A DNA stretch of 64,000 bases from a virus (IMGVR_UViG_3300050507_000132:15197-79196); one strand, 5' to 3'. Numbered from the stretch's first letter, positions 1 through 64,000 are shown. The notes: generated from the sequence alone by a model not told the origin. Translations and numbers: made by a program.

Positions 1-701
1 TAGTCGTCCACGCCCTTCACCGGCACGCTGGAGCCGTCCTCGCGCTCCACGCTCGCCGGAACGATCAGGTACAGCACGCGGGCGCCCTTGCTCTCCAGCC
101 ACTTGCCGAAGCGCTGCATCGCCAGCAGTACGTTGCGCTTTTCCCGCGCGTCGGAATCGAAGCAGACGACGACGCTCCGGCCCGCGAGGGGGATGTCCTC
201 CCAGTCGCCCAGGGTCCCGTGCTTGCTGCGCCAGTTGAACACTCCGGTCAGCGTGATGACCGGCTTGCCGAAGCTGGCCAGGCAGTCCGCCTTCTTGATG
301 CCCTCCGTCACCCACAGGGGCGACGTCGGATCCCGCACCATGTCCGCCACCGACGGCGGCACGTCCAGGTGATTCGGCACGCCGGACTGGGAGGCGTACT
401 TCTGGCGCTTGCCGCCCGGAGCCTCCTGCGGGATCGCAGGCTTGAACTGAACCCCGATCTCCTCGCCGGTCACCCGGTACATCGGCAGCAGCAGCGCCGG
501 GAACGCCATCGCGTCCCGCCAGGCCCATCGCGGCACCCGTAGCGCTTTGAGCCGGGCGCGGGTCTCCTCGGTGTCGTGCAGGGTCTCGTAGCGCCGGGCG
601 TCGCGCACGGCGTCGCTGATGCAGCTCTCCTCCAGCTCACGCTGATGGCCGGGCATCAGGTCCGGGGGCGCAGCGGTCCCCGGTTCGTCCACAGTGGTCA
701 C
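1..701 (-). CDS. DUF3854-type TOPRIM DNA primase, N-terminal part (runs off window start)
   Basis: Manual translation from GTG at 701 (RBS GACCAAGGAG): ...QKYASQSG...LDVPP...LWVTEGIKKADCLAS...ITLTGVFNW...VVVCFDSDA...KGVDDY, with TOPRIM E and DxD motifs. Absent from the ORF track because it is truncated. Confidence 0.8.
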   Translation of the reverse strand, partial: MTTVDEPGTAAPPDLMPGHQRELEESCISDAVRDARRYETLHDTEETRARLKALRVPRWAWRDAMAFPALLLPMYRVTGEEIGVQFKPAIPQEAPGGKRQKYASQSGVPNHLDVPPSVADMVRDPTSPLWVTEGIKKADCLASFGKPVITLTGVFNWRSKHGTLGDWEDIPLAGRSVVVCFDSDAREKRNVLLAMQRFGKWLESKGARVLYLIVPASVEREDGSSVPVKGVDD

Positions 702-757
702 GGTTCGGTGCTCCTTGGTCTAGTCGTGCAGTCCGGCCTGGTGTCCGCCCGGATCGG

Positions 758-1240
758 TCATCGCAGCCCCCTCTTCCGCCTCGGTCGGCGTCCCGCCGGA
801 TCCGTGCCGTCGAACCGTGCCGAACTCGCCGCGTCCCAGGCCGCCGCGTACTCGGGCGCCTGCCACAACCGGTGCACGTCGGCCACCGTCCCGTCCGGCA
901 TCCACACCCGTGCGTTGTGCGCTGCTGCGCAGTCGTCGCCCCGCCGGTGCATGCCCCTGACGGTGAAGAGCATGAGACCACTACTTCGCGCCAGCTCCAA
1001 CCAGCGCGGGTCGTCCACCGTGTCGACCGGAGGCTTCACCTCGAGCCAGACCTGGACTCCGTTCGGACCCGTCACGCGGAAGTCGCACAGGTAGCCGCCC
1101 GTGGACGTGTGCACGCCCTCCGGCTCGTACTCCCAGCCGAACCCCGCCTCGGTCAGAAAAGTTGCCCAGCGGGCCTCAAGCCTTGAGCGGAACCGGCAGC
1201 CGTAGGCGCGCGTCTCGATGGCGGGGATGCGGCCGGTCAC
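758..1240 (-). CDS. PD-(D/E)XK endonuclease-like protein
   Basis: FRSRLEARWATF...WEYEPEG...YLCDF...WLEVKP motif; GTG start overlaps the stop of the upstream gene. Confidence 0.65.
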   Translation of the reverse strand: MTGRIPAIETRAYGCRFRSRLEARWATFLTEAGFGWEYEPEGVHTSTGGYLCDFRVTGPNGVQVWLEVKPPVDTVDDPRWLELARSSGLMLFTVRGMHRRGDDCAAAHNARVWMPDGTVADVHRLWQAPEYAAAWDAASSARFDGTDPAGRRPRRKRGLR

Positions 1241-1431
1241 GTGCGGGCCTCCTGCTCGAACTGCCAGTCCGCCCGGCGCCGGTTCATGACGTCGACCCGA
1301 CGGGAGTGTCCGTGCCCCAGGAGCAGGCCGCTGCCTGTACGGGTGACACATGGTTCGCCTCGCTGTGCCTTGCAGGTCGGGCATGCTCGGTCCGTCAGTT
1401 CCGGGCGGCCGGTCATGGGCGGGCCGCCCAC
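1237..1431 (-). CDS. small Zn-finger protein
   Basis: CPTCKAQRGEPC...H motif; overlaps neighbouring genes. Confidence 0.5.
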   Translation of the reverse strand: MGGPPMTGRPELTDRACPTCKAQRGEPCVTRTGSGLLLGHGHSRRVDVMNRRRADWQFEQEART

Positions 1432-1709
1432 GCCTGGCCCCAGGTCACTGTGCAGCCCGGGAACGCGATGCAGGTGTCCTCGTCCCGGGCGGGCAGCGTG
1501 AACTGGTGATTGTGGTTGTCCGTCGTCCCCCGCAGCACGGTTTCCGACCAGATGATCTGAGGTGCGTCGTCCCGGTCGAACAGGGCGTCGTCGAACCAGG
1601 TCCGAATCTGTCCGGCCATCTCCTGGTCGTCGTAGTACGGCTCGCCGCGCCCGGCTTCGTCGGGCCGGTTGTTCGTCCGGACAGTGAGCCGGACGTGGTA
1701 CTCCCTCAT
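1413..1709 (-). CDS. hypothetical protein
   Basis: ATGA-type overlap with the upstream HTH gene; GC3-rich codons. Confidence 0.55.
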   Translation of the reverse strand: MREYHVRLTVRTNNRPDEAGRGEPYYDDQEMAGQIRTWFDDALFDRDDAPQIIWSETVLRGTTDNHNHQFTLPARDEDTCIAFPGCTVTWGQAWAARP

Positions 1710-1900
1710 GCCTGCGCTCCGGTCTTCTGCGGAGTGACCAGTCCCTCTACTTCGGCTTCGTCCAGTCGGACACGGTGAGAACGCTCGGTCTGGATCGTGT
1801 AGCGGGTCAGCCGTCCGTCGCGCAGCATCGCGCGGACCGTACGGTCGTGCACGCGCAGCCGGGCCGCAGCTTCCCGGACCGTGAGATAACGCAGGGGCAT
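1706..1900 (-). CDS. excisionase-like/MerR-like HTH DNA-binding protein
   Basis: YLTVREAAARLRVHDRTVRAMLRDGRL (HTH_17 type); RBS AAGGAGG before ATG 1900. Confidence 0.8.
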   Translation of the reverse strand: MPLRYLTVREAAARLRVHDRTVRAMLRDGRLTRYTIQTERSHRVRLDEAEVEGLVTPQKTGAQA

Positions 1901-2010
1901 CGCTTCCTCCTTGTCAAGGGACGTACAAACGCTCATACCCCGATGTGTGTAGTTGTACGCCCGAGGGTACACTCCACCCCAGGACCACCGGACCACGGAA
2001 GGAGAGCTCT

Positions 2011-2214
2011 ATGGCCTCGACCCTGGAACGCATGCTCAAGATCTTCAATGCGGTGCTGCGTGCGGAGCTGACCGGCAGCGAGGAGGACGTCCGGGCCGCG
2101 CTCGATGTACTCGACGAGTCCGAGGCGTCGCGCCTGCACAATGCCCTGTACAACATCAGCGAGCTGGCCGAGGCTCAGCGCAAGCGGCTGCACCGGGTGC
2201 GGGGGCTGTCATGA
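2011..2214 (+). CDS. hypothetical protein, first gene of the rightward operon
   Basis: RBS AAGGAG, ATG 2011; divergent from the HTH gene. Confidence 0.6.
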   Translation: MASTLERMLKIFNAVLRAELTGSEEDVRAALDVLDESEASRLHNALYNISELAEAQRKRLHRVRGLS

Positions 2215-2423
2215 GTGACCTCGTCCGTACGACGATCAACCTCAAACCCAGGGCGGCCGTCGCTCTGGAGCACACGCAGGCCCGCATGCAGGAGAACACC
2301 ACCGATGCTGTGAACTCGGCGGTCGTGCTGCGGGACTGGCTGACCGAGCAGATGGCCGAAGGCGCGGTGCTCATGATCCGCAACCCGGCCGACGGCGAGG
2401 AGATCAGGGTGGTGATCCTGTGA
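2211..2423 (+). CDS. small putative DNA-binding (RHH-like) protein
   Basis: RTTINLKPRAAVALE...TDAVNSAV; ATGA overlap. Confidence 0.5.
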   Translation: MSDLVRTTINLKPRAAVALEHTQARMQENTTDAVNSAVVLRDWLTEQMAEGAVLMIRNPADGEEIRVVIL

Positions 2424-2752
2424 GCGCACGCGCATGCCCCGTCAGCACGTCCTGCGGAGCCATCGAGGGCTGGGAGCAGTTCCTGTCCCACATCTACGTC
2501 CACCACACCGAAGGATCCGCCGACGCACGCATGATGGCCGTGCAGCGGATCCTGGCCGAGGGGCCGGGCGCGCGCGAGCAGATGATCGTCCCCAAGGTCA
2601 CCGCCAACACCCTCACCCATGCGCTGTGGGCTCTCGCGCACGACGACCGTGCACGGGCCCGGGAGCTGGTAGGGACCATGGGTACATCCGAGCGCCGGGC
2701 CTACCTCGCCCTGCTGACCGAGCTGATCAACATGCTGTGGAGCGAATCATGA
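2420..2752 (+). CDS. hypothetical protein
   Basis: GTGA overlap within the operon. Confidence 0.55.
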   Translation: MSARACPVSTSCGAIEGWEQFLSHIYVHHTEGSADARMMAVQRILAEGPGAREQMIVPKVTANTLTHALWALAHDDRARARELVGTMGTSERRAYLALLTELINMLWSES

Positions 2753-2943
2753 CCGGAGAGTGCAACGGCATCTGCCTGTCGGCCGCCGACATAGGCGTAC
2801 CCGAAGCGGGCGACGTAATCGCCTACGCGCACCCCGACTGCCCGGAGCACGGCGATCCGCTGGAGAACGATCCGGCCGCCGACGTGTGCTCGGGTGGCGA
2901 CGAGTCGCTCCGCTATGTACGTGAGGAGGACGTGACGTCATGA
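2749..2943 (+). CDS. small Cys/His-rich hypothetical protein
   Basis: MTGECNGIC...HPDCPEH; ATGA overlaps. Confidence 0.5.
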   Translation: MTGECNGICLSAADIGVPEAGDVIAYAHPDCPEHGDPLENDPAADVCSGGDESLRYVREEDVTS

Positions 2944-3317
2944 CCTCTCACGGTGCGGACACCACACGGCACGCCGGAGACGAACTGGACTGTCCGGCGT
3001 GCCGAGTGGACCTTCTGGAGGCGTTCAGGGAGCCGGTGTCCGCACCGTCCGCCCCTCACCTGCGAGGCTGGTTCACCCCGGCATCGTCGGTGCCCGAACC
3101 CGGCGTGCACGCCGTACGGACCACGGTGGACGTCACGCTGGCGATGACCTACGGCGCCTGGTCGGTCACGTGTTCGTGCGGCTGGAGCAAGTGTGGCATC
3201 GTCTCTCGCGGCGACGTCCCCCGTGATGCCTTCCAGGGACACCTCGACCGGACAGCCCGGCTGTGGGCTGCTCGTCACCTCGACAATCCCCTGATGAACG
3301 GAACCGAAGACCAATGA
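2940..3317 (+). CDS. hypothetical protein with CxxC/CxC motifs
   Basis: ATGA overlaps at both ends. Confidence 0.55.
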   Translation: MTSHGADTTRHAGDELDCPACRVDLLEAFREPVSAPSAPHLRGWFTPASSVPEPGVHAVRTTVDVTLAMTYGAWSVTCSCGWSKCGIVSRGDVPRDAFQGHLDRTARLWAARHLDNPLMNGTEDQ

Positions 3318-3502
3318 CCAGGTACCGCGTCAGCATCACTGCTCCGGGCATCCCGCTCGGACAGCGGCTGCGTCTGTGGGTGATCGCTCTGCGGCTCATC
3401 TGGTTCGACATGCACGCGACCCCCGCGCAGCGTGAAGCCATGTACCGCCGTCTGGAAGCAGGCGGCGCCCGAGTGATCCGAGGGAAGATCAATGACCAGT
3501 GA
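3314..3502 (+). CDS. hypothetical protein
   Basis: Coupled to neighbouring genes. Confidence 0.45.
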   Translation: MTRYRVSITAPGIPLGQRLRLWVIALRLIWFDMHATPAQREAMYRRLEAGGARVIRGKINDQ

Positions 3503-3737
3503 AGACGCCGTATACGCCGACTGGCTGAACCTGCTCGGCAGCGACGAGATCACCGACCGCACGCCGGTCATCCTGACCGATCTGCACCGCATGCATGACG
3601 CGGCCGAGGCGAGTCACGACCCCATGTGCGTCTGCACGCACCCCCTCTCGTCCCACAACCTGAACCGGCTGTGCATCGCGCTGCCCGGAGTCATTGGTTG
3701 CGGCTGCCTGGGGTTCTTGGAGGCGAGCCATGGCTGA
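3492..3737 (+). CDS. small Cys-rich protein
   Basis: CVCTH...H...C...CGC motif. Confidence 0.55.
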   Translation: MTSEDAVYADWLNLLGSDEITDRTPVILTDLHRMHDAAEASHDPMCVCTHPLSSHNLNRLCIALPGVIGCGCLGFLEASHG

Positions 3738-4152
3738 CTGGCTGATCGAGTACGGCTCGTGGTGCCTGGCGCCGTTCGGACTGCTCGGCATGTACGTGGT
3801 CGGCCTCAAGAGGCGTTGGGGCTGGGTGCTGGGCATGGCCACCCAGTCCCTGTGGGCGTTCTACGCCGTAGGCACCGGCCAGTACGGCTTCCTGATCGGG
3901 ACGGCCAGTTACTTCGCGGTCTACCTGCGTAACTGGCTGCGCTGGCGCACCCCGGCCGTCCCGTGCCCCTCACGCTCACGCACCGGCCGCCCGTGCGCCT
4001 ACGAGCTAGGTCATACCACCCGGCACGGAGATCCGCATGCCGGAGCATCGGGTATCAACTGGGACGACTCCGAGTCCGGGATTGTCTGCCACGACGAAGA
4101 GACCTGTCCCTGCCCCAACTGCACCCGCATCCGAGAGGGGGCCGCCGCATGA
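3730..4152 (+). CDS. membrane protein with PnuC-like N-terminus
   Basis: FGLLGMYVVGLKRRWGWVLG...LWAFYA...QYGF hydrophobic segments; Cys-rich tail. Confidence 0.5.
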   Translation: MADWLIEYGSWCLAPFGLLGMYVVGLKRRWGWVLGMATQSLWAFYAVGTGQYGFLIGTASYFAVYLRNWLRWRTPAVPCPSRSRTGRPCAYELGHTTRHGDPHAGASGINWDDSESGIVCHDEETCPCPNCTRIREGAAA

Positions 4153-4457
4153 ACCGCGCCGTGGAAGCCCTCCGGGCCGTGTTCGAGAACATGGACTCCA
4201 CCGGCCGGGCCGGAGACGAGTGGGCGTACGAGTGGGTGCAGGAGGCATGGCCCGAGCTGGTTCCACTGGATCTGCGGGTGGCCGCCGGAGATCCCGGCGC
4301 GGCCGAGGACCCGGCGGCCACCCCCTGTCCGAACCCGGAGTGTCCGCACCTCCTCGCCCTGCACGACACCGAGGGGTGCACGGTGACCGTGCCGTGTGAC
4401 GACCCGGACTTCGGTCCTACCATGACCTGCCCCTGCTGCGAGAGGTGGACGCCGTGA
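4149..4457 (+). CDS. hypothetical protein with Zn-binding motif
   Basis: ATGA overlap; CPNPECPH...H...C...CPC. Confidence 0.55.
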   Translation: MNRAVEALRAVFENMDSTGRAGDEWAYEWVQEAWPELVPLDLRVAAGDPGAAEDPAATPCPNPECPHLLALHDTEGCTVTVPCDDPDFGPTMTCPCCERWTP

Positions 4458-4939
4458 GCCGCGTACGGATCGTGCCCGAGTACCCCGGACTGGTGATAGC
4501 AGACGACGGCCGGATACAGGGCCCGTCAGGGAAGTGGCTCAAGATGTCCCCATCGCCCATGTACATGTCGTTCAGCATCTACCGGCCGGGCCGGACCCCG
4601 GGGCGAGGCTGGACCCACGTCGCTGTGTGCACGGCGTTCCACGGCCCGAAGCCGACCCCGGAGCACGAGGTGGCCCACTGCAATGGGAACCCCCTGGACA
4701 ACCGGGCTGACAATCTCCGGTGGGCCACCCGGCAAGAGAACGCGAGGGATGCGGTACGTCACGGGACGTGGACCCGGGGTGAGAGGCAGGGGCACTCCCG
4801 GCTGACGGCCGTTGAGGTCATTCAGATCCGGGCCCGGAAGGCTCAGGGGGAGAGCCTGGATGCTCTGGCACTGGCCTACGGGGTGCACCGGGCGACCATC
4901 GCAGACGTAGTGAAGCGCCGGTCTTGGAGGCACATCTGA
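4454..4939 (+). CDS. HNH homing endonuclease
   Basis: HVAVCTAFHG...VAHCNGNPLDNRADNLRWATRQEN plus a C-terminal HTH. Confidence 0.9.
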   Translation: MSRVRIVPEYPGLVIADDGRIQGPSGKWLKMSPSPMYMSFSIYRPGRTPGRGWTHVAVCTAFHGPKPTPEHEVAHCNGNPLDNRADNLRWATRQENARDAVRHGTWTRGERQGHSRLTAVEVIQIRARKAQGESLDALALAYGVHRATIADVVKRRSWRHI

Positions 4940-6627
4940 TGGTCCATGATCTTCTGCGTCTGCGCGAGTACCAGCGCCAAGCAGTCGACGCCGTGCACAA
5001 GGCCCACGATGAGGGCATGCAGCGTCCGGCGGTCGTCATGGCTACCGGCCTGGGCAAGACCGTCATCCTGAGCCACCTCGCAGCCGAGCACATCGAACGG
5101 CGCGGCAGCCGAGTGGTCGTGCTCGTGCACCGTGACGAACTAGTGAACCAGACCCTGGACAAGCTGGCATCGGTCGCCCCGCACCTGAGCCTCGGGCGTG
5201 TCAAGGCTGCGGATAATGAGCTGACGGCCGACGTGATGGTCTGCTCGGTACAGACCCTCGCCCGGGAAAATCGGATGAACGCCCTTCTGGACGCACAGAC
5301 GTATGCCGGGCCAGTCGGCCTCACCGTGTGTGATGAGGCACATCATGCGGTCGCGACGAGTTACCGGAACGTCATGGCTGCGCTCGGATGCTACGACGGA
5401 ACCGCAGATCACCTTGCGGTCGGTTTCACGGCCACGCTCGCCCGGGGTGACGGCCGGGGACTCGGCGACGTCTGGGATGACGCGATTTTTACGAGGTCCG
5501 TTCTGTGGGGTGTGGCGAACGGCTACCTGGTGGACGTGCGGGCCCGGCAGGTCGAAATGGAAGACCTCGACCTGGGCTCGGTCAAGCGGTCCGGCGGGGA
5601 CTACCAGGCCAAGTCTCTCGGCGAGGCGATGCAGGCGGCCGGAGCTCCGGAGCTGATCCGACAGGTGATCGACAAGCATGCAGCCGACCGCCGGTCCATT
5701 CTCGTGTTCGCACCGACGGTGTCCCTCGCCTGCGAGATACAGGGACACCTCTCGGCCGCAGGCATACCGGCGGCCGTCGTGCACGGCGGTACGCCCCGTG
5801 AGGAGCGGCTGGAGTTCTACGAATCGTTCCGTACCGGCCGTACCCGGGTGATCGTCAATTGCATGGTGCTGACCGAGGGGGCCGACTTCCCCTACGCGGA
5901 CTGTGCGGTGATCGCCCGGCCGACCCGTAACGAAACGCTGTTCATTCAGATGGTCGGCCGGGTACTGCGGCCGTCGCCGTCCACGGGCAAGCGGGACGCT
6001 CTCGTCCTGCTCATGTCCGACGGTGCGGGATCCATCCGTACGCTGATCGACCTCGAACCCGAAGTCGTCGTTCCCGTGCTGGACGGGGAGTCCCTCGCCG
6101 AAGCGTTCGAGCGGCAGGAGGAGATCCGCGAGCAGCAGAACGCCGACCGGGCAGCCGGGGAGAAGGCTCGGCCGCTCAGGCTTCAGCTCAAGACACGCGA
6201 CCTGGACCTGTTCCGGTCGTCTCCGGCGTACCAGTGGCTGCGCACGACGAAGGGGGTTCAGTTCATCCCTCTCGGAGGCGTGGGAGAGATCATGCTGTGG
6301 CCGTCCGAACAGGCGGGTCTGTGGGACGTCGTGCACGCCCCGGAGGATCCCGCCACCCGTCGCCGCAGCAAGTGGATGCGCCTGCACACCGGCCTGGAGC
6401 TGGGCATGGCCATGGCCTGGGGGGAGTCGGAGGCCGAAGAGCTCTCGGCCCTCAACACCGGCAAGAACGCATCATGGCGCAAGAGGCGGGCCAGCGAGGC
6501 ACAGCTCAACTACGCCCGGCGTCTGGGGTTCGAGGTCGAGCCGGAGATGCGCGCGGGCGAGGTCGGAGACATGATCTCCACCGGTGTGGCGAGTCGGCAT
6601 ATCGACCGCTACGCACAGCACCTGTGA
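4939..6627 (+). CDS. SF2 DExH helicase
   Basis: Walker A MATGLGKT, DEAHH, GFTAT, VLTEGADFP, QMVGRVLR. Confidence 0.93.
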   Translation: MVHDLLRLREYQRQAVDAVHKAHDEGMQRPAVVMATGLGKTVILSHLAAEHIERRGSRVVVLVHRDELVNQTLDKLASVAPHLSLGRVKAADNELTADVMVCSVQTLARENRMNALLDAQTYAGPVGLTVCDEAHHAVATSYRNVMAALGCYDGTADHLAVGFTATLARGDGRGLGDVWDDAIFTRSVLWGVANGYLVDVRARQVEMEDLDLGSVKRSGGDYQAKSLGEAMQAAGAPELIRQVIDKHAADRRSILVFAPTVSLACEIQGHLSAAGIPAAVVHGGTPREERLEFYESFRTGRTRVIVNCMVLTEGADFPYADCAVIARPTRNETLFIQMVGRVLRPSPSTGKRDALVLLMSDGAGSIRTLIDLEPEVVVPVLDGESLAEAFERQEEIREQQNADRAAGEKARPLRLQLKTRDLDLFRSSPAYQWLRTTKGVQFIPLGGVGEIMLWPSEQAGLWDVVHAPEDPATRRRSKWMRLHTGLELGMAMAWGESEAEELSALNTGKNASWRKRRASEAQLNYARRLGFEVEPEMRAGEVGDMISTGVASRHIDRYAQHL

Positions 6628-6708
6628 CCGTGTACGGCCGGACCGGTTCATCGCCGGTCCGGCCGGGTAGGCTGATTTAGAAAAATCGACCAAGGAAGGA
6701 GGACCCCG

Positions 6709-7002
6709 ATGGTCAGTTACAGCGACGCACTGCGTCCGATGACCGAAGAGCGGGTCCGGCAGATCGTCCGCGAGGAGATCGCCGCTGCGTTCCGCGTTCT
6801 CGCCCGGGGAGCAGATCATCTGGACGGCTACGACGCGGCCGAACTGGACAGCCGGGCCCTGGGCAACATCGTTGACGCGGCCAACGCGACGGTTCGTCGG
6901 CTGACGTGCTCGCACGAGTACAGCTCCACCTGGGGGCCCCGGTGCTCGCGCTGCGGCGAGCCGGAGACCGTTCCCGCCGACCCGTTTGAGGAGAAGAGCT
7001 GA
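6709..7002 (+). CDS. hypothetical protein
   Basis: Strong RBS AAGGAGG; C-terminal CxH/CxxC. Confidence 0.6.
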   Translation: MVSYSDALRPMTEERVRQIVREEIAAAFRVLARGADHLDGYDAAELDSRALGNIVDAANATVRRLTCSHEYSSTWGPRCSRCGEPETVPADPFEEKS

Positions 7003-8791
7003 TGGCCCGGGGTAACTGCCGTTGCTGCACGAACGAGTACAACATCAACGCTGACGGCACGGTCCGCTACCACCTGACGGACAAGCCGGAGTGCCAGGAA
7101 TCTCCAGGCAGCCGCAAGTGCAAGGGTGTTGGCGAGATGCCTGAGGGTGCGGACCGTCCGGTCGGAGAGCCGACGGGGTACGTCTGCCGTGTTCCCGCCG
7201 GACCGGCCGGTTGCGGCCGATCGGTCCAGCTCACGGCCAACGGCCGGGCCCGCAGCCACCTGGACAACCAGGGAGCCAAGTGCGACGGCGGATCGGACTG
7301 GCCGCTGGCCGTGGACGACAAGGGCAACCGTACGGACACGGCGCCCCGTGGAGAGATCCTTCAGGCCGCCGCGTCGGAAGATCTCCGCTTCGGCTCCGAC
7401 GATCCGGTGGAGGACTTCCTGGGTACGGGCGGCTCGACGGACGACGAACCCGACCCCGTTCGGCAGCTCGGGCTGGCCGGAGCGTTCGATCCGCAGGACC
7501 CCGAAGGACCGGGCGAACCTGCGTCGGACGACCCGCACCAGCGTGAAGCGGATGCGGCTCTGCATCAGGCACGTGTCCAGGAGCTCCAGGACCAGGCTGC
7601 TGCGGCCCTCCCTGTCGGCAGCGCTCTGGAGGCCCTGATGGATCGGGCCGTGGGCGATCCGGGAACGGTTCTCGACCGGATGGACGTCCCCGGCCGGGTG
7701 ACCAACGGACTCCCACACCCCGACGCGCCCGGCCCGGCCTTCTGCGAGCACGACTTCTCCGGCCAGCATGAGGACCTCGTGGACCGGGTGTCCGCCTGCC
7801 TCAAGTGTGGACTCGTCGAGTCGGACACGCTCCCGAACGATCCGCGTGACGACGAGGACCGGGCGGACGTCCCCGGCCGGGTGACCATGGAGCTGGCCCA
7901 CGACGGCGCCGGACTGTTCGATGAGACGCACCGGATCACCGACGAGTCGGGAGTCGACTGGGTTCACCCCGGAGCAGCCGCAGATTGCCGTCTCCCGGAC
8001 TGCTGTACGCACCCGGATGGCTTCGTGTACGGGGACGACAACAAGGGCCACAGCGGCTCGTTCTGTTCCGTCTGCGGGACGGAGGAGCCCAAGCCGGATC
8101 CCGCCCCCTGGCGTACCTCGGGCGACCTCCTGGCCAAGATGCCGTCGGCTGTCAAGGACATCGCAGCTCAGGACCCGTCATGCTGGGACTGCGGCCACCC
8201 GGTGATCCCCCAGGTAGCCCGGTTCAACATGTACGGCGAACCGGAGGTTGTCACATGGGGCTGCGAGACCGGCTGCGAATACGGCTCCCGCATCCCGCAC
8301 TACGGAGCTCCGTGCCGTCCCCGGACGGCCGCTCAGACCACGGTCGGCGACCTGGACGAAGGCGCCTTGTTCGTCCGGCACACCAAGCCGGAGCCGGTCG
8401 GCTCCCTGGTCTACCGGGCGAGCGCACCGGTCATGGGTGCGCTGACGGTCACCGTTGTCAGTGCCGGACCGTACGGTGGCCGGACCGGCACGCTCACCAA
8501 TCTCAGTGAGGAGATCACATGCACAGATCTGAACGGCCGTCCCCGCCCCCGGCGGGTCCCCCCGGAGTTTTCCGCGTCGGCCCCGGTAGCAGTCCGGCCG
8601 ACCTCGAAGCCGCAGCAGCCTTCCTCTCCGGCGACCGGATCGACGACGGCCCCCGCAAAGGCCCCTGGTTCTACGCCTCCTACGACGGCGAGTGCTCCGG
8701 CTGCGATGGCGCCTTCTACGAAGACGAGCTCATCCGGGCCGACGGAGAAGGCGGATGGGAGGCACAGGAGTGCTGCGGCGATGACGACTGA
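7002..8791 (+). CDS. large Cys/His-rich protein, probably ending via the -1 frame at 8791 (see findings)
   Basis: Several CxxC/HxC units and a DRxDVPGRVT duplicate; codon bias switches frame near 8560. Confidence 0.45.
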
Positions 8792-9974
8792 CGCACAGGC
8801 GGCCGGAGACTTCCTCGCGGCCGGGTCGGGCAGCTACGGCGAGGCTGAGGCCGAGTACGGCCGGTGGGGCCGCTACAAGCTGCGTCATCCCAGCACCGGC
8901 AAGACGGTCGAGTGGACCCGTGCGACGACGTTCGCGAAGTCGATCAGCGACACGTTCACCCTGTCACAGTGGGGCAAGCGCAACGTTCTGCTCGGAGCGA
9001 CGAAGCGCAAGGACATCGTCGCCCTGGCGCACGGCAAGGACATCTCCAAGGACCGTGAGCAGCTCAACCAGTGGACCGAGGAACTCGAACAGGCGGCCGG
9101 AAGCAAGGTCGCGGCCAACCTCGGTACCGCCGTGCACAGCTTCACGGAGCGGGTGGACCGCAACTGGGACACCCGCTGGGATGTACTGCGCAACGACGTA
9201 CCCGAGGAGTTCCGGCCGCACGTGGAGGCGTACATCCTGCTGCTGGAGGAGATGGGCCTGGAGCCCGTTCCGCACATGATCGAATTCTCCACCGGAGTGC
9301 TTCAGTACGAGGTGATGGGCACGTCGGACAATTGCTACCGGTGCACCAAGCACCTCGAACTGGACATGCCCCGGGGCAAGGTCCGTCTGTCACCCGGCGA
9401 GCATGTGATCGGGGACAAGAAAACCGGCAAGGATCTTGACTACGGCTGGCAGGAGATCTGCATTCAGCTCGCCCTGTACGCGCAGGGAGTCAACACCCTG
9501 GGTCTGTTCGACTGGGGTACGAAGACGTGGGAGCCGGATCCGCTGAGCCGGTATGCCGAGCCGGGCACCAAGGTCCGCACTGACGTCGGCGTCATCCTGC
9601 ACCTGCCGGTGGATCCGCGCTCGACGAAGCACGCTGCCGTGCACGGCGTGGACCTGGAGTCGGGCTGGAACGCCACGGTGCTGTGTGAGCGCGTGCGCAC
9701 CTGGCGCAAGCTGCGGACGCTGAACGGTACCGTGGCCGTCGTGGACGCCGACCCGCTGGCGGAGGACCGCCGCACGGATGCGCCTGCTTCTGCGGTGGTC
9801 CGGCCGCCCACCCTGCGCGAACGGGCCGAACAGGTCACCTCCAAGCCGGAAGCGTCCGCCGTGTACCAGGCAGCCGTCGCCGCTCGGGTGCCGGTGGCGG
9901 AAGTCAAGGATCTGATCCGGATCATGCAGGAAAAGATCGCACAAGTGGCCGAACCAGGAGGCAGCAAGGTTTAG
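8781..9974 (+). CDS. PD-(D/E)XK (RecB/Cas4-like) exonuclease
   Basis: RATTFAK...GTAVH...IEF...GTSD...IGDKKTG...QLALYA; own RBS AGGAG before ATG 8781. Confidence 0.85.
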   Translation: MTTDAQAAGDFLAAGSGSYGEAEAEYGRWGRYKLRHPSTGKTVEWTRATTFAKSISDTFTLSQWGKRNVLLGATKRKDIVALAHGKDISKDREQLNQWTEELEQAAGSKVAANLGTAVHSFTERVDRNWDTRWDVLRNDVPEEFRPHVEAYILLLEEMGLEPVPHMIEFSTGVLQYEVMGTSDNCYRCTKHLELDMPRGKVRLSPGEHVIGDKKTGKDLDYGWQEICIQLALYAQGVNTLGLFDWGTKTWEPDPLSRYAEPGTKVRTDVGVILHLPVDPRSTKHAAVHGVDLESGWNATVLCERVRTWRKLRTLNGTVAVVDADPLAEDRRTDAPASAVVRPPTLRERAEQVTSKPEASAVYQAAVAARVPVAEVKDLIRIMQEKIAQVAEPGGSKV

Positions 9975-9998
9975 ATAAACCGCAGGTCCGGGTACGAT
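9968..9998 (+). promoter_or_regulatory. palindromic operator overlapping the -35 of the SSB promoter
   Basis: GGTTTAGATAAACC at 9968-9981; TTTAGA-17 nt-TACGAT. Confidence 0.65.
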
Positions 9999-10129
9999 TC
10001 AAGAGGTGCACCACCAAGGGGCGGGGACCGGGTGACCGGGCCCGGTAAACGTTCCGGGTCACGGTCTGACACCCGCCCCTCCACACAGGATCACAGGATC
10101 ACAGGCACACCGGAGCAAAGGACACACAG

Positions 10130-10726
10130 GTGACCACAGCACAGCAGGACCCGTTCAGCGCAGAATCTGCGGCAGCAGCCCAGTTCCTCGGAGGGAACCG
10201 GTCGATCGCCGCGAAGTTCCCCCGGGACGGGTTCAAGGTGGAGGGCACGGTCCTCTCCTTCCGCATGGAGCAGCGCACTGACATCGACAGTGGGGAGCCG
10301 CTCTTCTGGGAGGCCAAGAAGCCTACCGAGCAGAGCAAGCTGAAGTTCCCCTCCAGCGCCAGCCAGAAGAACGCGGTGATGCAGCTCATCGTGGAGCTGA
10401 AGGGCGAGCCCACGTTCGTCACGTGGGAGACCAACCGCTACATCGAAAAGAAGCTGGACGAGGACGACGGCGTCCGCATGCTGTACGTCAGCTCTCCCGA
10501 GCTCCAGAAGGCCATCGGCAAGGCCCTGACGGAGAAGAACCTCCGGGCACCTGAGGTCGGCGGCTACCTTGAGGTCATCAAGACGGGTGAAAAGCGCATC
10601 GAGGGCACCTCGTTCACGAAGTACCTGTACGCCGCGCGGTACACCCCGGCCGACCAGAACGACAAGGCGGCCGGTGACTTCCTGAGCCAGGAGGACGCCG
10701 CTCCGGCGGCCGACCCGTTCGCGTAG
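10130..10726 (+). CDS. ssDNA-binding protein-like
   Basis: AKF...VEGTV...QRTD...GEPLFW pattern, acidic tail ending DPFA; follows the exonuclease. Confidence 0.65.
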   Translation: MTTAQQDPFSAESAAAAQFLGGNRSIAAKFPRDGFKVEGTVLSFRMEQRTDIDSGEPLFWEAKKPTEQSKLKFPSSASQKNAVMQLIVELKGEPTFVTWETNRYIEKKLDEDDGVRMLYVSSPELQKAIGKALTEKNLRAPEVGGYLEVIKTGEKRIEGTSFTKYLYAARYTPADQNDKAAGDFLSQEDAAPAADPFA

Positions 10727-10733
10727 GACCCCA

Positions 10734-10780
10734 CAGAGAAGGGCCCCGCCGGATCGCTGTCCCGGCGGGGCCCTTCTCTG
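10734..10780. terminator. bidirectional terminator hairpin
   Basis: 19-bp perfect inverted repeat CAGAGAAGGGCCCCGCCGG/CCGGCGGGGCCCTTCTCTG between convergent genes. Confidence 0.85.
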
Positions 10781-10781
10781 T

Positions 10782-11465
10782 TCAGCCGCAGACGGCCCGG
10801 CCCTGTGCGGCACACGCACCGCACAGCACGGCGACACCCGGTGCGTGCTGCACCATCGCTCCCCTCATCACGATTCCGCACCCGGGCTGGTAACCTCCGA
10901 CCTCGGGCCAGACGATCTCGTGCCGCTTCTTTCCGGTGCCTGCCCAGCGCAGGGCCTGGAGCTGGTCCTTGGGCATACGCAGGCCTTCCGGCCGGTCCGC
11001 GTCCCACCGGGGCACGTACTCCCCGAGCCCGTACGCGAACCGGCCCGCGATGCGCAGCCAGTCGGCGTCGCACTCGTCGTCCGTGGGGTATTCGCGACCG
11101 AGCCTCTTGAACGCGGCGAGCGCCATGGCTGTCTTGTCGGCTCCCCCGTTGCCCGTGGCGAACTTCTTCAGCGTGCTCGGACTGAGGATCATGTACGGGA
11201 TCTTGCTGCGTTGCAGCTCCAGCCGGAGCGCGCCCTGGAGGTGGAGCAGGATTCGGCCCGCGTCGCCGAGCAGGCGCGTCGGCGCGTCCTCCATCACCAC
11301 CAGGTCCGCTCCGCAGGTCCGGGCCGCGAGCCCGATGTGGTCGGCGTAGTACTCCAGCCGGTTGTCGCCGATGACATGCTTCGGGGACGAGACGGTGAAC
11401 GTCGTTTGGTCCGGCAGGCCGATGCCGGTGCGTGTGATGCTCGGGTCCACTCCCATGATCCGCAT
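10782..11465 (-). CDS. ruvC: RuvC-like Holliday junction resolvase
   Basis: MRIMGVDPSITRTG, VVMED, PSTLKKFATGNGGADK, DDECDA. Confidence 0.88.
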   Translation of the reverse strand: MRIMGVDPSITRTGIGLPDQTTFTVSSPKHVIGDNRLEYYADHIGLAARTCGADLVVMEDAPTRLLGDAGRILLHLQGALRLELQRSKIPYMILSPSTLKKFATGNGGADKTAMALAAFKRLGREYPTDDECDADWLRIAGRFAYGLGEYVPRWDADRPEGLRMPKDQLQALRWAGTGKKRHEIVWPEVGGYQPGCGIVMRGAMVQHAPGVAVLCGACAAQGRAVCG

Positions 11466-11484
11466 TCCGTGTTCCTCCCTGGTC

Positions 11485-11498
11485 GGTTTAGATAAATC
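11485..11498. promoter_or_regulatory. palindromic operator between divergent ruvC and ParB-like genes
   Basis: GGTTTAGATAAATC. Confidence 0.7.
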
Positions 11499-11555
11499 AC
11501 TGATCCGGGTATACCCCGGTTGAGCACTGCCCATCCGACCAAGGAGGCATGGACC

Positions 11556-12401
11556 ATGAGCATTCCCGGAGAGGTGCAGGGACGACGGTTCGAGGTGACC
11601 GAACTCCCGGCCAGCCTGCTGGAGATCGACCCCGGCGTGCAGCGGATGCTGAACACGAACCGCGTCCGCAAGCTGGCCGACAGTTTCGACGAGTCCGCGC
11701 TGGGGGTCTTCACCGTGAGCGCGCGGACCAGCTCCACCGCCGACCCCGGCCAGAAGACCCGTTACGTCGTGCTCGACGGCCAGACCCGGCTCGCAGCCCT
11801 GCGCCGGTTCACCGGTACGGATGACACCACTCTGCCGGTGGTGTGCCAGGTCTATCACGGCCTGACACGTCAGGAGGAGGCGGAGATCTTCCTCAGCCAC
11901 AACGACCGTGCGGCGGTCCGGACCCTGGACAAGTTCCGCCTGGCCGTCGTCGCGCAGGAGCCGTGGGCCCTGACCTTGAACGATCTGATCACTCAGCACG
12001 GCTTCGAGATCGGACGGGGAGCCCGGCCTGATCGCCGGTTCACCGCTGTGTCGTCCGCACGCAGGATCATGAACCTGTCCGACGGCCAGGACGCCCTCAA
12101 CCGTGCGATGGACCTATTGGTCCGTGCCTGGGGGCACCGCCGGAACGTTCTGTCGGCCGAGGCGGTCGAGGGCGTGGGCCTGCTCTACCAGCGTCACGGT
12201 GACGCCGTGGACACGGTGAACTTCGCGCGCAAGCTGGCCGGAGCGGACACTCCGCAGACGTTCAAGGCGGGAGTCCTGGCGCTGTACAGCGCGGACAGCG
12301 TCGCCCGGACCGAGGCCGCGTACCGCTACACGATCCGGCTGTACAACCATGGCCGCAAGTCCGCGAAGTACAAGCTGCCGGTCCGTGGAACCCGGTCATG
12401 A
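11556..12401 (+). CDS. ParB/Srx-like (DUF6551-type) protein
   Basis: LEIDPGVQR...VRKLA...VVLDGQTRLAAL...EEAEIF pattern. Confidence 0.7.
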   Translation: MSIPGEVQGRRFEVTELPASLLEIDPGVQRMLNTNRVRKLADSFDESALGVFTVSARTSSTADPGQKTRYVVLDGQTRLAALRRFTGTDDTTLPVVCQVYHGLTRQEEAEIFLSHNDRAAVRTLDKFRLAVVAQEPWALTLNDLITQHGFEIGRGARPDRRFTAVSSARRIMNLSDGQDALNRAMDLLVRAWGHRRNVLSAEAVEGVGLLYQRHGDAVDTVNFARKLAGADTPQTFKAGVLALYSADSVARTEAAYRYTIRLYNHGRKSAKYKLPVRGTRS

Positions 12402-12457
12402 ACGGCACTCTGGGTAACATCCCTTGCAGGGAGCATACGACCAAGGGAGTGCTGACC

Positions 12458-12925
12458 ATGACCGACGTATACGACGATCTGCCCTTCGAAGAGGACGCCG
12501 GAACCGTCGCCATCTGGAACATCGTGGACCGCAACGGCCGTCTGAACGTGCTGGACGCCATGTTCCTGGGCATGGGCTCCAGCTACCGGCCCGAACACAA
12601 GGGGCACCCCGAAACGGCCTTCGCTCCCCGGGGCGTGCACTGCTCGACCTGCCGCTGGACAGAGATCCGGCTCTTTCAGGACGTGGAGTCCAGCCGTCTC
12701 TACGTGGTCAAGTGCGGAGTGTCGAACGTTCCGGAAGAGCGTGACCTGATCGAGGTCAGCTCCGTGGCGACTGCGTTCGAACTCGTGGAGTCCCTCACCA
12801 CGACGGACCGGCGCTCGGGCCGTCCGATCCTGCCCATGCCGTCTCGCATGGCTCTGGCCCAGTCCGTGTCGTACAGCGACTCCCTGCGGGACGCGTACAT
12901 CAATTCCCCGGTGACCCGGTCATGA
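12458..12925 (+). CDS. hypothetical protein
   Basis: RBS motif CGACCAAGGGAG; CSTCRW. Confidence 0.6.
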   Translation: MTDVYDDLPFEEDAGTVAIWNIVDRNGRLNVLDAMFLGMGSSYRPEHKGHPETAFAPRGVHCSTCRWTEIRLFQDVESSRLYVVKCGVSNVPEERDLIEVSSVATAFELVESLTTTDRRSGRPILPMPSRMALAQSVSYSDSLRDAYINSPVTRS

Positions 12926-13017
12926 GCAGCCAGCAGCCTTCGTTCCTGTGGGGACGGCTGCTTCTCCTCACGGTGCTCGTGCTGATCATCGTGGCGGAAG
13001 TGAAGGGCCGTGGCTGA
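12922..13017 (+). CDS. small membrane peptide
   Basis: MSSQQPSFLWGRLLLLTVLVLIIVAEVKGRG; ATGA overlap. Confidence 0.4.
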   Translation: MSSQQPSFLWGRLLLLTVLVLIIVAEVKGRG

Positions 13018-13252
13018 GACATCCATCCGTCCCGCATGGCTGCCCGCGCACTTCGGCGGGCAGTCCGTGTGCCGGTGCCAGCAGTGCGGATCGGGCCCGG
13101 GTATCGACTACGAGTCGACCCGCATGGTTCTCGTCGCGGAGCGCCGGATCAGGCTGAAGTATCTGCTGACATGCAACGAGGACGATCTCAGCAGCGAAGA
13201 GCAGGATGAGCTGGACAACCTGTTGCACCTCTATCTGCACCGGGAAGCCTAG
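13010..13252 (+). CDS. hypothetical protein
   Basis: Operon packing; CRC..C motif. Confidence 0.5.
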   Translation: MAETSIRPAWLPAHFGGQSVCRCQQCGSGPGIDYESTRMVLVAERRIRLKYLLTCNEDDLSSEEQDELDNLLHLYLHREA

Positions 13253-13261
13253 AAAGGATCA

Positions 13262-14044
13262 ATGAACATGGTCAACATGATCAAAACGCCCATGGTTGAT
13301 CTTCAGAAGACCGCGAAACTCAGCCTGGCCAAACACGGTCTTGAGGCCGACGGACAGGGCGGCATCAAGGTGCGGCTGGTGCTGGACCACAGTGTCTCCA
13401 TGCAGCGCTGGTACGACGCCGGAGCCGTACAGAGGCTGACGGAACAGGTGCTGGGTCTCGCATCCGCCCTGGACGACGACGGCATGATCGAGGTCTGGTA
13501 CTTCGGCTCGAACGTGAGCGACGTACAGACGCTGAGCCTGCGCCCGACCGACCCCAGAGCGGCACAGGCCGGGACCCGGCGCCGGGGACTGTTCGGCCGA
13601 CGCGCCGGAGCACTCCCCCCGGCCGTGGACCCGTACTACGTCGGCTGGGTCGACAGGACGCACCCGGAGCAACCGTGGGGCTCGACGAACTACGTCGCCG
13701 CGATCAGCGAAGTGGTCGACTACCGCAAGGACCAGGGTGAGACGGAGCCCAGTCTGGTGATCTTCCAGACGGACGGCGGACCCAACAGCCGTCTGGCCGC
13801 GTCCCAGACCCTGAGGCGTGTCTCCGGAGATGACGTGTTCTTCGCGTTCGTGGGATTCGGTCCGAAGGGGTCCGGCGGCATGGACTACCTGGACCATCTC
13901 AACAACATTGGCGGCCGGGTCCGGGACAACGCCTCCGCGTTCATCTGCGGCGACCTGAACACATTCGCCTCCCTGCCGGACTCCGCCGTGTACGACGGTG
14001 TACTCAAGGAGTTCGTCGGCCAGTGGCTCCCGCAGGTGCTGTGA
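13262..14044 (+). CDS. vWA domain protein (TerF-like vWA)
   Basis: MIDAS-like VLDHSVSM, LDDDG, GSTNY, VIFQTDGGP, FAFVGFG, RVRDNA. Confidence 0.85.
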   Translation: MNMVNMIKTPMVDLQKTAKLSLAKHGLEADGQGGIKVRLVLDHSVSMQRWYDAGAVQRLTEQVLGLASALDDDGMIEVWYFGSNVSDVQTLSLRPTDPRAAQAGTRRRGLFGRRAGALPPAVDPYYVGWVDRTHPEQPWGSTNYVAAISEVVDYRKDQGETEPSLVIFQTDGGPNSRLAASQTLRRVSGDDVFFAFVGFGPKGSGGMDYLDHLNNIGGRVRDNASAFICGDLNTFASLPDSAVYDGVLKEFVGQWLPQVL

Positions 14045-14164
14045 TGGAACGCTGGCTGCTGCCCCTCGCCGCTTTGTTCCTGTCCGTCCTGCTCGTGGTC
14101 GCGTTCGTCCGGGGCTGGTGAGCTACCCTCCTCATCGGGACATCCCGACGATCGAGGACCACGG

Positions 14165-15070
14165 ATGAAGATCACATTTCGGACCCTCGCAGCTTCCATG
14201 GCTGCGGGGGTCCTTGCCATGCTGGGCGCGGCATCACCCGTCCCGGCGGCCGACACGTTCCCCTCGCAGGACGCCTGCCACGTTACGAACAACAATCTGC
14301 CGCAGGGCAACTGCGGAGCGTTCACGCAGGTGTACGCCGAGAACTTCAATGCGGTACAGGTTCCGGTGGGCGCGTTCAGTTCCTGCGCCGGGGACGGCGA
14401 CCACAAGTGCGAAGGCCTGCGCACGAAGTACCCCCGCTACTACACAACGCTCGGTGCGTACCCCAATGGATGGCCCGACACGGCCGCCTCGGGCGCCGAC
14501 GGCAACAACGGACCCGTACCCGGCTACTACCGGCCGCAGGACACCATGAGCGTGATCAAGCAGTCCAACGGCGACGGGCAGATGCGGGTGCGCATGTGGC
14601 GGCCGTCGACCGGCGGCGCCAACCACTCCTCCGCACCCGTCCCGCTGAAGTGCATGAACCTGCGGTACGGCAAGTTCACCGAACGTCTTGTCGTACGGAC
14701 GCGGACTCCCGGATACAAGATGGCGCACCTGCGCTACACACCGGACGAGGTCGACTACCCCGAGGCGGGCAGCGCGTTCGCGTCCGATCCGGTGATGGAG
14801 TTCACGCACGGATTCGCCGAATCGTCGGCCGTGGCGGCACCCTCAAGTGCGTGGACGTCGTGGCACACCTACTCCACGGAGATCACGCCGGGCCGCGTGC
14901 GTTTCTACTTCGACGGCCGCCTGTTCAAGACCGTCAACGCCGACTTCCCCGACCGGGCCGACTGGATCCTTCAGAACGAGAGCGCGCTGGGGAGCGTCAC
15001 CGGAGCGGCCCGGGGCTCCTCGGTCACGATCGATACAACGTGGCTCACGTGCTACCGCTGGAACGGGTGA
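14165..15070 (+). CDS. secreted GH16/ConA-like beta-sandwich protein
   Basis: Signal-peptide-like N-terminus; YGKF, DEVDYPE (resembling GH16 ExDxxE), WHTYSTEITPGRVRFYFDG. Confidence 0.6.
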   Translation: MKITFRTLAASMAAGVLAMLGAASPVPAADTFPSQDACHVTNNNLPQGNCGAFTQVYAENFNAVQVPVGAFSSCAGDGDHKCEGLRTKYPRYYTTLGAYPNGWPDTAASGADGNNGPVPGYYRPQDTMSVIKQSNGDGQMRVRMWRPSTGGANHSSAPVPLKCMNLRYGKFTERLVVRTRTPGYKMAHLRYTPDEVDYPEAGSAFASDPVMEFTHGFAESSAVAAPSSAWTSWHTYSTEITPGRVRFYFDGRLFKTVNADFPDRADWILQNESALGSVTGAARGSSVTIDTTWLTCYRWNG

Positions 15071-15432
15071 GGGTCGTGCCCCGTCACCGTCGGCGCCGGA
15101 TCGGCATGTGGGTCGGCCGGGAGACCTACCTCGATCTGTGGCGCCGGTACACCGAGCTGCTGGCCGCGTACCGCGCCCTGGAGGCCGATCATCAGGCGGT
15201 CCTGGAAGACCACGAAGGTCTGCTGTACGACATGGAGCAAACGCTTCAGGTTCCCGTCTCCCGGCCTGCGAGCCGGGCCGTACCCAGTTGGGCCAGGACC
15301 GAGGAGATGCCCGTCGTGGAGGCGCCTCAGTCCGGTCTGGACCCCTCGCAGACCGATGCCCTGATCCGCCGGGGTGACATGCTGCGATCCCCGAGCGGCC
15401 GTTGGAGGGTGGGAACCGATCAAAACGGGTAA
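15067..15432 (+). CDS. hypothetical coiled-coil protein
   Basis: GTGA overlap with the upstream gene. Confidence 0.5.
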   Translation: MRVVPRHRRRRIGMWVGRETYLDLWRRYTELLAAYRALEADHQAVLEDHEGLLYDMEQTLQVPVSRPASRAVPSWARTEEMPVVEAPQSGLDPSQTDALIRRGDMLRSPSGRWRVGTDQNG

Positions 15433-15479
15433 GAGCGATTAAGGTAAACCAGATACCGGACCAAGGAGGGAGGGCACTC

Positions 15480-15728
15480 ATGGATGCCCAGGAGATCAAG
15501 AGGCCGCGCGGCCGACCGCGTCCGGCGGAGACCGTCGAGAGAGACAGGCGCATCCTGGCGTACCTGGCCGACGGCGGCCCGAAGCGTCGCAATCAGATCG
15601 TGGACGATATGGGGCTGGACAAGTCGATCGTCTACCTTTCCCTCGCTCGTCTGCGCCGGAGGGACCTGGTGTGCACATGCTCCGGTACGGCCGGACCGAG
15701 AACCCTCTGGAGTGTGAAGGAGACGTGA
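15480..15728 (+). CDS. winged-helix DNA-binding protein
   Basis: RPRGRPR hook plus RRNQIVDDMGLDKSIVYLSLARLRRRDLV; RBS AAGGAGG. Confidence 0.75.
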   Translation: MDAQEIKRPRGRPRPAETVERDRRILAYLADGGPKRRNQIVDDMGLDKSIVYLSLARLRRRDLVCTCSGTAGPRTLWSVKET

Positions 15729-15732
15729 ACCA

Positions 15733-16104
15733 ATGTCCCTGACTCCCCGAGGCGAGCAGCACCTGACGCTGCGGGACATGGAGGGAAACGTCGTCTATCA
15801 GGGACCGGGCCGGATCGAGTTCGAATCCGTTCCGGTCCCTGAAGCTCACCGGCGGGTGGTCAACGGGCCGCTCTCCAGGGCCGCACAGTTCCGGCAGTAC
15901 GTGAACGCGGCGTGTGGGGACCTGGGTGCTGTCCAGGCCCTTCTGTGTGAAGGCCCCCGGCCGGAGCACGACGAACTGATCACGTCCACCCGGGCCGAGT
16001 TCCCCTACGACCCGTACGGCTATGGAGAGGCCTGTCCGGAAGGTCCTTCACGGTGGACTCCGCCGGAGGACCCCGACGAGAGGATCCCCTCGTGCCCCGC
16101 CTGA
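15733..16104 (+). CDS. hypothetical protein
   Basis: RBS AAGGAG; GC3-rich codons. Confidence 0.55.
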   Translation: MSLTPRGEQHLTLRDMEGNVVYQGPGRIEFESVPVPEAHRRVVNGPLSRAAQFRQYVNAACGDLGAVQALLCEGPRPEHDELITSTRAEFPYDPYGYGEACPEGPSRWTPPEDPDERIPSCPA

Positions 16105-16240
16105 GGACGACCGTGGACAAGGCTCTGCATCAGGTGTGGAGGGGCCGCCGCAAGGTGACGGCCCGGCAGTTCAACCAGGCTGTACGGGACACGGTTCTGT
16201 GCCGGTGCTGCTACATGGTGGAGGTGCCCCGGTGACCCGC

Positions 16241-16882
16241 ATGACCGTCGCGGTCTGCATCCCCACGATCCCCGGGCGGGAGGAGCTGCTGCAACGGGCC
16301 CTCCTCTCCGTGCACGCACAGCGCCGGAAGGCCGATCAGATCGTCATCGAGCGGGACAGCGAGCGCACGGGAGCGTGGGCCACGCGGAACCGTGCCCTTG
16401 AGCGTGTCACCACAGACGTGATTGCCTGGCTCGACGACGACGACACCCTCCGCCCCAACCATCTGATTGCCTGCATGCGGGTGATGGAGAACAGTCCGTC
16501 CCGGCCGGACCTGGTCTACCCCCGTCCCCGGATGATCGGCGGTCCGGATCCGACGGCCGTTACCCATCAGGGCCGGTTCCCGGTCAGTCCGTGGGGGATG
16601 CGGTTCATTCCGGAGTTCGCGGCGCACATCAGAGCGGTGGGGTCGTTCATTCCCATGACGCACCTCGTACGCACGGACGCGGTACGCCGGATCGGAGGCT
16701 TTAGGCCCGGCTACACCGTGAACGGAGGCCGCTACCGGGGCGAGGACGAGGACTATCTGATCCGTCTGCTGGACGACGGCGCGGCCCGGCGCCGTGCACC
16801 TCAGGACACGTTCGAGCACCTCGACGCCGTGACCTGGAACTGGCGGGTCCACTCCAGCCACACCGCAGGGAGGGGCGTATAG
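16241..16882 (+). CDS. glycosyltransferase family 2
   Basis: VCIPTIPGR, RNRAL, WLDDDD, EDEDY. Confidence 0.85.
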   Translation: MTVAVCIPTIPGREELLQRALLSVHAQRRKADQIVIERDSERTGAWATRNRALERVTTDVIAWLDDDDTLRPNHLIACMRVMENSPSRPDLVYPRPRMIGGPDPTAVTHQGRFPVSPWGMRFIPEFAAHIRAVGSFIPMTHLVRTDAVRRIGGFRPGYTVNGGRYRGEDEDYLIRLLDDGAARRRAPQDTFEHLDAVTWNWRVHSSHTAGRGV

Positions 16883-16908
16883 GCATACGGCCCTGGACAT
16901 AGACCGAC

Positions 16909-16939
16909 AGAACCCCGGACAGAGCATGTCCGGGGTTCT
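16909..16939 (+). terminator. terminator-like hairpin
   Basis: 12-bp stem AGAACCCCGGAC/GTCCGGGGTTCT after the GT gene. Confidence 0.7.
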
Positions 16940-16952
16940 TCTGTGTCCCGAT

Positions 16953-17072
16953 GAGACGCTGCAACGCAACGGCCCCGAGACGCTGCAACGCAACGGCCCC
17001 GAGACGCTGCAACGCAACAGCCCTGGGACGCTGCAACGCAACGGCCCCGAGACGCTGCAACGCAACGGCCCC
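16953..17072. repeat. five tandem 24-bp repeats (iteron- or clt-like)
   Basis: GAGACGCTGCAACGCAACGGCCCC x5; copies 3 and 4 have 1-2 mismatches. Confidence 0.95.
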
Positions 17073-17184
17073 GGACAGCTTGTGTCCCAGGGACTGTTTG
17101 ACGGGTGTCCCAGCAGGACATACCTTTGAGACACACTGATTTAGGAAAACCGACCAACGATCAAGGAAAGGCGGGGCAGGTATC

Positions 17185-18240
17185 ATGATCTCCAAGAAGA
17201 TCGCGGCTACGTCGGGTCTCGCTGTCCCGGCCGCGATGGCTCTGGGAATGTCGGCCGACACTTCCTACCGCTTCCTCGGAACCGCGCTGGGAATCACCCA
17301 CCCCCTGGAACGGGGCCTGCTCACCGGCACGGCTGAAGCAGCCGTCGTCGCTCTTGCCCTGTATACCTGGGCGACCGGGATGAAGGGTGCCGCCCGTCTG
17401 GCGTACGCGTGTGTTCTGGTCCAGTCCGTACCCGCGTTCAGGGTGTCGGGAGGAACCGGCGGCATGGTCCGTACGGCTCTCGGCCCGGTTCTCCTGGTGG
17501 TCCTTCTGCACCTCCTGCTCGGCCTTGAGCTGCGCTTGTCCAGGTCGGGCCCTGTGAGCCTGACAGGGGCCGCTCTGCGGGAGCTGAAGGAGCGTCTGAC
17601 TGCGTACCTGGGCATCGGGCGCAGGGGGCAGGATTCGGCTGCTATAGCCCGTTCCAGGGCTGCGGACAGGGCCGTCCGGCTGACGGCCAAGGTGGACCGT
17701 GCGAAGAACGGCGCCCGTAAGGACCGCCTGACCGCACGTCTGGCGGATGCCCTGGACAGGGCTCAGCACGGGCTCGATACAGCCGAAGCGATGACTGCGG
17801 AAGCCGTCATCGTGTCCCGGGTGGTCCGCCGCAAGTCTGCATCGGGTCTCGCCGGGATCGGGAACAGGCGCAACTGGGACGAACTGTACCGGGACGCGGA
17901 TCCCGTCTCTGGGACGCGTCCCGTTGCACCGGTCGTCCCTGAGACGCGTCCCGTTGCACCGGTCGTCCCTGAGACGCGTCCCGTTGCACCTGTGCGCAAC
18001 GCCCCGGCCGTCCCGAAGGAGCGTCCCGTTGCACCGGCCGTCTCTGAAACGCCGGTCAGTGAGACGCAGACGCTGCTCACCGTTGCGGAGGCGGCCGTCG
18101 TTGCGTCCCAGGTGCGCGGTGAGACGGTGACCCCCTCCACGATCCGCACCTGGAAGCACCGGGGGCGTCTCAGCCCCGCACTCGACGGAGACACGCTCTT
18201 CGAGCGGGACGCCGTCGTCTCAGCCGCAACGCGCAAGTGA
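17185..18240 (+). CDS. Spd/DUF2637-like membrane protein with C-terminal HTH
   Basis: N-terminal TM helices, internal ETRPVAPVVP repeats, C-terminal LLTVAEAA...STIRTWKHRGRL. Confidence 0.6.
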   Translation: MISKKIAATSGLAVPAAMALGMSADTSYRFLGTALGITHPLERGLLTGTAEAAVVALALYTWATGMKGAARLAYACVLVQSVPAFRVSGGTGGMVRTALGPVLLVVLLHLLLGLELRLSRSGPVSLTGAALRELKERLTAYLGIGRRGQDSAAIARSRAADRAVRLTAKVDRAKNGARKDRLTARLADALDRAQHGLDTAEAMTAEAVIVSRVVRRKSASGLAGIGNRRNWDELYRDADPVSGTRPVAPVVPETRPVAPVVPETRPVAPVRNAPAVPKERPVAPAVSETPVSETQTLLTVAEAAVVASQVRGETVTPSTIRTWKHRGRLSPALDGDTLFERDAVVSAATRK

Positions 18241-18267
18241 GACATCCAACCGAGAGGAACAACGACC

Positions 18268-18759
18268 ATGACCACACCCACCCGTCCCACGGCGGCCAAG
18301 AAGACCGCAACCCCCAAGGCGGCCCCCGCCGGACCGGCCCCCACGGCTGCTCCGGCATCCACCTCGAAGTCCCTGGAGCACCACCTCACCACCGTGGCCG
18401 AAGGCGACGTGATGGGGCCGACGGCCCTGTACGAGTGGCTGGAGTCCCTGCGCGCACTCACCTCGGGTCTGTCGTTCATGGTGCACGCGGCAGCCTCCCA
18501 GCTTGAGGCTGCGGCCCGTCAGGGTGCCCGGCAGTCCACCGACGGCCGCCTCACCCTGCGTCAGAAGGTGGATATGGCCCGGGTACTGCGGCAGATGGGC
18601 CGCCGTCTCGACAACGGCGCGGCGGAGGATCTCCTGACCTGCGCTTCCAATGCGGTCAAGACGTACAGCCTGATGCAGGACTTCCTGGAGAGCCTGGAGT
18701 CCGACACCGTTTCCCGTCCTCACCGCAGCTCTCGCGGTGGCTTCGACCTGGGGAAGTGA
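18268..18759 (+). CDS. TraA-like plasmid transfer protein
   Basis: Helical protein directly upstream of the TraB-like gene, the position TraA holds in Streptomyces elements. Confidence 0.5.
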   Translation: MTTPTRPTAAKKTATPKAAPAGPAPTAAPASTSKSLEHHLTTVAEGDVMGPTALYEWLESLRALTSGLSFMVHAAASQLEAAARQGARQSTDGRLTLRQKVDMARVLRQMGRRLDNGAAEDLLTCASNAVKTYSLMQDFLESLESDTVSRPHRSSRGGFDLGK

Positions 18760-18760
18760 C

Positions 18761-20758
18761 ATGAGCGGCTACCGGCGGCCCCGCCTGAGCGCGGGCCTCT
18801 ACCTCGGGGAGAAAACGGCTCCGTACGTGGCTCCGTGGCTGCTCGCGCTGGGTGCCATGCCGGTAGCCGTCGGAGTTCATTTCTTCATCGGCGACGACGC
18901 GAAATGGATGGTCATCCTGGGGGCTGTCTTCACCCTGATGACCCTGGGCACGTGGCGGACCTGGAAGCACCGCAAGCACGAGACCCGGCTGACCGCCACC
19001 GTGTTCACGGGCGCGATGCTCGGATGGATCGCCCTGGCCGGGGCAGGAACGCCCTGGTCGGGCGACCTGTTGAAGGCATGGGTGGTCGGCGGGTTCTCGT
19101 GCTCGGCGTTCTGGTGCATCCGGCATGCGGGTGTCGCCGCTGGACACGACCGTGACCGGACGGACAAGGAGGACCAGTCCTGGCTGGCCGGAAAGATCTC
19201 GGCCTTCAAGGGCAGCAAGGTGACCTCCGTAAAGGAGACGCCGGACGAGATCCGTGTCCGTCACGATCTTGAGACCCCTGTCACCGCCGGAGATGCGCAG
19301 CGGACCGTGGATCAGATTGCCGCCGTCGCCAAGGTCGGAAAAGACCAGGTCAAGGTGCTCAAGGTGAAGGGCGACGAGTCCAAGGTGGACGTCGTGCTCA
19401 ACCGGGCGACGGACACGTCCAAGCCGGTGAAGTACCGGGGTCCTTCCGCACCGGGGCAGTCCTGCGCGGCGGCCCCGTTGTGGCTGGGACGGCGCACCGA
19501 CGGCTCGGACATCGAATGGTGGATGCCGGGGGATGCGCACCTGGAGCAGCCCCGCAACGTCGTCCACACCAAGTGCACCGGCACCACCGGCGCCGGGAAG
19601 ACGGAGACGATCTGCACGGCCGTTCTCGACATGCGCTGGAGGACGGACATCGTGCCCGTGGTGGGGGACCCGGCCAAGTTCCAGCAGGGATTCGGGGACA
19701 TTGAGGAGTGCCTCGGACTCGCTGCCAAGACGAAGCCCGAAGTTCTCCAGCTCCTGGAGAACCTGGCTGGTCCGGTCATCGAATACCGCTCTGAGCTGCT
19801 GGGATCCCTTCGGCGCTCGGACGGGGGCATGGGCTACAAGCAGTGGGAGCCGGAGTGCTACACGCTGCACGGCGTGCCGTTCCTCTTCGTCGACATTGAG
19901 GAGGCGGCCGACGTCATCATGGACCGTGACCAGGAGGTCTACGAGGCCGCGCGCAAGCTGCGCTCCCTGGGGATCAAGCTGTGCCTGAGCACCCAGACCA
20001 TGCCGCACGACGATATCCCCCGTAAGGCCCGGGGCCTGTTCGGGGAGTCCCTGGCCCATGGTCAGAAGGAGTACCAGGACGCCAAGTACGCCCTGTCCGA
20101 GGAGACGCTGAACGCCAACGCGGACCCCACCAAGTGGGGCGCCGATGCTCCCGGAAGCGTGTACGCGGAGTTGACCGGGACGGACAAGGTGCACTGGCCG
20201 GTGGACGGCCGGGCCGTCTACATGACGGCCGCCGAGAAGTCGTTCTCCATCGAGGGTTCCCGGCAGTACTGGGCAGCGGTGGACGACGGGACGTACGAAC
20301 GGCTCGCGTTCGGGATCGACCCGGCTCTGGCTCCGGTCGAGGAAGACGACTCTGACCTGGACGAATACGAGGACGAGGAGGACGAGGTGATCGGACGCGA
20401 CGCGTACGCCGGAGTGGAGGGTGCGGACCCGAACATTCCCCTGACTCCGCCTCCGGCCGCGCTGGACATCAGCTTCAGTGACGGTCCGGGGCCGGAGATG
20501 TCCAGCGCGGACGCACGGGCCCGTCTGATGAACCGGCTTGAGGTACTGGCCCGCTCGGGACAGTCGGAGATCACGTTCCAGGACTTGGCCGACCTGCCCG
20601 GAGAGGTCGGCTTCACCCCTCAGTGGCTCTACAAGCAGCTCGGGCTGCTGGTGGACGCCGGAGTGCTGAAGGAGTTCCGGCCGCCGAAGGGTTCAGTGGT
20701 CAACGGCCGGAAGGTCAAGGTCATTTACACCATCATCCGGAAGTTCGAGGCCTCGTGA
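18761..20758 (+). CDS. traB: TraB-like FtsK/SpoIIIE conjugative DNA translocase
   Basis: N-terminal TM helices, Walker A GTTGAGKT, Walker B FVDIEEA, acidic linker, C-terminal winged helix. Confidence 0.85.
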   Translation: MSGYRRPRLSAGLYLGEKTAPYVAPWLLALGAMPVAVGVHFFIGDDAKWMVILGAVFTLMTLGTWRTWKHRKHETRLTATVFTGAMLGWIALAGAGTPWSGDLLKAWVVGGFSCSAFWCIRHAGVAAGHDRDRTDKEDQSWLAGKISAFKGSKVTSVKETPDEIRVRHDLETPVTAGDAQRTVDQIAAVAKVGKDQVKVLKVKGDESKVDVVLNRATDTSKPVKYRGPSAPGQSCAAAPLWLGRRTDGSDIEWWMPGDAHLEQPRNVVHTKCTGTTGAGKTETICTAVLDMRWRTDIVPVVGDPAKFQQGFGDIEECLGLAAKTKPEVLQLLENLAGPVIEYRSELLGSLRRSDGGMGYKQWEPECYTLHGVPFLFVDIEEAADVIMDRDQEVYEAARKLRSLGIKLCLSTQTMPHDDIPRKARGLFGESLAHGQKEYQDAKYALSEETLNANADPTKWGADAPGSVYAELTGTDKVHWPVDGRAVYMTAAEKSFSIEGSRQYWAAVDDGTYERLAFGIDPALAPVEEDDSDLDEYEDEEDEVIGRDAYAGVEGADPNIPLTPPPAALDISFSDGPGPEMSSADARARLMNRLEVLARSGQSEITFQDLADLPGEVGFTPQWLYKQLGLLVDAGVLKEFRPPKGSVVNGRKVKVIYTIIRKFEAS

Positions 20759-20820
20759 TCACACCCGTGATCACACCCTTCTCACGCCGTGATCACACCC
20801 GTGATCACACCCGTGATCAC
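20755..20820. repeat. 12-bp tandem repeats, candidate clt (TraB recognition) locus
   Basis: GTGATCACACCC x4 plus GTGATCAC, starting at the traB stop; 8-bp palindromic core. Confidence 0.85.
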
Positions 20821-20917
20821 GGCGTGAGTGGGGTCCTGACCTAGGGATGTTCTCCCGGGCGGGGCGCCGGGCAGTCACGGGGACTGCCGACGAGACGGAT
20901 ACGAGGGAAACGGAATC

Positions 20918-21124
20918 ATGGAAAAGATCGTCGCGGAGGCCAAGCTGGGAGCTGCGATAGCTGCGGAGCTGACGCTGGGGTTCATCATCGGACTGCTGCT
21001 GCTGGGTCTCGTCCCGGGCGACCGGATGAACTTCAACGTCATCGGATCGGTCGTGATGGCGGCCGTCCTCGCCGGGCCGTACTACCTCGCGCACCGGTAC
21101 GTGAAGGCACGGCAGAACCACTGA
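20918..21124 (+). CDS. small membrane (Spd-like) protein
   Basis: Two hydrophobic segments; downstream of traB. Confidence 0.5.
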   Translation: MEKIVAEAKLGAAIAAELTLGFIIGLLLLGLVPGDRMNFNVIGSVVMAAVLAGPYYLAHRYVKARQNH

Positions 21125-21135
21125 GTAAGGAGATC

Positions 21136-21543
21136 GTGACCATGGAAGAGCATGAGGACCGCCTGCCCGCCATCATCGAGTACCTGCGGATGAACCCGAC
21201 GGAGAAGCTGCCGGGTTCATCCGTCACGGGGCAGGGGGCTCCGCAGGTGATCCACGTGCACGAGCACCACCACTACGCACCGCATCCGCCTCCGGCTCCA
21301 CCCCCTCCGCCGACCCTGGCGGAGAAGGTGATCCCGTGGATATGGCTCGCTCTCGGAGCACTGATCATCGGCACGATCTGTGCCATGATCCTGGCCGTGG
21401 TGATGGTCGCTCTGCTGATCGGCCTGGTGGGAGTTGCCGTTGCGGCAGCCGCCGTCGCGTACCTGATCAAAACGACCAGGGAATCTCAGATCAACATGGA
21501 GCTGACGCGCGAGCGTCCGGCTCCGAGGAGGAACCAACGATGA
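21136..21543 (+). CDS. SpdD-like membrane protein
   Basis: His/Pro-rich N-terminus followed by two TM helices; RBS AAGGAG. Confidence 0.5.
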   Translation: MTMEEHEDRLPAIIEYLRMNPTEKLPGSSVTGQGAPQVIHVHEHHHYAPHPPPAPPPPPTLAEKVIPWIWLALGALIIGTICAMILAVVMVALLIGLVGVAVAAAAVAYLIKTTRESQINMELTRERPAPRRNQR

Positions 21544-22262
21544 CACCCCCGCTCGCAGTGATCGTCCCCACCCGGGGACGGCCCGCCAGCGCGGCCCGGC
21601 TGACAAAGGCGTTCAGGGACACAGATGCCCTGAACGCCGTGCCGGTGTTCGTGGCGGACGCAGACGACCCGGAGCTGCCCGCGTACCGGCGGCTGCTCGA
21701 CGACGGCACGATCCCCCGTCTGATGATCTATCCATCGGTCACCGGCGTACGGGGACTGTGCTTCCCGCTCAACTACGCGGCCCGGCGGTACGCCGATGTG
21801 TACGGGGCCGTGGGATTCATGGGGGACGATCATCTGCCCCGCACCACGGGCTGGGACGACAGGATCATCGACGCCCTGGACTCCCTGGAGCCCCGCATCG
21901 TCTACGGCAACGATCTGTTCCAGGGACCGAACCTGCCGACCGCCGTGTTCATGCAGAGCAGGATGATCAAAGCTATGGGGGTCATGGCTCCGCAGGTGAT
22001 GCGGCACCTCTACCTCGACAACTTCTGGAAGGAACTCGGAGAACGGCTCGGCGGACTCGTCTATCTGGACGACGTGATCATCGAGCATCTGCATCCGGCC
22101 GCCGGAAAGGCCGCGATGGACGACGGCTACCGGCGCGTCAACGCCTCCGAGGCGGACCGGGCCGACCGGGAAGCATGGATCCGCTACCGAGACGGTGACC
22201 TCTTCGAGTCGGCCCTCCGGGCCGTCAGGCAGGAGTACGGACATGCGCGTCCGACTGCGTGA
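21540..22262 (+). CDS. glycosyltransferase family 2
   Basis: VIVPTRGRP, FVADADD, FMGDDH, HLYLDN, IEHLHP. Confidence 0.85.
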   Translation: MTPPLAVIVPTRGRPASAARLTKAFRDTDALNAVPVFVADADDPELPAYRRLLDDGTIPRLMIYPSVTGVRGLCFPLNYAARRYADVYGAVGFMGDDHLPRTTGWDDRIIDALDSLEPRIVYGNDLFQGPNLPTAVFMQSRMIKAMGVMAPQVMRHLYLDNFWKELGERLGGLVYLDDVIIEHLHPAAGKAAMDDGYRRVNASEADRADREAWIRYRDGDLFESALRAVRQEYGHARPTA

Positions 22263-22875
22263 GTGCCGCTCGCCGGAGGAGGAGCGCGCGTACTACGAGC
22301 GCGTCTACCCGGCTGGGTACCGGCACATGGTCTGGCCCGACCACGTCGAGCGCGTGGCTGCCTCGGTCGAGATGATCCGCCGGTACGGCAACAACATCAA
22401 GACGGCGGCCGACCTGTCCTGCGGGGACGCGGCCATTCTGCGGGGCATCGACGACTTGCTGGAGCAGGCATACGTCGGGGACCTGATCGGGGCCCGGGGC
22501 GACTACCCTCTCCGGACGCACGTCCGGGTCGTGCAGGCCGGTCCGTTGCCGGACAGCTTGTGGTCCCTGCCCGAGGCACCGCTGCCGGTGGATCTGTTCG
22601 TGCTCAGCGAGACGCTGGAGCACATGCCGGACCCTGACGGACTTCTGCGGCAGCTCACCATGTTCAGCCAGTATCTGTTCCTGTCCACGCCGGTTGCGGA
22701 GTCACCCGACTCCGGGAATCTGGAGCATTACTGGAGCTGGGACACGGCCGACGTCGGGGACATGCTGCGGCAGGCAGGGTGGACCCCGTTGGAAATGTCG
22801 CTGCTCGTTCCGGTGAGCACCCGGCACATGGAGAACGCCTACACCTACCAGATGTGGATGGCGGTGACGCGGTGA
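22243..22875 (+). CDS. class I SAM-dependent methyltransferase
   Basis: ADLSCGDA motif I, VLSETLEHMPDP, FLSTP. Confidence 0.75.
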   Translation: MRVRLRECRSPEEERAYYERVYPAGYRHMVWPDHVERVAASVEMIRRYGNNIKTAADLSCGDAAILRGIDDLLEQAYVGDLIGARGDYPLRTHVRVVQAGPLPDSLWSLPEAPLPVDLFVLSETLEHMPDPDGLLRQLTMFSQYLFLSTPVAESPDSGNLEHYWSWDTADVGDMLRQAGWTPLEMSLLVPVSTRHMENAYTYQMWMAVTR

Positions 22876-23456
22876 GGCCCGGCGTGACGGCGGTGATTGC
22901 GTCGATTCCTCCCCGCGTCGGTACCCATCTGCACCGGGCCGTCGACAGCGTGCTTCAGCAGACCCGGACTGTGGATGCGATTAGTATCAGCGTCGATCAC
23001 GGTCGTCTGGGCTCGGCGAAGAACCGCAGCCGGGCCCTGTCAGGTGTCGGAACGGAGTGGGTCGCCCTGCTCGACGACGACGACGAATGGTGTCCGGACC
23101 ACGTCGAGTTGCTCATGCGGCACGCCGAAGAGACGGGTGCCGACCTGGTCTACCCATGGTTCACGGTGCCGGAGGGCTGGGATCCGTGGCCGTACCGGGA
23201 GGGACAGCCGTTCGACGAAGCGCTGCTCCGGACGGTGAACTACATCCCGATCACGGTTCTGGTGCGGACCGAGCTCCTGTGGTCGGCCGGAGGCTTCACG
23301 GTCAAGGATCCGGCGAACACGGACAGCCTCTGCGATGACTGGGGCACCTGGGAGAAGCTGCTCGCCTCGGGTGCGAAGTTCTCCCACCTCAACCGCCGGA
23401 CGTGGATTTGGCACTGGCACGGAGGCAACACGAGCGGAAGGCCGAAGGCATGGTGA
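22872..23456 (+). CDS. glycosyltransferase family 2
   Basis: VIASIPPR, ALLDDDDEW, CDDWG. Confidence 0.85.
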   Translation: MRPGVTAVIASIPPRVGTHLHRAVDSVLQQTRTVDAISISVDHGRLGSAKNRSRALSGVGTEWVALLDDDDEWCPDHVELLMRHAEETGADLVYPWFTVPEGWDPWPYREGQPFDEALLRTVNYIPITVLVRTELLWSAGGFTVKDPANTDSLCDDWGTWEKLLASGAKFSHLNRRTWIWHWHGGNTSGRPKAW

Positions 23457-23571
23457 TCCGGTTCTTCATCCGGGTCTGGTGGGCTCTCGTCCCGCACCCC
23501 ATCGTCCCGACACCGTTCGCATCGGCCGTTTGCCGACGCTGCAAGCAACAGCACATGAGGACGTGGTTTTG

Positions 23572-24465
23572 ATGAGAGCACTGATCACGGGAGACAGAGG
23601 CTTCTTGGGCCGTCACTTCAAGACTGAGGCAATCCGCCGGGGGTGGGATGTCATAGGAGCCGATATCCAGGCCACATCTACCCAGGACTGCCGGAACCTG
23701 TTCCGCAGGGAACTTCAGCATCCGTCCCTACGGGATGCCGTCGGCCCGTATGACATTGTGATCCACTGCGCGGCTGTTGTCGGCGGCCGGGAGACGATCG
23801 AGCGCGACCCCCTGGCCACGGCCGAGTCGCTGTCCATCGACGCGGAGATGTTCCGGTGGGCGGCCGTCGCGAAGCCGGGCCGGGTGCTGTACTTCAGCAG
23901 CAGTGCCGCATACTCGACCTGGCTCCAGTCAGCCAAGGGACCGCACCGGGCCCTGACCGAGGACAGCTTGCACACCACACCCCTCCAGCCGGACGAGGTC
24001 TACGGCTGGAGCAAGGTCACCGGGGAACTTCTCGCCGACCGGCTCCGGCGCGTCGGGGTTCCGGTGACCGTCGTACGGCCGTTCTCCGGCTACGGCGCCG
24101 ACCAGGATCCGAGCTACCCGTTCCGGGCGGTCCTGGAACGGGTCAAGCGCCGGGAGGATCCGCTGGTGGTCTGGTCCGACGCGGTACGCGACTGGATTCA
24201 CGTGGACGATCTTGTGGCGGGTGCGCTGGCCGTGGCCGACTCGGGGACGGAGGATCCGGTCAACCTGTGCACCGGCCGCCCGACGTCGTTCCCCCAGTTG
24301 GCCCGGCGGATGGCCGACGCGGCCGGGTACGAGCCGGACATCGAAGTTCTGGACGACAAGCCGAAGGGGGTCGCCTACCGGGTGGGCGATCCGGCCCGGA
24401 TGCTGACGTACTACACCCCCCTGATCAACCTGGAAGAGGGCATCCGCCGGGCCCTGGAGACTTGA
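23572..24465 (+). CDS. NAD-dependent epimerase/dehydratase
   Basis: ITGDRGFLG, HCAA, FSSSAAY, YGWSK, RPFSGYG, RDWIHVDD. Confidence 0.93.
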   Translation: MRALITGDRGFLGRHFKTEAIRRGWDVIGADIQATSTQDCRNLFRRELQHPSLRDAVGPYDIVIHCAAVVGGRETIERDPLATAESLSIDAEMFRWAAVAKPGRVLYFSSSAAYSTWLQSAKGPHRALTEDSLHTTPLQPDEVYGWSKVTGELLADRLRRVGVPVTVVRPFSGYGADQDPSYPFRAVLERVKRREDPLVVWSDAVRDWIHVDDLVAGALAVADSGTEDPVNLCTGRPTSFPQLARRMADAAGYEPDIEVLDDKPKGVAYRVGDPARMLTYYTPLINLEEGIRRALET

Positions 24466-24654
24466 TCATTTGCCCCGTGCCTGACGGGTGCGGGCCGCCT
24501 TGCGGGCCATGACGCTGCGCTGTGCATGCGTCTGGCCCGCATTGCTGATCCGGGCCGCCTTGCTCTTGATCATCCCCTGCTTGCGCAGAGCGCGGTAGGC
24601 CGCCTGCCTTGATCGATAAACGAAGCCGAATCTTCCTCCGCGTGAGCTGACCAT
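24466..24654 (-). CDS. small basic protein
   Basis: Very R/K-rich 62 aa; RBS GGAG upstream; opposite strand to its neighbours. Confidence 0.5.
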   Translation of the reverse strand: MVSSRGGRFGFVYRSRQAAYRALRKQGMIKSKAARISNAGQTHAQRSVMARKAARTRQARGK

Positions 24655-24665
24655 GGTATTCTCCG

Positions 24666-25283
24666 ATGGGGGTAAGTACCCGCTATGTAGGAGGCGCCTT
24701 GAAGTCGGTGGAGTGGAACGCCCGTCTCGTGGACCGGTTCTTCAGCAAGGCTGAGGAGGACCCGTCAACGGGCTGCTGGGTCTGGACCCGGCACCTGGAC
24801 CGGAAGGGCTACGGACGGTTCCAGTATGCGACCCGTGACAACCGGCTCGCGTACAACGTCAGCTATGGGCTGATGATCGGGGACGTCGCAGACGGCTTGG
24901 AGCTGGATCACCTCTGCCGGAACGTGGCCTGCGTCAATCCGTACCACCTGGACCCCGTGACCCCGGCGGTCAATCAGGCGCGAGCTGCTGAGGCTCGGAC
25001 GCATTGCCCGTCGAATCACCCGTACGACGAGGCCAACACCTACCGGTCCCCGAGCGGAGCCAAGGTCTGCCGCACTTGCCGGAGAAGGACTCAGAGGGCC
25101 GTGAAGGAGCGGGAGAAGGCGGAGCGCCGGGCCCGTGGGCCGTTGCCCCCAAAGCGTCTGGAGGGGTGCCAGTACGGCCACCCTTTCGACGAGGCCAACA
25201 CGTACGAACACGACGGAATCCGCAGGTGCAGGAAGTGCCACGCACGTCGGGAAAGGGAACGTCGTCAATCACTGAAGTCGTAA
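24666..25283 (+). CDS. HNH endonuclease with two Zn-finger repeats
   Basis: CWVW...GYG...LDHLCRNVACVNPYHL; HCPSNHPYDEANTY and GCQYGHPFDEANTY repeats. Confidence 0.88.
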   Translation: MGVSTRYVGGALKSVEWNARLVDRFFSKAEEDPSTGCWVWTRHLDRKGYGRFQYATRDNRLAYNVSYGLMIGDVADGLELDHLCRNVACVNPYHLDPVTPAVNQARAAEARTHCPSNHPYDEANTYRSPSGAKVCRTCRRRTQRAVKEREKAERRARGPLPPKRLEGCQYGHPFDEANTYEHDGIRRCRKCHARRERERRQSLKS

Positions 25284-25363
25284 AGACCCAGGTCAGAGGG
25301 GCTGTACGTCCCTCCGGCATTATGGTTTACTTAAATCAGTACAACAGACCAGCGACCAAGGAG
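25282..25363 (+). promoter_or_regulatory. promoter/operator/RBS cassette, copy 1 of an 82-bp direct repeat
   Basis: Near-identical to 25814-25895; TATGGT -10-like hexamer overlapping the palindrome GGTTTACTTAAATC; ends in CGACCAAGGAG. Confidence 0.75.
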
Positions 25364-25369
25364 ACCAGG

Positions 25370-25813
25370 ATGAACGCCACCGCCACCACCGCCCGGATCA
25401 CCGTTCTCAACGGTCGGCGCACCCTCGCTTTCAACGGCGAGACCGATGAGCAGGCACAGGCCCGGTACGACCGGATCGCGGCCGAGCAGGCCGAGGAGAA
25501 TCTCTTCCTGTACGGCGCGGAGACGGTGAACGGGTTCGAGGTCGAGACGGTGACGGTGGAAGACCTGACCACGGACGACATGGTGGTGTTCGAGGGCCGG
25601 ACCGAATCCTGGTTCGTGCACGTGACCACGGCCCCCTTCCGCGCGACGTACTACAACGGCCGGACCGGAGAGACCACGCAGGCCGACTACGTGATGATCA
25701 GCATCTCCGGTACCCGCAAGAATGTCCGCCCCGGCACCGCTTACCGCCGGGCACTCGACCCGAAGGCGGTCCGTCAGGCTCAGTGGACGGGGCAGGCCAG
25801 CCTGTTCCGCTGA
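25370..25813 (+). CDS. hypothetical protein
   Basis: RBS AAGGAG; follows cassette copy 1. Confidence 0.65.
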   Translation: MNATATTARITVLNGRRTLAFNGETDEQAQARYDRIAAEQAEENLFLYGAETVNGFEVETVTVEDLTTDDMVVFEGRTESWFVHVTTAPFRATYYNGRTGETTQADYVMISISGTRKNVRPGTAYRRALDPKAVRQAQWTGQASLFR

Positions 25814-25895
25814 AAAGACCCAGGCCGGAGGGGATGTACGTCCCTCCGGTCTTATGGTTTACTTAAATCAGTACGACAGACCAGCGACCAAGGAG
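25814..25895 (+). promoter_or_regulatory. promoter/operator/RBS cassette, copy 2
   Basis: 82-bp near-duplicate of 25282-25363. Confidence 0.75.
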
Positions 25896-25901
25896 CCGAT
25901 C

Positions 25902-26594
25902 ATGCAGAAGAACACCGCAACCCGGACCGCCACCACCTTCACCCTTGCCGACCGGCACCCCAACTTCCGGAACCTGAGCGCCGAAGACCTTGAGATCATC
26001 GGCGGGGCGTACGTCTGGAAGAACGAGGGCGGGGCCCGGGACGCGGTCCGGATGATGATCGATGTCAACGGATACGAGTACACGCACCACACCGCTCCCG
26101 GCGTCGAGGTGTACGCGTTCTACGTGAACGGCGAGATGCTGACAGTGATCATCTTCGAGGACGACACGGCCGTCCGGCTGCACAAGACGGTCCGGCGCGA
26201 GCAGCCCGTTACGATCACCTACGTCAAGGCGGACGGTGAGGAGACGGTCCGGACCATCGAGCCCACCGGCCTGAGCCTGACCAAGGCGGGCGACGTGATC
26301 GTGAAGGCGCTCGACCGCAAGTCCGGCGAGACGCGTTCCTTCCGCCTCGACCGTATCCGCACCTACACCGTGCACCGCACCCGCCGGACTGTTCGCACCG
26401 AGGCTCCGGCGCCGACCAAGGCGCAGCTCTGGGAGCAGTGGACCGAGCGCCAGCAAGAGACGGTCACCTGCGAGTGGGACGTGTACGACACCACCCCGGG
26501 CACCGCGACCGCCCTGGAGGCCCCGGAGGCCGTCCAGGACCGGCTCGCCGAAGCGTACGCCTCCGGCCACCGGTACGCGTTCGTCACCGTCTGA
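25902..26594 (+). CDS. WYL-domain protein without an obvious HTH
   Basis: VTITYVKADGEETVRTIEP...KALDRKSGETRSFRLDRI. Confidence 0.82.
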   Translation: MQKNTATRTATTFTLADRHPNFRNLSAEDLEIIGGAYVWKNEGGARDAVRMMIDVNGYEYTHHTAPGVEVYAFYVNGEMLTVIIFEDDTAVRLHKTVRREQPVTITYVKADGEETVRTIEPTGLSLTKAGDVIVKALDRKSGETRSFRLDRIRTYTVHRTRRTVRTEAPAPTKAQLWEQWTERQQETVTCEWDVYDTTPGTATALEAPEAVQDRLAEAYASGHRYAFVTV

Positions 26595-26713
26595 CCCGAC
26601 CCGCAGGCCCGGCCGCATCTCGCGGTCGGGCCGGACCCGAAGAACTGACCGTGCGCCGACAGACCACCATGTACCAGGGCCCGTACGACGACGAACCCCA
26701 GTGGAGGAAGACC

Positions 26714-27265
26714 ATGGGACGCAAGATCTACTTCGTAATCAGCGAGGGTGCAGGCATCCTCAACCCGGGCGAACGAGGCTTCCGCAGTCTGGAAAAGGCG
26801 CAGGCGTTCGCCGCTAAAGCGGCCGAGGAGTGCTCCTGGGAGTGCCGGACACCCCCGGCGCCGGACAACGAAGTACACATCGGCCGGGGCAACTTCCGGT
26901 GCGGCGTGATGGCTGCCCACGGCATCATCATCCGCGAGAGCGAGAACGGCCACTGGGGCCAGGAGCACGACGTGCCCGAAGAGAAGTTCACCCGGCGCAA
27001 GGGCGCCGGGAAGGACGTCGACTGGACGCTGGAGGTGATCATCGACCGTGGCACGGACCACCTGGCCGATGGGCACGACGTGTTCTACTTCGCAGGGCCG
27101 GAGATGACGGACGGCCACTGGGACAAGGTTGTGGAGGACATCGCCGACGGCGACGAGATCCTGGAGGCCACCGTCCGGCCGACCCCCTTCGGCCGGTACG
27201 CCGACGAGTCAGGCAACAACGGCAACAGCTACCCGATGGAGTGGCGGAAGGGGTACGGATTCTGA
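26714..27265 (+). CDS. hypothetical protein
   Basis: RBS GGAGG; start could be 26669. Confidence 0.55.
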   Translation: MGRKIYFVISEGAGILNPGERGFRSLEKAQAFAAKAAEECSWECRTPPAPDNEVHIGRGNFRCGVMAAHGIIIRESENGHWGQEHDVPEEKFTRRKGAGKDVDWTLEVIIDRGTDHLADGHDVFYFAGPEMTDGHWDKVVEDIADGDEILEATVRPTPFGRYADESGNNGNSYPMEWRKGYGF

Positions 27266-27459
27266 TGACTGAGCCTTTCGACGTCAACGACCCTGCCAAG
27301 CTGCCGGACCCGGAATGGTTCGAAGCTCCGCCGGAGTGGTTCAAGTACTTCGTCCTCCGCCTCGCCCGGAACACATCGGCCGGTGAGGTGTGGGACGCCC
27401 TGGAGAAGATCAGTCCCTGGGGGGTCGTGCCGGAGTGGTACCGGGAGGTGCAGATCTGA
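27265..27459 (+). CDS. hypothetical protein
   Basis: TGATG coupling at both ends. Confidence 0.5.
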   Translation: MTEPFDVNDPAKLPDPEWFEAPPEWFKYFVLRLARNTSAGEVWDALEKISPWGVVPEWYREVQI

Positions 27460-27638
27460 TGGCCGACGCGAAGAACACCGGCAGCTACCGTCAAGGTGGC
27501 GAGGTGAACGACCCGGGCTGGGACACCGTGGGCGACAACCCCACCGGCCGTCCCCGCAAGTCTTCCGCCCGTCAGCGCCGTAAGAAGGACCGCAGACTCT
27601 TCGGCGGAACCCCGTGGAGCCGCAAAGAGCAGGACTGA
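27459..27638 (+). CDS. small basic protein
   Basis: TGATG coupling; followed by a terminator. Confidence 0.5.
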   Translation: MADAKNTGSYRQGGEVNDPGWDTVGDNPTGRPRKSSARQRRKKDRRLFGGTPWSRKEQD

Positions 27639-27642
27639 GGAG

Positions 27643-27676
27643 ACGTCCCGGAGATCATTCCGGGACGTTTTCGTTT
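27643..27676 (+). terminator. rho-independent terminator
   Basis: ACGTCCCGGA/TCCGGGACGT stem followed by TTTCGTTT. Confidence 0.8.
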
Positions 27677-27737
27677 GTATTGACTTTTGTACCCCCAGGT
27701 CAGGGCGCGTGTCCGGCGCTTTACGGATCGCCCGGCC

Positions 27738-27754
27738 TATGATTTACTTAAATC
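27738..27754 (+). promoter_or_regulatory. -10 (TATGAT) with overlapping palindromic operator
   Basis: TATGATTTACTTAAATC. Confidence 0.7.
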
Positions 27755-28098
27755 AGTAAGGCCGAGTGAGAGACCCCCTCCCGGGGAGCCAGGCAGAACG
27801 GCAGACCGGTTGAGACAGAGGCTCGAACGAAGCACAGCATGTGGGCCAGGCGAGAGGTCCGTAGCAGCAAATGCAGACTCGGAGACAGGGCACCGACCCT
27901 CCCCAAGAAAACGGCAGGCCAGACCCGACGAGATCACAAAACGGCGGACGGCCGCAGGCAAGGTGAGGGAGACACGGAACCCACCGGCCAGCGGAGAGAA
28001 CCCGGGAGCGTACCGAGAGCGGACGGCCAGACGAACAACCACAAGACGAAACGACCACAGACCAGCCCCACAGGGGCAGAGACCAAGGAGAACCGATC

Positions 28099-28188
28099 AT
28101 GACGAACACCGAGCGGATCAAGGCGAACCTCGACGCGACGCGTGAGCGTATCCGGACGCAGCAGGCGCTACGCAAGAACACGGTATGA
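28099..28188 (+). CDS. 29-aa peptide
   Basis: Preceded by the conserved GACCAAGGAGAACCGATC-ATG cassette. Confidence 0.45.
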   Translation: MTNTERIKANLDATRERIRTQQALRKNTV

Positions 28189-28268
28189 GGCGAAACCGGA
28201 CCACGGTCCGGTCGGCCGGGCGCCGCCCGGTCCTGATGAGCCAGGCAGATGACCAAGGAGAACCGATC

Positions 28269-28496
28269 ATGAGCAAGACGCTGAAGTCCGGAAGCAATGT
28301 CCACTACAAGGGCGACCCGAGCATGACGGGGACGGTCGTCCGTACCGAGGACGTGGTGAAGAGCCCCCGCCGGGGGTCCGGGTACAACACCGGGAATACC
28401 AACGGGTCCACCACGATCACCATGTACTGGATCACCTGGGACGATATGCCCGATGAGGAGGACCGGTATTACCGGTCCGAACTGGTCGGGATCTGA
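28269..28496 (+). CDS. small SH3-like protein
   Basis: Conserved RBS cassette; beta-rich pattern. Confidence 0.6.
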   Translation: MSKTLKSGSNVHYKGDPSMTGTVVRTEDVVKSPRRGSGYNTGNTNGSTTITMYWITWDDMPDEEDRYYRSELVGI

Positions 28497-28548
28497 GCCT
28501 CAGTCCAGGTCATCCGCTCCGGCGGGTGCCCTGGCTCGGGGTGCTCAG
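28493..28548 (+). repeat. 56-nt structured intergenic repeat, copy 1
   Basis: Near-identical to 30604-30659; CTGAGC/GCTCAG closing helix, CCGC-TCCG-GCGG cap. Confidence 0.85.
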
Positions 28549-28580
28549 AACCTCGACCAACCGACCAAGGAGAACCGATC

Positions 28581-28838
28581 ATGACGAACACCACGCTGAC
28601 CCCCGCCCGTGTCGGTTCGGCCCTTGGCCGGGCCGGTTACCTCTCCCGCCGGGGAACGACCCGCGCCAACGGCTTCAAGGCGAGCAAGTTCATGCCGGGG
28701 ACCGTCGCGGTCACCGCACACTTCAACACCGACGCCCGGGAGCGCGAAGCGCTCATGTCCTACATCCCGGTTCTGATCGCTGCCGGGTTCGATGTCGACG
28801 ACCAGGAGACGACCCTCTTCGTCAGCCTCTCCAACTGA
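28581..28838 (+). CDS. hypothetical protein
   Basis: Conserved RBS cassette. Confidence 0.6.
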   Translation: MTNTTLTPARVGSALGRAGYLSRRGTTRANGFKASKFMPGTVAVTAHFNTDAREREALMSYIPVLIAAGFDVDDQETTLFVSLSN

Positions 28839-28931
28839 TCCGGTCACCAGTCGGGGGCGCGTCTCGTACGTGACCCCCTGTCGGGCCGACCGGCTCACCC
28901 GAAGACCAACTGACCAAGGAGAATCACCCCC

Positions 28932-29147
28932 ATGGGAGAGACCCCGGAGCAGCGCCGCGAACGCGAGTCGTTCGACCGGTACAAGGCTGCGATCAACGAC
29001 TCGCAGCGCGAGCTGATCACCCGCTGGGGCGTGCCGGTGGAGGACGCAGTACGCATCGTGTATGACCTGGCACAAGCTGCCCGGGACCGGGGGTGGGACT
29101 CTGCTGTCCTGCCCATCGCCATCGTGAACAAGGAGAACGGATCATGA
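28932..29147 (+). CDS. hypothetical protein
   Basis: GACCAAGGAG RBS. Confidence 0.6.
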   Translation: MGETPEQRRERESFDRYKAAINDSQRELITRWGVPVEDAVRIVYDLAQAARDRGWDSAVLPIAIVNKENGS

Positions 29148-29671
29148 GCTTTGACCCGAATGTGATCGCGGCGTTGGCTGAGCTGCGACACGCCGCAGCA
29201 CACATCAGCCGCCCCCTCGCCCGTGCATTTCAGACGCTGGACGACGCGGGTGTGTTCGCCGCGCTGGACGAGCAGACCGACTACGCGTCTGCGACGGAGA
29301 TCCTGGCGGAGTCAGCGGCAGACTCGCTGCGCAAGGCCCGGCAGCGCCTGATCTCGGATGCCATGGACCGGGACGAGGCTGAGCAGTCGGTGCCCGATCC
29401 GGCCGAGTGGGGCGACACCACGTCGGCGGACATGGCCCGGCACCAGGGCTACGTTGCCGCCTCCCGGCTCGGGAAGCCGGAGCGCATCCCCGACGCGCTC
29501 CGTCCGGCGCACGAGCACGTGTTCGCCAGCCCGCACTCGGACGAGGTCTGCTACGGCGCCGAGTGGTGCACGCTGACCTACGGCGAGCACCGTGAGCGGG
29601 CACGTTGGGAGGCTGCGGCACGCCACGGCGTGGATGCGTCCGAGGTCAACTGGGACGCAACTCAGCACTGA
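29144..29671 (+). CDS. hypothetical protein
   Basis: ATGA overlap; RBS AAGGAG. Confidence 0.6.
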   Translation: MSFDPNVIAALAELRHAAAHISRPLARAFQTLDDAGVFAALDEQTDYASATEILAESAADSLRKARQRLISDAMDRDEAEQSVPDPAEWGDTTSADMARHQGYVAASRLGKPERIPDALRPAHEHVFASPHSDEVCYGAEWCTLTYGEHRERARWEAAARHGVDASEVNWDATQH

Positions 29672-29704
29672 GCACGACGGCCCGGCCGGAGCCGTAATCC
29701 GGCC

Positions 29705-29778
29705 GCCCCCGCTAGCGTGATGACCGGCTGTCCGGAACAGCGTCGAGACTACGGCCCGTTCAAGTCGGGCCGGGGGCA
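29705..29778 (+). ncRNA. tRNA-like element 1 (acceptor and T arm, degenerate core)
   Basis: GCCCCCG/CGGGGGC 7-bp acceptor; GCCCG-TTCAAGT-CGGGC T arm; no canonical D or anticodon arm. Confidence 0.55.
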
Positions 29779-29817
29779 CTCAGCACGACCGACCAACGAG
29801 ACCAAGGAGAACCGATC

Positions 29818-30102
29818 ATGAGCATCACCTTCGAAACCATCACCCGCGATGACCTCGAAGCCATGCATGACATCACCTGGCGCAACGCCCTGGCCGCCCT
29901 GCGGCCCATGGAGATCGAGCAGCCCGTCAGCCTGGTCATGCCGTACTGGAGGGCCATGGAGGCGTACAGCACTCACATGGGGACGTGTGCACAGTGCGTC
30001 GACTCGCCGGTGTACGAGGGCGACTGCCCGCAGGGTCAGCGTCTCGCCGCTTTGGCGGCCGACGCCATGGCCGCTCAGGAAGACCTCGCCGCGCAGAACT
30101 GA
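29818..30102 (+). CDS. hypothetical protein (HxxxCxxC...C)
   Basis: Conserved RBS cassette. Confidence 0.6.
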   Translation: MSITFETITRDDLEAMHDITWRNALAALRPMEIEQPVSLVMPYWRAMEAYSTHMGTCAQCVDSPVYEGDCPQGQRLAALAADAMAAQEDLAAQN

Positions 30103-30142
30103 CCGCACCGCACCGCCCGATCAAGGAACCGAGAGGAAGACC

Positions 30143-30607
30143 ATGAGCAAGCGCCGGGAGATCGAAGTCCGGTTGACAGAGCAGAACATCGGCGTCGCGC
30201 TGGTGCCGGGCGACGTCATCGCGGATGCGGAGGAGCTGGGACAGGTTGTCTCGGCCCGGATGACCGTCCAGGGCCAGTACGCCGTCGTGTATTTCATGGG
30301 AGGCGACGCTTACAAGGAGACCTTCGGCGTTCCGCAGACGCTGCGGGTGCTCCGGGAGGTGGACGCACCGGAGTACGAGTGGCGCGGCCGTCCCCTCGGT
30401 ACGCACGGCCTGGTGGAGATCAGCAAGGTCGGAGGCGGCCGGGTCGGCCGGAGGTATCAGGGTCGCTGGAACGTGCGCGCCACCCAGAAGGGACGGGTGG
30501 TGTACGAGGGCGGCGGAGTCACCTCCGGCACCCCCAAGACGCACGCGGAGATGGCCCGGATCGTCTGGAGTTCCGTGGACGAGACGTACGACAGCGAAGT
30601 CGACTGA
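30143..30607 (+). CDS. hypothetical protein
   Basis: RBS GAGGA; GC3-rich codons. Confidence 0.6.
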   Translation: MSKRREIEVRLTEQNIGVALVPGDVIADAEELGQVVSARMTVQGQYAVVYFMGGDAYKETFGVPQTLRVLREVDAPEYEWRGRPLGTHGLVEISKVGGGRVGRRYQGRWNVRATQKGRVVYEGGGVTSGTPKTHAEMARIVWSSVDETYDSEVD

Positions 30608-30659
30608 GCCTCGGTCCAGGTCATCCGCTCCGGCGGGTGGCCTGGCTCAGGGCGCTCAG
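30604..30659 (+). repeat. 56-nt structured intergenic repeat, copy 2
   Basis: Near-identical to 28493-28548. Confidence 0.85.
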
Positions 30660-30689
30660 CCCGACCACAGAGAAGAGGAGAAACCGATC

Positions 30690-31061
30690 ATGGAATTCGT
30701 GCACCGCCTCACCAATGGAATTCTGAAGCGGGACGTCAACATCATCGACGGTCCGGTCCACAAGCACGCTTACAGCAGCACCGGCAAGCGGTACCGGGTG
30801 GAGGGTGCGCACGTGTCATTCCACCTGGACCGCAGCCGGGGCGAATGGACCACCCAACACGTCACTCTGCGGGGACCGGTTCTGCGCAAGGACGGCACCG
30901 AAGGCAAGGAGACGTTCAGCGGGGACCCCGGCTACGGCTGGGAGCGGCGGCCGGAATACGCGTGGCTGGTCAAGATGATCGACGCCATCCGCCCCGAAGG
31001 TGTACCCGAGCTGCCGTTCCGCCTCGCCGGACTGGAGAACGACGAGACCGAGGAGATCTGA
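30690..31061 (+). CDS. hypothetical protein
   Basis: RBS GAGGAG...CCGATC-ATG. Confidence 0.6.
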   Translation: MEFVHRLTNGILKRDVNIIDGPVHKHAYSSTGKRYRVEGAHVSFHLDRSRGEWTTQHVTLRGPVLRKDGTEGKETFSGDPGYGWERRPEYAWLVKMIDAIRPEGVPELPFRLAGLENDETEEI

Positions 31062-31064
31062 TCC

Positions 31065-31493
31065 ATGACCACACGAGAACCTGAGATCCCCCGGCCGTCG
31101 GTCGGAGACGCGTTCATTGTCCGGCGGTTGAAAAGCCGTTACCAGGAGGAGGAGGTCTTCCCTGTCCGGGTGCGGGCGATGGCCCGGTTCAGGGTCATCC
31201 TCGAAGGGCCGGATGGGGAAGACCTGCCTTGGATGTACCAGGAGTTCGACATTCGGACTCGCGCCGTGTGGGGCGCCGACCGGGACGACCGGCCCACCCG
31301 CCACGACGGATACAAGCTGCACACGGTGGAGACGCTGGCATGGGAGGACCGTAAGCACGCGGCTGACAGGTACCTGAGTGAGATGGGTATTCGCCTGTGG
31401 GATGTACGGGGGAACTTGCGCAAGGCCATCAACGCGGACCCCGTCGGGTTCGTCAACGCCCTGCGCCGGTTCGAGGGCCTGGAGGAGATCTGA
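31065..31493 (+). CDS. hypothetical protein
   Basis: Operon packing. Confidence 0.6.
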   Translation: MTTREPEIPRPSVGDAFIVRRLKSRYQEEEVFPVRVRAMARFRVILEGPDGEDLPWMYQEFDIRTRAVWGADRDDRPTRHDGYKLHTVETLAWEDRKHAADRYLSEMGIRLWDVRGNLRKAINADPVGFVNALRRFEGLEEI

Positions 31494-31594
31494 TGTCTGA
31501 CGGAGGCGACACCAATCCCCTGTCCTGCCTGCTGTGGATCCTCGCCCTCGCAGGAATCGTCTGGACTGTCGTAGTGCTGGCCACGGGACACTGA
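31493..31594 (+). CDS. small membrane peptide
   Basis: TGATG coupling; one TM helix. Confidence 0.45.
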   Translation: MSDGGDTNPLSCLLWILALAGIVWTVVVLATGH

Positions 31595-31630
31595 GCGCGA
31601 CGGCCGCCGGGAGCCGTAATCCCGGATCAT

Positions 31631-31726
31631 GGCCCGTCGTCCAACACGGCGAGGACACCCCGCGCGAGCCGGTTCTGATCGGTTCCCGGCTCCGGGGAGA
31701 AGCCGGTTCGAGTCCGGCCGGGCCCA
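31631..31726 (+). ncRNA. tRNA-like element 2 with an extended hairpin in place of the anticodon loop
   Basis: GGCCCG/CGGGCC acceptor; GTCC-AACACGGCGA-GGAC D arm; CCCCG/CGGGG stem enclosing the 30-nt insert with GAGCCGG/CCGGCTC; GCCGG-TTCGAGT-CCGGC T arm. Confidence 0.75.
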
Positions 31727-31756
31727 CTCAGCACACCGCCGACCAAGGAGGAACGC

Positions 31757-32113
31757 ATGACCACGGAACAGCACATCAAGCGCGGCGGGTTCGCCCGGGA
31801 CCGCCGCACCGGACAGATCGTCCGGGTCAAGGAGCAGGGCGGTTCGCACTGGCTGGTTCATCCGGCGTACAAGTCGGACGGCTACTGGACCGAGACGGAG
31901 AACCTGGACGCGGCCCCCAACCCGCACGGGTACTCGGGCTGGCACCTTCTGCTGATGCTGGGTTCGCTCGGCATCGCGGTGGGCACAGGCTGGGGCCTGT
32001 ACCAGGATCTTGCCGGAGCAGCCGACCAGGGATCCCGGTGGATTGCGACGGTCGCGGTCGGCGGAGGTGTCTTCGTGGCGTTCAGCCGACTGCTGGGACT
32101 GATCCGGGACTAG
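31757..32113 (+). CDS. membrane protein
   Basis: RBS AAGGAGG; two C-terminal TM helices. Confidence 0.6.
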   Translation: MTTEQHIKRGGFARDRRTGQIVRVKEQGGSHWLVHPAYKSDGYWTETENLDAAPNPHGYSGWHLLLMLGSLGIAVGTGWGLYQDLAGAADQGSRWIATVAVGGGVFVAFSRLLGLIRD

Positions 32114-32171
32114 GCCCGGCGTACTTCTGAGAAGTAATCTGGTCCGGCGGGTTTGCCTCCGCCGGGCCGGG

Positions 32172-32188
32172 TATGATTTAGTTAAAGC
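32172..32188 (+). promoter_or_regulatory. -10 (TATGAT) with overlapping operator variant
   Basis: TATGATTTAGTTAAAGC upstream of the DUF932-like gene. Confidence 0.6.
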
Positions 32189-32215
32189 ACCACCGACCAA
32201 GGAAGCGAGAACACC

Positions 32216-33388
32216 ATGACCGACACCCTCCGCAAGACGGACTTCGAGACCCTCCTCGCCACGCTGGACGAGCAGCAGGAGCGCAAGGTCGACGTGATCC
32301 TCCCGGCGACCAACCTGTGCTTCAAGGACGGCAACCTGCGGGTGCTGCGCTCCGACCTGGAGCCTGAGCTGACGGCGGACGGCGTCAAGAGCCCGGTCCA
32401 GGTGTTCGCCCCCAACGAGGTGTTCGACCAGGGCTTCGCGGACCGGCTCGGGGGTCCGGTGACCGCCAGCTTCATCCGCAAGCTGCGGGCCGAGGGCTGG
32501 ACGGACATCCTCGACGGCACGCTGAACGCACTGATCCACGGCAAGCGCACCGGCGAGGACGAGTGGATGCGCGAGCCGCAGACGAAGTCGGTCCTTCTCC
32601 GTGCGTTCAAGGACGCCGACGGCGGTCAGACCGGAACGGCCCGCGCGCTGCTCAGCAACGCGTACAAGATCATCGACCACGTCGACACGCTGCGGGCCGC
32701 GATGCAGGGCATGCGGGCCGCAGGGCTCGGCGCTGAGAACGTCACCCAGTGCGACCTGACCGCCCGGCGCATGTACGTCACGGTCGAGGTCCCGGAGGTC
32801 CGGGCGCAGGCCGCCACGCTGCTGAAGGACTACGTCTCGCCCTTCACCGGCAACCGTGGTGCGGACAACCCGATCGTGCACGCGGGGTTCGTGCTCGGCA
32901 ACTCGGAGGTCGGTGACGGGACGTTCTTCCTGTACCCGCGCATCGTCGCCGAAGTCTGCACGAACGGCATGACGATCAAGAAGGACGTCGGTGCGCTGGT
33001 CCAGCGGCACCTCGGAGCCCGGCTGGACGACGGCCTGGTGACCTACAGCGACGCGACCCACCGCGCCAACCGCGAGCTGATCACCCGCATGGCGGAGGAC
33101 ACGGTCCGGACCTTCCTGACCGAGGACTACCTCCACAGTGTGGTCCGCAAGCTGGAGGAGAAGGCCGGGGAGCCGGTCGCCAAGCCGGAGGCCGCGATCA
33201 AGGAGGTCACCCGGAAGCTGGAGATCCCCGCCCTGTACGACGACGTGCTGACGCACTTCATCAAGGGCGCGGACCTCAGCCGGGGTGGCATCATGCACGC
33301 AGTGACGGCCGCCGCACAGTCGGCCGACCTGGACGCCGACACGGCGTTCAAGATGGAGGAGCGCGCCACGGCGATGCTCCTCGGATAA
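32216..33388 (+). CDS. DUF932-like phage/plasmid protein
   Basis: ARALLSNAYKIIDH, GFVLGNSEVGDG, VCTNGM, H-G motif. Confidence 0.65.
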   Translation: MTDTLRKTDFETLLATLDEQQERKVDVILPATNLCFKDGNLRVLRSDLEPELTADGVKSPVQVFAPNEVFDQGFADRLGGPVTASFIRKLRAEGWTDILDGTLNALIHGKRTGEDEWMREPQTKSVLLRAFKDADGGQTGTARALLSNAYKIIDHVDTLRAAMQGMRAAGLGAENVTQCDLTARRMYVTVEVPEVRAQAATLLKDYVSPFTGNRGADNPIVHAGFVLGNSEVGDGTFFLYPRIVAEVCTNGMTIKKDVGALVQRHLGARLDDGLVTYSDATHRANRELITRMAEDTVRTFLTEDYLHSVVRKLEEKAGEPVAKPEAAIKEVTRKLEIPALYDDVLTHFIKGADLSRGGIMHAVTAAAQSADLDADTAFKMEERATAMLLG

Positions 33389-33473
33389 CACCCGAGACGA
33401 CCGGAGGGGATACGCCCCCACGTACCCTCCGGTCAGCCGGGCCCGGCAACCCCCCGCCGGGCCCGGCGCTCCG

Positions 33474-33551
33474 TCCCTCGTAGCTCAGTTGGCAGAGCTG
33501 CCCCTGCGTGACCTAGGGGCGTAGACGCTGGTTCGAACCCAGCCGAGGGAG
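33474..33551 (+). ncRNA. tRNA-like element 3 (pseudo-tRNA with an 11-nt anticodon loop)
   Basis: TCCCTCG/CGAGGGA; TA-GCTC-AGTTGGCA-GAGC; GCCCC-TGCGTGACCTA-GGGGC; GCTGG-TTCGAAC-CCAGC; no encoded CCA. Confidence 0.8.
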
Positions 33552-33754
33552 CGCAAGGCAGACCGTTCAGCGACGCGAGACAGCCTCCCCCGCCACAGCC
33601 AGTGGGGCACGGGGGTCAAGGAGAAGTCGTCGCCGACCGGGCCACGTAACGGCCCCCTCTGCGCCCGGAGGATGAACGGGCGTCCCGTTAAAGGGGCGTA
33701 CGACCGGCCGGGGTCACCCGGTCCCGGCCGGATCACGAGACGAAGGAGTGTCGG

Positions 33755-33952
33755 ATGATTCAGCTCGGTGCACACACGTCGTGGACGAAGTCCAGTTACA
33801 GCACCGGTACCGGCGCGTGTGTCGAGGTCCGTTCCACCGAGGCTACGGCCGTCGGTGTCACGGACAGCAAGGTCGACGACTCGCCCGCGCGGCCGGTCAT
33901 GTCTGTGTCCCCGGCCGCGTTCACCGCGCTCATCGAGAGCGTGCGCGTCTGA
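33755..33952 (+). CDS. DUF397 family protein
   Basis: WTKSSYS...ACVEV...VTDSK...VSPAAFTALI. Confidence 0.9.
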   Translation: MIQLGAHTSWTKSSYSTGTGACVEVRSTEATAVGVTDSKVDDSPARPVMSVSPAAFTALIESVRV

Positions 33953-34107
33953 TCAATCGCACCACGGCCGGGCCTCGACGGGGCCCGGCCTCCGCACACG
34001 GAAGGTGGCGCTAACCCCGGCCACCGAAACCAAGGGGAGATCATCATGGCCATGGGCCGACACACACGGGACGACCAGCGGGTCCGGGACGAAGGGGCGG
34101 GGCAGCT

Positions 34108-34377
34108 GTGAAGCGGCCGACGCTGAAGGCGTTCCTAGCAATGTCCTACGGAGAGGTGCTGGACGACCCGTCCGTCTACTGGGACCTGGAGTTGCTGATC
34201 GCCGAGTGGGCCACCGGCAAAGAGCCGACCCGGGGCCAGCTTCCGGACGTCTCGGGCAGGAACTTCGCGTCCTGGCTGGACGATATGTGGGAGGACCGGA
34301 CCGAGGAACCCGATGTCCCGGTCCAGAAGATCCTGGAATGCGCCGTGTCGGAGTGGTGCGGGGGGAGGACGTTCTGA
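34108..34377 (+). CDS. hypothetical protein
   Basis: GC3-rich codons; coupled to the next gene. Confidence 0.55.
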   Translation: MKRPTLKAFLAMSYGEVLDDPSVYWDLELLIAEWATGKEPTRGQLPDVSGRNFASWLDDMWEDRTEEPDVPVQKILECAVSEWCGGRTF

Positions 34378-34742
34378 TGAGCGAGATCCCCGGAGAGCGC
34401 AAGGTCGAATCGCGCCGCAACTTCCACGGCTCCAAGGGGGAGCACCTGTTCCCCCACCCATCGACGTACGCACGCCGGTCGGAGTGGACCGGCTGGGACA
34501 AGGCGTACGCCGCTCATCTGGACCGGCATCGGGAGCTGGCCGACAACCCCGAGCCGATGGACGGCGACCACCCGGCCGCCGTCGCCCTGTTCGAGCACAT
34601 CGAGGTGCTGAAGAAAATCATCGAGAACGAAAAGCGGCTCATCGTCGCAATCCGCCGGAAGGCAGCGCAGGGCCGGGAAGTCGACGAAGCCGAGCTGGAG
34701 GAGACCCGGCGTGTGCTGCGTCAGGGAGGTGTCGACGTATGA
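34377..34742 (+). CDS. hypothetical protein
   Basis: TGATG coupling; RBS GGAGG. Confidence 0.55.
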   Translation: MSEIPGERKVESRRNFHGSKGEHLFPHPSTYARRSEWTGWDKAYAAHLDRHRELADNPEPMDGDHPAAVALFEHIEVLKKIIENEKRLIVAIRRKAAQGREVDEAELEETRRVLRQGGVDV

Positions 34743-35314
34743 GGACCGTGTTCCGCAACTCGGAGATCCCCGGCCGCATTCACGCCCTGCTGCCCTTCCT
34801 GTCCGTCGGCAAGCTGCCGGACGGAACACGGACCTGGTCGGGCCACTCCGGCCCGGCGATATCGGTTGGCCACCTGCCCCGCCGGTACCATGCTTCGGCT
34901 CGAGCGGCCGTGTACGTGGTCTACAGCCACGGCACGCCCATCGCATGGGTGCTGGAGGTCCAGCACGGAACATCCCCGTTCACGTACGCCGTGCCGGACG
35001 TCGGCTATTCGCCGACCACGGGTCAGCACCAGTACGCCTGTCTGGAAGCATGGGCGGATGAGCTGCGTCGGCAGGGCAACTACCGACGGTGGCCTGGCCG
35101 GAACCGGGAGACCGTCCGCGTCCCCGGCAACGCGGAGGTCTACGGCCGGACCATCCGGGCCCGGTCCGGCGGAATCGACGGCGTTCGGCCGGGCGAAATC
35201 GTCGGTGCACCAGTTCGCCGGGAAGCGCGCCGGACGCTGGACGACTCCCCCCGCGACGGCGCACAGTCCGGGGGTCTTCCCGGCGACTGGACCGGGCATA
35301 AGGCCCATCCATGA
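34739..35314 (+). CDS. hypothetical protein
   Basis: ATGA overlap; VVYSHGTPIAW...YSPTTGQHQ. Confidence 0.6.
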   Translation: MRTVFRNSEIPGRIHALLPFLSVGKLPDGTRTWSGHSGPAISVGHLPRRYHASARAAVYVVYSHGTPIAWVLEVQHGTSPFTYAVPDVGYSPTTGQHQYACLEAWADELRRQGNYRRWPGRNRETVRVPGNAEVYGRTIRARSGGIDGVRPGEIVGAPVRREARRTLDDSPRDGAQSGGLPGDWTGHKAHP

Positions 35315-35442
35315 ACCGGTGTTCACGAAACGGGTGTCCGTTCCCAAATCGGGACGGACACCCGTTCTTTCTGCGTAGTGACTTTACGTACCTCAGGGTG
35401 GACGCTTAACAGAAATGGCGCGATCCCGTGGGAGGTAGGAGG

Positions 35443-35820
35443 TTGCTCGTATTCAACTTCTCCGCCGCTGAAGTGGTCTGGCAGGACAACGCGCGGTGCA
35501 GTGGCGCGCAGTTCAACTTCACTCCCGAGGCGGAGACGTGCAACGAACTGGAGTACGTCCGGGGGCAGTGGTGCAACCTCTGCCCCGTCCGGATCGAGTG
35601 TCTGGCCTATGCGTTGCTGTACCGGATGTCCGGCTACTGGGGAGGGACCGATACCGCCGAAAGGCGCAGGCTCTCCTATCCCCGCAATCGTGTCCGGTGT
35701 CCCGACTGCAAGAGCAAGGCCGTTGTCCCCACCGAAGAGGGACAGGAGATCTGCCAGCACTGCGGTATGTCCTGGACTGGAGTCTCCCGCCCCCGCCTGC
35801 CCGAGGAGGCAGCCGGATGA
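35443..35820 (+). CDS. whiB: WhiB-family Fe-S transcription factor with C-terminal Zn ribbon
   Basis: WQDNARC...CNLCPVRIECLAYAL...GYWGGTDTAERRRL plus CPDC/CQHC. Confidence 0.9.
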   Translation: MLVFNFSAAEVVWQDNARCSGAQFNFTPEAETCNELEYVRGQWCNLCPVRIECLAYALLYRMSGYWGGTDTAERRRLSYPRNRVRCPDCKSKAVVPTEEGQEICQHCGMSWTGVSRPRLPEEAAG

Positions 35821-36002
35821 CCGTGAACGACGAACTACTGACCAAGGCTCTCCGACTTCAGGGAGACCTCGAGAGCCTGCGACAGAACATGGAAACCGGG
35901 AGCTACCGCCCCGAGACAAAGTCGGCCATGGCCCGGGACATCTGTGAATCCCAGGCCCGGGTGCAGGCCATCATTCAGGCGTGCACCCTTTCGGCCGTCT
36001 GA
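35817..36002 (+). CDS. small hypothetical protein
   Basis: ATGA overlap with whiB. Confidence 0.45.
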   Translation: MTVNDELLTKALRLQGDLESLRQNMETGSYRPETKSAMARDICESQARVQAIIQACTLSAV

Positions 36003-37075
36003 CCCTTCTGTAGATCGCTGGCCCGGCTCCATGCCTCAATCCAGCGCCACGAGTGGTCACGCAGCCGGAGTTCTGCGGCCACGGTTCTTCCGGCCTCCGC
36101 GCGTTCGGCTCGGAGGCCGGGAGACGACACGAGACGTTCCAGGGCCCTGTGCCACCGGCGCGGCGTGTCGGCCAGCTCTCCGCAGCCCCGGCGGTGCAGA
36201 CGCTCGTACTCCACACGGGGCGAGGCGACCCACGGCACCCCCAGTGCGGACATCTCCAAGGGCTTGAGCCACGACTTGCACGCGTTGAAGCGGGTGTCCG
36301 CGAGGGGCGCGATACCCACACCCAGCTCCGCTACGGCCGTCGGCCATTCGTCGATCTCCACTGGACGGAGAAGTCCTGGAGGGTCCTGAGGGAGCCCGAA
36401 AGCGTCTCCGACACCCGTCGGGTCACTCGTCACCCGAAAGGCCGTCCCTGCGGCGCACAGCCTCGCGACGGCCCCGCCTACGGCCGACGGGTCGTCCGGG
36501 TGGGAGTGCAAAGACGCGGGCCAGCCCACAACGGCGGAGTCTTCGTGGGGAACGCCGTAGTAGTGATCCGGCAGGTAGTTGAACAGCACGTGCCCCCGTC
36601 CGTGCGCGGCGTACCGCTGGAGAAGGGCGGGAGTCGAGACGGTGACCAGGGTTGCATCCCGGCAGGCCTGCTGGAGGTTGGCCCACGAATGCCGGTTGGG
36701 CTCCCGCGTCTTGGGGTCCAGGGCTCCGTCACTGCGGGGGTGATAGGCCTCATACGCGGGGTTGCGTGGGTGGATGGACCCCAAGTCGTCGTCCACGTCG
36801 ATCACGACGGCCGCGCCCTTGGACCGGATGATGGGCACGGCCTGAGCCATCCACCGGTGCGTGAGCCGCTGAAACACGTAGACCGCCCCGGGCTCGATAT
36901 CGAGAACGTCGACCACCCGTTCCCCGTCGATCTGCATTTTTATGTCCCGGTCCTGCGGCGGACGCATCGTGATCTCCACGCCCGGCGCGCCGGACTTCAG
37001 CAGCTCATGCACTTGCCAGATAAGCCGGAAGTGACCGCACCCGGCCGTGTCCGCCGGGTACACCTTGATCTTCAA
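35975..37075 (-). CDS. GT-B type glycosyltransferase
   Basis: GCGHFRL, VIDVDDDL, LVTVSTPAL, GIAPLADTRFNACKSWLKPLEMSALGVPWVASP. Confidence 0.85.
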   Translation of the reverse strand: MKIKVYPADTAGCGHFRLIWQVHELLKSGAPGVEITMRPPQDRDIKMQIDGERVVDVLDIEPGAVYVFQRLTHRWMAQAVPIIRSKGAAVVIDVDDDLGSIHPRNPAYEAYHPRSDGALDPKTREPNRHSWANLQQACRDATLVTVSTPALLQRYAAHGRGHVLFNYLPDHYYGVPHEDSAVVGWPASLHSHPDDPSAVGGAVARLCAAGTAFRVTSDPTGVGDAFGLPQDPPGLLRPVEIDEWPTAVAELGVGIAPLADTRFNACKSWLKPLEMSALGVPWVASPRVEYERLHRRGCGELADTPRRWHRALERLVSSPGLRAERAEAGRTVAAELRLRDHSWRWIEAWSRASDLQKGQTAERVHA

Positions 37076-37112
37076 TTGTCCGTTCTCCTTGAGCGTTGTT
37101 CGGCCGCCGTGC

Positions 37113-37343
37113 TCAGCGTCCCTGAGTCCGGGTTTCCGCTGTACCGGCGGTGCCCTTTGCTTCGGCCGTACCGGCGTGAGCTTTGACGGCCGCCGTCTTG
37201 CGGGTCGCGGGAGTGCTCTTCGGTGCGGAGGACTCCAGCGCGCTCACCCGCGCCTCAAGCGCCTTGATGCGCTCCTCGTACTCGCCGGTGAGCGCGGACA
37301 CCGCGTTCTCCACCAGGTCCCGTATCTGTGCGGACGCACTCAT
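37113..37343 (-). CDS. hypothetical coiled-coil protein
   Basis: RBS GAGGA after the endolysin gene. Confidence 0.55.
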   Translation of the reverse strand: MSASAQIRDLVENAVSALTGEYEERIKALEARVSALESSAPKSTPATRKTAAVKAHAGTAEAKGTAGTAETRTQGR

Positions 37344-37346
37344 TCC

Positions 37347-38186
37347 TCAGCCCTCCATCAGCTTGAAGCGCAGTGCCGTCAGCTTGTCGGCCACGGCTTG
37401 TGAGACCTGAGTCAGGTCGAGTGTGTCCAGCGCCTGCCGGACGGCGGAGAGCATCTCCCCGTTGGCCTTGGCCTGGGCGGTGACGACTGCGAGGCGCTCC
37501 AGAAGGTCCGCCTGACGCTTGTCGTCCCACCGCAGGAAGGTTCCGGCGCTGCGGTACGGGTCGACCCCCTGCGGGGCCGTGGGCGACGCCAGCTTGAAGT
37601 TCCACACGGCGGAGGCAGCCGCGTCGGCCACCTTCTGGATCTCTTCTGCGGTCAGGGGCACGTCGTCCTCCTCGGGGACGTCTCCCGCGATCAGACGCGG
37701 AATGATGATCTTGTTGAACTGCTCGACCCGCGCGTCTCCGGGGCATTCCGTGCCGCCGGTCGACCATTCGGGGTACAGGCGGTGGTAGCCGAAGCCGGGG
37801 TCGGTCCAGCTACGGCACTTGCGCCGGGGAATGCCGTGGTGAGTCGCAGCCCAGTCGGCGAGCCGAACCAGGGAGTTGATCTGAGCGTCGGTCCAGGGGT
37901 CGGTGTGCTTGAGGTTGGACGCCGTCTCGACGCTGATGGCCCGGTTGTTGGCCTGGTAGTTGGCGTCGGCCCGGGTGTCGGTTCCGATGAACTGACCGAT
38001 CCGGCCGCTGTACTCGACGCCGAAGTGACTCTCCAGATTCGTACTGTCCCGCCAGTACTCGTAGATCCTTTCGATGGTCCACGGCGCGGCGATGCTGTGG
38101 AATATGAACTGCGTGGGAGTGATGGCAGCCTGCGAGTCGGACTCCGGCTGAAGTTCCATCTTCACCGCAAAGGGGCACCAGCTCAT
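37347..38186 (-). CDS. endolysin, N-acetylmuramoyl-L-alanine amidase
   Basis: IFHS...SHF...ISVET...GYHR...ECPG amidase_2 pattern. Confidence 0.88.
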   Translation of the reverse strand: MSWCPFAVKMELQPESDSQAAITPTQFIFHSIAAPWTIERIYEYWRDSTNLESHFGVEYSGRIGQFIGTDTRADANYQANNRAISVETASNLKHTDPWTDAQINSLVRLADWAATHHGIPRRKCRSWTDPGFGYHRLYPEWSTGGTECPGDARVEQFNKIIIPRLIAGDVPEEDDVPLTAEEIQKVADAAASAVWNFKLASPTAPQGVDPYRSAGTFLRWDDKRQADLLERLAVVTAQAKANGEMLSAVRQALDTLDLTQVSQAVADKLTALRFKLMEG

Positions 38187-38509
38187 CCGTCATCCCTTCC
38201 GTCCGACCGCATGGTGCGGAATACGAGCCATCCCTGATACATCATCATGGCTCCGATAACCGCCGCGAAGACGCCGCGCACCGCCCGGATCCATTCCTGG
38301 TTCGCGCCGGTCACGTAGTACACGATCACGATCAGCATCAGTACGGACAGCGAGGCCGCCTTCGTGACGAGCAGGCGGCCGATCCGGCTGCGCCACCATC
38401 CCTGCCGACGGGTGAGGAAAGGCATAACCGTGTACACCGCGATGAACAGCAGGCACCCCACCAGAGCAGCCAGGCTCCCGTAAAAGTTGATCGTCTCCCC
38501 CATGGTCAC
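38183..38509 (-). CDS. membrane protein (holin-like)
   Basis: Three TM helices; adjacent to the endolysin. Confidence 0.55.
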   Translation of the reverse strand: MTMGETINFYGSLAALVGCLLFIAVYTVMPFLTRRQGWWRSRIGRLLVTKAASLSVLMLIVIVYYVTGANQEWIRAVRGVFAAVIGAMMMYQGWLVFRTMRSDGRDDG

Positions 38510-38718
38510 CCTTCCGCACCCCCCAACGCTCGATGGATGCGCCGGGCGAAGTTGTTCTCACGCAGGAGTTTCTTGTGTGCCTGCACTTCACCCATGATGA
38601 CAGGATCGGCTTTCTGAACCTTCCGCCGCTCAGCTCCCAGGCGTTCCGCAGCTTTGCGCGCCTCGCGGGTCGCGCGGCGGACATCGTCCGGGTCAATCAG
38701 CTTCCGGCGCCACTTCAC
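38506..38718 (-). CDS. lysis-cassette small protein
   Basis: Basic helix, ENNFA...I motif; overlaps neighbours. Confidence 0.5.
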   Translation of the reverse strand: MKWRRKLIDPDDVRRATREARKAAERLGAERRKVQKADPVIMGEVQAHKKLLRENNFARRIHRALGGAEG

Positions 38719-39004
38719 GGCTGCTCCCTTCGGGAAGCCCCGCAGCTTCTGGAATGGCCTCCAGTACTCGACGGGTCGTCTGTGCGGTCAGCATGAGAGC
38801 GGAGATCTGTTCGTCCTTGTGGCGGTGCAGAGCCATGGAGCCCTCGTACAGACCACGGTAAAGCGTGATCTGTTCGTCCTTCGCCGCAAGGACAGTGTCC
38901 ACCTGTTTGCGCGGGACGATGTCACCCCGCAGCAGCATCACCACCGCGAGGACGACGATGCTTCCGGCCCCCAGTGTGGGAGTGAGAAACGAGTTGTAGT
39001 CCAC
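38693..39004 (-). CDS. membrane-anchored lysis-cassette protein
   Basis: N-terminal TM helix plus coiled coil. Confidence 0.55.
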   Translation of the reverse strand: MDYNSFLTPTLGAGSIVVLAVVMLLRGDIVPRKQVDTVLAAKDEQITLYRGLYEGSMALHRHKDEQISALMLTAQTTRRVLEAIPEAAGLPEGSSREVAPEAD

Positions 39005-39031
39005 GGGCCCCCTCCCTCGCGCCCCTGGGGG

Positions 39032-39562
39032 CTAGAACGGCACAACTATGATCTTCCGGTCGACGAACGTCCCGGTACCCGATCCCACACGGTACCGGCA
39101 GGTGAACGTATTGCTTCCCGATGTCAGACCGGTCTGGAGGAACGTCCCCGTCTCGCGGGTGCCGTTGGCGGTGGCGTTGCCGATGGCGGTCGCATCCGAG
39201 GCGGCCACGGAGGACGCTCCGGTGACGTCGTAGGACATCAGGGAACTCACGGTGGCGGATGAGTTCAGGTTGGCGTTGTACAGGGACACCAGAGCCGTGG
39301 ATCCCGTCGTCACGGTGACGGCCGGACCCGTCGTGGCCAGGTCCGTGTAGGTGGCGCTGGTGGTGGTCTGACTGGTGGCGACGGTGGCTGTCTGCGGGAT
39401 GCGTTCGGCGATCTGATTGGTGGCCGTCGTCGCGAAGATGCTGCCGGGGGTGGTGGCCTTGGCCGCCGGACACTCGTTCAGGTTGTCCCGGATGAACGTG
39501 TTGAACTGTGCCGCCGTGAAGACGGATCCCGCCACGGCGGTCATGGGTGCGGTCCAGGCCAC
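39032..39562 (-). CDS. minor tail protein, paralogue B
   Basis: MAWTAPMTA...FTAAQFN.F.RDNLNE shared with the upstream gene. Confidence 0.7.
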   Translation of the reverse strand: MAWTAPMTAVAGSVFTAAQFNTFIRDNLNECPAAKATTPGSIFATTATNQIAERIPQTATVATSQTTTSATYTDLATTGPAVTVTTGSTALVSLYNANLNSSATVSSLMSYDVTGASSVAASDATAIGNATANGTRETGTFLQTGLTSGSNTFTCRYRVGSGTGTFVDRKIIVVPF

Positions 39563-39572
39563 GGCAACTCTC

Positions 39573-40112
39573 CTAGAAGGGAAGGACGATCAGCTCACGG
39601 GCCGCGAAGGTACCGGTGCCCGACCCGACGAGATACTTCATGGTGAATGTGTTGGACCCGGCGGTCAGGCCGGTGAACACGTGCGCCATGCCCATACGGA
39701 GGTTGTTGGCGCTGGCGATGCCGTCCATCTTGATCGCCCAGTTGGCACTCGCGGCCACGGAGGACGCGCCCGACACCGCGACCGAGACTTCGGCCGCGCC
39801 GTTGGTCAGGGAGTTCTGGATACGGGACGCGAAGAGCACCATGGCCAGCGTGCTGGTGGTGGCGGTGACGGTCGGACCGACTGTGGTCAGGTCCGTGTAC
39901 GACGTCGAACTGGTGGACTCCGACGTTGTCACCACCTGGTTGGACATCTGCCGGGCAGCGATGGCGTTGGCGGCCGTGGACACGAAGAACTGTGCGGCGG
40001 CCGTCGCCTTGGCGGGGGCTGTCTCGTTCAGGTTGTCCCGGACGAACTGATTGAACTGCGCCGCCGTAAACGTCGCTCCGGAGATGGCGGTCATGGGGGC
40101 GGTCCAGGCCAT
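39573..40112 (-). CDS. minor tail protein, paralogue A
   Basis: Same N-terminus and overall layout as 39032-39562. Confidence 0.7.
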   Translation of the reverse strand: MAWTAPMTAISGATFTAAQFNQFVRDNLNETAPAKATAAAQFFVSTAANAIAARQMSNQVVTTSESTSSTSYTDLTTVGPTVTATTSTLAMVLFASRIQNSLTNGAAEVSVAVSGASSVAASANWAIKMDGIASANNLRMGMAHVFTGLTAGSNTFTMKYLVGSGTGTFAARELIVLPF

Positions 40113-40523
40113 TTACACCAGCCCCTTCAGGGGTTCGTTGCTGATGCCGTGTTCGTCGTTCTCGTCCATCAGGTCTTGGAGGGACTGTCCGTGCGGCAGG
40201 CGGAACCGCACCGCCACCGGATGGTCGGCCGGGTACCAGTTGCGGTTGGCCGGGACAGGCCGGACCATCAGCACCGCGAGGATCTCCGTCCGCCTGCGAG
40301 GCCATACGATCTTCGCCTGCATGCCGCAGTGCGAGCAGTGGAAGAAGGGCTTCTCCACGTCGCGGGGACCGTTCATGCGGCTGGCCTGGTAGAGGTACTC
40401 CACGTTTCCGCAGCCCGGCCGGTCGGGCTCAAGGCCGGGTCGGGGGCAGTCCGCCACCCACTCCCCTCCGTACACGTACGCACGTGCGCGGGGGACCGCT
40501 TCGTCGGGGACCTGGAAGGTCAT
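40113..40523 (-). CDS. hypothetical protein (CP...C...CSHC)
   Basis: RBS GAGGAG; lies in the tail region. Confidence 0.55.
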   Translation of the reverse strand: MTFQVPDEAVPRARAYVYGGEWVADCPRPGLEPDRPGCGNVEYLYQASRMNGPRDVEKPFFHCSHCGMQAKIVWPRRRTEILAVLMVRPVPANRNWYPADHPVAVRFRLPHGQSLQDLMDENDEHGISNEPLKGLV

Positions 40524-40531
40524 GTCTCTCC

Positions 40532-43384
40532 TCACGTACCGAACAGGCCGGTATCGAACATGCCCTGGGTGGGGTGATCGAAGATGAACACGGTCGACGC
40601 GTTGTCCGCCACGATGGGGTCGAATACGCCCTGATCGAATCCGGCCCCCCGGACGTCGAACCTGAAGGGGTTGGCCTGGGTGTCGAGGTTCTTCTCACAC
40701 CCCAGGACCACGGAATGGACCGGCGGACGGCCGGTCATGTTCCGGCGGGTGATTGTGTGCGTCACACGTTCGACGAAGAAATCGTCGTCCAGGCCCATCT
40801 CCCCGTTGACGATGTGGATGCGGTCACTGACCGTCCGCTGGAGAACCTGTACGAAGTGCGCCGGGTCGGAGGTGACGATGCGGAGCTGTACGGTCGGACG
40901 GCGCTGCGCGTAGTGCAGCAGGATCATGTTCGCGATGGCTCCGGCATCGTTGACGTTGGCCCACGGTGCCGGATCGGGGTAGGTGCGTTCCCCGTGCGAG
41001 GCGATGGAACCGGCGTCGACCCGGGTCACCTTGACCGTGCGGAGAGCAGGCACGGCCTGCGCCCGCAGTTGAAGACCCGAGACGGTCACGGAGCCTCCGA
41101 TGGCGAGCAGGGTGATCTTCACGCTCGCGCCGGACGTCCTGTCGAGGGCGGCCGAGACGACCCCCGCACCGGACGTGATGAAGTCCGTTCCCGACACGGG
41201 AACGATTGCGTTGACGAATGGATCCGATCCACTGACATTGATGTCCAGGGACTCGCCAATGGCGAGGGTGTAGGTGTCCTGGCTCTGCCAGACGGCCGTC
41301 ACGTCCGAGTCGACGGCGCGCTCGGTCACATCGAAGCTGACGGAGTTGATGATGTCCCGCCACCCGTGGCTGTAGGTGAAGGGCTTGGTGAAGTTGAAGC
41401 CGGTCACCGCCGGGGAGACGGCACAGTCTCCAAGGGCGGATGCGGTGTAGGTCGCCTGACTGCTGATGGACTGTCCCCGCAGCAGCCGGTGATGCCGGTC
41501 GCGGAAGACGAACGTACCGTCCGGCGCCACGTAGGCGACCGAGGGGGGCCCCTCGCTTTTGACGATCTCCTGCACGGCGGACAGAGCGTCCGTCCCTTCG
41601 GCCCACCAGAATTTGACCACGGTCGCGCCGTCGTCGATGTCCCGGTTGCCGGTCCATCCGATCAGGTCGAGGATCGTATTGACGACGTCCCCGGTCCGCA
41701 GGGACTGATACACGGCCGTGGACAGCTTGACCCCCTGAAGCAGGCTCAGCCCGTCCAGGAAGGTGAAGTCCACGGTCCGGTCGCCCCGGTCGGCCTTGAT
41801 GTTGTAGTCGTCCACCCTGCCCCGGAAGAGCTGGTAGACGTTACCGCCCCAGGTGACCTGTCCTCCGGCGGGCCGGGCCGGGTCGAGAGTGCCGTAGAGG
41901 GGACCCGAGGTGTTCTCTGGGCTGTACCTGCGGGACGAGTTGTTCAGGGCGAATCCGGCCGACCCGACGGCCGCCGGGGAGAGCTGCCGGTCCTGGTCCC
42001 GGCCGTAGGTGATCGTCGTCTCGCTGATGATGTCATCGGTGACGTCGTCGCCGGGTCCGGGTACGAGAATCGCTCCTGATGGCGCCGGGTCGATCAGCAT
42101 CAGACCGTAGCCGTACATTACGTACCCGGCGCCGGGGGTACCGCCGAGAGACATCACTACGTCGCCGTACGCGGCGGACGCCGGGGCGGTAAAGGTCTGA
42201 TCGAACAGGGTCCATTGCCCGGCCGGAATCGTGACGGCATTGGCGCTCGTGGAGAGATAGGCGTGCGCGCCGTCGAACCAGTTGATATTGAGCTCGGAGG
42301 TGGTCGGTACGGCGGACGGCACATACAGCCATCCGTACGCCCGGTAGGACTGTCCGGCGACGACGGGACGCTGGTTCGACTCGATGCGCGGCGAGGCTCC
42401 GGCCGTGGAAGTGAGCTGGAGCACGGGTGTCTCGGAGGAGATGATCCCCAGCACCCGTGCCATGGACGCACTGGTGGCGGTCCAGTCACTCAGGTCGGTA
42501 CGGACGTAAGGGTTCAAGTTGAGCACCAGGCCGTTCAGCGACACCCCCTGTCCGCCCCAGTCGATTGCGAACCGGTAATCCGGTGTGCTGCCACACAGGT
42601 CCCAACTGCCGTTGCTGGCCTGGACGGTGGCGTTGTAGGCCGTTCCGGTGACGGTCGCTTGTGTCGGAGAAGCAAACGTGGACCCGGCGACGGCCGCAGG
42701 CTTGATGGCAATGGAGACCATCAGGGAGCCGTACGTCGCGGCCCGGCTCGCGGTCGTGGTGCGCTGGGTCTGGAGTCCGGCGGTCAGGGCTGCGTTGCTG
42801 TCGTACAGCGCGCAGGACAGTTCCTGAATGGAGTCCGAGTCGTCCACGCGTTCCGCGTCCGTGCCGACGGAGTTCGTGTACGTGGCGACGGGAGTGTCCG
42901 TGGAGCAGGCGCGATAGGTCAGCAGCCAGTCGTTGGCGACGGACGTGGTGATCTGTGGGTGGGCCTGCGCCTGCGTGGTCGCGGTCGTCGTGGTGAAGTC
43001 GAACCGCTCGATCGGGCCGGAGGTGTCGCATCCCGAGTAGGCGACGACGAACGCGAGGACCGATGCATCCCCCGTCGGCCAGGCACTCGTGTCGAACGGC
43101 AGGGACACACTCGATCCCAGAGAGCCGTTGTCGATCCGGTAAAGGATCTTCAGTCGGCACCGGGGGGTGTAGGGCGTGGAGATCGAGGTGCCATTGGTGA
43201 TGTACCCGAGCAGGGTCCAGCCGGATGGATCGGTGGTGACGTTGGAGTTCGCATCCGTCAGCACGAACATGATCAGCAAGTCGTTGGCGACGTGTCCGGC
43301 CGGGAGGCTCACGGACTGCGGGGAACCCGAGACGGTCACGTCCGCTTTGAGCCGGGTTCCGACGGCGCGCAGGGCGATGGCCAT
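40532..43384 (-). CDS. large minor tail protein with a carbohydrate-binding-like module
   Basis: Follows the tape measure gene; S/T-rich beta domains; ITYGRDQ tail-hub-like segment. Confidence 0.75.
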   Translation of the reverse strand: MAIALRAVGTRLKADVTVSGSPQSVSLPAGHVANDLLIMFVLTDANSNVTTDPSGWTLLGYITNGTSISTPYTPRCRLKILYRIDNGSLGSSVSLPFDTSAWPTGDASVLAFVVAYSGCDTSGPIERFDFTTTTATTQAQAHPQITTSVANDWLLTYRACSTDTPVATYTNSVGTDAERVDDSDSIQELSCALYDSNAALTAGLQTQRTTTASRAATYGSLMVSIAIKPAAVAGSTFASPTQATVTGTAYNATVQASNGSWDLCGSTPDYRFAIDWGGQGVSLNGLVLNLNPYVRTDLSDWTATSASMARVLGIISSETPVLQLTSTAGASPRIESNQRPVVAGQSYRAYGWLYVPSAVPTTSELNINWFDGAHAYLSTSANAVTIPAGQWTLFDQTFTAPASAAYGDVVMSLGGTPGAGYVMYGYGLMLIDPAPSGAILVPGPGDDVTDDIISETTITYGRDQDRQLSPAAVGSAGFALNNSSRRYSPENTSGPLYGTLDPARPAGGQVTWGGNVYQLFRGRVDDYNIKADRGDRTVDFTFLDGLSLLQGVKLSTAVYQSLRTGDVVNTILDLIGWTGNRDIDDGATVVKFWWAEGTDALSAVQEIVKSEGPPSVAYVAPDGTFVFRDRHHRLLRGQSISSQATYTASALGDCAVSPAVTGFNFTKPFTYSHGWRDIINSVSFDVTERAVDSDVTAVWQSQDTYTLAIGESLDINVSGSDPFVNAIVPVSGTDFITSGAGVVSAALDRTSGASVKITLLAIGGSVTVSGLQLRAQAVPALRTVKVTRVDAGSIASHGERTYPDPAPWANVNDAGAIANMILLHYAQRRPTVQLRIVTSDPAHFVQVLQRTVSDRIHIVNGEMGLDDDFFVERVTHTITRRNMTGRPPVHSVVLGCEKNLDTQANPFRFDVRGAGFDQGVFDPIVADNASTVFIFDHPTQGMFDTGLFGT

Positions 43385-46300
43385 CAGATGTCACGCCCCT
43401 TCCGCTTCAGCTTGGTCAGGGAATCAACCAGCCAGTTCTCCAGTTCGGCCTGCGAGCCGATCACGGAGTGGTTCTCCAGGACCAGCTTTTCGATCACCAG
43501 TCCGCCCCCCAGTCCGGCGGTGCGCCGGGCGTTGAGGATGCGCCATCCTGCCGGACTGAAGCCGAGCTCCGGTCCCGCCTCGCCGAAGAGGTGCACGCCT
43601 CCGGCGGCCGATGTGGTGCCGTTGCGGTAACCGCCCTTGCGGCCGTAGGCCGACGTGAGAGATCCGTACCGGCCGAGAGCGTAGGCCATGGAGGCGTACA
43701 CGTTGGCCAGCGGGTTCACGGACACTCCGTACAGAAACGGCCCCGTGTTGCGGTAGCGGCCCGCGTAAGAGCGGAACGTCGGACCGATCACTTGCATCAG
43801 GCCGACCGAAGGATGTCCGGCCTTCCAGTTGCTGTCCCACCGGTTGACGATGTTGGGGTTGCCGCCGGACTCCTGGTTCATCCGGCGCAGGGTGAGGTCC
43901 GTCAGGGCAGCGGGCTGGCCGAACATCCGCAGGGCCATCTGCACGACCCCTGCCCAGCGCTGTACGCCCGAGCCCGGTGTGTTCCCCAGTCCGACCGCCC
44001 CGAGCATGTCCCCGACGTTGTCCTTGACCGCCTTCAGGAGCCCGTCCACGGCTATCCGGGGGAGCCGGGTAATCATCTGTACCCAGGGACTGTTTCCGAG
44101 CGCTGAGGCCCCCTTCAGGGATCCCAGAAGCAGGCTCTTGGCCTTGCCGAAGGGGTCGGTCAGGAAGTCGGCGGCACCCTTGATCGTTCCGAGGACCGAC
44201 CCACCCGCTTTCTTCAGGGCGCCGCCGATCGTTCCGAGGATGCCGCCGTCCTCCATCAGGTGGTATCCGGCCGCCTGCCACAGTGCGTTGGCGCGGCCCC
44301 GGTACTTCGGGTCCGTCGGGATGACGAACTCCGGGTACATGGAGTTGCCCTCACCGACGATGGCCGTCGGTTTGTTGAACATGCCGACGGGCCGGTTGCC
44401 GATCGGACCTCCGGCCTCCAGCAACTTGATGTCCTTCAGGCCGTTCTTGATCCCGATCCATCCGGTGATCCTGCCCCAGATGTCCTGGATTCCCCGGTTC
44501 CAGACATGGTCGATCACCCAGTTGACGGGGCCTTTCGTCTTGTTCTGGATACCGGCCCAGATGATTCCGATGCCGTCGCGCATGTCACGGAAGAACCCCG
44601 TCACGCTGTTGCGCATGGTGCGCGCCCAGCCCGGGATGCTCTTGGTGAACAGGGTGTTGATCGGGTTGAAGACCCTGTCCCGCAGGAAGCCGTACGCGGC
44701 CATCAGGCCGTCGCGCAGCGCGTTGAACTGTCCGACAACGGCGCGCCACAGGTAGCGGGCCGCACCGGGAATCGACTGCGTGAAGATCCGGATCCACGGC
44801 GCGATGATCCATTTGTAGATGAAGTCCCAGACGGCCTTGGCTCCGGTGGCCAGTGCGTTGAACGCCGCGACCGTGCCTCTCCACAGAAGTCGCGCCGCCG
44901 CAGGCATCCACACCGTGAAGAACTGTACCCACGGGAAGATGAACACCTTGTAGATGATGTTCCACGTGGCTTTGAAGAAGTTGACGAACGGCCCCGCGAA
45001 CCACTGTCCAACGACCACGGCTGCGTCGCGCACGGCCCCCAGTGCACCCTTGACGATGTTGCGGAACGTCTCGCTTTTCTTCCACAGCAGATAGAACGCC
45101 ACACCCAGTGCGACCAGGGCGAGAATGATGAGTCCGATAGGACTGGAGATCAGAGCGAAGGACAGCAGACGGAATGCCGTCGTCGTCAGAACAACAGCGA
45201 GACGGACTGCCACCAGCGCGTACCGGAAGGCCAGCATGACGCCACGGGCGATACGCATCGCAAGACTGAAAGCGGTCGTCGCGGCTGCGGCGATGTAACT
45301 CGCGGCGGCCGTCGCAATCAGGGCGATCCGGTGAACGATCAGCACCGCGCGAGATGTATAGACCACGCCCGTCGATGTGGTGACCGACGTGGTGAACAGC
45401 CAGGTGGCTGCCGACGCGGCAGATGTGTAAATCGCGTACAGCTTCATGGCCGTGTTGACCGCGAGGATCGCCGGAACCAGCAGCCGGAGCACGGGCGTGG
45501 GAATCGCGTCGATCAGCTTGGTGAAGACCGTGACCAGGGTGAGTCCGACACCGGACATGGGTCCGGCGGCCGAAGCTATCTTGAGGAACGCGTCGGCGGC
45601 CACCTTGAGAAATTCGATCAGCTTGGGTCCGGCTTCCTGGGCGAGCTGAGTGAACGCACCGAAGCCCTTGCTGCCGGAGAGCGTCGCTCCCCAGGTGGCG
45701 AAACGGGCCGTCATCTTCTCAAGGCCGCCGGTCACGCCGACGGACATGGGGAGGAAGGCGTTCAGCACTCCGCCGACACCCACGATGACGTTGCGCAGGA
45801 TGCCCAGAAATCCTTTCAGCGCACCGCCCGAGAACTTCTGGACGTTGGCTCCGAACTGCCGGAAGACCGCACCCGCCTGTCCCTCACCAAGACTCGTGAC
45901 GAACTGATCGACCTGGTAGGCGACGTTACGGACGATCGGGGTCAGCTTGGGCAGCAGGCTGGTCAGGAACTGGATACCCCGGGTGAAGACCGGCATCGTG
46001 TTCCCGGCGAGCGAATCGGACCACTGCTGGGTCCGGGTCTTCAAAGTCTCCAGGGCCATCGCGGTCTGCCGGGTCGCCGGAGGCATGGCGGCCAGCTTCT
46101 CCTGGTACAGCGCCTGCGATTTCTGAGCTGCCCGGGTTGCCGTCTCGGACGCGTGCAACGCTCGGTTGTACTCCTCCGCCTTGGCACGGGCGTCGGCGGT
46201 CATGTCCTTGGTGATCTTTATTTCCTGGCCGTACTTGACCCCCATCTCCTTGGCGAGTCGTTGTGCATCCCGTTTGGCCAGGGTGGCTTTGGTCTCCGCC

Positions 46301-46572
46301 TCGGTAGCCGACTTGTTCTGGGTGGAGGCTTCTTTGATCGCGGAGAACTGCTGGCTGACGGCTACGCCGTACGCCGTGACGGCTGCCCCGGCGACCGAGG
46401 CAGCCGACGCAACGGACAGGATTGCGGTACTGGCTGCGGCGGCTGCCGGACCGATGGCCGTAGTGAGTGACGTTCCGGCGATGGCTCCGAAGGCCTTGAG
46501 ACTCTTGAGCGCCGGAGACGTGTCGGAGTCGATCCGGACGAAGCCCGTCGCCACCAGGATTCCGCTAGGCAT
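43384..46572 (-). CDS. tape measure protein with C-terminal lytic transglycosylase
   Basis: 1062 aa Ala-rich with W/F repeats; RRMNQESGGNP...GLMQVIGPTF. Confidence 0.93.
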   Translation of the reverse strand: MPSGILVATGFVRIDSDTSPALKSLKAFGAIAGTSLTTAIGPAAAAASTAILSVASAASVAGAAVTAYGVAVSQQFSAIKEASTQNKSATEAETKATLAKRDAQRLAKEMGVKYGQEIKITKDMTADARAKAEEYNRALHASETATRAAQKSQALYQEKLAAMPPATRQTAMALETLKTRTQQWSDSLAGNTMPVFTRGIQFLTSLLPKLTPIVRNVAYQVDQFVTSLGEGQAGAVFRQFGANVQKFSGGALKGFLGILRNVIVGVGGVLNAFLPMSVGVTGGLEKMTARFATWGATLSGSKGFGAFTQLAQEAGPKLIEFLKVAADAFLKIASAAGPMSGVGLTLVTVFTKLIDAIPTPVLRLLVPAILAVNTAMKLYAIYTSAASAATWLFTTSVTTSTGVVYTSRAVLIVHRIALIATAAASYIAAAATTAFSLAMRIARGVMLAFRYALVAVRLAVVLTTTAFRLLSFALISSPIGLIILALVALGVAFYLLWKKSETFRNIVKGALGAVRDAAVVVGQWFAGPFVNFFKATWNIIYKVFIFPWVQFFTVWMPAAARLLWRGTVAAFNALATGAKAVWDFIYKWIIAPWIRIFTQSIPGAARYLWRAVVGQFNALRDGLMAAYGFLRDRVFNPINTLFTKSIPGWARTMRNSVTGFFRDMRDGIGIIWAGIQNKTKGPVNWVIDHVWNRGIQDIWGRITGWIGIKNGLKDIKLLEAGGPIGNRPVGMFNKPTAIVGEGNSMYPEFVIPTDPKYRGRANALWQAAGYHLMEDGGILGTIGGALKKAGGSVLGTIKGAADFLTDPFGKAKSLLLGSLKGASALGNSPWVQMITRLPRIAVDGLLKAVKDNVGDMLGAVGLGNTPGSGVQRWAGVVQMALRMFGQPAALTDLTLRRMNQESGGNPNIVNRWDSNWKAGHPSVGLMQVIGPTFRSYAGRYRNTGPFLYGVSVNPLANVYASMAYALGRYGSLTSAYGRKGGYRNGTTSAAGGVHLFGEAGPELGFSPAGWRILNARRTAGLGGGLVIEKLVLENHSVIGSQAELENWLVDSLTKLKRKGRDI

Positions 46573-46938
46573 CGAGCATCACTCCCTGAGCGGCGAGCAT
46601 CTGCTGGCTCTCCTGTTCGTCATCGGTCCACCAGGCCGGGACCTTCAGGCCGTCCTCGGTGACGCGGGGACCGGAGTGCTCGGGCCGTCGGCGGTCCAGC
46701 GGAGTCCACCACTCCGCGACCCCGTACTCCGTATTGACGCGCTGCTGTGCGGCTCCGGGCTGCTCGTTGTCACCCACGGGTTCCGCCTCCAGGCGCCTCG
46801 CGTACAGGTAGTTCAGGAAGCTGTCTGCGGGGAGGCTGCGGAGATCGACACCCCGTCCGGCAGACTCACCGTCGAGATAGTGCCAGGTACCACGGGAGAG
46901 CCCCCAACCAAGGAGTTGGACGGCTCGATGGTAGGGCG
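46565..46938 (-). CDS. tail assembly chaperone, frameshifted (GT) extension
   Basis: The -1 frame is open: ...W...WHYLDG...GVDLRSLPADSFLNYLY...; candidate shift at CGCCCTAC (46931-46938). Confidence 0.65.
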
Positions 46939-47247
46939 CATGCCGTACTCCTCGAACAACCAGGTCACGACGTTGTCGAGTTGCTCCATGTCGATCGGGT
47001 TCTGCGGGTCACCCATCCGCTTGCGGAAGAGAGCCAGCGAGTCCGGATGGAGGACCATCTCGATGACCCGGCGCAGCGCCTCGACCATTTCCGCCGGGCT
47101 CATCTTGGCCGGGTCGGCGGTCGACATGGATTCGGCAAACTCGATCATCACGTTGGCCGGGATGGTCGCAACGGCGCTGAACACGTCGTCATCGATCCGG
47201 AACTGGAGAGGCTTGCGCTTTTTGGTGAAGTCCTTGATCTCAGGCAT
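46813..47247 (-). CDS. tail assembly chaperone (G)
   Basis: Two genes before the tape measure; FRIDDDVF...VVTWLFEEYGMRPT. Confidence 0.8.
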   Translation of the reverse strand: MPEIKDFTKKRKPLQFRIDDDVFSAVATIPANVMIEFAESMSTADPAKMSPAEMVEALRRVIEMVLHPDSLALFRKRMGDPQNPIDMEQLDNVVTWLFEEYGMRPTIEPSNSLVGGSPVVPGTISTVSLPDGVSISAASPQTAS

Positions 47248-47285
47248 GGGCAAAGGATAGGTCCGGTTCGGGCCCGCACTCCTCG

Positions 47286-47657
47286 CTAACGGCGCGCAGC
47301 CACGGTACGCAGCGCCTTCGTCAGGAAGTCGTTCGGCTTGGTGCCCGGGTGGTGGACCACTTTGGCGAAGACGGTACTGCCCCGCATGGTGAACTTGAGC
47401 ACCTGCCGGTACCGGGGACGGATGATGTGCGGCCTGGTCCCTTTGATGACGTACATGGTCGCCGGATGGGTCGACTCCACTCGGACGTGCGTCCCGACGA
47501 TGACCGCATTGACCTTCCGGCCCATGCGTCCGGGAGCGCCTCGCCGCGCTTCGCGCTGTACGGCTCGAGCCTTCTTGACCAGGAGATCCATGGCGGCACG
47601 TTCGATCTGCTGCTGCGCACCGGGAGCCGGTATCCAACGGATCTTCGCGGCAGGCAT
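47286..47657 (-). CDS. HK97 gp10-like tail completion protein
   Basis: YVIKGTRPHII...HHPGTKPNDFL. Confidence 0.75.
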   Translation of the reverse strand: MPAAKIRWIPAPGAQQQIERAAMDLLVKKARAVQREARRGAPGRMGRKVNAVIVGTHVRVESTHPATMYVIKGTRPHIIRPRYRQVLKFTMRGSTVFAKVVHHPGTKPNDFLTKALRTVAARR

Positions 47658-47658
47658 C

Positions 47659-48171
47659 TCAGGTCGCCAGACCGATCCGGACCCGGAGCGTGAACCCGAC
47701 GCACGCCCCTTCGGGTCCGACGGACTCCGCCGGGGAAACAGTGAAGAAGTCGATCACATCTGCGCGGGCCAGCCCGCACAGGTACGCCTGAAGTCCGGCA
47801 AGCGCCTCGGTCATGTCCTGGAGCAGCAGTCCGGCCGCAGCGTCGAGGTCAGCCACGGCGGGGGCCAGGTTCTGTCCGTCCGGCTGAGGGGCGCACCGGA
47901 TGACGGACACCGTGTACTCGGCTACCTCGTACGGGGCCTGACACTGCGTGCTGATGGGTGCGTCGGCCTCCTCAGGGAAGACTTCGCTGCGATAGATGCG
48001 GGGAACGGTGACCGCCAGCAGGCCGTCGCAGTTGCAGTCGTCCCAGGCGATATCCCCGGGGACCATGCCCGACCGGGCCACGGACGCCGTGAGGGACGCG
48101 CGTGTCTGGGTCACGAGCGCGGAGCCCATCTGGTACCAGCGGTCCGTGCCGGTGAGAGTGGGTGTCGTCAC
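47659..48171 (-). CDS. tail terminator-like protein
   Basis: PGDIAWDDCNC...QLAV...RCAP...GACVG; gene order. Confidence 0.65.
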   Translation of the reverse strand: MTTPTLTGTDRWYQMGSALVTQTRASLTASVARSGMVPGDIAWDDCNCDGLLAVTVPRIYRSEVFPEEADAPISTQCQAPYEVAEYTVSVIRCAPQPDGQNLAPAVADLDAAAGLLLQDMTEALAGLQAYLCGLARADVIDFFTVSPAESVGPEGACVGFTLRVRIGLAT

Positions 48172-48968
48172 GTTCCTGCCCTCCGGTGCGGAGGCCGGTC
48201 GACCGAGTAGACGCGTCCGCGCTGTTTGAGTCCGTCAGGGTTCTCCGACGCCAGGAAGAGGTCGACGAGATACAGGCCGGTCCGGCCGTCCTTGAGGAGC
48301 TGTCCGACGTCCGGGTACTGAATCGTCACTCCTTGACGGACGAGTTGGGTCACGCCCGGAGGCAGTCGGCAGTCCTGCCCCTGCCCTGCTTTGATGATCT
48401 CGCAGGCCATCTCCCCCATCGCCAGTGCCGCACCCTGGGGAACGTCCTCACCGATAACAGCGGTGACGGACCACGTACCGACTTCGGTGTCCGCCTTGGA
48501 CATGTCCTGACAGAACGGCCAGCGCTGGCCGTCCGTGCGGACCAGGAGCCGGTTGTTGTCCATCCGGTAGCTGCCGGTGGGCATCGCCGCACCGTCCAGC
48601 TTGACCGACACGATGGACGACACCGGACCGGGGATGACCGTCTCACTGAGCTCGGTGCAGGAGCAGCCGCCCGAGCAACTCGATCCTCCGCACCCCAGCG
48701 GACTCCAGAACCGGTAGTCGCTCCACACCCAGCGATCAAGGGTGGACGACCCGCCCCACTCGCTCCACCCCCAGGGCCAGGAGTCGTAGCAGTCCCGGCG
48801 GCATGGCCGGAGGGTGACGGTGCATGTCCCGAACCGGCGGCCCGACAGAGCCCACAACACACGGGTCGCCATCGAAACGGCGTAACCGGTCAGCACGGGG
48901 GATGCCGTCGACACGTCGCACGTCCAGTAGACAGGCCAGTCAGAGCAGGGCCCGAAGTCCGCAGTCAC
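48168..48968 (-). CDS. head-to-tail adaptor
   Basis: LWALSGRRFG.C...LRPC...CRLP...RQGV; gene order. Confidence 0.75.
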   Translation of the reverse strand: MTADFGPCSDWPVYWTCDVSTASPVLTGYAVSMATRVLWALSGRRFGTCTVTLRPCRRDCYDSWPWGWSEWGGSSTLDRWVWSDYRFWSPLGCGGSSCSGGCSCTELSETVIPGPVSSIVSVKLDGAAMPTGSYRMDNNRLLVRTDGQRWPFCQDMSKADTEVGTWSVTAVIGEDVPQGAALAMGEMACEIIKAGQGQDCRLPPGVTQLVRQGVTIQYPDVGQLLKDGRTGLYLVDLFLASENPDGLKQRGRVYSVDRPPHRRAGT

Positions 48969-49081
48969 AGTGCCTCCGCCGGTTGGATGTACGGCAGCAG
49001 CGTACCGGCGATCTCAATGTTTTCCGTCGCACCCCATCTGACCTGGGCGAATGCGAACTTGAATGGGTGGTACCCGTATGG

Positions 49082-50041
49082 CTATGCAGGCTCCGGACCG
49101 ATGTTCTCCAGCCTCAGTCGCCACGGATACGTCGGGTGCGCGTAGACGACATTGCCCGCTCCGGCGGTGCCCTGATACAGGAGCGCGACCGTGACCGATC
49201 CGGCGTTGATGTGTCCCGAGGCAACGGTGAACATGTCCGACGCCTGCACCCGCAGGAACGAATTCGACGGATACATGACCGGACTGCCCTCAGTGGGCGG
49301 AGTGGACGTTCCGGTGGTGGAGTAGATCGATGGGGACCCTCCACTGCTGAGCAGTGCCCAGTCCAGGAACATCGCCGTACCCAAGTGCATGAACAACGGG
49401 CACACCTTGATCCGGTCTCCGGCTACCGCAGCGATGGAAGCCTTGAGCTGCGTTCCGCCGGAGGTCTGCACGATGGTCCATCCGGCGGCCGACGGGAGTC
49501 CGGCCAGGTTGTCGTTCGTAATGCGTACCGACGATGTCTTGATGGACGACCCACCGGAACCGGCGGCCGGAGTGCCGTGGGTGTGGTCTTCGCGAGCGTA
49601 GGTGCCTGCTGTACCGACGGCGGCTGCCTGTCCGTACGACGTCTCGGTGACCACTGTCGTAGCCGGGAGAATGCGCGTGTACGTCGGAGATGCCGGGTCC
49701 GGGTCGATGACGTCGGCCAGCTTTACGGCGGACGCTGCCTTGGGCAGGCTGATGTACCGCGTCCACGCGTCGCCGCGCTCCGGAGTGAACACCACCGTAT
49801 AGGTGAAGCCGGTGGGGTCGAGGCCGGTGGCGTCCGTGGCGACGAGGGTGAAGGTGTCGAACCGGCCGTTGACCACAGGCCGCCGGGCGTAGCCCATGAA
49901 CAGGAAGTCGTCCTCTGCGACCGTGGCCGGAGAAGGACCCGTGACCGTGATGTAGCCCTGAAGGACGGTTCCGTCAGGGGCCGTTACGGGGACCCCTCCG
50001 TCCGAGACGGTGACCGTCTCCACGCCTGCCGGAATGGGCAC
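49082..50041 (-). CDS. virion structural protein (fibre/appendage-like)
   Basis: LVATDA...FTY, AREDHTH motif; lies among structural genes. Confidence 0.55.
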   Translation of the reverse strand: MPIPAGVETVTVSDGGVPVTAPDGTVLQGYITVTGPSPATVAEDDFLFMGYARRPVVNGRFDTFTLVATDATGLDPTGFTYTVVFTPERGDAWTRYISLPKAASAVKLADVIDPDPASPTYTRILPATTVVTETSYGQAAAVGTAGTYAREDHTHGTPAAGSGGSSIKTSSVRITNDNLAGLPSAAGWTIVQTSGGTQLKASIAAVAGDRIKVCPLFMHLGTAMFLDWALLSSGGSPSIYSTTGTSTPPTEGSPVMYPSNSFLRVQASDMFTVASGHINAGSVTVALLYQGTAGAGNVVYAHPTYPWRLRLENIGPEPA

Positions 50042-50050
50042 TGTGACCCC

Positions 50051-50533
50051 CTAGACCGCGAACTCTATGAGTCCGTTGGCGTTCCAGATGATGGTGAACG
50101 TTCCGGACACCACGGACTGTGCTCCGCCGAAGTAGTGGAAGCTCGCACCCTGGTCCGCCACGGTTCCGGCGGTGATCGTGTCGTCGTAGACGAGGCAGCC
50201 GAAGGCGTTCGTCAGGGTGAGGGTGCCGCCCCCGGAGAGGTCCGAGGCGTCGAACCGGGACACTCCCGAAGCGGGAGTGGTGAAGGTCTTACCGGACAGG
50301 GCCCTGCCACCGGAGACCCAGTTCGTCGCATCGGTGACCTCGTTCGCCGTGAGCCAGGTCCCGGTGTTGAAGCCGGTCGAACCGACGGCCGCGTCCTTGT
50401 TCGGTGTGACGGAGTTGTTGAACAGCGCCACCTTGACCGTGTCACTGTCCAGGCCGGTGTAGCCGGTGCCGGATGCCTGGAACATCGGCCCGTTGACCCA
50501 CTCCCGGAAGACCCGGCTGTCCGTCCACGCCAT
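50051..50533 (-). CDS. virion structural protein
   Basis: VKVALF...GTFTIIWNANG pattern. Confidence 0.6.
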   Translation of the reverse strand: MAWTDSRVFREWVNGPMFQASGTGYTGLDSDTVKVALFNNSVTPNKDAAVGSTGFNTGTWLTANEVTDATNWVSGGRALSGKTFTTPASGVSRFDASDLSGGGTLTLTNAFGCLVYDDTITAGTVADQGASFHYFGGAQSVVSGTFTIIWNANGLIEFAV

Positions 50534-50534
50534 G

Positions 50535-50831
50535 TCAGCTCACCAGCCTTACGTGCGCCGTCGGCGCGAACACGACGAGATCCTCACCGTCGTCCCGTAC
50601 GGTCCGCACCGCCATGACCGGCCGTCCGTCGGCGTCGAGACGGACGTCCTCCGAACCGATGTAGTCCTGTCGTTCCTCCGCTACGACCGTGCAGCGCACT
50701 CCCTCGAGCACCATCGGAGCGAGCAGTCCCCGCAGGCCGAGACAGTTGTGAAAACGGTTGGAGGCCCCAACCGTAACGGCCTGCGCCGGACAGTTGGGGC
50801 ACACCCAGTGCTGCTGTGCGTTCAGGATCAC
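50535..50831 (-). CDS. hypothetical protein (WVCPNC...HNC)
   Basis: GTGA overlap with the major tail gene. Confidence 0.55.
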   Translation of the reverse strand: MILNAQQHWVCPNCPAQAVTVGASNRFHNCLGLRGLLAPMVLEGVRCTVVAEERQDYIGSEDVRLDADGRPVMAVRTVRDDGEDLVVFAPTAHVRLVS

Positions 50832-51526
50832 GTGAGGGTTGTCGGGTTGCAGGCCGGGCTGGGAGGCGCGGTCGTGGTGACGTCGAACAACCAGTGGTCC
50901 GTAGCCGTCGCGTTCTCGTTCGTCGGAAGCCAGGACGTACCCGAACCGGGTCCGTTCAGCCAGCCGGTGACGGCCGTCGCACTCGCGCCCCGGGTTTCGC
51001 TGATGACCTGGAAGGTCGAGCGGCCGTTCTCGATCGTGTAGTTACCGATCTTGGACGCGCCTACGTTGGGGAACGCGTTGTAGATGTACCGCTGTGCGCC
51101 CGAGGCATCGCATGCGCCGGATCCGGCGACCTTCTGCCACACCTCCAGGGAGTAGCGGTTGGTCGGGGTTCCCTCGCCGAACACGAAGCCCTGACCCGTG
51201 ACCCCGGCCGCATTGGAGGTGAGCTCCCGCGCGCTCGTCATGAAGGCGAACATCGTGGTGTTGACTTCACAGAAGTCGATCGTGAGCTGGAACCTCTTGA
51301 GGACCGGGTCGTCCTTCTGGTTGACGCAGACGGTTCCGTCGGCCGTGCGCTCGAAGAACTCCTCTCCGTCCTCGTACTGCGGTTCCGACTGGATCTGCAC
51401 GAACCCCTTGGTCACCACGACCATGGAGCCGGTGCCGGTGACCGGATTGCCACACGCGTCCAGTGCGACGACCCGCATATGCGTCCCCTTGATCGGGGTT
51501 GCACACTGCGCGACTGTAGAGACCAC
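50828..51526 (-). CDS. major tail protein
   Basis: RVVALDACG, PQYEDGEE...ADG..C pattern. Confidence 0.8.
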   Translation of the reverse strand: MVSTVAQCATPIKGTHMRVVALDACGNPVTGTGSMVVVTKGFVQIQSEPQYEDGEEFFERTADGTVCVNQKDDPVLKRFQLTIDFCEVNTTMFAFMTSARELTSNAAGVTGQGFVFGEGTPTNRYSLEVWQKVAGSGACDASGAQRYIYNAFPNVGASKIGNYTIENGRSTFQVISETRGASATAVTGWLNGPGSGTSWLPTNENATATDHWLFDVTTTAPPSPACNPTTLT

Positions 51527-51536
51527 TGTTCACCCC

Positions 51537-52478
51537 TTACACGGGTACGCCGAGAGTGATGAGCGCAGCCAGGTGGCAGCACTCGAAACCGAACAGGTAC
51601 GTCCGGCTGGCCAGGGACTTCACCGTGTTCTCCGCACGGTCGAACGTGTCCGGGAACTGCCGGGCGAACACTTCGCTCCGGAAGCCGAAGACGGCTCCCG
51701 TCGCGTAGATCCACGTCGTACCCTCTGCCGGAGCGGCTCCGGCCGGGGAACTGCCCGTATACCCCAGTCCGGGCACCACCAGATTCCCGGCGAGAGTGCG
51801 GAGAGGGCCGTTGGGGCTGTCCGGAAGGATCAGCATCCGGGACGTGAAGGTGGGCAGCGCGGCGTAGGGAATGTGGATGACCCCCTGACCGCCGTAGCAG
51901 GACGCGAGGGAGGCCTCAAGACGACCCAGCATGACGGCCGGGTCGTCGTTACCGCTGCCCCCGGTGAGGACCGGACTCGCGGCTGTCTGAAGCGTGATGC
52001 CCTGTGCGTCGCTCAGGGTGGAGCTTGAGGCGAGGTGCGGCCACACGGTCGTCTGCGCGGTGCCCGGCGGGCTGCCCGTGTACCCGGCCGTGCCCGTCCA
52101 GAACGCCCGGGTGACCTGATAGGACTCCATCTTGTCCAGCGCCTGGGCGGCCCGGTCCTCCAGGTCATCCTGCGTCAGGCCCTGACCGACCGGGGAGCAG
52201 TCGAACTCCGCGAACACCGTGAAGGCCGTCGCTCCCCGGTTGGTCTGGGTGACGTTGGCAGCGAAACTGCCCTGCGCCGCCGGAGTGCCGCCGCTGCCTG
52301 TGACGGCAAGGCACTCGTCGTACGCGGTGCCGCCCCCACCGCAGTACTCCTGCCACGTGACACCGTTCTGCCAGTGCGGACCGAGGCCCGCCGGGGAAGG
52401 GTGCTGAGCGGCATCCCACAGAAAGTTGGGCAGCGGTGTGAACGCCGGACCGTCGATGACCTGCCGTATTCCCGCCAC
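51537..52478 (-). CDS. capsid-associated structural protein
   Basis: Directly after the major capsid gene; HWQNGV.W...C. Confidence 0.65.
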   Translation of the reverse strand: MAGIRQVIDGPAFTPLPNFLWDAAQHPSPAGLGPHWQNGVTWQEYCGGGGTAYDECLAVTGSGGTPAAQGSFAANVTQTNRGATAFTVFAEFDCSPVGQGLTQDDLEDRAAQALDKMESYQVTRAFWTGTAGYTGSPPGTAQTTVWPHLASSSTLSDAQGITLQTAASPVLTGGSGNDDPAVMLGRLEASLASCYGGQGVIHIPYAALPTFTSRMLILPDSPNGPLRTLAGNLVVPGLGYTGSSPAGAAPAEGTTWIYATGAVFGFRSEVFARQFPDTFDRAENTVKSLASRTYLFGFECCHLAALITLGVPV

Positions 52479-52520
52479 GGCTCACCCTCCTTTCGTTGTG
52501 GAATGTGGCTGGGAACCGGA

Positions 52521-54305
52521 TCAGACCTTCAGCGTTCCGGTCGCACCCACGCCACCCGAGACGTTGAAGCCGCACGTGTACTTGCGTGCGCTGTGCCCGA
52601 CCTGAGCGATCAGGTGGCACTCCTCTGCCCAGACGGCCGTGTAGTCGTTCTCCGCGTTCAGCACCGAGTCCCTGATGACTCCGAGGTCCAACTGAAGGCC
52701 GGTGCCGTGGAGGAACGTCCCGGCCGCGTAGACCAGGAAGTTGACCGTGGTGGGCCAGACAGTCAGGTTGGAGCTGGAACCCGGCTGGTTCGCACCGCGC
52801 ACCTGGTAGTCGTTGACCCACTGAACGCGGACATTGCGAACAGCGAAGAACGCGTCGATCTGTGCGTCCGCAATGGTGAGGAGGGTGGTGTCGTTGAGAC
52901 CCGGCTTCCACCCCAGGTCTGCCCGGATGACCTCCTTCACCCAGTAAGGCATGACGACTTCGAGGACCGACCGGGTGCTCATGGCGAACTTGGCCCGGTA
53001 GTCCATGGCTGCGAGCGCGACGGCGTTGAGCAGACGTGTGGAGGGAGCGTCGGTGTTGGTCGCACCGATGGTCGTCGCACCACCGGCCGCCGTGTCCATC
53101 AGGCTGATGAGCCGGGCGTTAATCGCGTGGCTGTACGCGGCCCGGAGCAGCCGGATGAAGTTCTGCGTGGACTCGGGGTAGGCGTCGTCCGTCAGATTGC
53201 CCGCCGTGAGGGAGATGCCGTAGCACTCCAGCCGGACCTCACTGAAGGTCGGGCACGGGACACGCAGCGTCGGCTTGTTGACCGAACCGGTGACGGTGAG
53301 CTGGTCGTCCGACTCGGACCAGAGCCACGGGTCGGTCGCGTTGCTCATGCTGAAGGCGAAGCCACCGAAACCGGAGGCCGGAGAGCTGCCCGCGTTCTGG
53401 AAGAACACGTCGCCGATGGCGGGCGAGACGGGGAAGCGGATACCGCCCCGGCTGACGCCGACGGTGGGGAGGTCGATCATCCCGTCCGTGGCTTCGGCGA
53501 TGTTGAAGAAGTCGTACAGGATCTGAGACGGTGCGCACCAGCCACCACCGGCCACCAGGGCCTTCTGGTTGTCCGGCTTGGTCATGTCCTTCCACAGTTC
53601 CTCGACCTTGCCGTGAGGAGTGCGGTCGTCCACGATGTGGTCGAACGTGTTCTTGATCGACGCCACCTGGTGCCAGGGCGCGCCCTTGCCGTCACGGGTG
53701 ACGGGGATGGCCTTGGCCTTCTTCTGGAACGCGTCGGCCAGGGAGCGCAGATCCTGCATCTCCGTGCCGTGTGCGACGCCGGGAATGTCGATCGACGCGG
53801 TGACTGCGTTCGGGACCCGGTCCGGGGTCCGGGGCTTGGGCGCCCGTGCGGCCGTCTCCTGGAGGGACGCCACCCGCTTGCGCGCTTCGGCCAGCTTCGT
53901 CTCGTCGGCGCCGAACAGGGCGAGTGCGACACCCTGCGCGGTGGCCTGCGCCATGAGCTCCGGAGTCATGTCGACGCGCTGCGCTCCGGCCGCCTGAGCC
54001 CCATCGCCTCCCTCGCCGGGACCCTTGACGCGCTCCGTGAGCGCCGCCATCTTGCGCTGGGTCTCCTGCTTGGCGAGACGTTCGGCCTCGTCCTGGCGAG
54101 TGGCACGGACCCGCAGCTCCGCCCGGACCTTGTCGAGATCGTCTGCGATACGCCCGGCATACGCAATGTCGTCCGGGGTGATGTCCGCCTTGCTGTTGAC
54201 CGCTTCGTATGCGGCCACTGCCTTGCTTTCCAGCTCCTGAAGTTCCGCGTCTCCCACGAGAGTGAGATCAGCGGGCGCCTCGAAAGGCTCCACCGGCTCC
54301 GGCAC
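52521..54305 (-). CDS. major capsid protein with N-terminal scaffold-like domain
   Basis: Coiled-coil N-terminus; GGWCAPS...Y, RGGI, DSVLNAEND...WAEE. Confidence 0.88.
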   Translation of the reverse strand: MPEPVEPFEAPADLTLVGDAELQELESKAVAAYEAVNSKADITPDDIAYAGRIADDLDKVRAELRVRATRQDEAERLAKQETQRKMAALTERVKGPGEGGDGAQAAGAQRVDMTPELMAQATAQGVALALFGADETKLAEARKRVASLQETAARAPKPRTPDRVPNAVTASIDIPGVAHGTEMQDLRSLADAFQKKAKAIPVTRDGKGAPWHQVASIKNTFDHIVDDRTPHGKVEELWKDMTKPDNQKALVAGGGWCAPSQILYDFFNIAEATDGMIDLPTVGVSRGGIRFPVSPAIGDVFFQNAGSSPASGFGGFAFSMSNATDPWLWSESDDQLTVTGSVNKPTLRVPCPTFSEVRLECYGISLTAGNLTDDAYPESTQNFIRLLRAAYSHAINARLISLMDTAAGGATTIGATNTDAPSTRLLNAVALAAMDYRAKFAMSTRSVLEVVMPYWVKEVIRADLGWKPGLNDTTLLTIADAQIDAFFAVRNVRVQWVNDYQVRGANQPGSSSNLTVWPTTVNFLVYAAGTFLHGTGLQLDLGVIRDSVLNAENDYTAVWAEECHLIAQVGHSARKYTCGFNVSGGVGATGTLKV

Positions 54306-54424
54306 TGCAACCCCCTGGGGAGATGACAGGATGATCCTTGACGCGCGCACCGTAACAGACGCAGACGATCCGGCCAAAAGACGGGTTTCTTTTAGCCGGA
54401 TCGAATAAATCCCAGGTCAGGTGT

Positions 54425-54502
54425 TCAGTTGCTGCCGTTCTCACCGCCGGGGCCCGGCGGGGCCGGAGGCGGAGGCGGGGCAGGCTTGTTGCAGCCGCAC
54501 AT
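54425..54502 (-). CDS. 25-aa MCGCNK poly-Pro peptide
   Basis: RBS AAGGAG; MCGCNKPAPPPPPAPPGPGGENGSN. Confidence 0.5.
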   Translation of the reverse strand: MCGCNKPAPPPPPAPPGPGGENGSN

Positions 54503-54507
54503 TCGGA

Positions 54508-56337
54508 TCACTCCTTCCCGTGCACGCGGTCGCCCAGACGACTCATGATCCTACGGTAGGCGAGCTGGTCCAGTTCGTCCTCGGTGAGCTGATCCCGCAG
54601 GTTGGGCATACCCGAGGCGAGCAGGGCGAGCTGTCGTCCGCCGGTGTACTTCGTGCGCAGCTTCGGCACGGGGAAACCCGGCACGTTGACCGCGAGCAGG
54701 CCCACCAGCCGCAGGCTGCCACCGACGTTGCGCCAGTCGCCCGACACCTGGCCCGAAGCACGCAACTCGTGCACCTGATCGTCCGTGGCTGCGGCCCGGA
54801 TGCACCCGGCGACCCAGATGCCGTGGGCATCGTTGCCGACGGCGACGTCTGCCACGGCCGCACCCGTGTTGTCGTAGTGATCGGTGGCTGCGCGGTACCC
54901 GAGGGATATGTCCGCATGCCCCGTGCCGACGGTGATCTGACCCACCGACACCATCGGAACGTCGTCACCGTCGCACGCCACGGCTCCGGTCATGAAGTAC
55001 GGATGGCTGTCCTCGTGAGGCGGAGTGACGCACATTCCGGCCTGTCCGATGTGACAGGTACCCCAGAGCGCGGCGTGCCCGTAGACACGGCCGTCGGGCC
55101 GGACGGTGATCGGCGTAGGGACGCTGAGGTCCGGATTGGTGAACCAGTCCACCGGCGGACGGGCCGGAGCGTCCACGGCGTTGCGGGTGAGCACGCTGGT
55201 CCGGCCGAACTGCCGGTACTGCCCTGCTCGCTCCCCTCCGGCGACGACGGCCCCCTCCCCGTCGAGCAGCGCGATGTACGCCTCAGCGAATGCCGGGATG
55301 TCCACCAGCGTCGCTGCCCGGATACGGCCCTTGTGGAACACCACCTTCTCCGGGGATGCGAACATCTGGGCGAACGGGTCGGGCTCGCCCTCTCCGTCCG
55401 GGTCCGGTTCGGCCCACACCAGCTCCATGTCGGCGTCCTTGATGGAGTCGACGTCGACCGACACACCCCGCAGGTGCTTTCCCTTGATCTTGCCGTAGAC
55501 CTTGCGGCCGTCGTCATCGGCGAGGTCGAGCACCCCCTCCCCCATGATCAGGCCGTTGTCCTCGCGCCAGACCTTGTCGATCCGGCCGACGTTGACGGCT
55601 TCGGTACGTGCCTCACCGCCGTGCGAGTCGACCCGGTTCCAGCGCAGGGGGAGAGGAAGGTCGGCCCAGGTGAGGGATCCGGCGTCGAACTGCCGTCCGT
55701 CACCCGTCTCGATGCCCTCCACGGTGAGCGGCCCGCGCCAGGGAGCCTCCTCGGTGGACTCGCTGGCCGCCGACACCCGCGACTGCTTCTTATCGTCGGC
55801 GTGGTCCATGCCGTCCCCTTCGTCCATGGGGACGCACTTGCCCTGCTTGGGGTCGAACCGCATCCCTTCGTCACAGGAGTCGAACGGGACGAAGGTGAGC
55901 GCCTCGTACCCGTTCTCCACGCCGAACGCGGCGATCTCCAGAGCCGATGCTTTGAGTACGTCGGGCACGTCCTCGCCGATGGCGCGGTAGTGCGAGCGCA
56001 GATGCGCCTTGGCCCTGGCCACTGCCTCGGGCGAGTGACCGGACAGGGAGCTGATGCGCTGTGCGGCGGCATGCAGGCCGTCTTTGTTCAGGCCTCCGCC
56101 CGGCTCGTGGTGGGGGAGGAAGCAGCGCGCCTTGACCGTGCCGTCACCCGGATCGCACGCTGCGCAGGCCTTCTGGTATTCGGCGTCCTGGAACCGGCTC
56201 GCCGATCCGTCCCACCCTGCGGTGACGACCGCCCCGTGGAAGTGCTCGGGACCGTCGGCGTAGTCGTTTTCCTTGAGCCGCTTGTCCTTGTCGGTACCCT
56301 TGCTGGGTTTGCCCTTCCGGAGGGCTTCAGTGGTCAT
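54508..56337 (-). CDS. capsid maturation protease
   Basis: WRGPLTVEGIETGDGR, GVSVD, RIRAATLVDIPAFAEA, YGHAALWGTCH, SGDWR. Confidence 0.8.
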   Translation of the reverse strand: MTTEALRKGKPSKGTDKDKRLKENDYADGPEHFHGAVVTAGWDGSASRFQDAEYQKACAACDPGDGTVKARCFLPHHEPGGGLNKDGLHAAAQRISSLSGHSPEAVARAKAHLRSHYRAIGEDVPDVLKASALEIAAFGVENGYEALTFVPFDSCDEGMRFDPKQGKCVPMDEGDGMDHADDKKQSRVSAASESTEEAPWRGPLTVEGIETGDGRQFDAGSLTWADLPLPLRWNRVDSHGGEARTEAVNVGRIDKVWREDNGLIMGEGVLDLADDDGRKVYGKIKGKHLRGVSVDVDSIKDADMELVWAEPDPDGEGEPDPFAQMFASPEKVVFHKGRIRAATLVDIPAFAEAYIALLDGEGAVVAGGERAGQYRQFGRTSVLTRNAVDAPARPPVDWFTNPDLSVPTPITVRPDGRVYGHAALWGTCHIGQAGMCVTPPHEDSHPYFMTGAVACDGDDVPMVSVGQITVGTGHADISLGYRAATDHYDNTGAAVADVAVGNDAHGIWVAGCIRAAATDDQVHELRASGQVSGDWRNVGGSLRLVGLLAVNVPGFPVPKLRTKYTGGRQLALLASGMPNLRDQLTEDELDQLAYRRIMSRLGDRVHGKE

Positions 56338-56490
56338 GCCGGTGTCCCCGATCTTCCGGAACGTCTGGGCGCAGGGTAGCCGAAGTCTTCTTGTCGGCCT
56401 TGCGGCCCGACTTGCGGTGAACCGTGATGTCCTCGCCCGTCCAGACGAACCGGTCCAGGTCACCGTGTCCCTTGGCAGAAGGCTTGTCGC

Positions 56491-58524
56491 TCACAGCACC
56501 ACCTCGACGTCGTAGCCGTTGTCGTTCACACCGGTGACCCGGAAGCGAGTGCCGGGCGGAAGGATGAATTCGGACTCACTGCCGTGCGGGTAGACCTTGT
56601 AGACCTCCAGGACATGCGTACCCGCAGGCATGGTGATGTTGAGCATGTCGCCCATGCCCTGACCTCTCATCATGGGCGCCATCTGGAACAGCTGCGCCAC
56701 GCTCTCGTCCTCCGAGGTGCTGACGAACCCCCGGTCTGTGAACTCGTCACCCACGTCCATATCCGGCAGCTTGTTGCCGCCCCGGTAGACCGTCACCGGC
56801 TCCGTCAGGGGTTCCTGAATATCGATGAAGTCGTTGAGGACCCGGGCTTCTGCCTTCAGCTCCTGCTCGTCCCGGACCTTGGTGCCACGGCCCTTGCGCA
56901 ACCAGAGATTTACATCAGGGGTGTCGATGTACGACTCCAGCGCCTCGGTGTGCTCATCCTCCGTGAAGTCGGGGGAGCCGATCATGCCGCCCCGGGGCTC
57001 GGGGAGCTTGCGCTTGCCCTTGCCCCGGTTGCCGGGGTGCAACTCGTGGTACCCCGGGTCTCCCAGACTGCCGTGGAAAACCTCGGTCCCCGCTGCGGTG
57101 ACGGACTCTTGCGCCGGACGCCAGCGAGCCACGATCATTCCCCGGCAGGCGTTGCCGTAGCGGGGGCCGACGCAGTCCTTGTAGCCCATGACCGGGTACG
57201 CCTTGACGGCGATCTCCAGGGAATCGAACTGCTCGCCGTCGACTTCTTTGCACGGACCGCACGTGTTGCGGTCGAGGATCTCACTCGCGTAGTACTCGCC
57301 GGGTGGAGCGGCACGCAGAACGGCCTCTCTCCCGGCCGTCTGTGCGGTGGACATGGCCGTACCCACGGGACCCCGTACAGCGGCGTCCTGTGCGTCTTTG
57401 AGGCGTTCGTCCACGGCGTCCGCGAGTGCCTCGGGAGAACCTGTACGGGCGAGCAGGGAGGCAACGGAGCGTTTCGCAGCCTGGACCACGGTAGCGGCGA
57501 TCTCCGAGATCTTCAGCTTGGCGACGGAACGCAGCAGGCGCTGCCCGCCGACGGCCGCCGTGACCGCGTCGGGCTCCATGTCGTCCGGCAGCTTCCAGTC
57601 CCCGACGTCCACGCCTTGCCACTTGGCCTCCCGGGAGAGGGAGTCTCCCGCCTGCCGGGCGAGGGTGTACATCACTCCGGCGAGCACTCCGGCCGCGTCC
57701 GACGTGTCGACGGAGAGGAGGTCGAGATCTTCGGGGGTGTCGGCTCCGGCTGCGATCTGCCCCCGGATCTGTGAGCGCCACTTTTCCAGCTCGCCGGTCA
57801 GCCGCGCCGAAGCCAGGGCGACGGCGTCGTCCCACTGCTTGCCGTGGGTGGAGAAGTCGGTGAACGCTTCGTGCTCGAGGGGGTCACGGCGCGCGGCCGA
57901 CGCGGTGAGGCTGACGGCCTTGCCCTCGAGCGGGACGTCCCGGTCGTCGTCGCCGAAGCTGAGACGGATACGGTCGAACGTGACCGGGCCGAGTCGTTTC
58001 TCCAGGGCCCGGACCACAGTGAGGTCTCCGCTGTAGGCAGCGCACACGTGCGCGACCCAGGGAGAGTGCTGTTCAGGGATCTCCGGAAGATCCATGGTCA
58101 TGGTCAGAGCGGTTCCGGCGATCATCCTGGCTTCCCCGAGGGTGGAGTCCGCCGGGTTGTCGCTCGGCATGTCCCCCACCGACCACACCCAGGACGGCTT
58201 GTCACCGTCTCCGTTCCAGTGCGCCACTCCGAAGATCTTGGCCTTCACCGGCGGCATGCCCATCACCAGGTTGCGTACGGCGGATGTCAGGGCATCCTTG
58301 GCCTCCTCGGACCAGGCGCCTCCGTCCTCCCCGAGAAAGAACAGGGTGCAGTGCAGATCGGTGGCCTTCTCCCCGCCGGGGAATGCGAGCCGCTTGGCGT
58401 CGGCGGCCGTCGGCATCAGCGCGATCATCGCACCGTCGAGGTGCGTGCCTTCGTCGGCCAGGGCGATGCGGCGGCCGTGGGCTCCTTGAATGTGGTGGCC
58501 CCGCCGGTGGAAAGCCTCAGCCAC
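56491..58524 (-). CDS. 2H phosphoesterase - MuF-like minor head - ADP-ribosyltransferase fusion
   Basis: HCT/HVC 2H motifs; CGPC...DC...NACRG MuF motif; VYRG, GFVSTS, ESEFILPPG (R-S-ExE ART). Confidence 0.8.
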   Translation of the reverse strand: MAEAFHRRGHHIQGAHGRRIALADEGTHLDGAMIALMPTAADAKRLAFPGGEKATDLHCTLFFLGEDGGAWSEEAKDALTSAVRNLVMGMPPVKAKIFGVAHWNGDGDKPSWVWSVGDMPSDNPADSTLGEARMIAGTALTMTMDLPEIPEQHSPWVAHVCAAYSGDLTVVRALEKRLGPVTFDRIRLSFGDDDRDVPLEGKAVSLTASAARRDPLEHEAFTDFSTHGKQWDDAVALASARLTGELEKWRSQIRGQIAAGADTPEDLDLLSVDTSDAAGVLAGVMYTLARQAGDSLSREAKWQGVDVGDWKLPDDMEPDAVTAAVGGQRLLRSVAKLKISEIAATVVQAAKRSVASLLARTGSPEALADAVDERLKDAQDAAVRGPVGTAMSTAQTAGREAVLRAAPPGEYYASEILDRNTCGPCKEVDGEQFDSLEIAVKAYPVMGYKDCVGPRYGNACRGMIVARWRPAQESVTAAGTEVFHGSLGDPGYHELHPGNRGKGKRKLPEPRGGMIGSPDFTEDEHTEALESYIDTPDVNLWLRKGRGTKVRDEQELKAEARVLNDFIDIQEPLTEPVTVYRGGNKLPDMDVGDEFTDRGFVSTSEDESVAQLFQMAPMMRGQGMGDMLNITMPAGTHVLEVYKVYPHGSESEFILPPGTRFRVTGVNDNGYDVEVVL

Positions 58525-60406
58525 GGCCGTTCACCCCCGAGGGGATGAGAGACGTCGAGATGAGTCCGTGTGTGTCGGCGTACGTCGCCGGACCGTCGAG
58601 CACCAGCCTCCCGAATGGATCAAGGTGACTGTAGTACAGGCCGGAGGTTCCGGGAACGGCGGTCGGAGCATTGCGGGCGACGGCGTGTGTGAACGGGCAC
58701 GAGTACTCGTGATCGTGGCACAGCGGGGGGTGCAGCAACTCCCACCGGCTGGACGCTGCCTGGAAGCGCAGGAGGTGCTGCGTACTGGCCTGTTTGAGCA
58801 GGGTCTCCGACCGCGCTCGGGCGGCCTCCTCCGCTGAGGGTCCGGCCCCCTGCGGTTCGGCCGGAGGACCGTTCTCCGGACCCTTTTGTGCGGACGGGGG
58901 CGCGCCGGAGGGAGCCTTGGGTCCGGGCGCCTGTGGGGGCGGAGTCTTGCCGTCCTGCACGGCTTCGGCGGTGCCGGGGTCCTGCGGAGAGACGGGGACG
59001 ATCGGCTTCAGCTTCTCGCCTGTCAGCTCGGACAGCGCGGCCGACGCGCCGGAAGGCAGTGTCTTGATGATGACCTTCAGGCCCTGCTCCTTCAGTTCCT
59101 CGCCGGTAGGCTTGTCGTCCTCGTCGAATCCGAGCTCGCGCCGCAGCGCCGCACCGGACAGCTCAAGCCGGTCGTAGGCTTCGGTGGCGTTCGTGCTGCG
59201 GTCGGGCCGCAGGGCCAGTTCGCTCATGTCGTACCAGACGACCCAGTCCGCCGGGTCCTCTCCCGAGGCTTCGAGCCGGGGCTGGAGGTAGCCGCGCGTC
59301 AGGCTGTCACAGATCAGTTCGGCGACCGGGGCGATGTGCGTCTTGAGGGCGCCCTCTTCAAGCTGCCAGGCGCCCCAGTGGTTCACGTCGCCCATGCCCA
59401 GAAGGATCTCCGCCGGAAGGTCCAGCTTCGTGGCCAGGCGCTTGATCGCGCTGTCCCTCTTCTCGATGATCCGTTCATCGATCTTGAGCGTGAAGTCGAT
59501 GTGCTGAATCGCGTTGATCGACTCCGCCGGACCCACGATCGGGATCGGAATGACCGAGCTGGCGGTGCCCGGCTTCTCGATTGCCTGAGAGGCAATCTCG
59601 ATCAGCTCCAGCACGAGGGGGTTGGGCTCGTCCTGGAACTCTTCGCGGACGGGGAATGTCAGATCGTCGGGGATGCCGATCACGCCTGCGGAGGCGAGGC
59701 GGCTGAGGTACTCCGCCACGATCTTCCGGTTGACCAGCTCCAGTTCCCGCATGATCTCCCGCGCGCTGCGCGCCGGGGAATCGGCGAGGTGATGGTAACG
59801 ATCGTGAGGGCGCCAGACCCGGGTGACCATGGAATCCTTGGCAATGGGGCGCCAGTCCTGACCGGTGTTGACGGAGTCCTCGTCCATCACGTAGAACGTC
59901 CCGTTCTGGACACGGATCTCGTCGACCGACCGGACCTGCCACCGCTCCGTCTTGCCGTCCGCCTCACCGACGAGGTACCCCTCACCCGGGATGGAAAGCT
60001 GTACGGTGAGGCGTTTCATGAGCTGTGACTGGCCTGTGGTGCCGCCTCCGAGACGCATCATCAGGTCGGCGGCCGGGCCGTCGGTGACGATGTCCGGCTC
60101 GTCCACGTCGGGCTGGAGCTTGGCAGCCCGCAGGCGGACCCGGCTGAGCATGTTGGACAGCCACCACACCCCGTAGTTGAACTCTCCAAGGTTGTCGTAG
60201 TAGCTCCAGACTTCGTTCTGCCACTTGTCCGTGTAGCGCAGGAACTGGGCTGAGGGGCCCTTCGGCGTTGCGGCTGCGGCTGTCAGCCCCCGGGGCGCAG
60301 CCTGCACCGGAGCGGCCGACGCAGCAAGAGCCTTCTGCCCCGGCCGGGCAATGGAACTGAGCAGGCCCACATCTGCCTCCGATGACCTCAGGGATCCCGG
60401 GGTCAT
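58517..60406 (-). CDS. portal protein
   Basis: Q.E.W..YD..GE...W.SN..SRV, PGEGYL, WRPH, DVNHWGAW; gene order. Confidence 0.85.
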   Translation of the reverse strand: MTPGSLRSSEADVGLLSSIARPGQKALAASAAPVQAAPRGLTAAAATPKGPSAQFLRYTDKWQNEVWSYYDNLGEFNYGVWWLSNMLSRVRLRAAKLQPDVDEPDIVTDGPAADLMMRLGGGTTGQSQLMKRLTVQLSIPGEGYLVGEADGKTERWQVRSVDEIRVQNGTFYVMDEDSVNTGQDWRPIAKDSMVTRVWRPHDRYHHLADSPARSAREIMRELELVNRKIVAEYLSRLASAGVIGIPDDLTFPVREEFQDEPNPLVLELIEIASQAIEKPGTASSVIPIPIVGPAESINAIQHIDFTLKIDERIIEKRDSAIKRLATKLDLPAEILLGMGDVNHWGAWQLEEGALKTHIAPVAELICDSLTRGYLQPRLEASGEDPADWVVWYDMSELALRPDRSTNATEAYDRLELSGAALRRELGFDEDDKPTGEELKEQGLKVIIKTLPSGASAALSELTGEKLKPIVPVSPQDPGTAEAVQDGKTPPPQAPGPKAPSGAPPSAQKGPENGPPAEPQGAGPSAEEAARARSETLLKQASTQHLLRFQAASSRWELLHPPLCHDHEYSCPFTHAVARNAPTAVPGTSGLYYSHLDPFGRLVLDGPATYADTHGLISTSLIPSGVNGRG

Positions 60407-60437
60407 GGTAGTCGGGATCGTGGGCCGGACCTCTCGG

Positions 60438-61022
60438 TCAATGCGCGAGGATCACCTGGAACAGGCTGGCCTGCTCGTGCCGGTCGATGGTCCACCCTGC
60501 TGCCCGGACCATCGCCGCATACCCTTCTAGATCCCAGGCCCATGCATGCTCGGGACTGTGTACTTGGGGGTTCTCGTTCCAGGGCGAGGAGCACACCAGC
60601 CGATCCGAGGTCTTCCGGACCCAGACCAGCGCTCCATGCGGGTCGGCAAGATGCTCCAGTACTTCAGTCATCACCGTGAGCTGCCCGAGCCGGACGCGGT
60701 CCCGGTCGGCGCCGAACACGTCGAGCGCTTCCGCCCGGACACCGCGCTCCGGCCAACCCTCGGCATTGGCCGGGGAGAAGTCATACCCCCAAGCCCGGAC
60801 CCCCGGGATTTCATGGATCAGGGAAAGCAAACCGCCGTCCCCGCATCCGAGGTCACTGGCCGTGGACGCGCCTTCCGCCACGGCCTGTGCGATGAACTCC
60901 CGAGCCTTGCGGAGCCGGGGCTGGCTCCATTCTTCCTCCAGGTGCCGTGCCCGGTCACGATCTGCATGGAACTCAGCGGTCGACACGTAGGGGGTATCCC
61001 CCTCGAACAGGCGCCATTCCAC
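60438..61022 (-). CDS. class I SAM-dependent methyltransferase
   Basis: SDLGCGDGGLL, MTEVLEHLADP; resembles 22243-22875. Confidence 0.85.
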   Translation of the reverse strand: MEWRLFEGDTPYVSTAEFHADRDRARHLEEEWSQPRLRKAREFIAQAVAEGASTASDLGCGDGGLLSLIHEIPGVRAWGYDFSPANAEGWPERGVRAEALDVFGADRDRVRLGQLTVMTEVLEHLADPHGALVWVRKTSDRLVCSSPWNENPQVHSPEHAWAWDLEGYAAMVRAAGWTIDRHEQASLFQVILAH

Positions 61023-61080
61023 GCGTCAGTCATCCATCTTCAGCCAGGTCATGCGGCCACTGTACCGACCACGGACAGCG

Positions 61081-61116
61081 AAGAGCCCCGGCAGGCTGGG
61101 ACCCGCCGGGGCTCTT
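61081..61116 (-). terminator. terminator hairpin after the Ro60 gene
   Basis: AAGAGCCCCGGC/GCCGGGGCTCTT 12-bp stem. Confidence 0.75.
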
Positions 61117-61142
61117 AGGGGCGTGCAGGCCCCGCAGTCAGG

Positions 61143-62771
61143 CTACGCCTGCCACGGCCACTTCGCGTCACTTCCGGCGAGCAGCGTGTTGACGAGCGTG
61201 AACAGCTTGTCGCTGAACCCGCCGACGGCGTACCTGTTCGGCACGCTCAGGTCGAGCATGCTCGGCGCGTAGCCTCCGAGGTTGAAGCTGAACAGCGGTA
61301 CGTGTGCCGGAACGGCCGTGGTGACGTTGTCGTCACCGATGGTCTGGCCTATGTATCCGTTCCGGGCGGAGCCCCACGCCTGTTCGTCCGTGAAGACGAA
61401 CACCTGATCGTGCCCGGCGTAGGTGGTCCGGAGGGCAGAGGCGATGTTCGTACCCCATCCGACCCGGCGCTGGACCCGGCTGAGTGCCTCCGCCAGACGC
61501 AGCGCACTACCGCCCCGGGGCACGGGAACGGTCTCGTGACGCGTACCGAAGGCGACCAGGGTGACGTCCTCACTCCGCAGGGAAAGGACCGACCCGAACA
61601 GGGCGCCGACCTCCATACGGCTCAGCCTGGACTTGTCGGAGACCGTGGCGTTCATGGAGCCGGAGACGTCCACCAGCACCAGGGAGCGGCCCCGGACGGC
61701 CGGAACGTTGACCGAAGCGAGATTGGCAGCGACCTCCAGCGGATGCAGCCAACGGGTACCGGGAACCTCCTTGTACGCACTGAGGAACCGGAACGGAAGC
61801 TGACGCGAGCGTTCGACTTCGCCCCGGTCCATAAGACGCTGCGCCACCTTGGCCGCCACGGCGTCCGAGACTCCGGCCTGATCGAAGTTGCGCAGGTTGC
61901 GCAGCAACGCCATGTACCCCATGGAGGGGATCATGGCCTCCCAGACGGCCCGGCTCTCCAGGCCGTACTGACCGGCGAGGGACTTGGCGTCCTCCCAGGT
62001 CATGCCTGCCTTGCGCAGCGTCTCCGGCTGAAGAAGGATGTCCGGCTGTCCCGGTACCCGGGACCGCAGAGACATGTTTTCCCGCAGAACGGCGAGACTC
62101 TCCGGAATCGCCTCGCCCCGGCCGTGGCGCCGGTCGATGGCGTGCTTGAACAGCTCCCCCTGCCACGGGCCCTTGAGATGCTGTGCGCTGCCCTTGGCGT
62201 CGCCCGGGTGTGTCAGTTCGATGACGTCCGCGAAGCGCAGGCCGTGACTCGCCGTGTCGTACTTGAGCAGGGAACGTTCGTCGTACAGCCGGATGGCTGC
62301 GTCGGCAACGCCGCGCTTGACGGCCATGGGCAGCCTGCGGCCGTAGGCCTGCATCCAGTAGCCCAGGAACTCGCCCGGTTCGTCCGCACGCCGAAGGGCT
62401 CCGTCGATCATCTTCCGGGCCCCGGGAACTCCGGCGCCGATCATGACGTGTGCGGCTTCGGCTGCGGCGACGACGGCCGCCGTGCGCATGTGTGCTTCCC
62501 CGCGCAGCCACGGAATGAAAGACCCGACCCACGCAGGATCGTCAGCCGCCACGGTGCGCACAAGGGTACGGAAGCGGTCGTCCCGGTCGGCGGCCGACTC
62601 GTAGAAGGTGTCCTGGCCGACCATGTTGGTCAGGGCGAGGAACACGAGGTCCGTCTGAGCGGTGCGCACGTGAGCGGGCGCGCCCTCGTACGTGCGGGTC
62701 TTCTCGCCGGTCGTCTCGGCCGGACCCGTCACGCGGGGACGGGGCTGAGAGCGGGGGTTGAAGCGGGCCAT
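61143..62771 (-). CDS. rsr: Ro60/TROVE RNA-binding protein with C-terminal vWA
   Basis: MARFN...TYEG...TFYE, LR.EAHMRT, KRGVADA, LLKYD, TWE, MGYMALLRNLRNF, RQLPFRF, LVDVSGSM, GTN, FTDEQ. Confidence 0.95.
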   Translation of the reverse strand: MARFNPRSQPRPRVTGPAETTGEKTRTYEGAPAHVRTAQTDLVFLALTNMVGQDTFYESAADRDDRFRTLVRTVAADDPAWVGSFIPWLRGEAHMRTAAVVAAAEAAHVMIGAGVPGARKMIDGALRRADEPGEFLGYWMQAYGRRLPMAVKRGVADAAIRLYDERSLLKYDTASHGLRFADVIELTHPGDAKGSAQHLKGPWQGELFKHAIDRRHGRGEAIPESLAVLRENMSLRSRVPGQPDILLQPETLRKAGMTWEDAKSLAGQYGLESRAVWEAMIPSMGYMALLRNLRNFDQAGVSDAVAAKVAQRLMDRGEVERSRQLPFRFLSAYKEVPGTRWLHPLEVAANLASVNVPAVRGRSLVLVDVSGSMNATVSDKSRLSRMEVGALFGSVLSLRSEDVTLVAFGTRHETVPVPRGGSALRLAEALSRVQRRVGWGTNIASALRTTYAGHDQVFVFTDEQAWGSARNGYIGQTIGDDNVTTAVPAHVPLFSFNLGGYAPSMLDLSVPNRYAVGGFSDKLFTLVNTLLAGSDAKWPWQA

Positions 62772-62815
62772 GGAAAAGCCTCCTGGTCGGTGGTCGGCCG
62801 GGAGGCTGAGACAGT

Positions 62816-62889
62816 GCGCCCGAGATCGAAGTTGCGGTCCGGTCGGATTCTTTGCGAGAGAAGGAACCGGTCTGCCTCGCAACGGGCGC
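62816..62889 (-). ncRNA. Y RNA 3 (short, YrlB-like)
   Basis: Terminal stem GCGCCCG/CGGGCGC flanking GUUGCGAGG and CUUCGAUCU; paralogous to the two RNAs upstream. Confidence 0.8.
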
Positions 62890-62901
62890 GAAGTCTGTGT
62901 C

Positions 62902-62974
62902 CTCCCGAGATCGAAGTGGCGGTCCGGTGTATCTCGGCTTCAATCGAAGTAACCGGGGTGCCTCGCAACGGGAG
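62902..62974 (-). ncRNA. Y RNA 2 (short, YrlB-like)
   Basis: Terminal stem CUCCCG/CGGGAG; same GUUGCGAGG...CCGGACCGC..CUUCGAUCU core. Confidence 0.8.
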
Positions 62975-62991
62975 TTGCATTCAGTTGTGGG

Positions 62992-63126
62992 GGACCAGAG
63001 ATCAAAGCGGCCTCGGAACATTAGGTGCTCTGCCATTGAGCTACGAAGTCCGAGGACTCCGGCGGGACTCGAACCCGCAACCACCCCATTACCAGTGGAA
63101 GTAACCGACGCCTGCGCAACTGGTCC
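62992..63126 (-). ncRNA. yrlA: YrlA-type Y RNA with a circularly permuted tRNA-like domain
   Basis: GGACCAG/CUGGUCC closing stem; T arm GCGGG-UUCGAGU-CCCGC, then loop-closed acceptor CGGAGUC-CUCG-GACUUCG, then D arm UA-GCUC-AAUGGCA-GAGC. Confidence 0.9.
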
Positions 63127-63134
63127 GGCTGCCC

Positions 63135-63163
63135 ACCCTACGGAAGGGCGGACACGGTGTCTA
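63135..63163 (-). promoter_or_regulatory. housekeeping-sigma-type promoter of the Y RNA-Ro60 operon
   Basis: Minus strand TAGACA-17 nt-TAGGGT, ending 8 nt before the YrlA stem. Confidence 0.7.
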
Positions 63164-63202
63164 TTTCCTTCTGTCGACTTACTTAAACCGCAGAGCGTCT
63201 GA

Positions 63203-63310
63203 TCATGGCTGGTTGCGGTACCAGTACCAGGCCAGGCCCACATACGCTCCGGCGAGCCCGAGTCCGGCGCCGATGATCACGCCGACCGTCACTGCGGCCC
63301 ATTCCGGCAT
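63203..63310 (-). CDS. small membrane peptide
   Basis: MPEWAAVTVGVIIGAGLGLAGAYVGLAWYWYRNQP; RBS AGGAG. Confidence 0.5.
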   Translation of the reverse strand: MPEWAAVTVGVIIGAGLGLAGAYVGLAWYWYRNQP

Positions 63311-63732
63311 CACGACCACTCCTGAGAGGCGAGCAGGGCTCCGGCGGCCCACACGGCCGGACCGGTGAGCCCCGGAACGGGAACGCCGTACGTGAGGTCC
63401 ACGACGGCCGTGAGGGCTCCGGCGATCCACCCGGACGCGCACCACGGACAGCTCACCAGTTCGGCGAGCCAGAACGGCGATGCGTCCCGGCGCTTGACGT
63501 AGCGCTGGTGCAGGCCGTCGTCCGGGTCGTAGCTCCAGCGATCCCGCAGGCGCCGCTTGTCGACTTGGTTGGCCGCGCCATAGCGCTCCAGCTCGGGCAG
63601 AGTGAGGGGGCGCCAGCCCCCGGCGAGGCGGTCCCGCATCCACAGCACCGGCGGAAACGTGTCCTTCGTGACCAGGCGCGTGGCGCGGTACACGGTCAAG
63701 CTCATGAGAGTGAAGACGAACCAGTCAGTCAA
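63310..63732 (-). CDS. DUF1360-like membrane protein
   Basis: YRATRLVTKDTFP...ELVSCPWCASGW. Confidence 0.75.
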   Translation of the reverse strand: MTDWFVFTLMSLTVYRATRLVTKDTFPPVLWMRDRLAGGWRPLTLPELERYGAANQVDKRRLRDRWSYDPDDGLHQRYVKRRDASPFWLAELVSCPWCASGWIAGALTAVVDLTYGVPVPGLTGPAVWAAGALLASQEWS

Positions 63733-63842
63733 TGGTCTGTGCTCCTTGATCGAGGGAGTGCCCGTCCCGTACGGACGTGGAGGTGGTACATGGCCGGGCA
63801 CTCTCGTGATGGAGGATGCCCGGCCGGGATGATCGGTTCCCC

Positions 63843-64000
63843 TTACGGAGCGGGAGTCTTGGCGACGAGAACACCGGGCGGGGACACCGAGGCGGGGACA
63901 GGCGCCGTTACCTTGTCCCGGACCCACACGCCGATGAGCAGCATGATCGCGCCGACTACCTTGGCCTGGAGTTCGGCGTCCCAGTCCAGTCCGAAGTACG
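63843..64000 (-). CDS. holin-like membrane protein, C-terminal part
   Basis: ...FGLDWDAELQAKVVGAIMLLIGVWVRDKVTAPV...; truncated by the window end. Confidence 0.55.
   Translation of the reverse strand, partial: YFGLDWDAELQAKVVGAIMLLIGVWVRDKVTAPVPASVSPPGVLVAKTPAP

Follow-up and report, generated by a model that had tools for sequence, protein, structure and literature searches.

Results

Three tRNA-derived elements in an accessory operon

The window, a 64,000-nt stretch of the 79-kb genome of a Streptomyces-type phage, carries three tRNA-like elements (e1, e2 and e3; Table 1), each in an intergenic gap and each on the plus strand. The initial annotation had placed three tRNA mimics at these positions, and all three proved genuine there: e3 is recovered by ARAGORN and the Rfam tRNA model, and e1 and e2 by reading of the sequence and by their homologues. 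As had also been annotated, CCA is encoded by none of the three, and a strong ribosome-binding site (RBS) follows e1 and e2 within about 20 nt.

RNase P, RNase Z and the CCA-adding enzyme recognise a tRNA by its acceptor/T-arm half. This half is retained in all three elements, with canonical T arms throughout and an acceptor stem of 7 bp in e1 and e3 and of 6 bp in e2. The D arm is retained in e2 and e3 only, and in these two the elbow (the D-loop GG together with the T loop) is intact. None of them has a readable anticodon in a 7-nt loop with U33 on a 5-bp stem. The elements are tRNA-derived, and with the usable anticodon arm lost they are without decoding capacity. A non-decoding role had been proposed because the anticodon is missing from elements that retain the elbow and the acceptor half, and it gains support from homologues of e1 and e2 that are conserved structurally with compensatory changes. 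The three are different things and not one kind, a point that the initial annotation did not contain.

Standard tools detect e3 alone. It scores 45.4 bits against the Rfam tRNA model (RF00005), above the gathering score of 29, while e1 and e2 give no match to that model even at E<=10. ARAGORN calls e3 as tRNA-Ser(tga). When the 79-kb genome is scanned strictly for T arms that come with a 7/7 acceptor stem, 4 sites appear, e1 and e3 among them, against 0.77 expected from dinucleotide shuffles. The T-arm motif alone occurs nine times in the genome, six of them within recognisable tRNA-like RNAs. Elements e1 and e2 are beyond chance because homologues exist in other phages.

Table 1. Elements, their parts and the predicted target sites of e2 (window coordinates)
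Feature	Position	Strand	Details
e1 leader	29669..29705	+	upstream gene's stop codon TGA 29669-29671; ACGGC 29677-29681; hairpin 29683-29705
e1, anticodon-less tRNA-like RNA	29705..29778	+	homologues, covariation; no Rfam tRNA match
e1 apical hairpin in central arm	29724-29735	+	CCGG-CUGU-CCGG
e1 T arm	29754-29770	+	GCCCG-UUCAAGU-CGGGC
e2 leader	31592..31630	+	stop codon TGA 31592-31594; ACGGC 31600-31604; hairpin 31607-31625
e2, tRNA-like RNA with extended anticodon arm	31631..31726	+	model R1 77.3 bits; family covariation; loop-target complementarity
e2 acceptor stem	31631-36 with 31719-24	+	6 bp, not 7
e2 D arm	31639-56	+	GUCC/GGAC
e2 anticodon stem	31658-62 with 31693-97	+	CCCCG/CGGGG
e2 extension stem	31666-72 with 31686-92	+	
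e2 apical loop	31673-85	+	contains UGAUCGGUUC at 31676-85
e2 T arm	31702-18	+	GCCGG-UUCGAGU-CCGGC
e3, tRNA-Asn-like body (U1-A72, G73)	33474..33551	+	ARAGORN, Rfam tRNA
e3 anticodon stem	33500-04 with 33516-20	+	5 bp, GCCCC/GGGGC
e3 anticodon loop	33505-15	+	11 nt, UGCGUGACCUA
Predicted e2 target 1	28090..28101	+	GAACCGAUCA then AUG; initiation region, short ORF
Predicted e2 target 2	28260..28271	+	initiation region, 75-aa gene; overlaps hammerhead ribozyme 3′ end
Predicted e2 target 3	28572..28583	+	initiation region, 85-aa gene
Predicted e2 target 4	29809..29820	+	initiation region, 94-aa gene just downstream of e1
Weaker predicted e2 target	30682..30692	+	AACCGAUCA then AUG; 9-nt complement; initiation region, 123-aa gene

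Leader hairpins and operon context

Leaders of one type lie upstream of e1, of e2, of the homologues of both and of true tRNAs in relatives. The e1 leader hairpin, as read from the sequence, is CGGCCGGA-GCCGUAA-UCCGGCCG and abuts the acceptor stem; it matches no Rfam family. That of e2 is CCGGGA-GCCGUAA-UCCCGG. ACGGCC followed by a hairpin with a GCCGYRA loop is found a few nucleotides upstream of e2 (31600-31625) and of every e2-family member with upstream sequence. In relatives, true tRNAs preceded by the same leader hairpin occupy equivalent intergenic slots, and such gaps also hold a hammerhead ribozyme (in the window a type II ribozyme at 28188-28254) and hairpin elements. The stretch that contains e2 and its four start-codon sites runs from a terminator (27639-27672) to a hairpin near 32140 and is probably a single transcription unit.

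e1 belongs to a family of anticodon-less elements

The acceptor stem of e1 is a perfect 7 bp (GCCCCCG/CGGGGGC). Its anticodon arm had been described as degenerate; e1 has neither a D arm nor an anticodon arm, and one irregular central arm stands in place of both. Syntenic homologues occur in three relatives (G002, G003 and G004), with the position after the gC gene shared in G002 and G003, and further ones in L233, L274 and L307. Compensatory changes are seen in the acceptor stem (GCCCCCG, GUCUCCG, CCUCCG), and the apical hairpin covaries (CCGG/CCGG, CCCU/AGGG, CUCC/GGAG), although the central arm is otherwise hypervariable. In IMG/VR, 33 of 83 non-tRNA T-arm matches are of the e1 type (controls: 9.4 for shuffled sequences, 20 for the reversed strand), the type being defined by the T arm GCCCG-UUCRAGY-CGGGC, a 7/7-pairing 5′ strand 45-124 nt upstream and no tRNA call; e1 itself fits. 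It is a member of a wide family of anticodon-less tRNA-like phage RNAs, and its minihelix is under selection. A 16-nt stretch of the central arm matches window positions 250-265; ten elements were tested in this way, and 1 of 300 shuffles gave as good a match. A reading of e1 as a hammerhead ribozyme (GUGAUGA-hairpin-AAC) was rejected: C3 and G12 of the CUGANGA...GAAA core are missing, and no Rfam match is found.

e2 is a conserved family with an invariant apical loop

The 30-nt insert noted earlier in the anticodon arm of e2 is confirmed; it takes the place of the anticodon loop and forms a hairpin. Homologues are present in 12 distinct contigs, three Streptomyces genomes among them; the named carriers are the window, G001, G003, L129, L133, L142 (= L332 contig), L145, L136, L325, L340 and L362. 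With the covariance model R1, which was built here from 8 sequences including the e2 of the window, e2 scores 77.3 bits and family members 66-111, compared with at most 42 for ordinary tRNAs, 34.7 for e3 and 16.9 for e1. Covariation among the 8 sequences extends over all helices, with both sides changed in 12 of 26 pairs and 90% of cells paired. The observed score is reached by none of 500 shuffles, and slid controls are 23-53% paired. The relatives of e2 are structurally conserved homologues with compensatory changes, not decayed normal tRNAs. Several members have an acceptor stem of only 5-6 bp, which may weaken their recognition by RNase P/Z.

The apical loop varies in length between 13 and 18 nt across the family, and within it G(A/G)UCGGUUCC does not change, in contrast to the stem below it, which covaries (GAGCCGG, GAGCGCG, GAGCUG, GGAGCG). 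The insert is a conserved module with a loop antisense to the initiation region that the phage's genes share, a feature absent from the initial annotation.

The e2 loop is complementary to shared translation-initiation regions

The translation-initiation region GGAACCGA(C/U)CAUG is exactly complementary to the invariant loop, and on the targets the pairing region lies in the spacer from the Shine-Dalgarno sequence to the AUG. In the window GAACCGAUCA lies on four start sites upstream of e2, and a fifth start site has a 9-nt match. The complement GAACCGATC occurs five times in the phage's own genome, on the plus strand, versus none for the reversed control, and four of the five are placed right at the start codon of a gene upstream of e2. 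The 12-nt complement is also found at two places that are not starts, at window 15411 and in the terminal repeat, which leaves room for a different interpretation of the motif.

The same holds in the other carriers. The sequence GAGGAACCGACC(A/G)TG is found on element-strand genes three times each in L133, L142, L145 and L340, twice in L325, six times in S. africanus and at a single initiation region in G001; L129 has four sites, three of them on start codons. In every e2 carrier whose sequence is long enough, at least one gene on the strand of the element has the complementary region, and usually 2-6 do; L362 is too short for target sites to show. In G003 and L136 the region is a GAUC variant that can pair with their GGUC loops through one G-U. 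G000 combines a GAUC loop with GAUC initiation regions, and most others combine GGUC with GACC. Where relatives lack e2, the number of such initiation regions is 0-1 (G004; G002, partial). The predicted loop:target duplexes reach -19.3 kcal/mol (e2) and -22.1 kcal/mol. The match does not amount to 12 independent events because members of the e2 family share ancestry, and covariation of loop with target across genomes is confined to a single position, A/G with U/C.

e3 is a long-armed singleton

The alignment of e3 to the Rfam tRNA model has a 13-nt insertion at the anticodon loop. Its acceptor stem is 7 bp, and the D and T arms are canonical. The 11-nt loop of the initial annotation is confirmed, and the arm can equally be drawn with a 7-bp stem and a 7-nt loop, CGUGACC, without U33. 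All stems are perfect, and where the anticodon stem differs from the nearest tRNA-Asn the pairing is kept. For e3, unlike e1 and e2, no homologue was found in IMG/VR; nor does its loop have a recurrent complement in the genome. The e3 site is occupied in one close relative, G003, by a normal tRNA-Trp(CCA) and in others by versions with a long arm; in G002 the element there has a degenerate T loop, AUCAACA. We take e3 to be a cassette of this kind that was remodelled recently, or else a pseudogene that is still young.

Discussion

Judging from sequence comparison, e2 is probably a natural tRNA-scaffolded antisense regulator, because its anticodon is replaced by a loop complementary to the ribosome-landing site that several phage genes share. 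We favor, at a probability of about 0.55, a reading in which tRNA cassettes of the early/accessory operon have been remodelled and e2 occludes ribosome binding as an antisense RNA. Host tRNA-processing enzymes would excise e1-e3 from the polycistronic transcript; the excision would at the same time cut the mRNA between cistrons and yield stable small RNAs. The e2 loop would then, as the most likely mechanism, block ribosome binding on the genes that share the initiation region, either in trans once e2 has been excised or in cis within the transcript that carries both, and the outcome would be a delayed shut-off or a feedback on e2's own operon. Processing of the elements by RNase P/Z is plausible and fits the operon context. 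RNase P processes the phage C4 antisense RNA and operon mRNAs, as described in PMC4919922 and PMC5320573.

The elements might alternatively be pure punctuation, that is, only RNase P/Z cleavage signals and protectors of 3′ and 5′ ends that split the polycistronic early mRNA into separate units in the manner of tRNAs in mitochondrial transcripts, the excised RNAs being functionless themselves. The intergenic position of all three, the strong RBSs immediately behind e1 and e2, and the true tRNAs, hammerhead ribozyme and hairpin elements that fill equivalent gaps are all in agreement with this. So is the wide e1-type family, which conserves the acceptor/T minihelix only, with varying central arms and whole elements of 45-124 nt. 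However, punctuation leaves unaccounted for the covariation of the e2 extension hairpin around an invariant 10-nt loop that matches the carrier's own initiation regions, and likewise the covariation of the apical hairpin of e1, and we hold it to be unlikely as the whole account.

Still less probable is the decay of former phage tRNAs whose anticodon arms were lost by neutral mutation. Normal tRNAs at these sites in relatives, with random decay here, had been named in the initial annotation as the finding that would speak against a function. For e1 and e2 this was not the case, as their homologues are not normal tRNAs and show compensatory changes in every helix; for e3 it half applies, given the tRNA-Trp(CCA) of G003 and the long-armed versions elsewhere. 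Normal tRNAs in similar slots of relatives, the lack of an e3 homologue and the degenerate T loop in G002 speak for decay. Yet random decay would be expected in the acceptor, D and T arms too, whereas the stems of e3 are perfect and the changes in its anticodon stem preserve pairing.

The least credible account is that the tRNA-shaped bodies absorb defences aimed at tRNAs, such as anticodon nucleases and acceptor-end modifying toxins, or are ligands of the phage Ro60 or WYL proteins. Although the phage has a TROVE/Ro60 gene with a YrlA-like RNA and the elbow is intact in e2 and e3, the anticodon-nuclease decoys of the initial annotation are improbable because the elements no longer have an anticodon loop with which to imitate one, nothing points to Ro60 or WYL binding, no link to Ro60 by neighbourhood or co-occurrence was seen (none was noted near e2 loci in Streptomyces or IMG/VR), and the conserved loop complementary to initiation regions goes unexplained.

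With the canonical phage tRNAs (RF00005) the three elements share ancestry and the cassette of leader hairpin, body and trailer in which the true tRNAs of relatives are found; they differ in lacking the 5-bp stem with a 7-nt U33 loop, and the tRNA model fails to detect e1 and e2. YrlA likewise contains a tRNA-like module that includes a T arm, but it ends on the anticodon side and binds Ro60, whereas e1-e3 end at the acceptor stem, and its model (RF02553) matches none of them. The YrlA that had been reported in this phage, at 63004-63108 (minus strand), is plausible: the candidate adjoins the TROVE gene, although it scores 50.8 bits against RF02553, for which the gathering score is 69.

The tRNA-like RNAs of murine gammaherpesvirus 68 and the laboratory tRNA scaffolds for recombinant RNA are tRNA-shaped handles. 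The mascRNA and menRNA of MALAT1 and MEN-beta are tRNA-like processing modules (mascRNA: PMC4919922). In all of these, as would be the case for the elements described here, the tRNA body serves RNase P/Z excision and gives stability, with a foreign functional hairpin beside or instead of the anticodon arm; unlike the phage e2, they are eukaryotic, viral-eukaryotic or engineered. Our literature searches found no natural bacterial or phage example of an antisense loop on an anticodon stem.

The closest parallel to the proposed mode of e2 is in phage small RNAs excised from an operon whose loop occludes an RBS. According to PMC5320573 and PMC4919922, the C4 RNA of P1/P7 (RF01695) and the CI RNA of satellite P4 are released by host RNase P from a longer transcript of the operon, and their loops pair with the target mRNA, encoded in the same operon, and occlude its RBS. 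C4 is a three-hairpin RNA with no cloverleaf and with two target-pairing loops for one target operon, whereas e2 has a full cloverleaf of acceptor, D and T arms and carries on its anticodon stem an antisense loop to a sequence common to several genes. The C4 model gives no match at E<=10 within 26000-36000. By analogy, e2 likely works as the C4 RNA of P1/P7 does, while standing outside the C4 family.

Structure and detection of the elements

The three tRNA-shaped elements e1, e2 and e3 lie where the initial annotation placed them, and none encodes CCA, as it had stated. By direct reading, the acceptor stem of e1 is a perfect 7 bp and its T arm is canonical, whereas D arm and anticodon arm are both absent; e2 has a 6-bp acceptor stem, a D arm, a T arm and a 5-bp anticodon stem around a 30-nt insert. 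In e3 the cloverleaf is complete and the anticodon loop has 11 nt; alternatively, the arm can be drawn with a 7-bp stem and a 7-nt loop without U33. ARAGORN, from which pseudo or undetermined calls had been expected, left e1 and e2 uncalled and reported only e3, as "tRNA-Ser(tga)". The Rfam tRNA model matches e3 at 45.4 bits, with 13 nt in place of 7, and no Rfam family matches e1 or e2 even at E<=10. Reading the inserts of e2 and e3 as introns is rejected, since no U33 loop remains after removal of any insert; removal of the insert from the long-armed element of the related phage G004 leaves no loop whatever.

A strict genome scan for a T arm plus acceptor stem found 4 sites, where shuffles predict 0.77. 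Of nine genomic occurrences of the T-arm motif alone, six are those of e1, e2, e3, a YrlA-like RNA and two motifs (CGGGG-TTCRAGT-CYCCG) that have short acceptor-like flanks and lie ~3.9 kb before the window. At least six RNAs of this phage therefore use tRNA-like modules. The YrlA-like RNA scores 50.8 bits (E ~1e-9; Rfam gathering score 69) and adjoins a TROVE/vWA (Ro60-like) gene.

Positions of the features in the window and in the compared sequences
Feature	Position	Remark
e1	29705-29778 (+)	
e2	31631-31726 (+)	loop at 31676-31685
e3	33474-33551 (+)	
Strong terminator	27639-27672	AT-rich promoter-like repeat just past it
Hairpin with the same AT-rich repeat	~32140-32190	
AT-rich motif copies	25298-25348, 25830-25880, 27715-27765, ~32160-32190, ~15430-15455	3' of GC-rich hairpins
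AT-rich motif, G001	L108, ~1540-1560	
Predicted e2 target gene starts	28099, 28269, 28581, 29818	upstream of e2
Predicted e2 target, 9-nt version	30690	
Full 12-nt e2-loop complement	15411-15422 (+)	non-start site
Same, terminal-repeat copies	genome 70-81 and 79,025-79,036 (-)	
Type II hammerhead ribozyme	28188-28254 (+)	
56-nt hairpin element	28493-28548, 30604-30659; L001 4444-4500, 4900-4955	
Leader motif	29677-29705, 31600-31625; L006 8880-8911; L016 2040-2075; L065, L058, L023 and others	
tRNA-like gene, L059	~544-613 (-)	
Further T-arm motifs	genome 11,198 and 11,295 (-)	
16-nt identity with e1	250-265 (+)	e1 29714-29729
tRNA-like element, G004	28,350-28,416 (L122 8350-8416)	
TROVE/vWA gene	61143-62882 (-)	
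YrlA-like RNA	63004-63108 (-)	

The e2 family and its predicted targets

The RNA family to which e2 belongs is conserved. A search pattern that joins the loop of e2 with its T arm brought up homologues in IMG/VR, at the syntenic site of the related phage G003, in three Streptomyces genomes and in one metagenome contig. A covariance model of the family built here (R1) scores its members at 66-111 bits and ordinary tRNAs at no more than 42 bits; the next-best matches, at 44-47 bits, are the long-armed elements that G004 and contig L004 have in the e3 position. In the alignment of eight distinct sequences, which leans towards structure because it was fitted to R1, 90% of the cells are paired and changes on both sides are found in 12 of the 26 pairs. 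These values are reached by none of 500 shuffles, and slid partners pair in 23-53%. The raw sequences themselves show the compensatory changes plainly: the extension stem occurs as GAGCCGG/CCGGCUC, GAGCGCG/CGCGCUC, GAGCUG/CAGCUC and GGAGCG/CGCUCC, and the anticodon stem as CCCCG/CGGGG, CCGGGG/CUCCGG, CCCG/CGGG and CACGG/CCGUG. On these varying stems the apical loop, G(A/G)UCGGUUCC, is constant. The metagenome contig, L362, was the one member that a scan for further GAUC loops gave; its 1.5 kb is not long enough for targets to be seen.

The loop of e2 in the window, UGAUCGGUUC, is the exact complement of GAACCGAUCA, which four genes upstream of e2, in the same presumed unit, carry between Shine-Dalgarno sequence and AUG; the predicted target in this phage is the GGAGAACCGAUCAUG initiation region. 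The reversed control pattern has zero occurrences. In other carriers the loop UGGUCGGUUCC exactly complements GGAACCGACCA within the initiation region ACGAGGAACCGACC(A/G)UG, which is found mostly at 2-6 genes per locus, always on the strand of the element and mostly upstream of it. Such targets number three each in L133, L142, L145 and L340, two in L325 and six in Streptomyces africanus NRRL B-24243, a cultivable carrier with an element of roughly 92 kb, and L129 has four sites, three of them on start codons. For the G001 loop, the full 17-nt complement has no forward target at up to 3 mismatches; only its 11-nt core matches an initiation region, and this just once. G003 and L136 combine GAUC targets with GGUC loops, where pairing is possible via one G-U. 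Among relatives without e2, such initiation regions number 0 in G004 and 1 in the partial G002. The predicted loop:target duplexes have energies of -19 to -22 kcal/mol. Since the family shares ancestry, the loop-target matches are not independent events, and their sole covariation across genomes is that of loop A/G with target U/C.

The full 12-nt complement of the loop (GGGAACCGATCA) is also present away from start codons, upstream of a copy of the AT-rich promoter-like repeat. Both terminal-repeat copies hold it too, on their minus strand, and there it can occupy the loop of a small hairpin, GGGA-ACCGAUCA-UCCC. Three such non-start matches are far above chance expectation.

The proposed transcription unit

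The window covers bases 15,197-79,196 of an IMG/VR virus record that is 79,196 bp long, ~96% complete and 66% G+C. Relatives of this phage, like the carriers of the e2 family, belong to the phages and prophages of Streptomyces; among GenBank phages, megablast found no close relative and blastn only distant protein-level matches. The elements are surrounded by a series of small plus-strand genes without known function, and only two neighbours can be annotated, encoding a DUF397 protein and a phrog_1362 protein. From the strong terminator, the AT-rich repeat that follows it, and the hairpin accompanied by the same repeat, we infer that the stretch with e1, e2 and the e2 targets is one transcription unit.

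The AT-rich motif (TATGGTTTACTTAAATCAGTA and variants) recurs in the window, and its copies look like a set of terminator-promoter junctions delimiting early transcription units. It also precedes the single e2-type target gene of G001. The operon of e2 further contains a type II hammerhead ribozyme (46.5 bits; Rfam gathering score 37) between a short ORF and the RBS of a 75-aa gene; the 3' end of the ribozyme overlaps a predicted e2 target site. A 56-nt hairpin element, a third kind of intergenic module, starts with CTGAGCCTCAG and ends with GCTCAG and is present in copies 93% identical. In L001 one copy fills the slot that e2 has in the window, and therefore the intergenic modules seem interchangeable.

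Proposed role of e2

That the e2 loop stays invariant while its stem covaries, and follows the start regions of the genome carrying it, is most simply explained by base pairing with the initiation region. The pairing could take place in trans after excision, or in cis, and could repress or activate; occlusion of the ribosome-binding site would be its most likely effect. We infer both the processing and the regulation. In the most far-reaching interpretation, to which we give a probability slightly short of even (about 0.45), a clade of Streptomyces phages and prophages would use the tRNA cloverleaf as a natural scaffold, with an antisense loop in place of the anticodon that pairs with the SD-to-AUG region common to a small early-gene regulon. 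Host tRNA-processing enzymes would cut e2 out of the same operon transcript that carries its targets, and the RNA would then be a built-in translational timer. The non-decoding role proposed in the initial annotation is supported by these results, yet most of the mechanisms it named are not, and decoys and Ro60 ligands found no support.

Descent from tRNA cassettes

In relatives retrieved via the neighboring 390-aa gene, ordinary tRNAs for Glu, Leu, Phe, Asn, Trp and Ala are scattered singly in like intergenic gaps. The leader of e1 and e2, ACGGCC followed by a hairpin with the loop GCCGUAA, is shared with true tRNAs in L006, L016/L034, L073 and L084, and a variant form precedes the tRNA-Leu of G004. 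The trailers are alike as well, with discriminator A and then CGCA or CUCAGCA. Because like gaps are filled by ordinary tRNAs, and leader and trailers are common to both, e1-e3 derive from the same type of cassette as working phage tRNAs. A putative pseudoknot would join the upstream ACGGC with the hairpin loop GCCGU; its 4 central pairs are invariant and the fifth is without covariation.

As a hairpin between phage genes, the leader motif GGCC(C/U)GC-CGGGA-GCCGYAA-UCCCG-GC is widespread; the contigs that have it range from 35-71% G+C, and it matches no Rfam family. Among 79 distinct IMG/VR contexts, 29 have GGCC directly upstream, and in 28 of these the variable stem pair is complementary. 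A Shine-Dalgarno sequence and start codon follow within 45 nt in 13 of the 29, against 1 of the other 50. In L059 this leader hairpin precedes a tRNA-like gene whose anticodon loop reads UGCUAGU, with CUA central and G replacing U33; the gene may be an amber-suppressor-like variant.

e1 and e3

The e1 element is of a different kind from e2, an anticodon-less tRNA-shaped phage RNA. It is located after the gC gene in the window phage, G002 and G003, and a related element is found in G004. Its acceptor stem shows compensatory variants (GCCCCCG, GUCUCCG, CCUCCG), its short closing helix appears to covary by direct reading, and its apical 4-bp hairpin covaries among close homologues; the central arm is otherwise variable in sequence and length (41-61 nt). 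The e1-type T arm, GCCCG-UUCRAGY-CGGGC, has 111 distinct matches in IMG/VR, 25 of which are ordinary tRNAs. Among the non-tRNA matches, 33 elements, 45-124 nt long, have an acceptor stem with all 7 bp paired, against 9.4 in shuffled and 20 in reversed-strand controls, and many of them directly precede an RBS. In this type only the minihelix is clearly under selection, which fits a processing or stability handle.

An antisense role of e1 was considered and rejected. A 16-nt stretch of e1 (AGCGTGATGACCGGCT) is identical to the plus strand within a minus-strand gene, which hand translation suggests is DUF3854-like, so that the mRNA of this gene would find its antisense in e1 RNA. The match is judged too weak: ten elements were tested, 1 of 300 shuffles gave a match as long, and the G002 and G003 homologues differ there. 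A hammerhead (GUGAUGA...AAC core) is rejected for e1, as core residues are missing and Rfam gives no match. Another tRNA-like element uncalled by ARAGORN is present in G004, with a 6-bp acceptor stem, the T arm GGGGG-UUCGAGU-CCCCC and a central hairpin, GUGCU-CGCGUGAUC-AGCAC.

The closest body to e3 is the tRNA-Asn(GUU) of G004, with which it has U1-A72, G73 and the T arm in common. IMG/VR pattern scans gave no counterpart of its anticodon arm, no sequence complementary to its loop recurs in the genome, and e3-type loops have no recurrent or start-linked complement in the window phage, G002 or G004. Behind the 390-aa gene, where the window has e3, G003 holds a normal tRNA-Trp(CCA), and G002, G004/L004 and L005 hold tRNA bodies in which an extra helix makes the anticodon arm longer; this site therefore seems a hot spot of cassette swapping or remodelling. 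The element may be a young long-arm member or a fresh pseudogene; its perfect stems speak mildly against decay.

Significance and relation to known systems

The usual interpretation of phage tRNA genes is that they serve codon usage or counter defences. Here a tRNA gene seems to have become a regulatory RNA in at least one lineage, which kept the host-processed half and exchanged the anticodon for an antisense loop. If this is true, small regulatory RNAs may have a general platform in the wider set of phage RNAs that are tRNA-like but anticodon-less, to which e1 and perhaps e3 belong. Our study supplies a testable regulon, the genes with the common GGAACCGAYCAUG, and a starting point for the many such RNAs overlooked by tRNA finders. 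It also cautions that "tRNA-Ser(tga)" calls like that of e3 may be non-decoding.

New here are the e2 family and its predicted targets; literature searches found no paper on a phage tRNA cloverleaf bearing an antisense loop. Laboratory tRNA scaffolds are known designs on a tRNA body, which e2 resembles and of which it would be a natural counterpart. It also resembles mascRNA, a tRNA-like processing module (PMC4919922). In its proposed way of working e2 is closest to the C4 RNA of P1/P7, which is cut by RNase P from the operon under its control and covers a ribosome-binding site with its loop (PMC4919922, PMC5320573). However, e2 lies outside the C4 family of Rfam and is built on a true cloverleaf, and it would be a second, structurally different answer to the task of the C4 RNA of P1.
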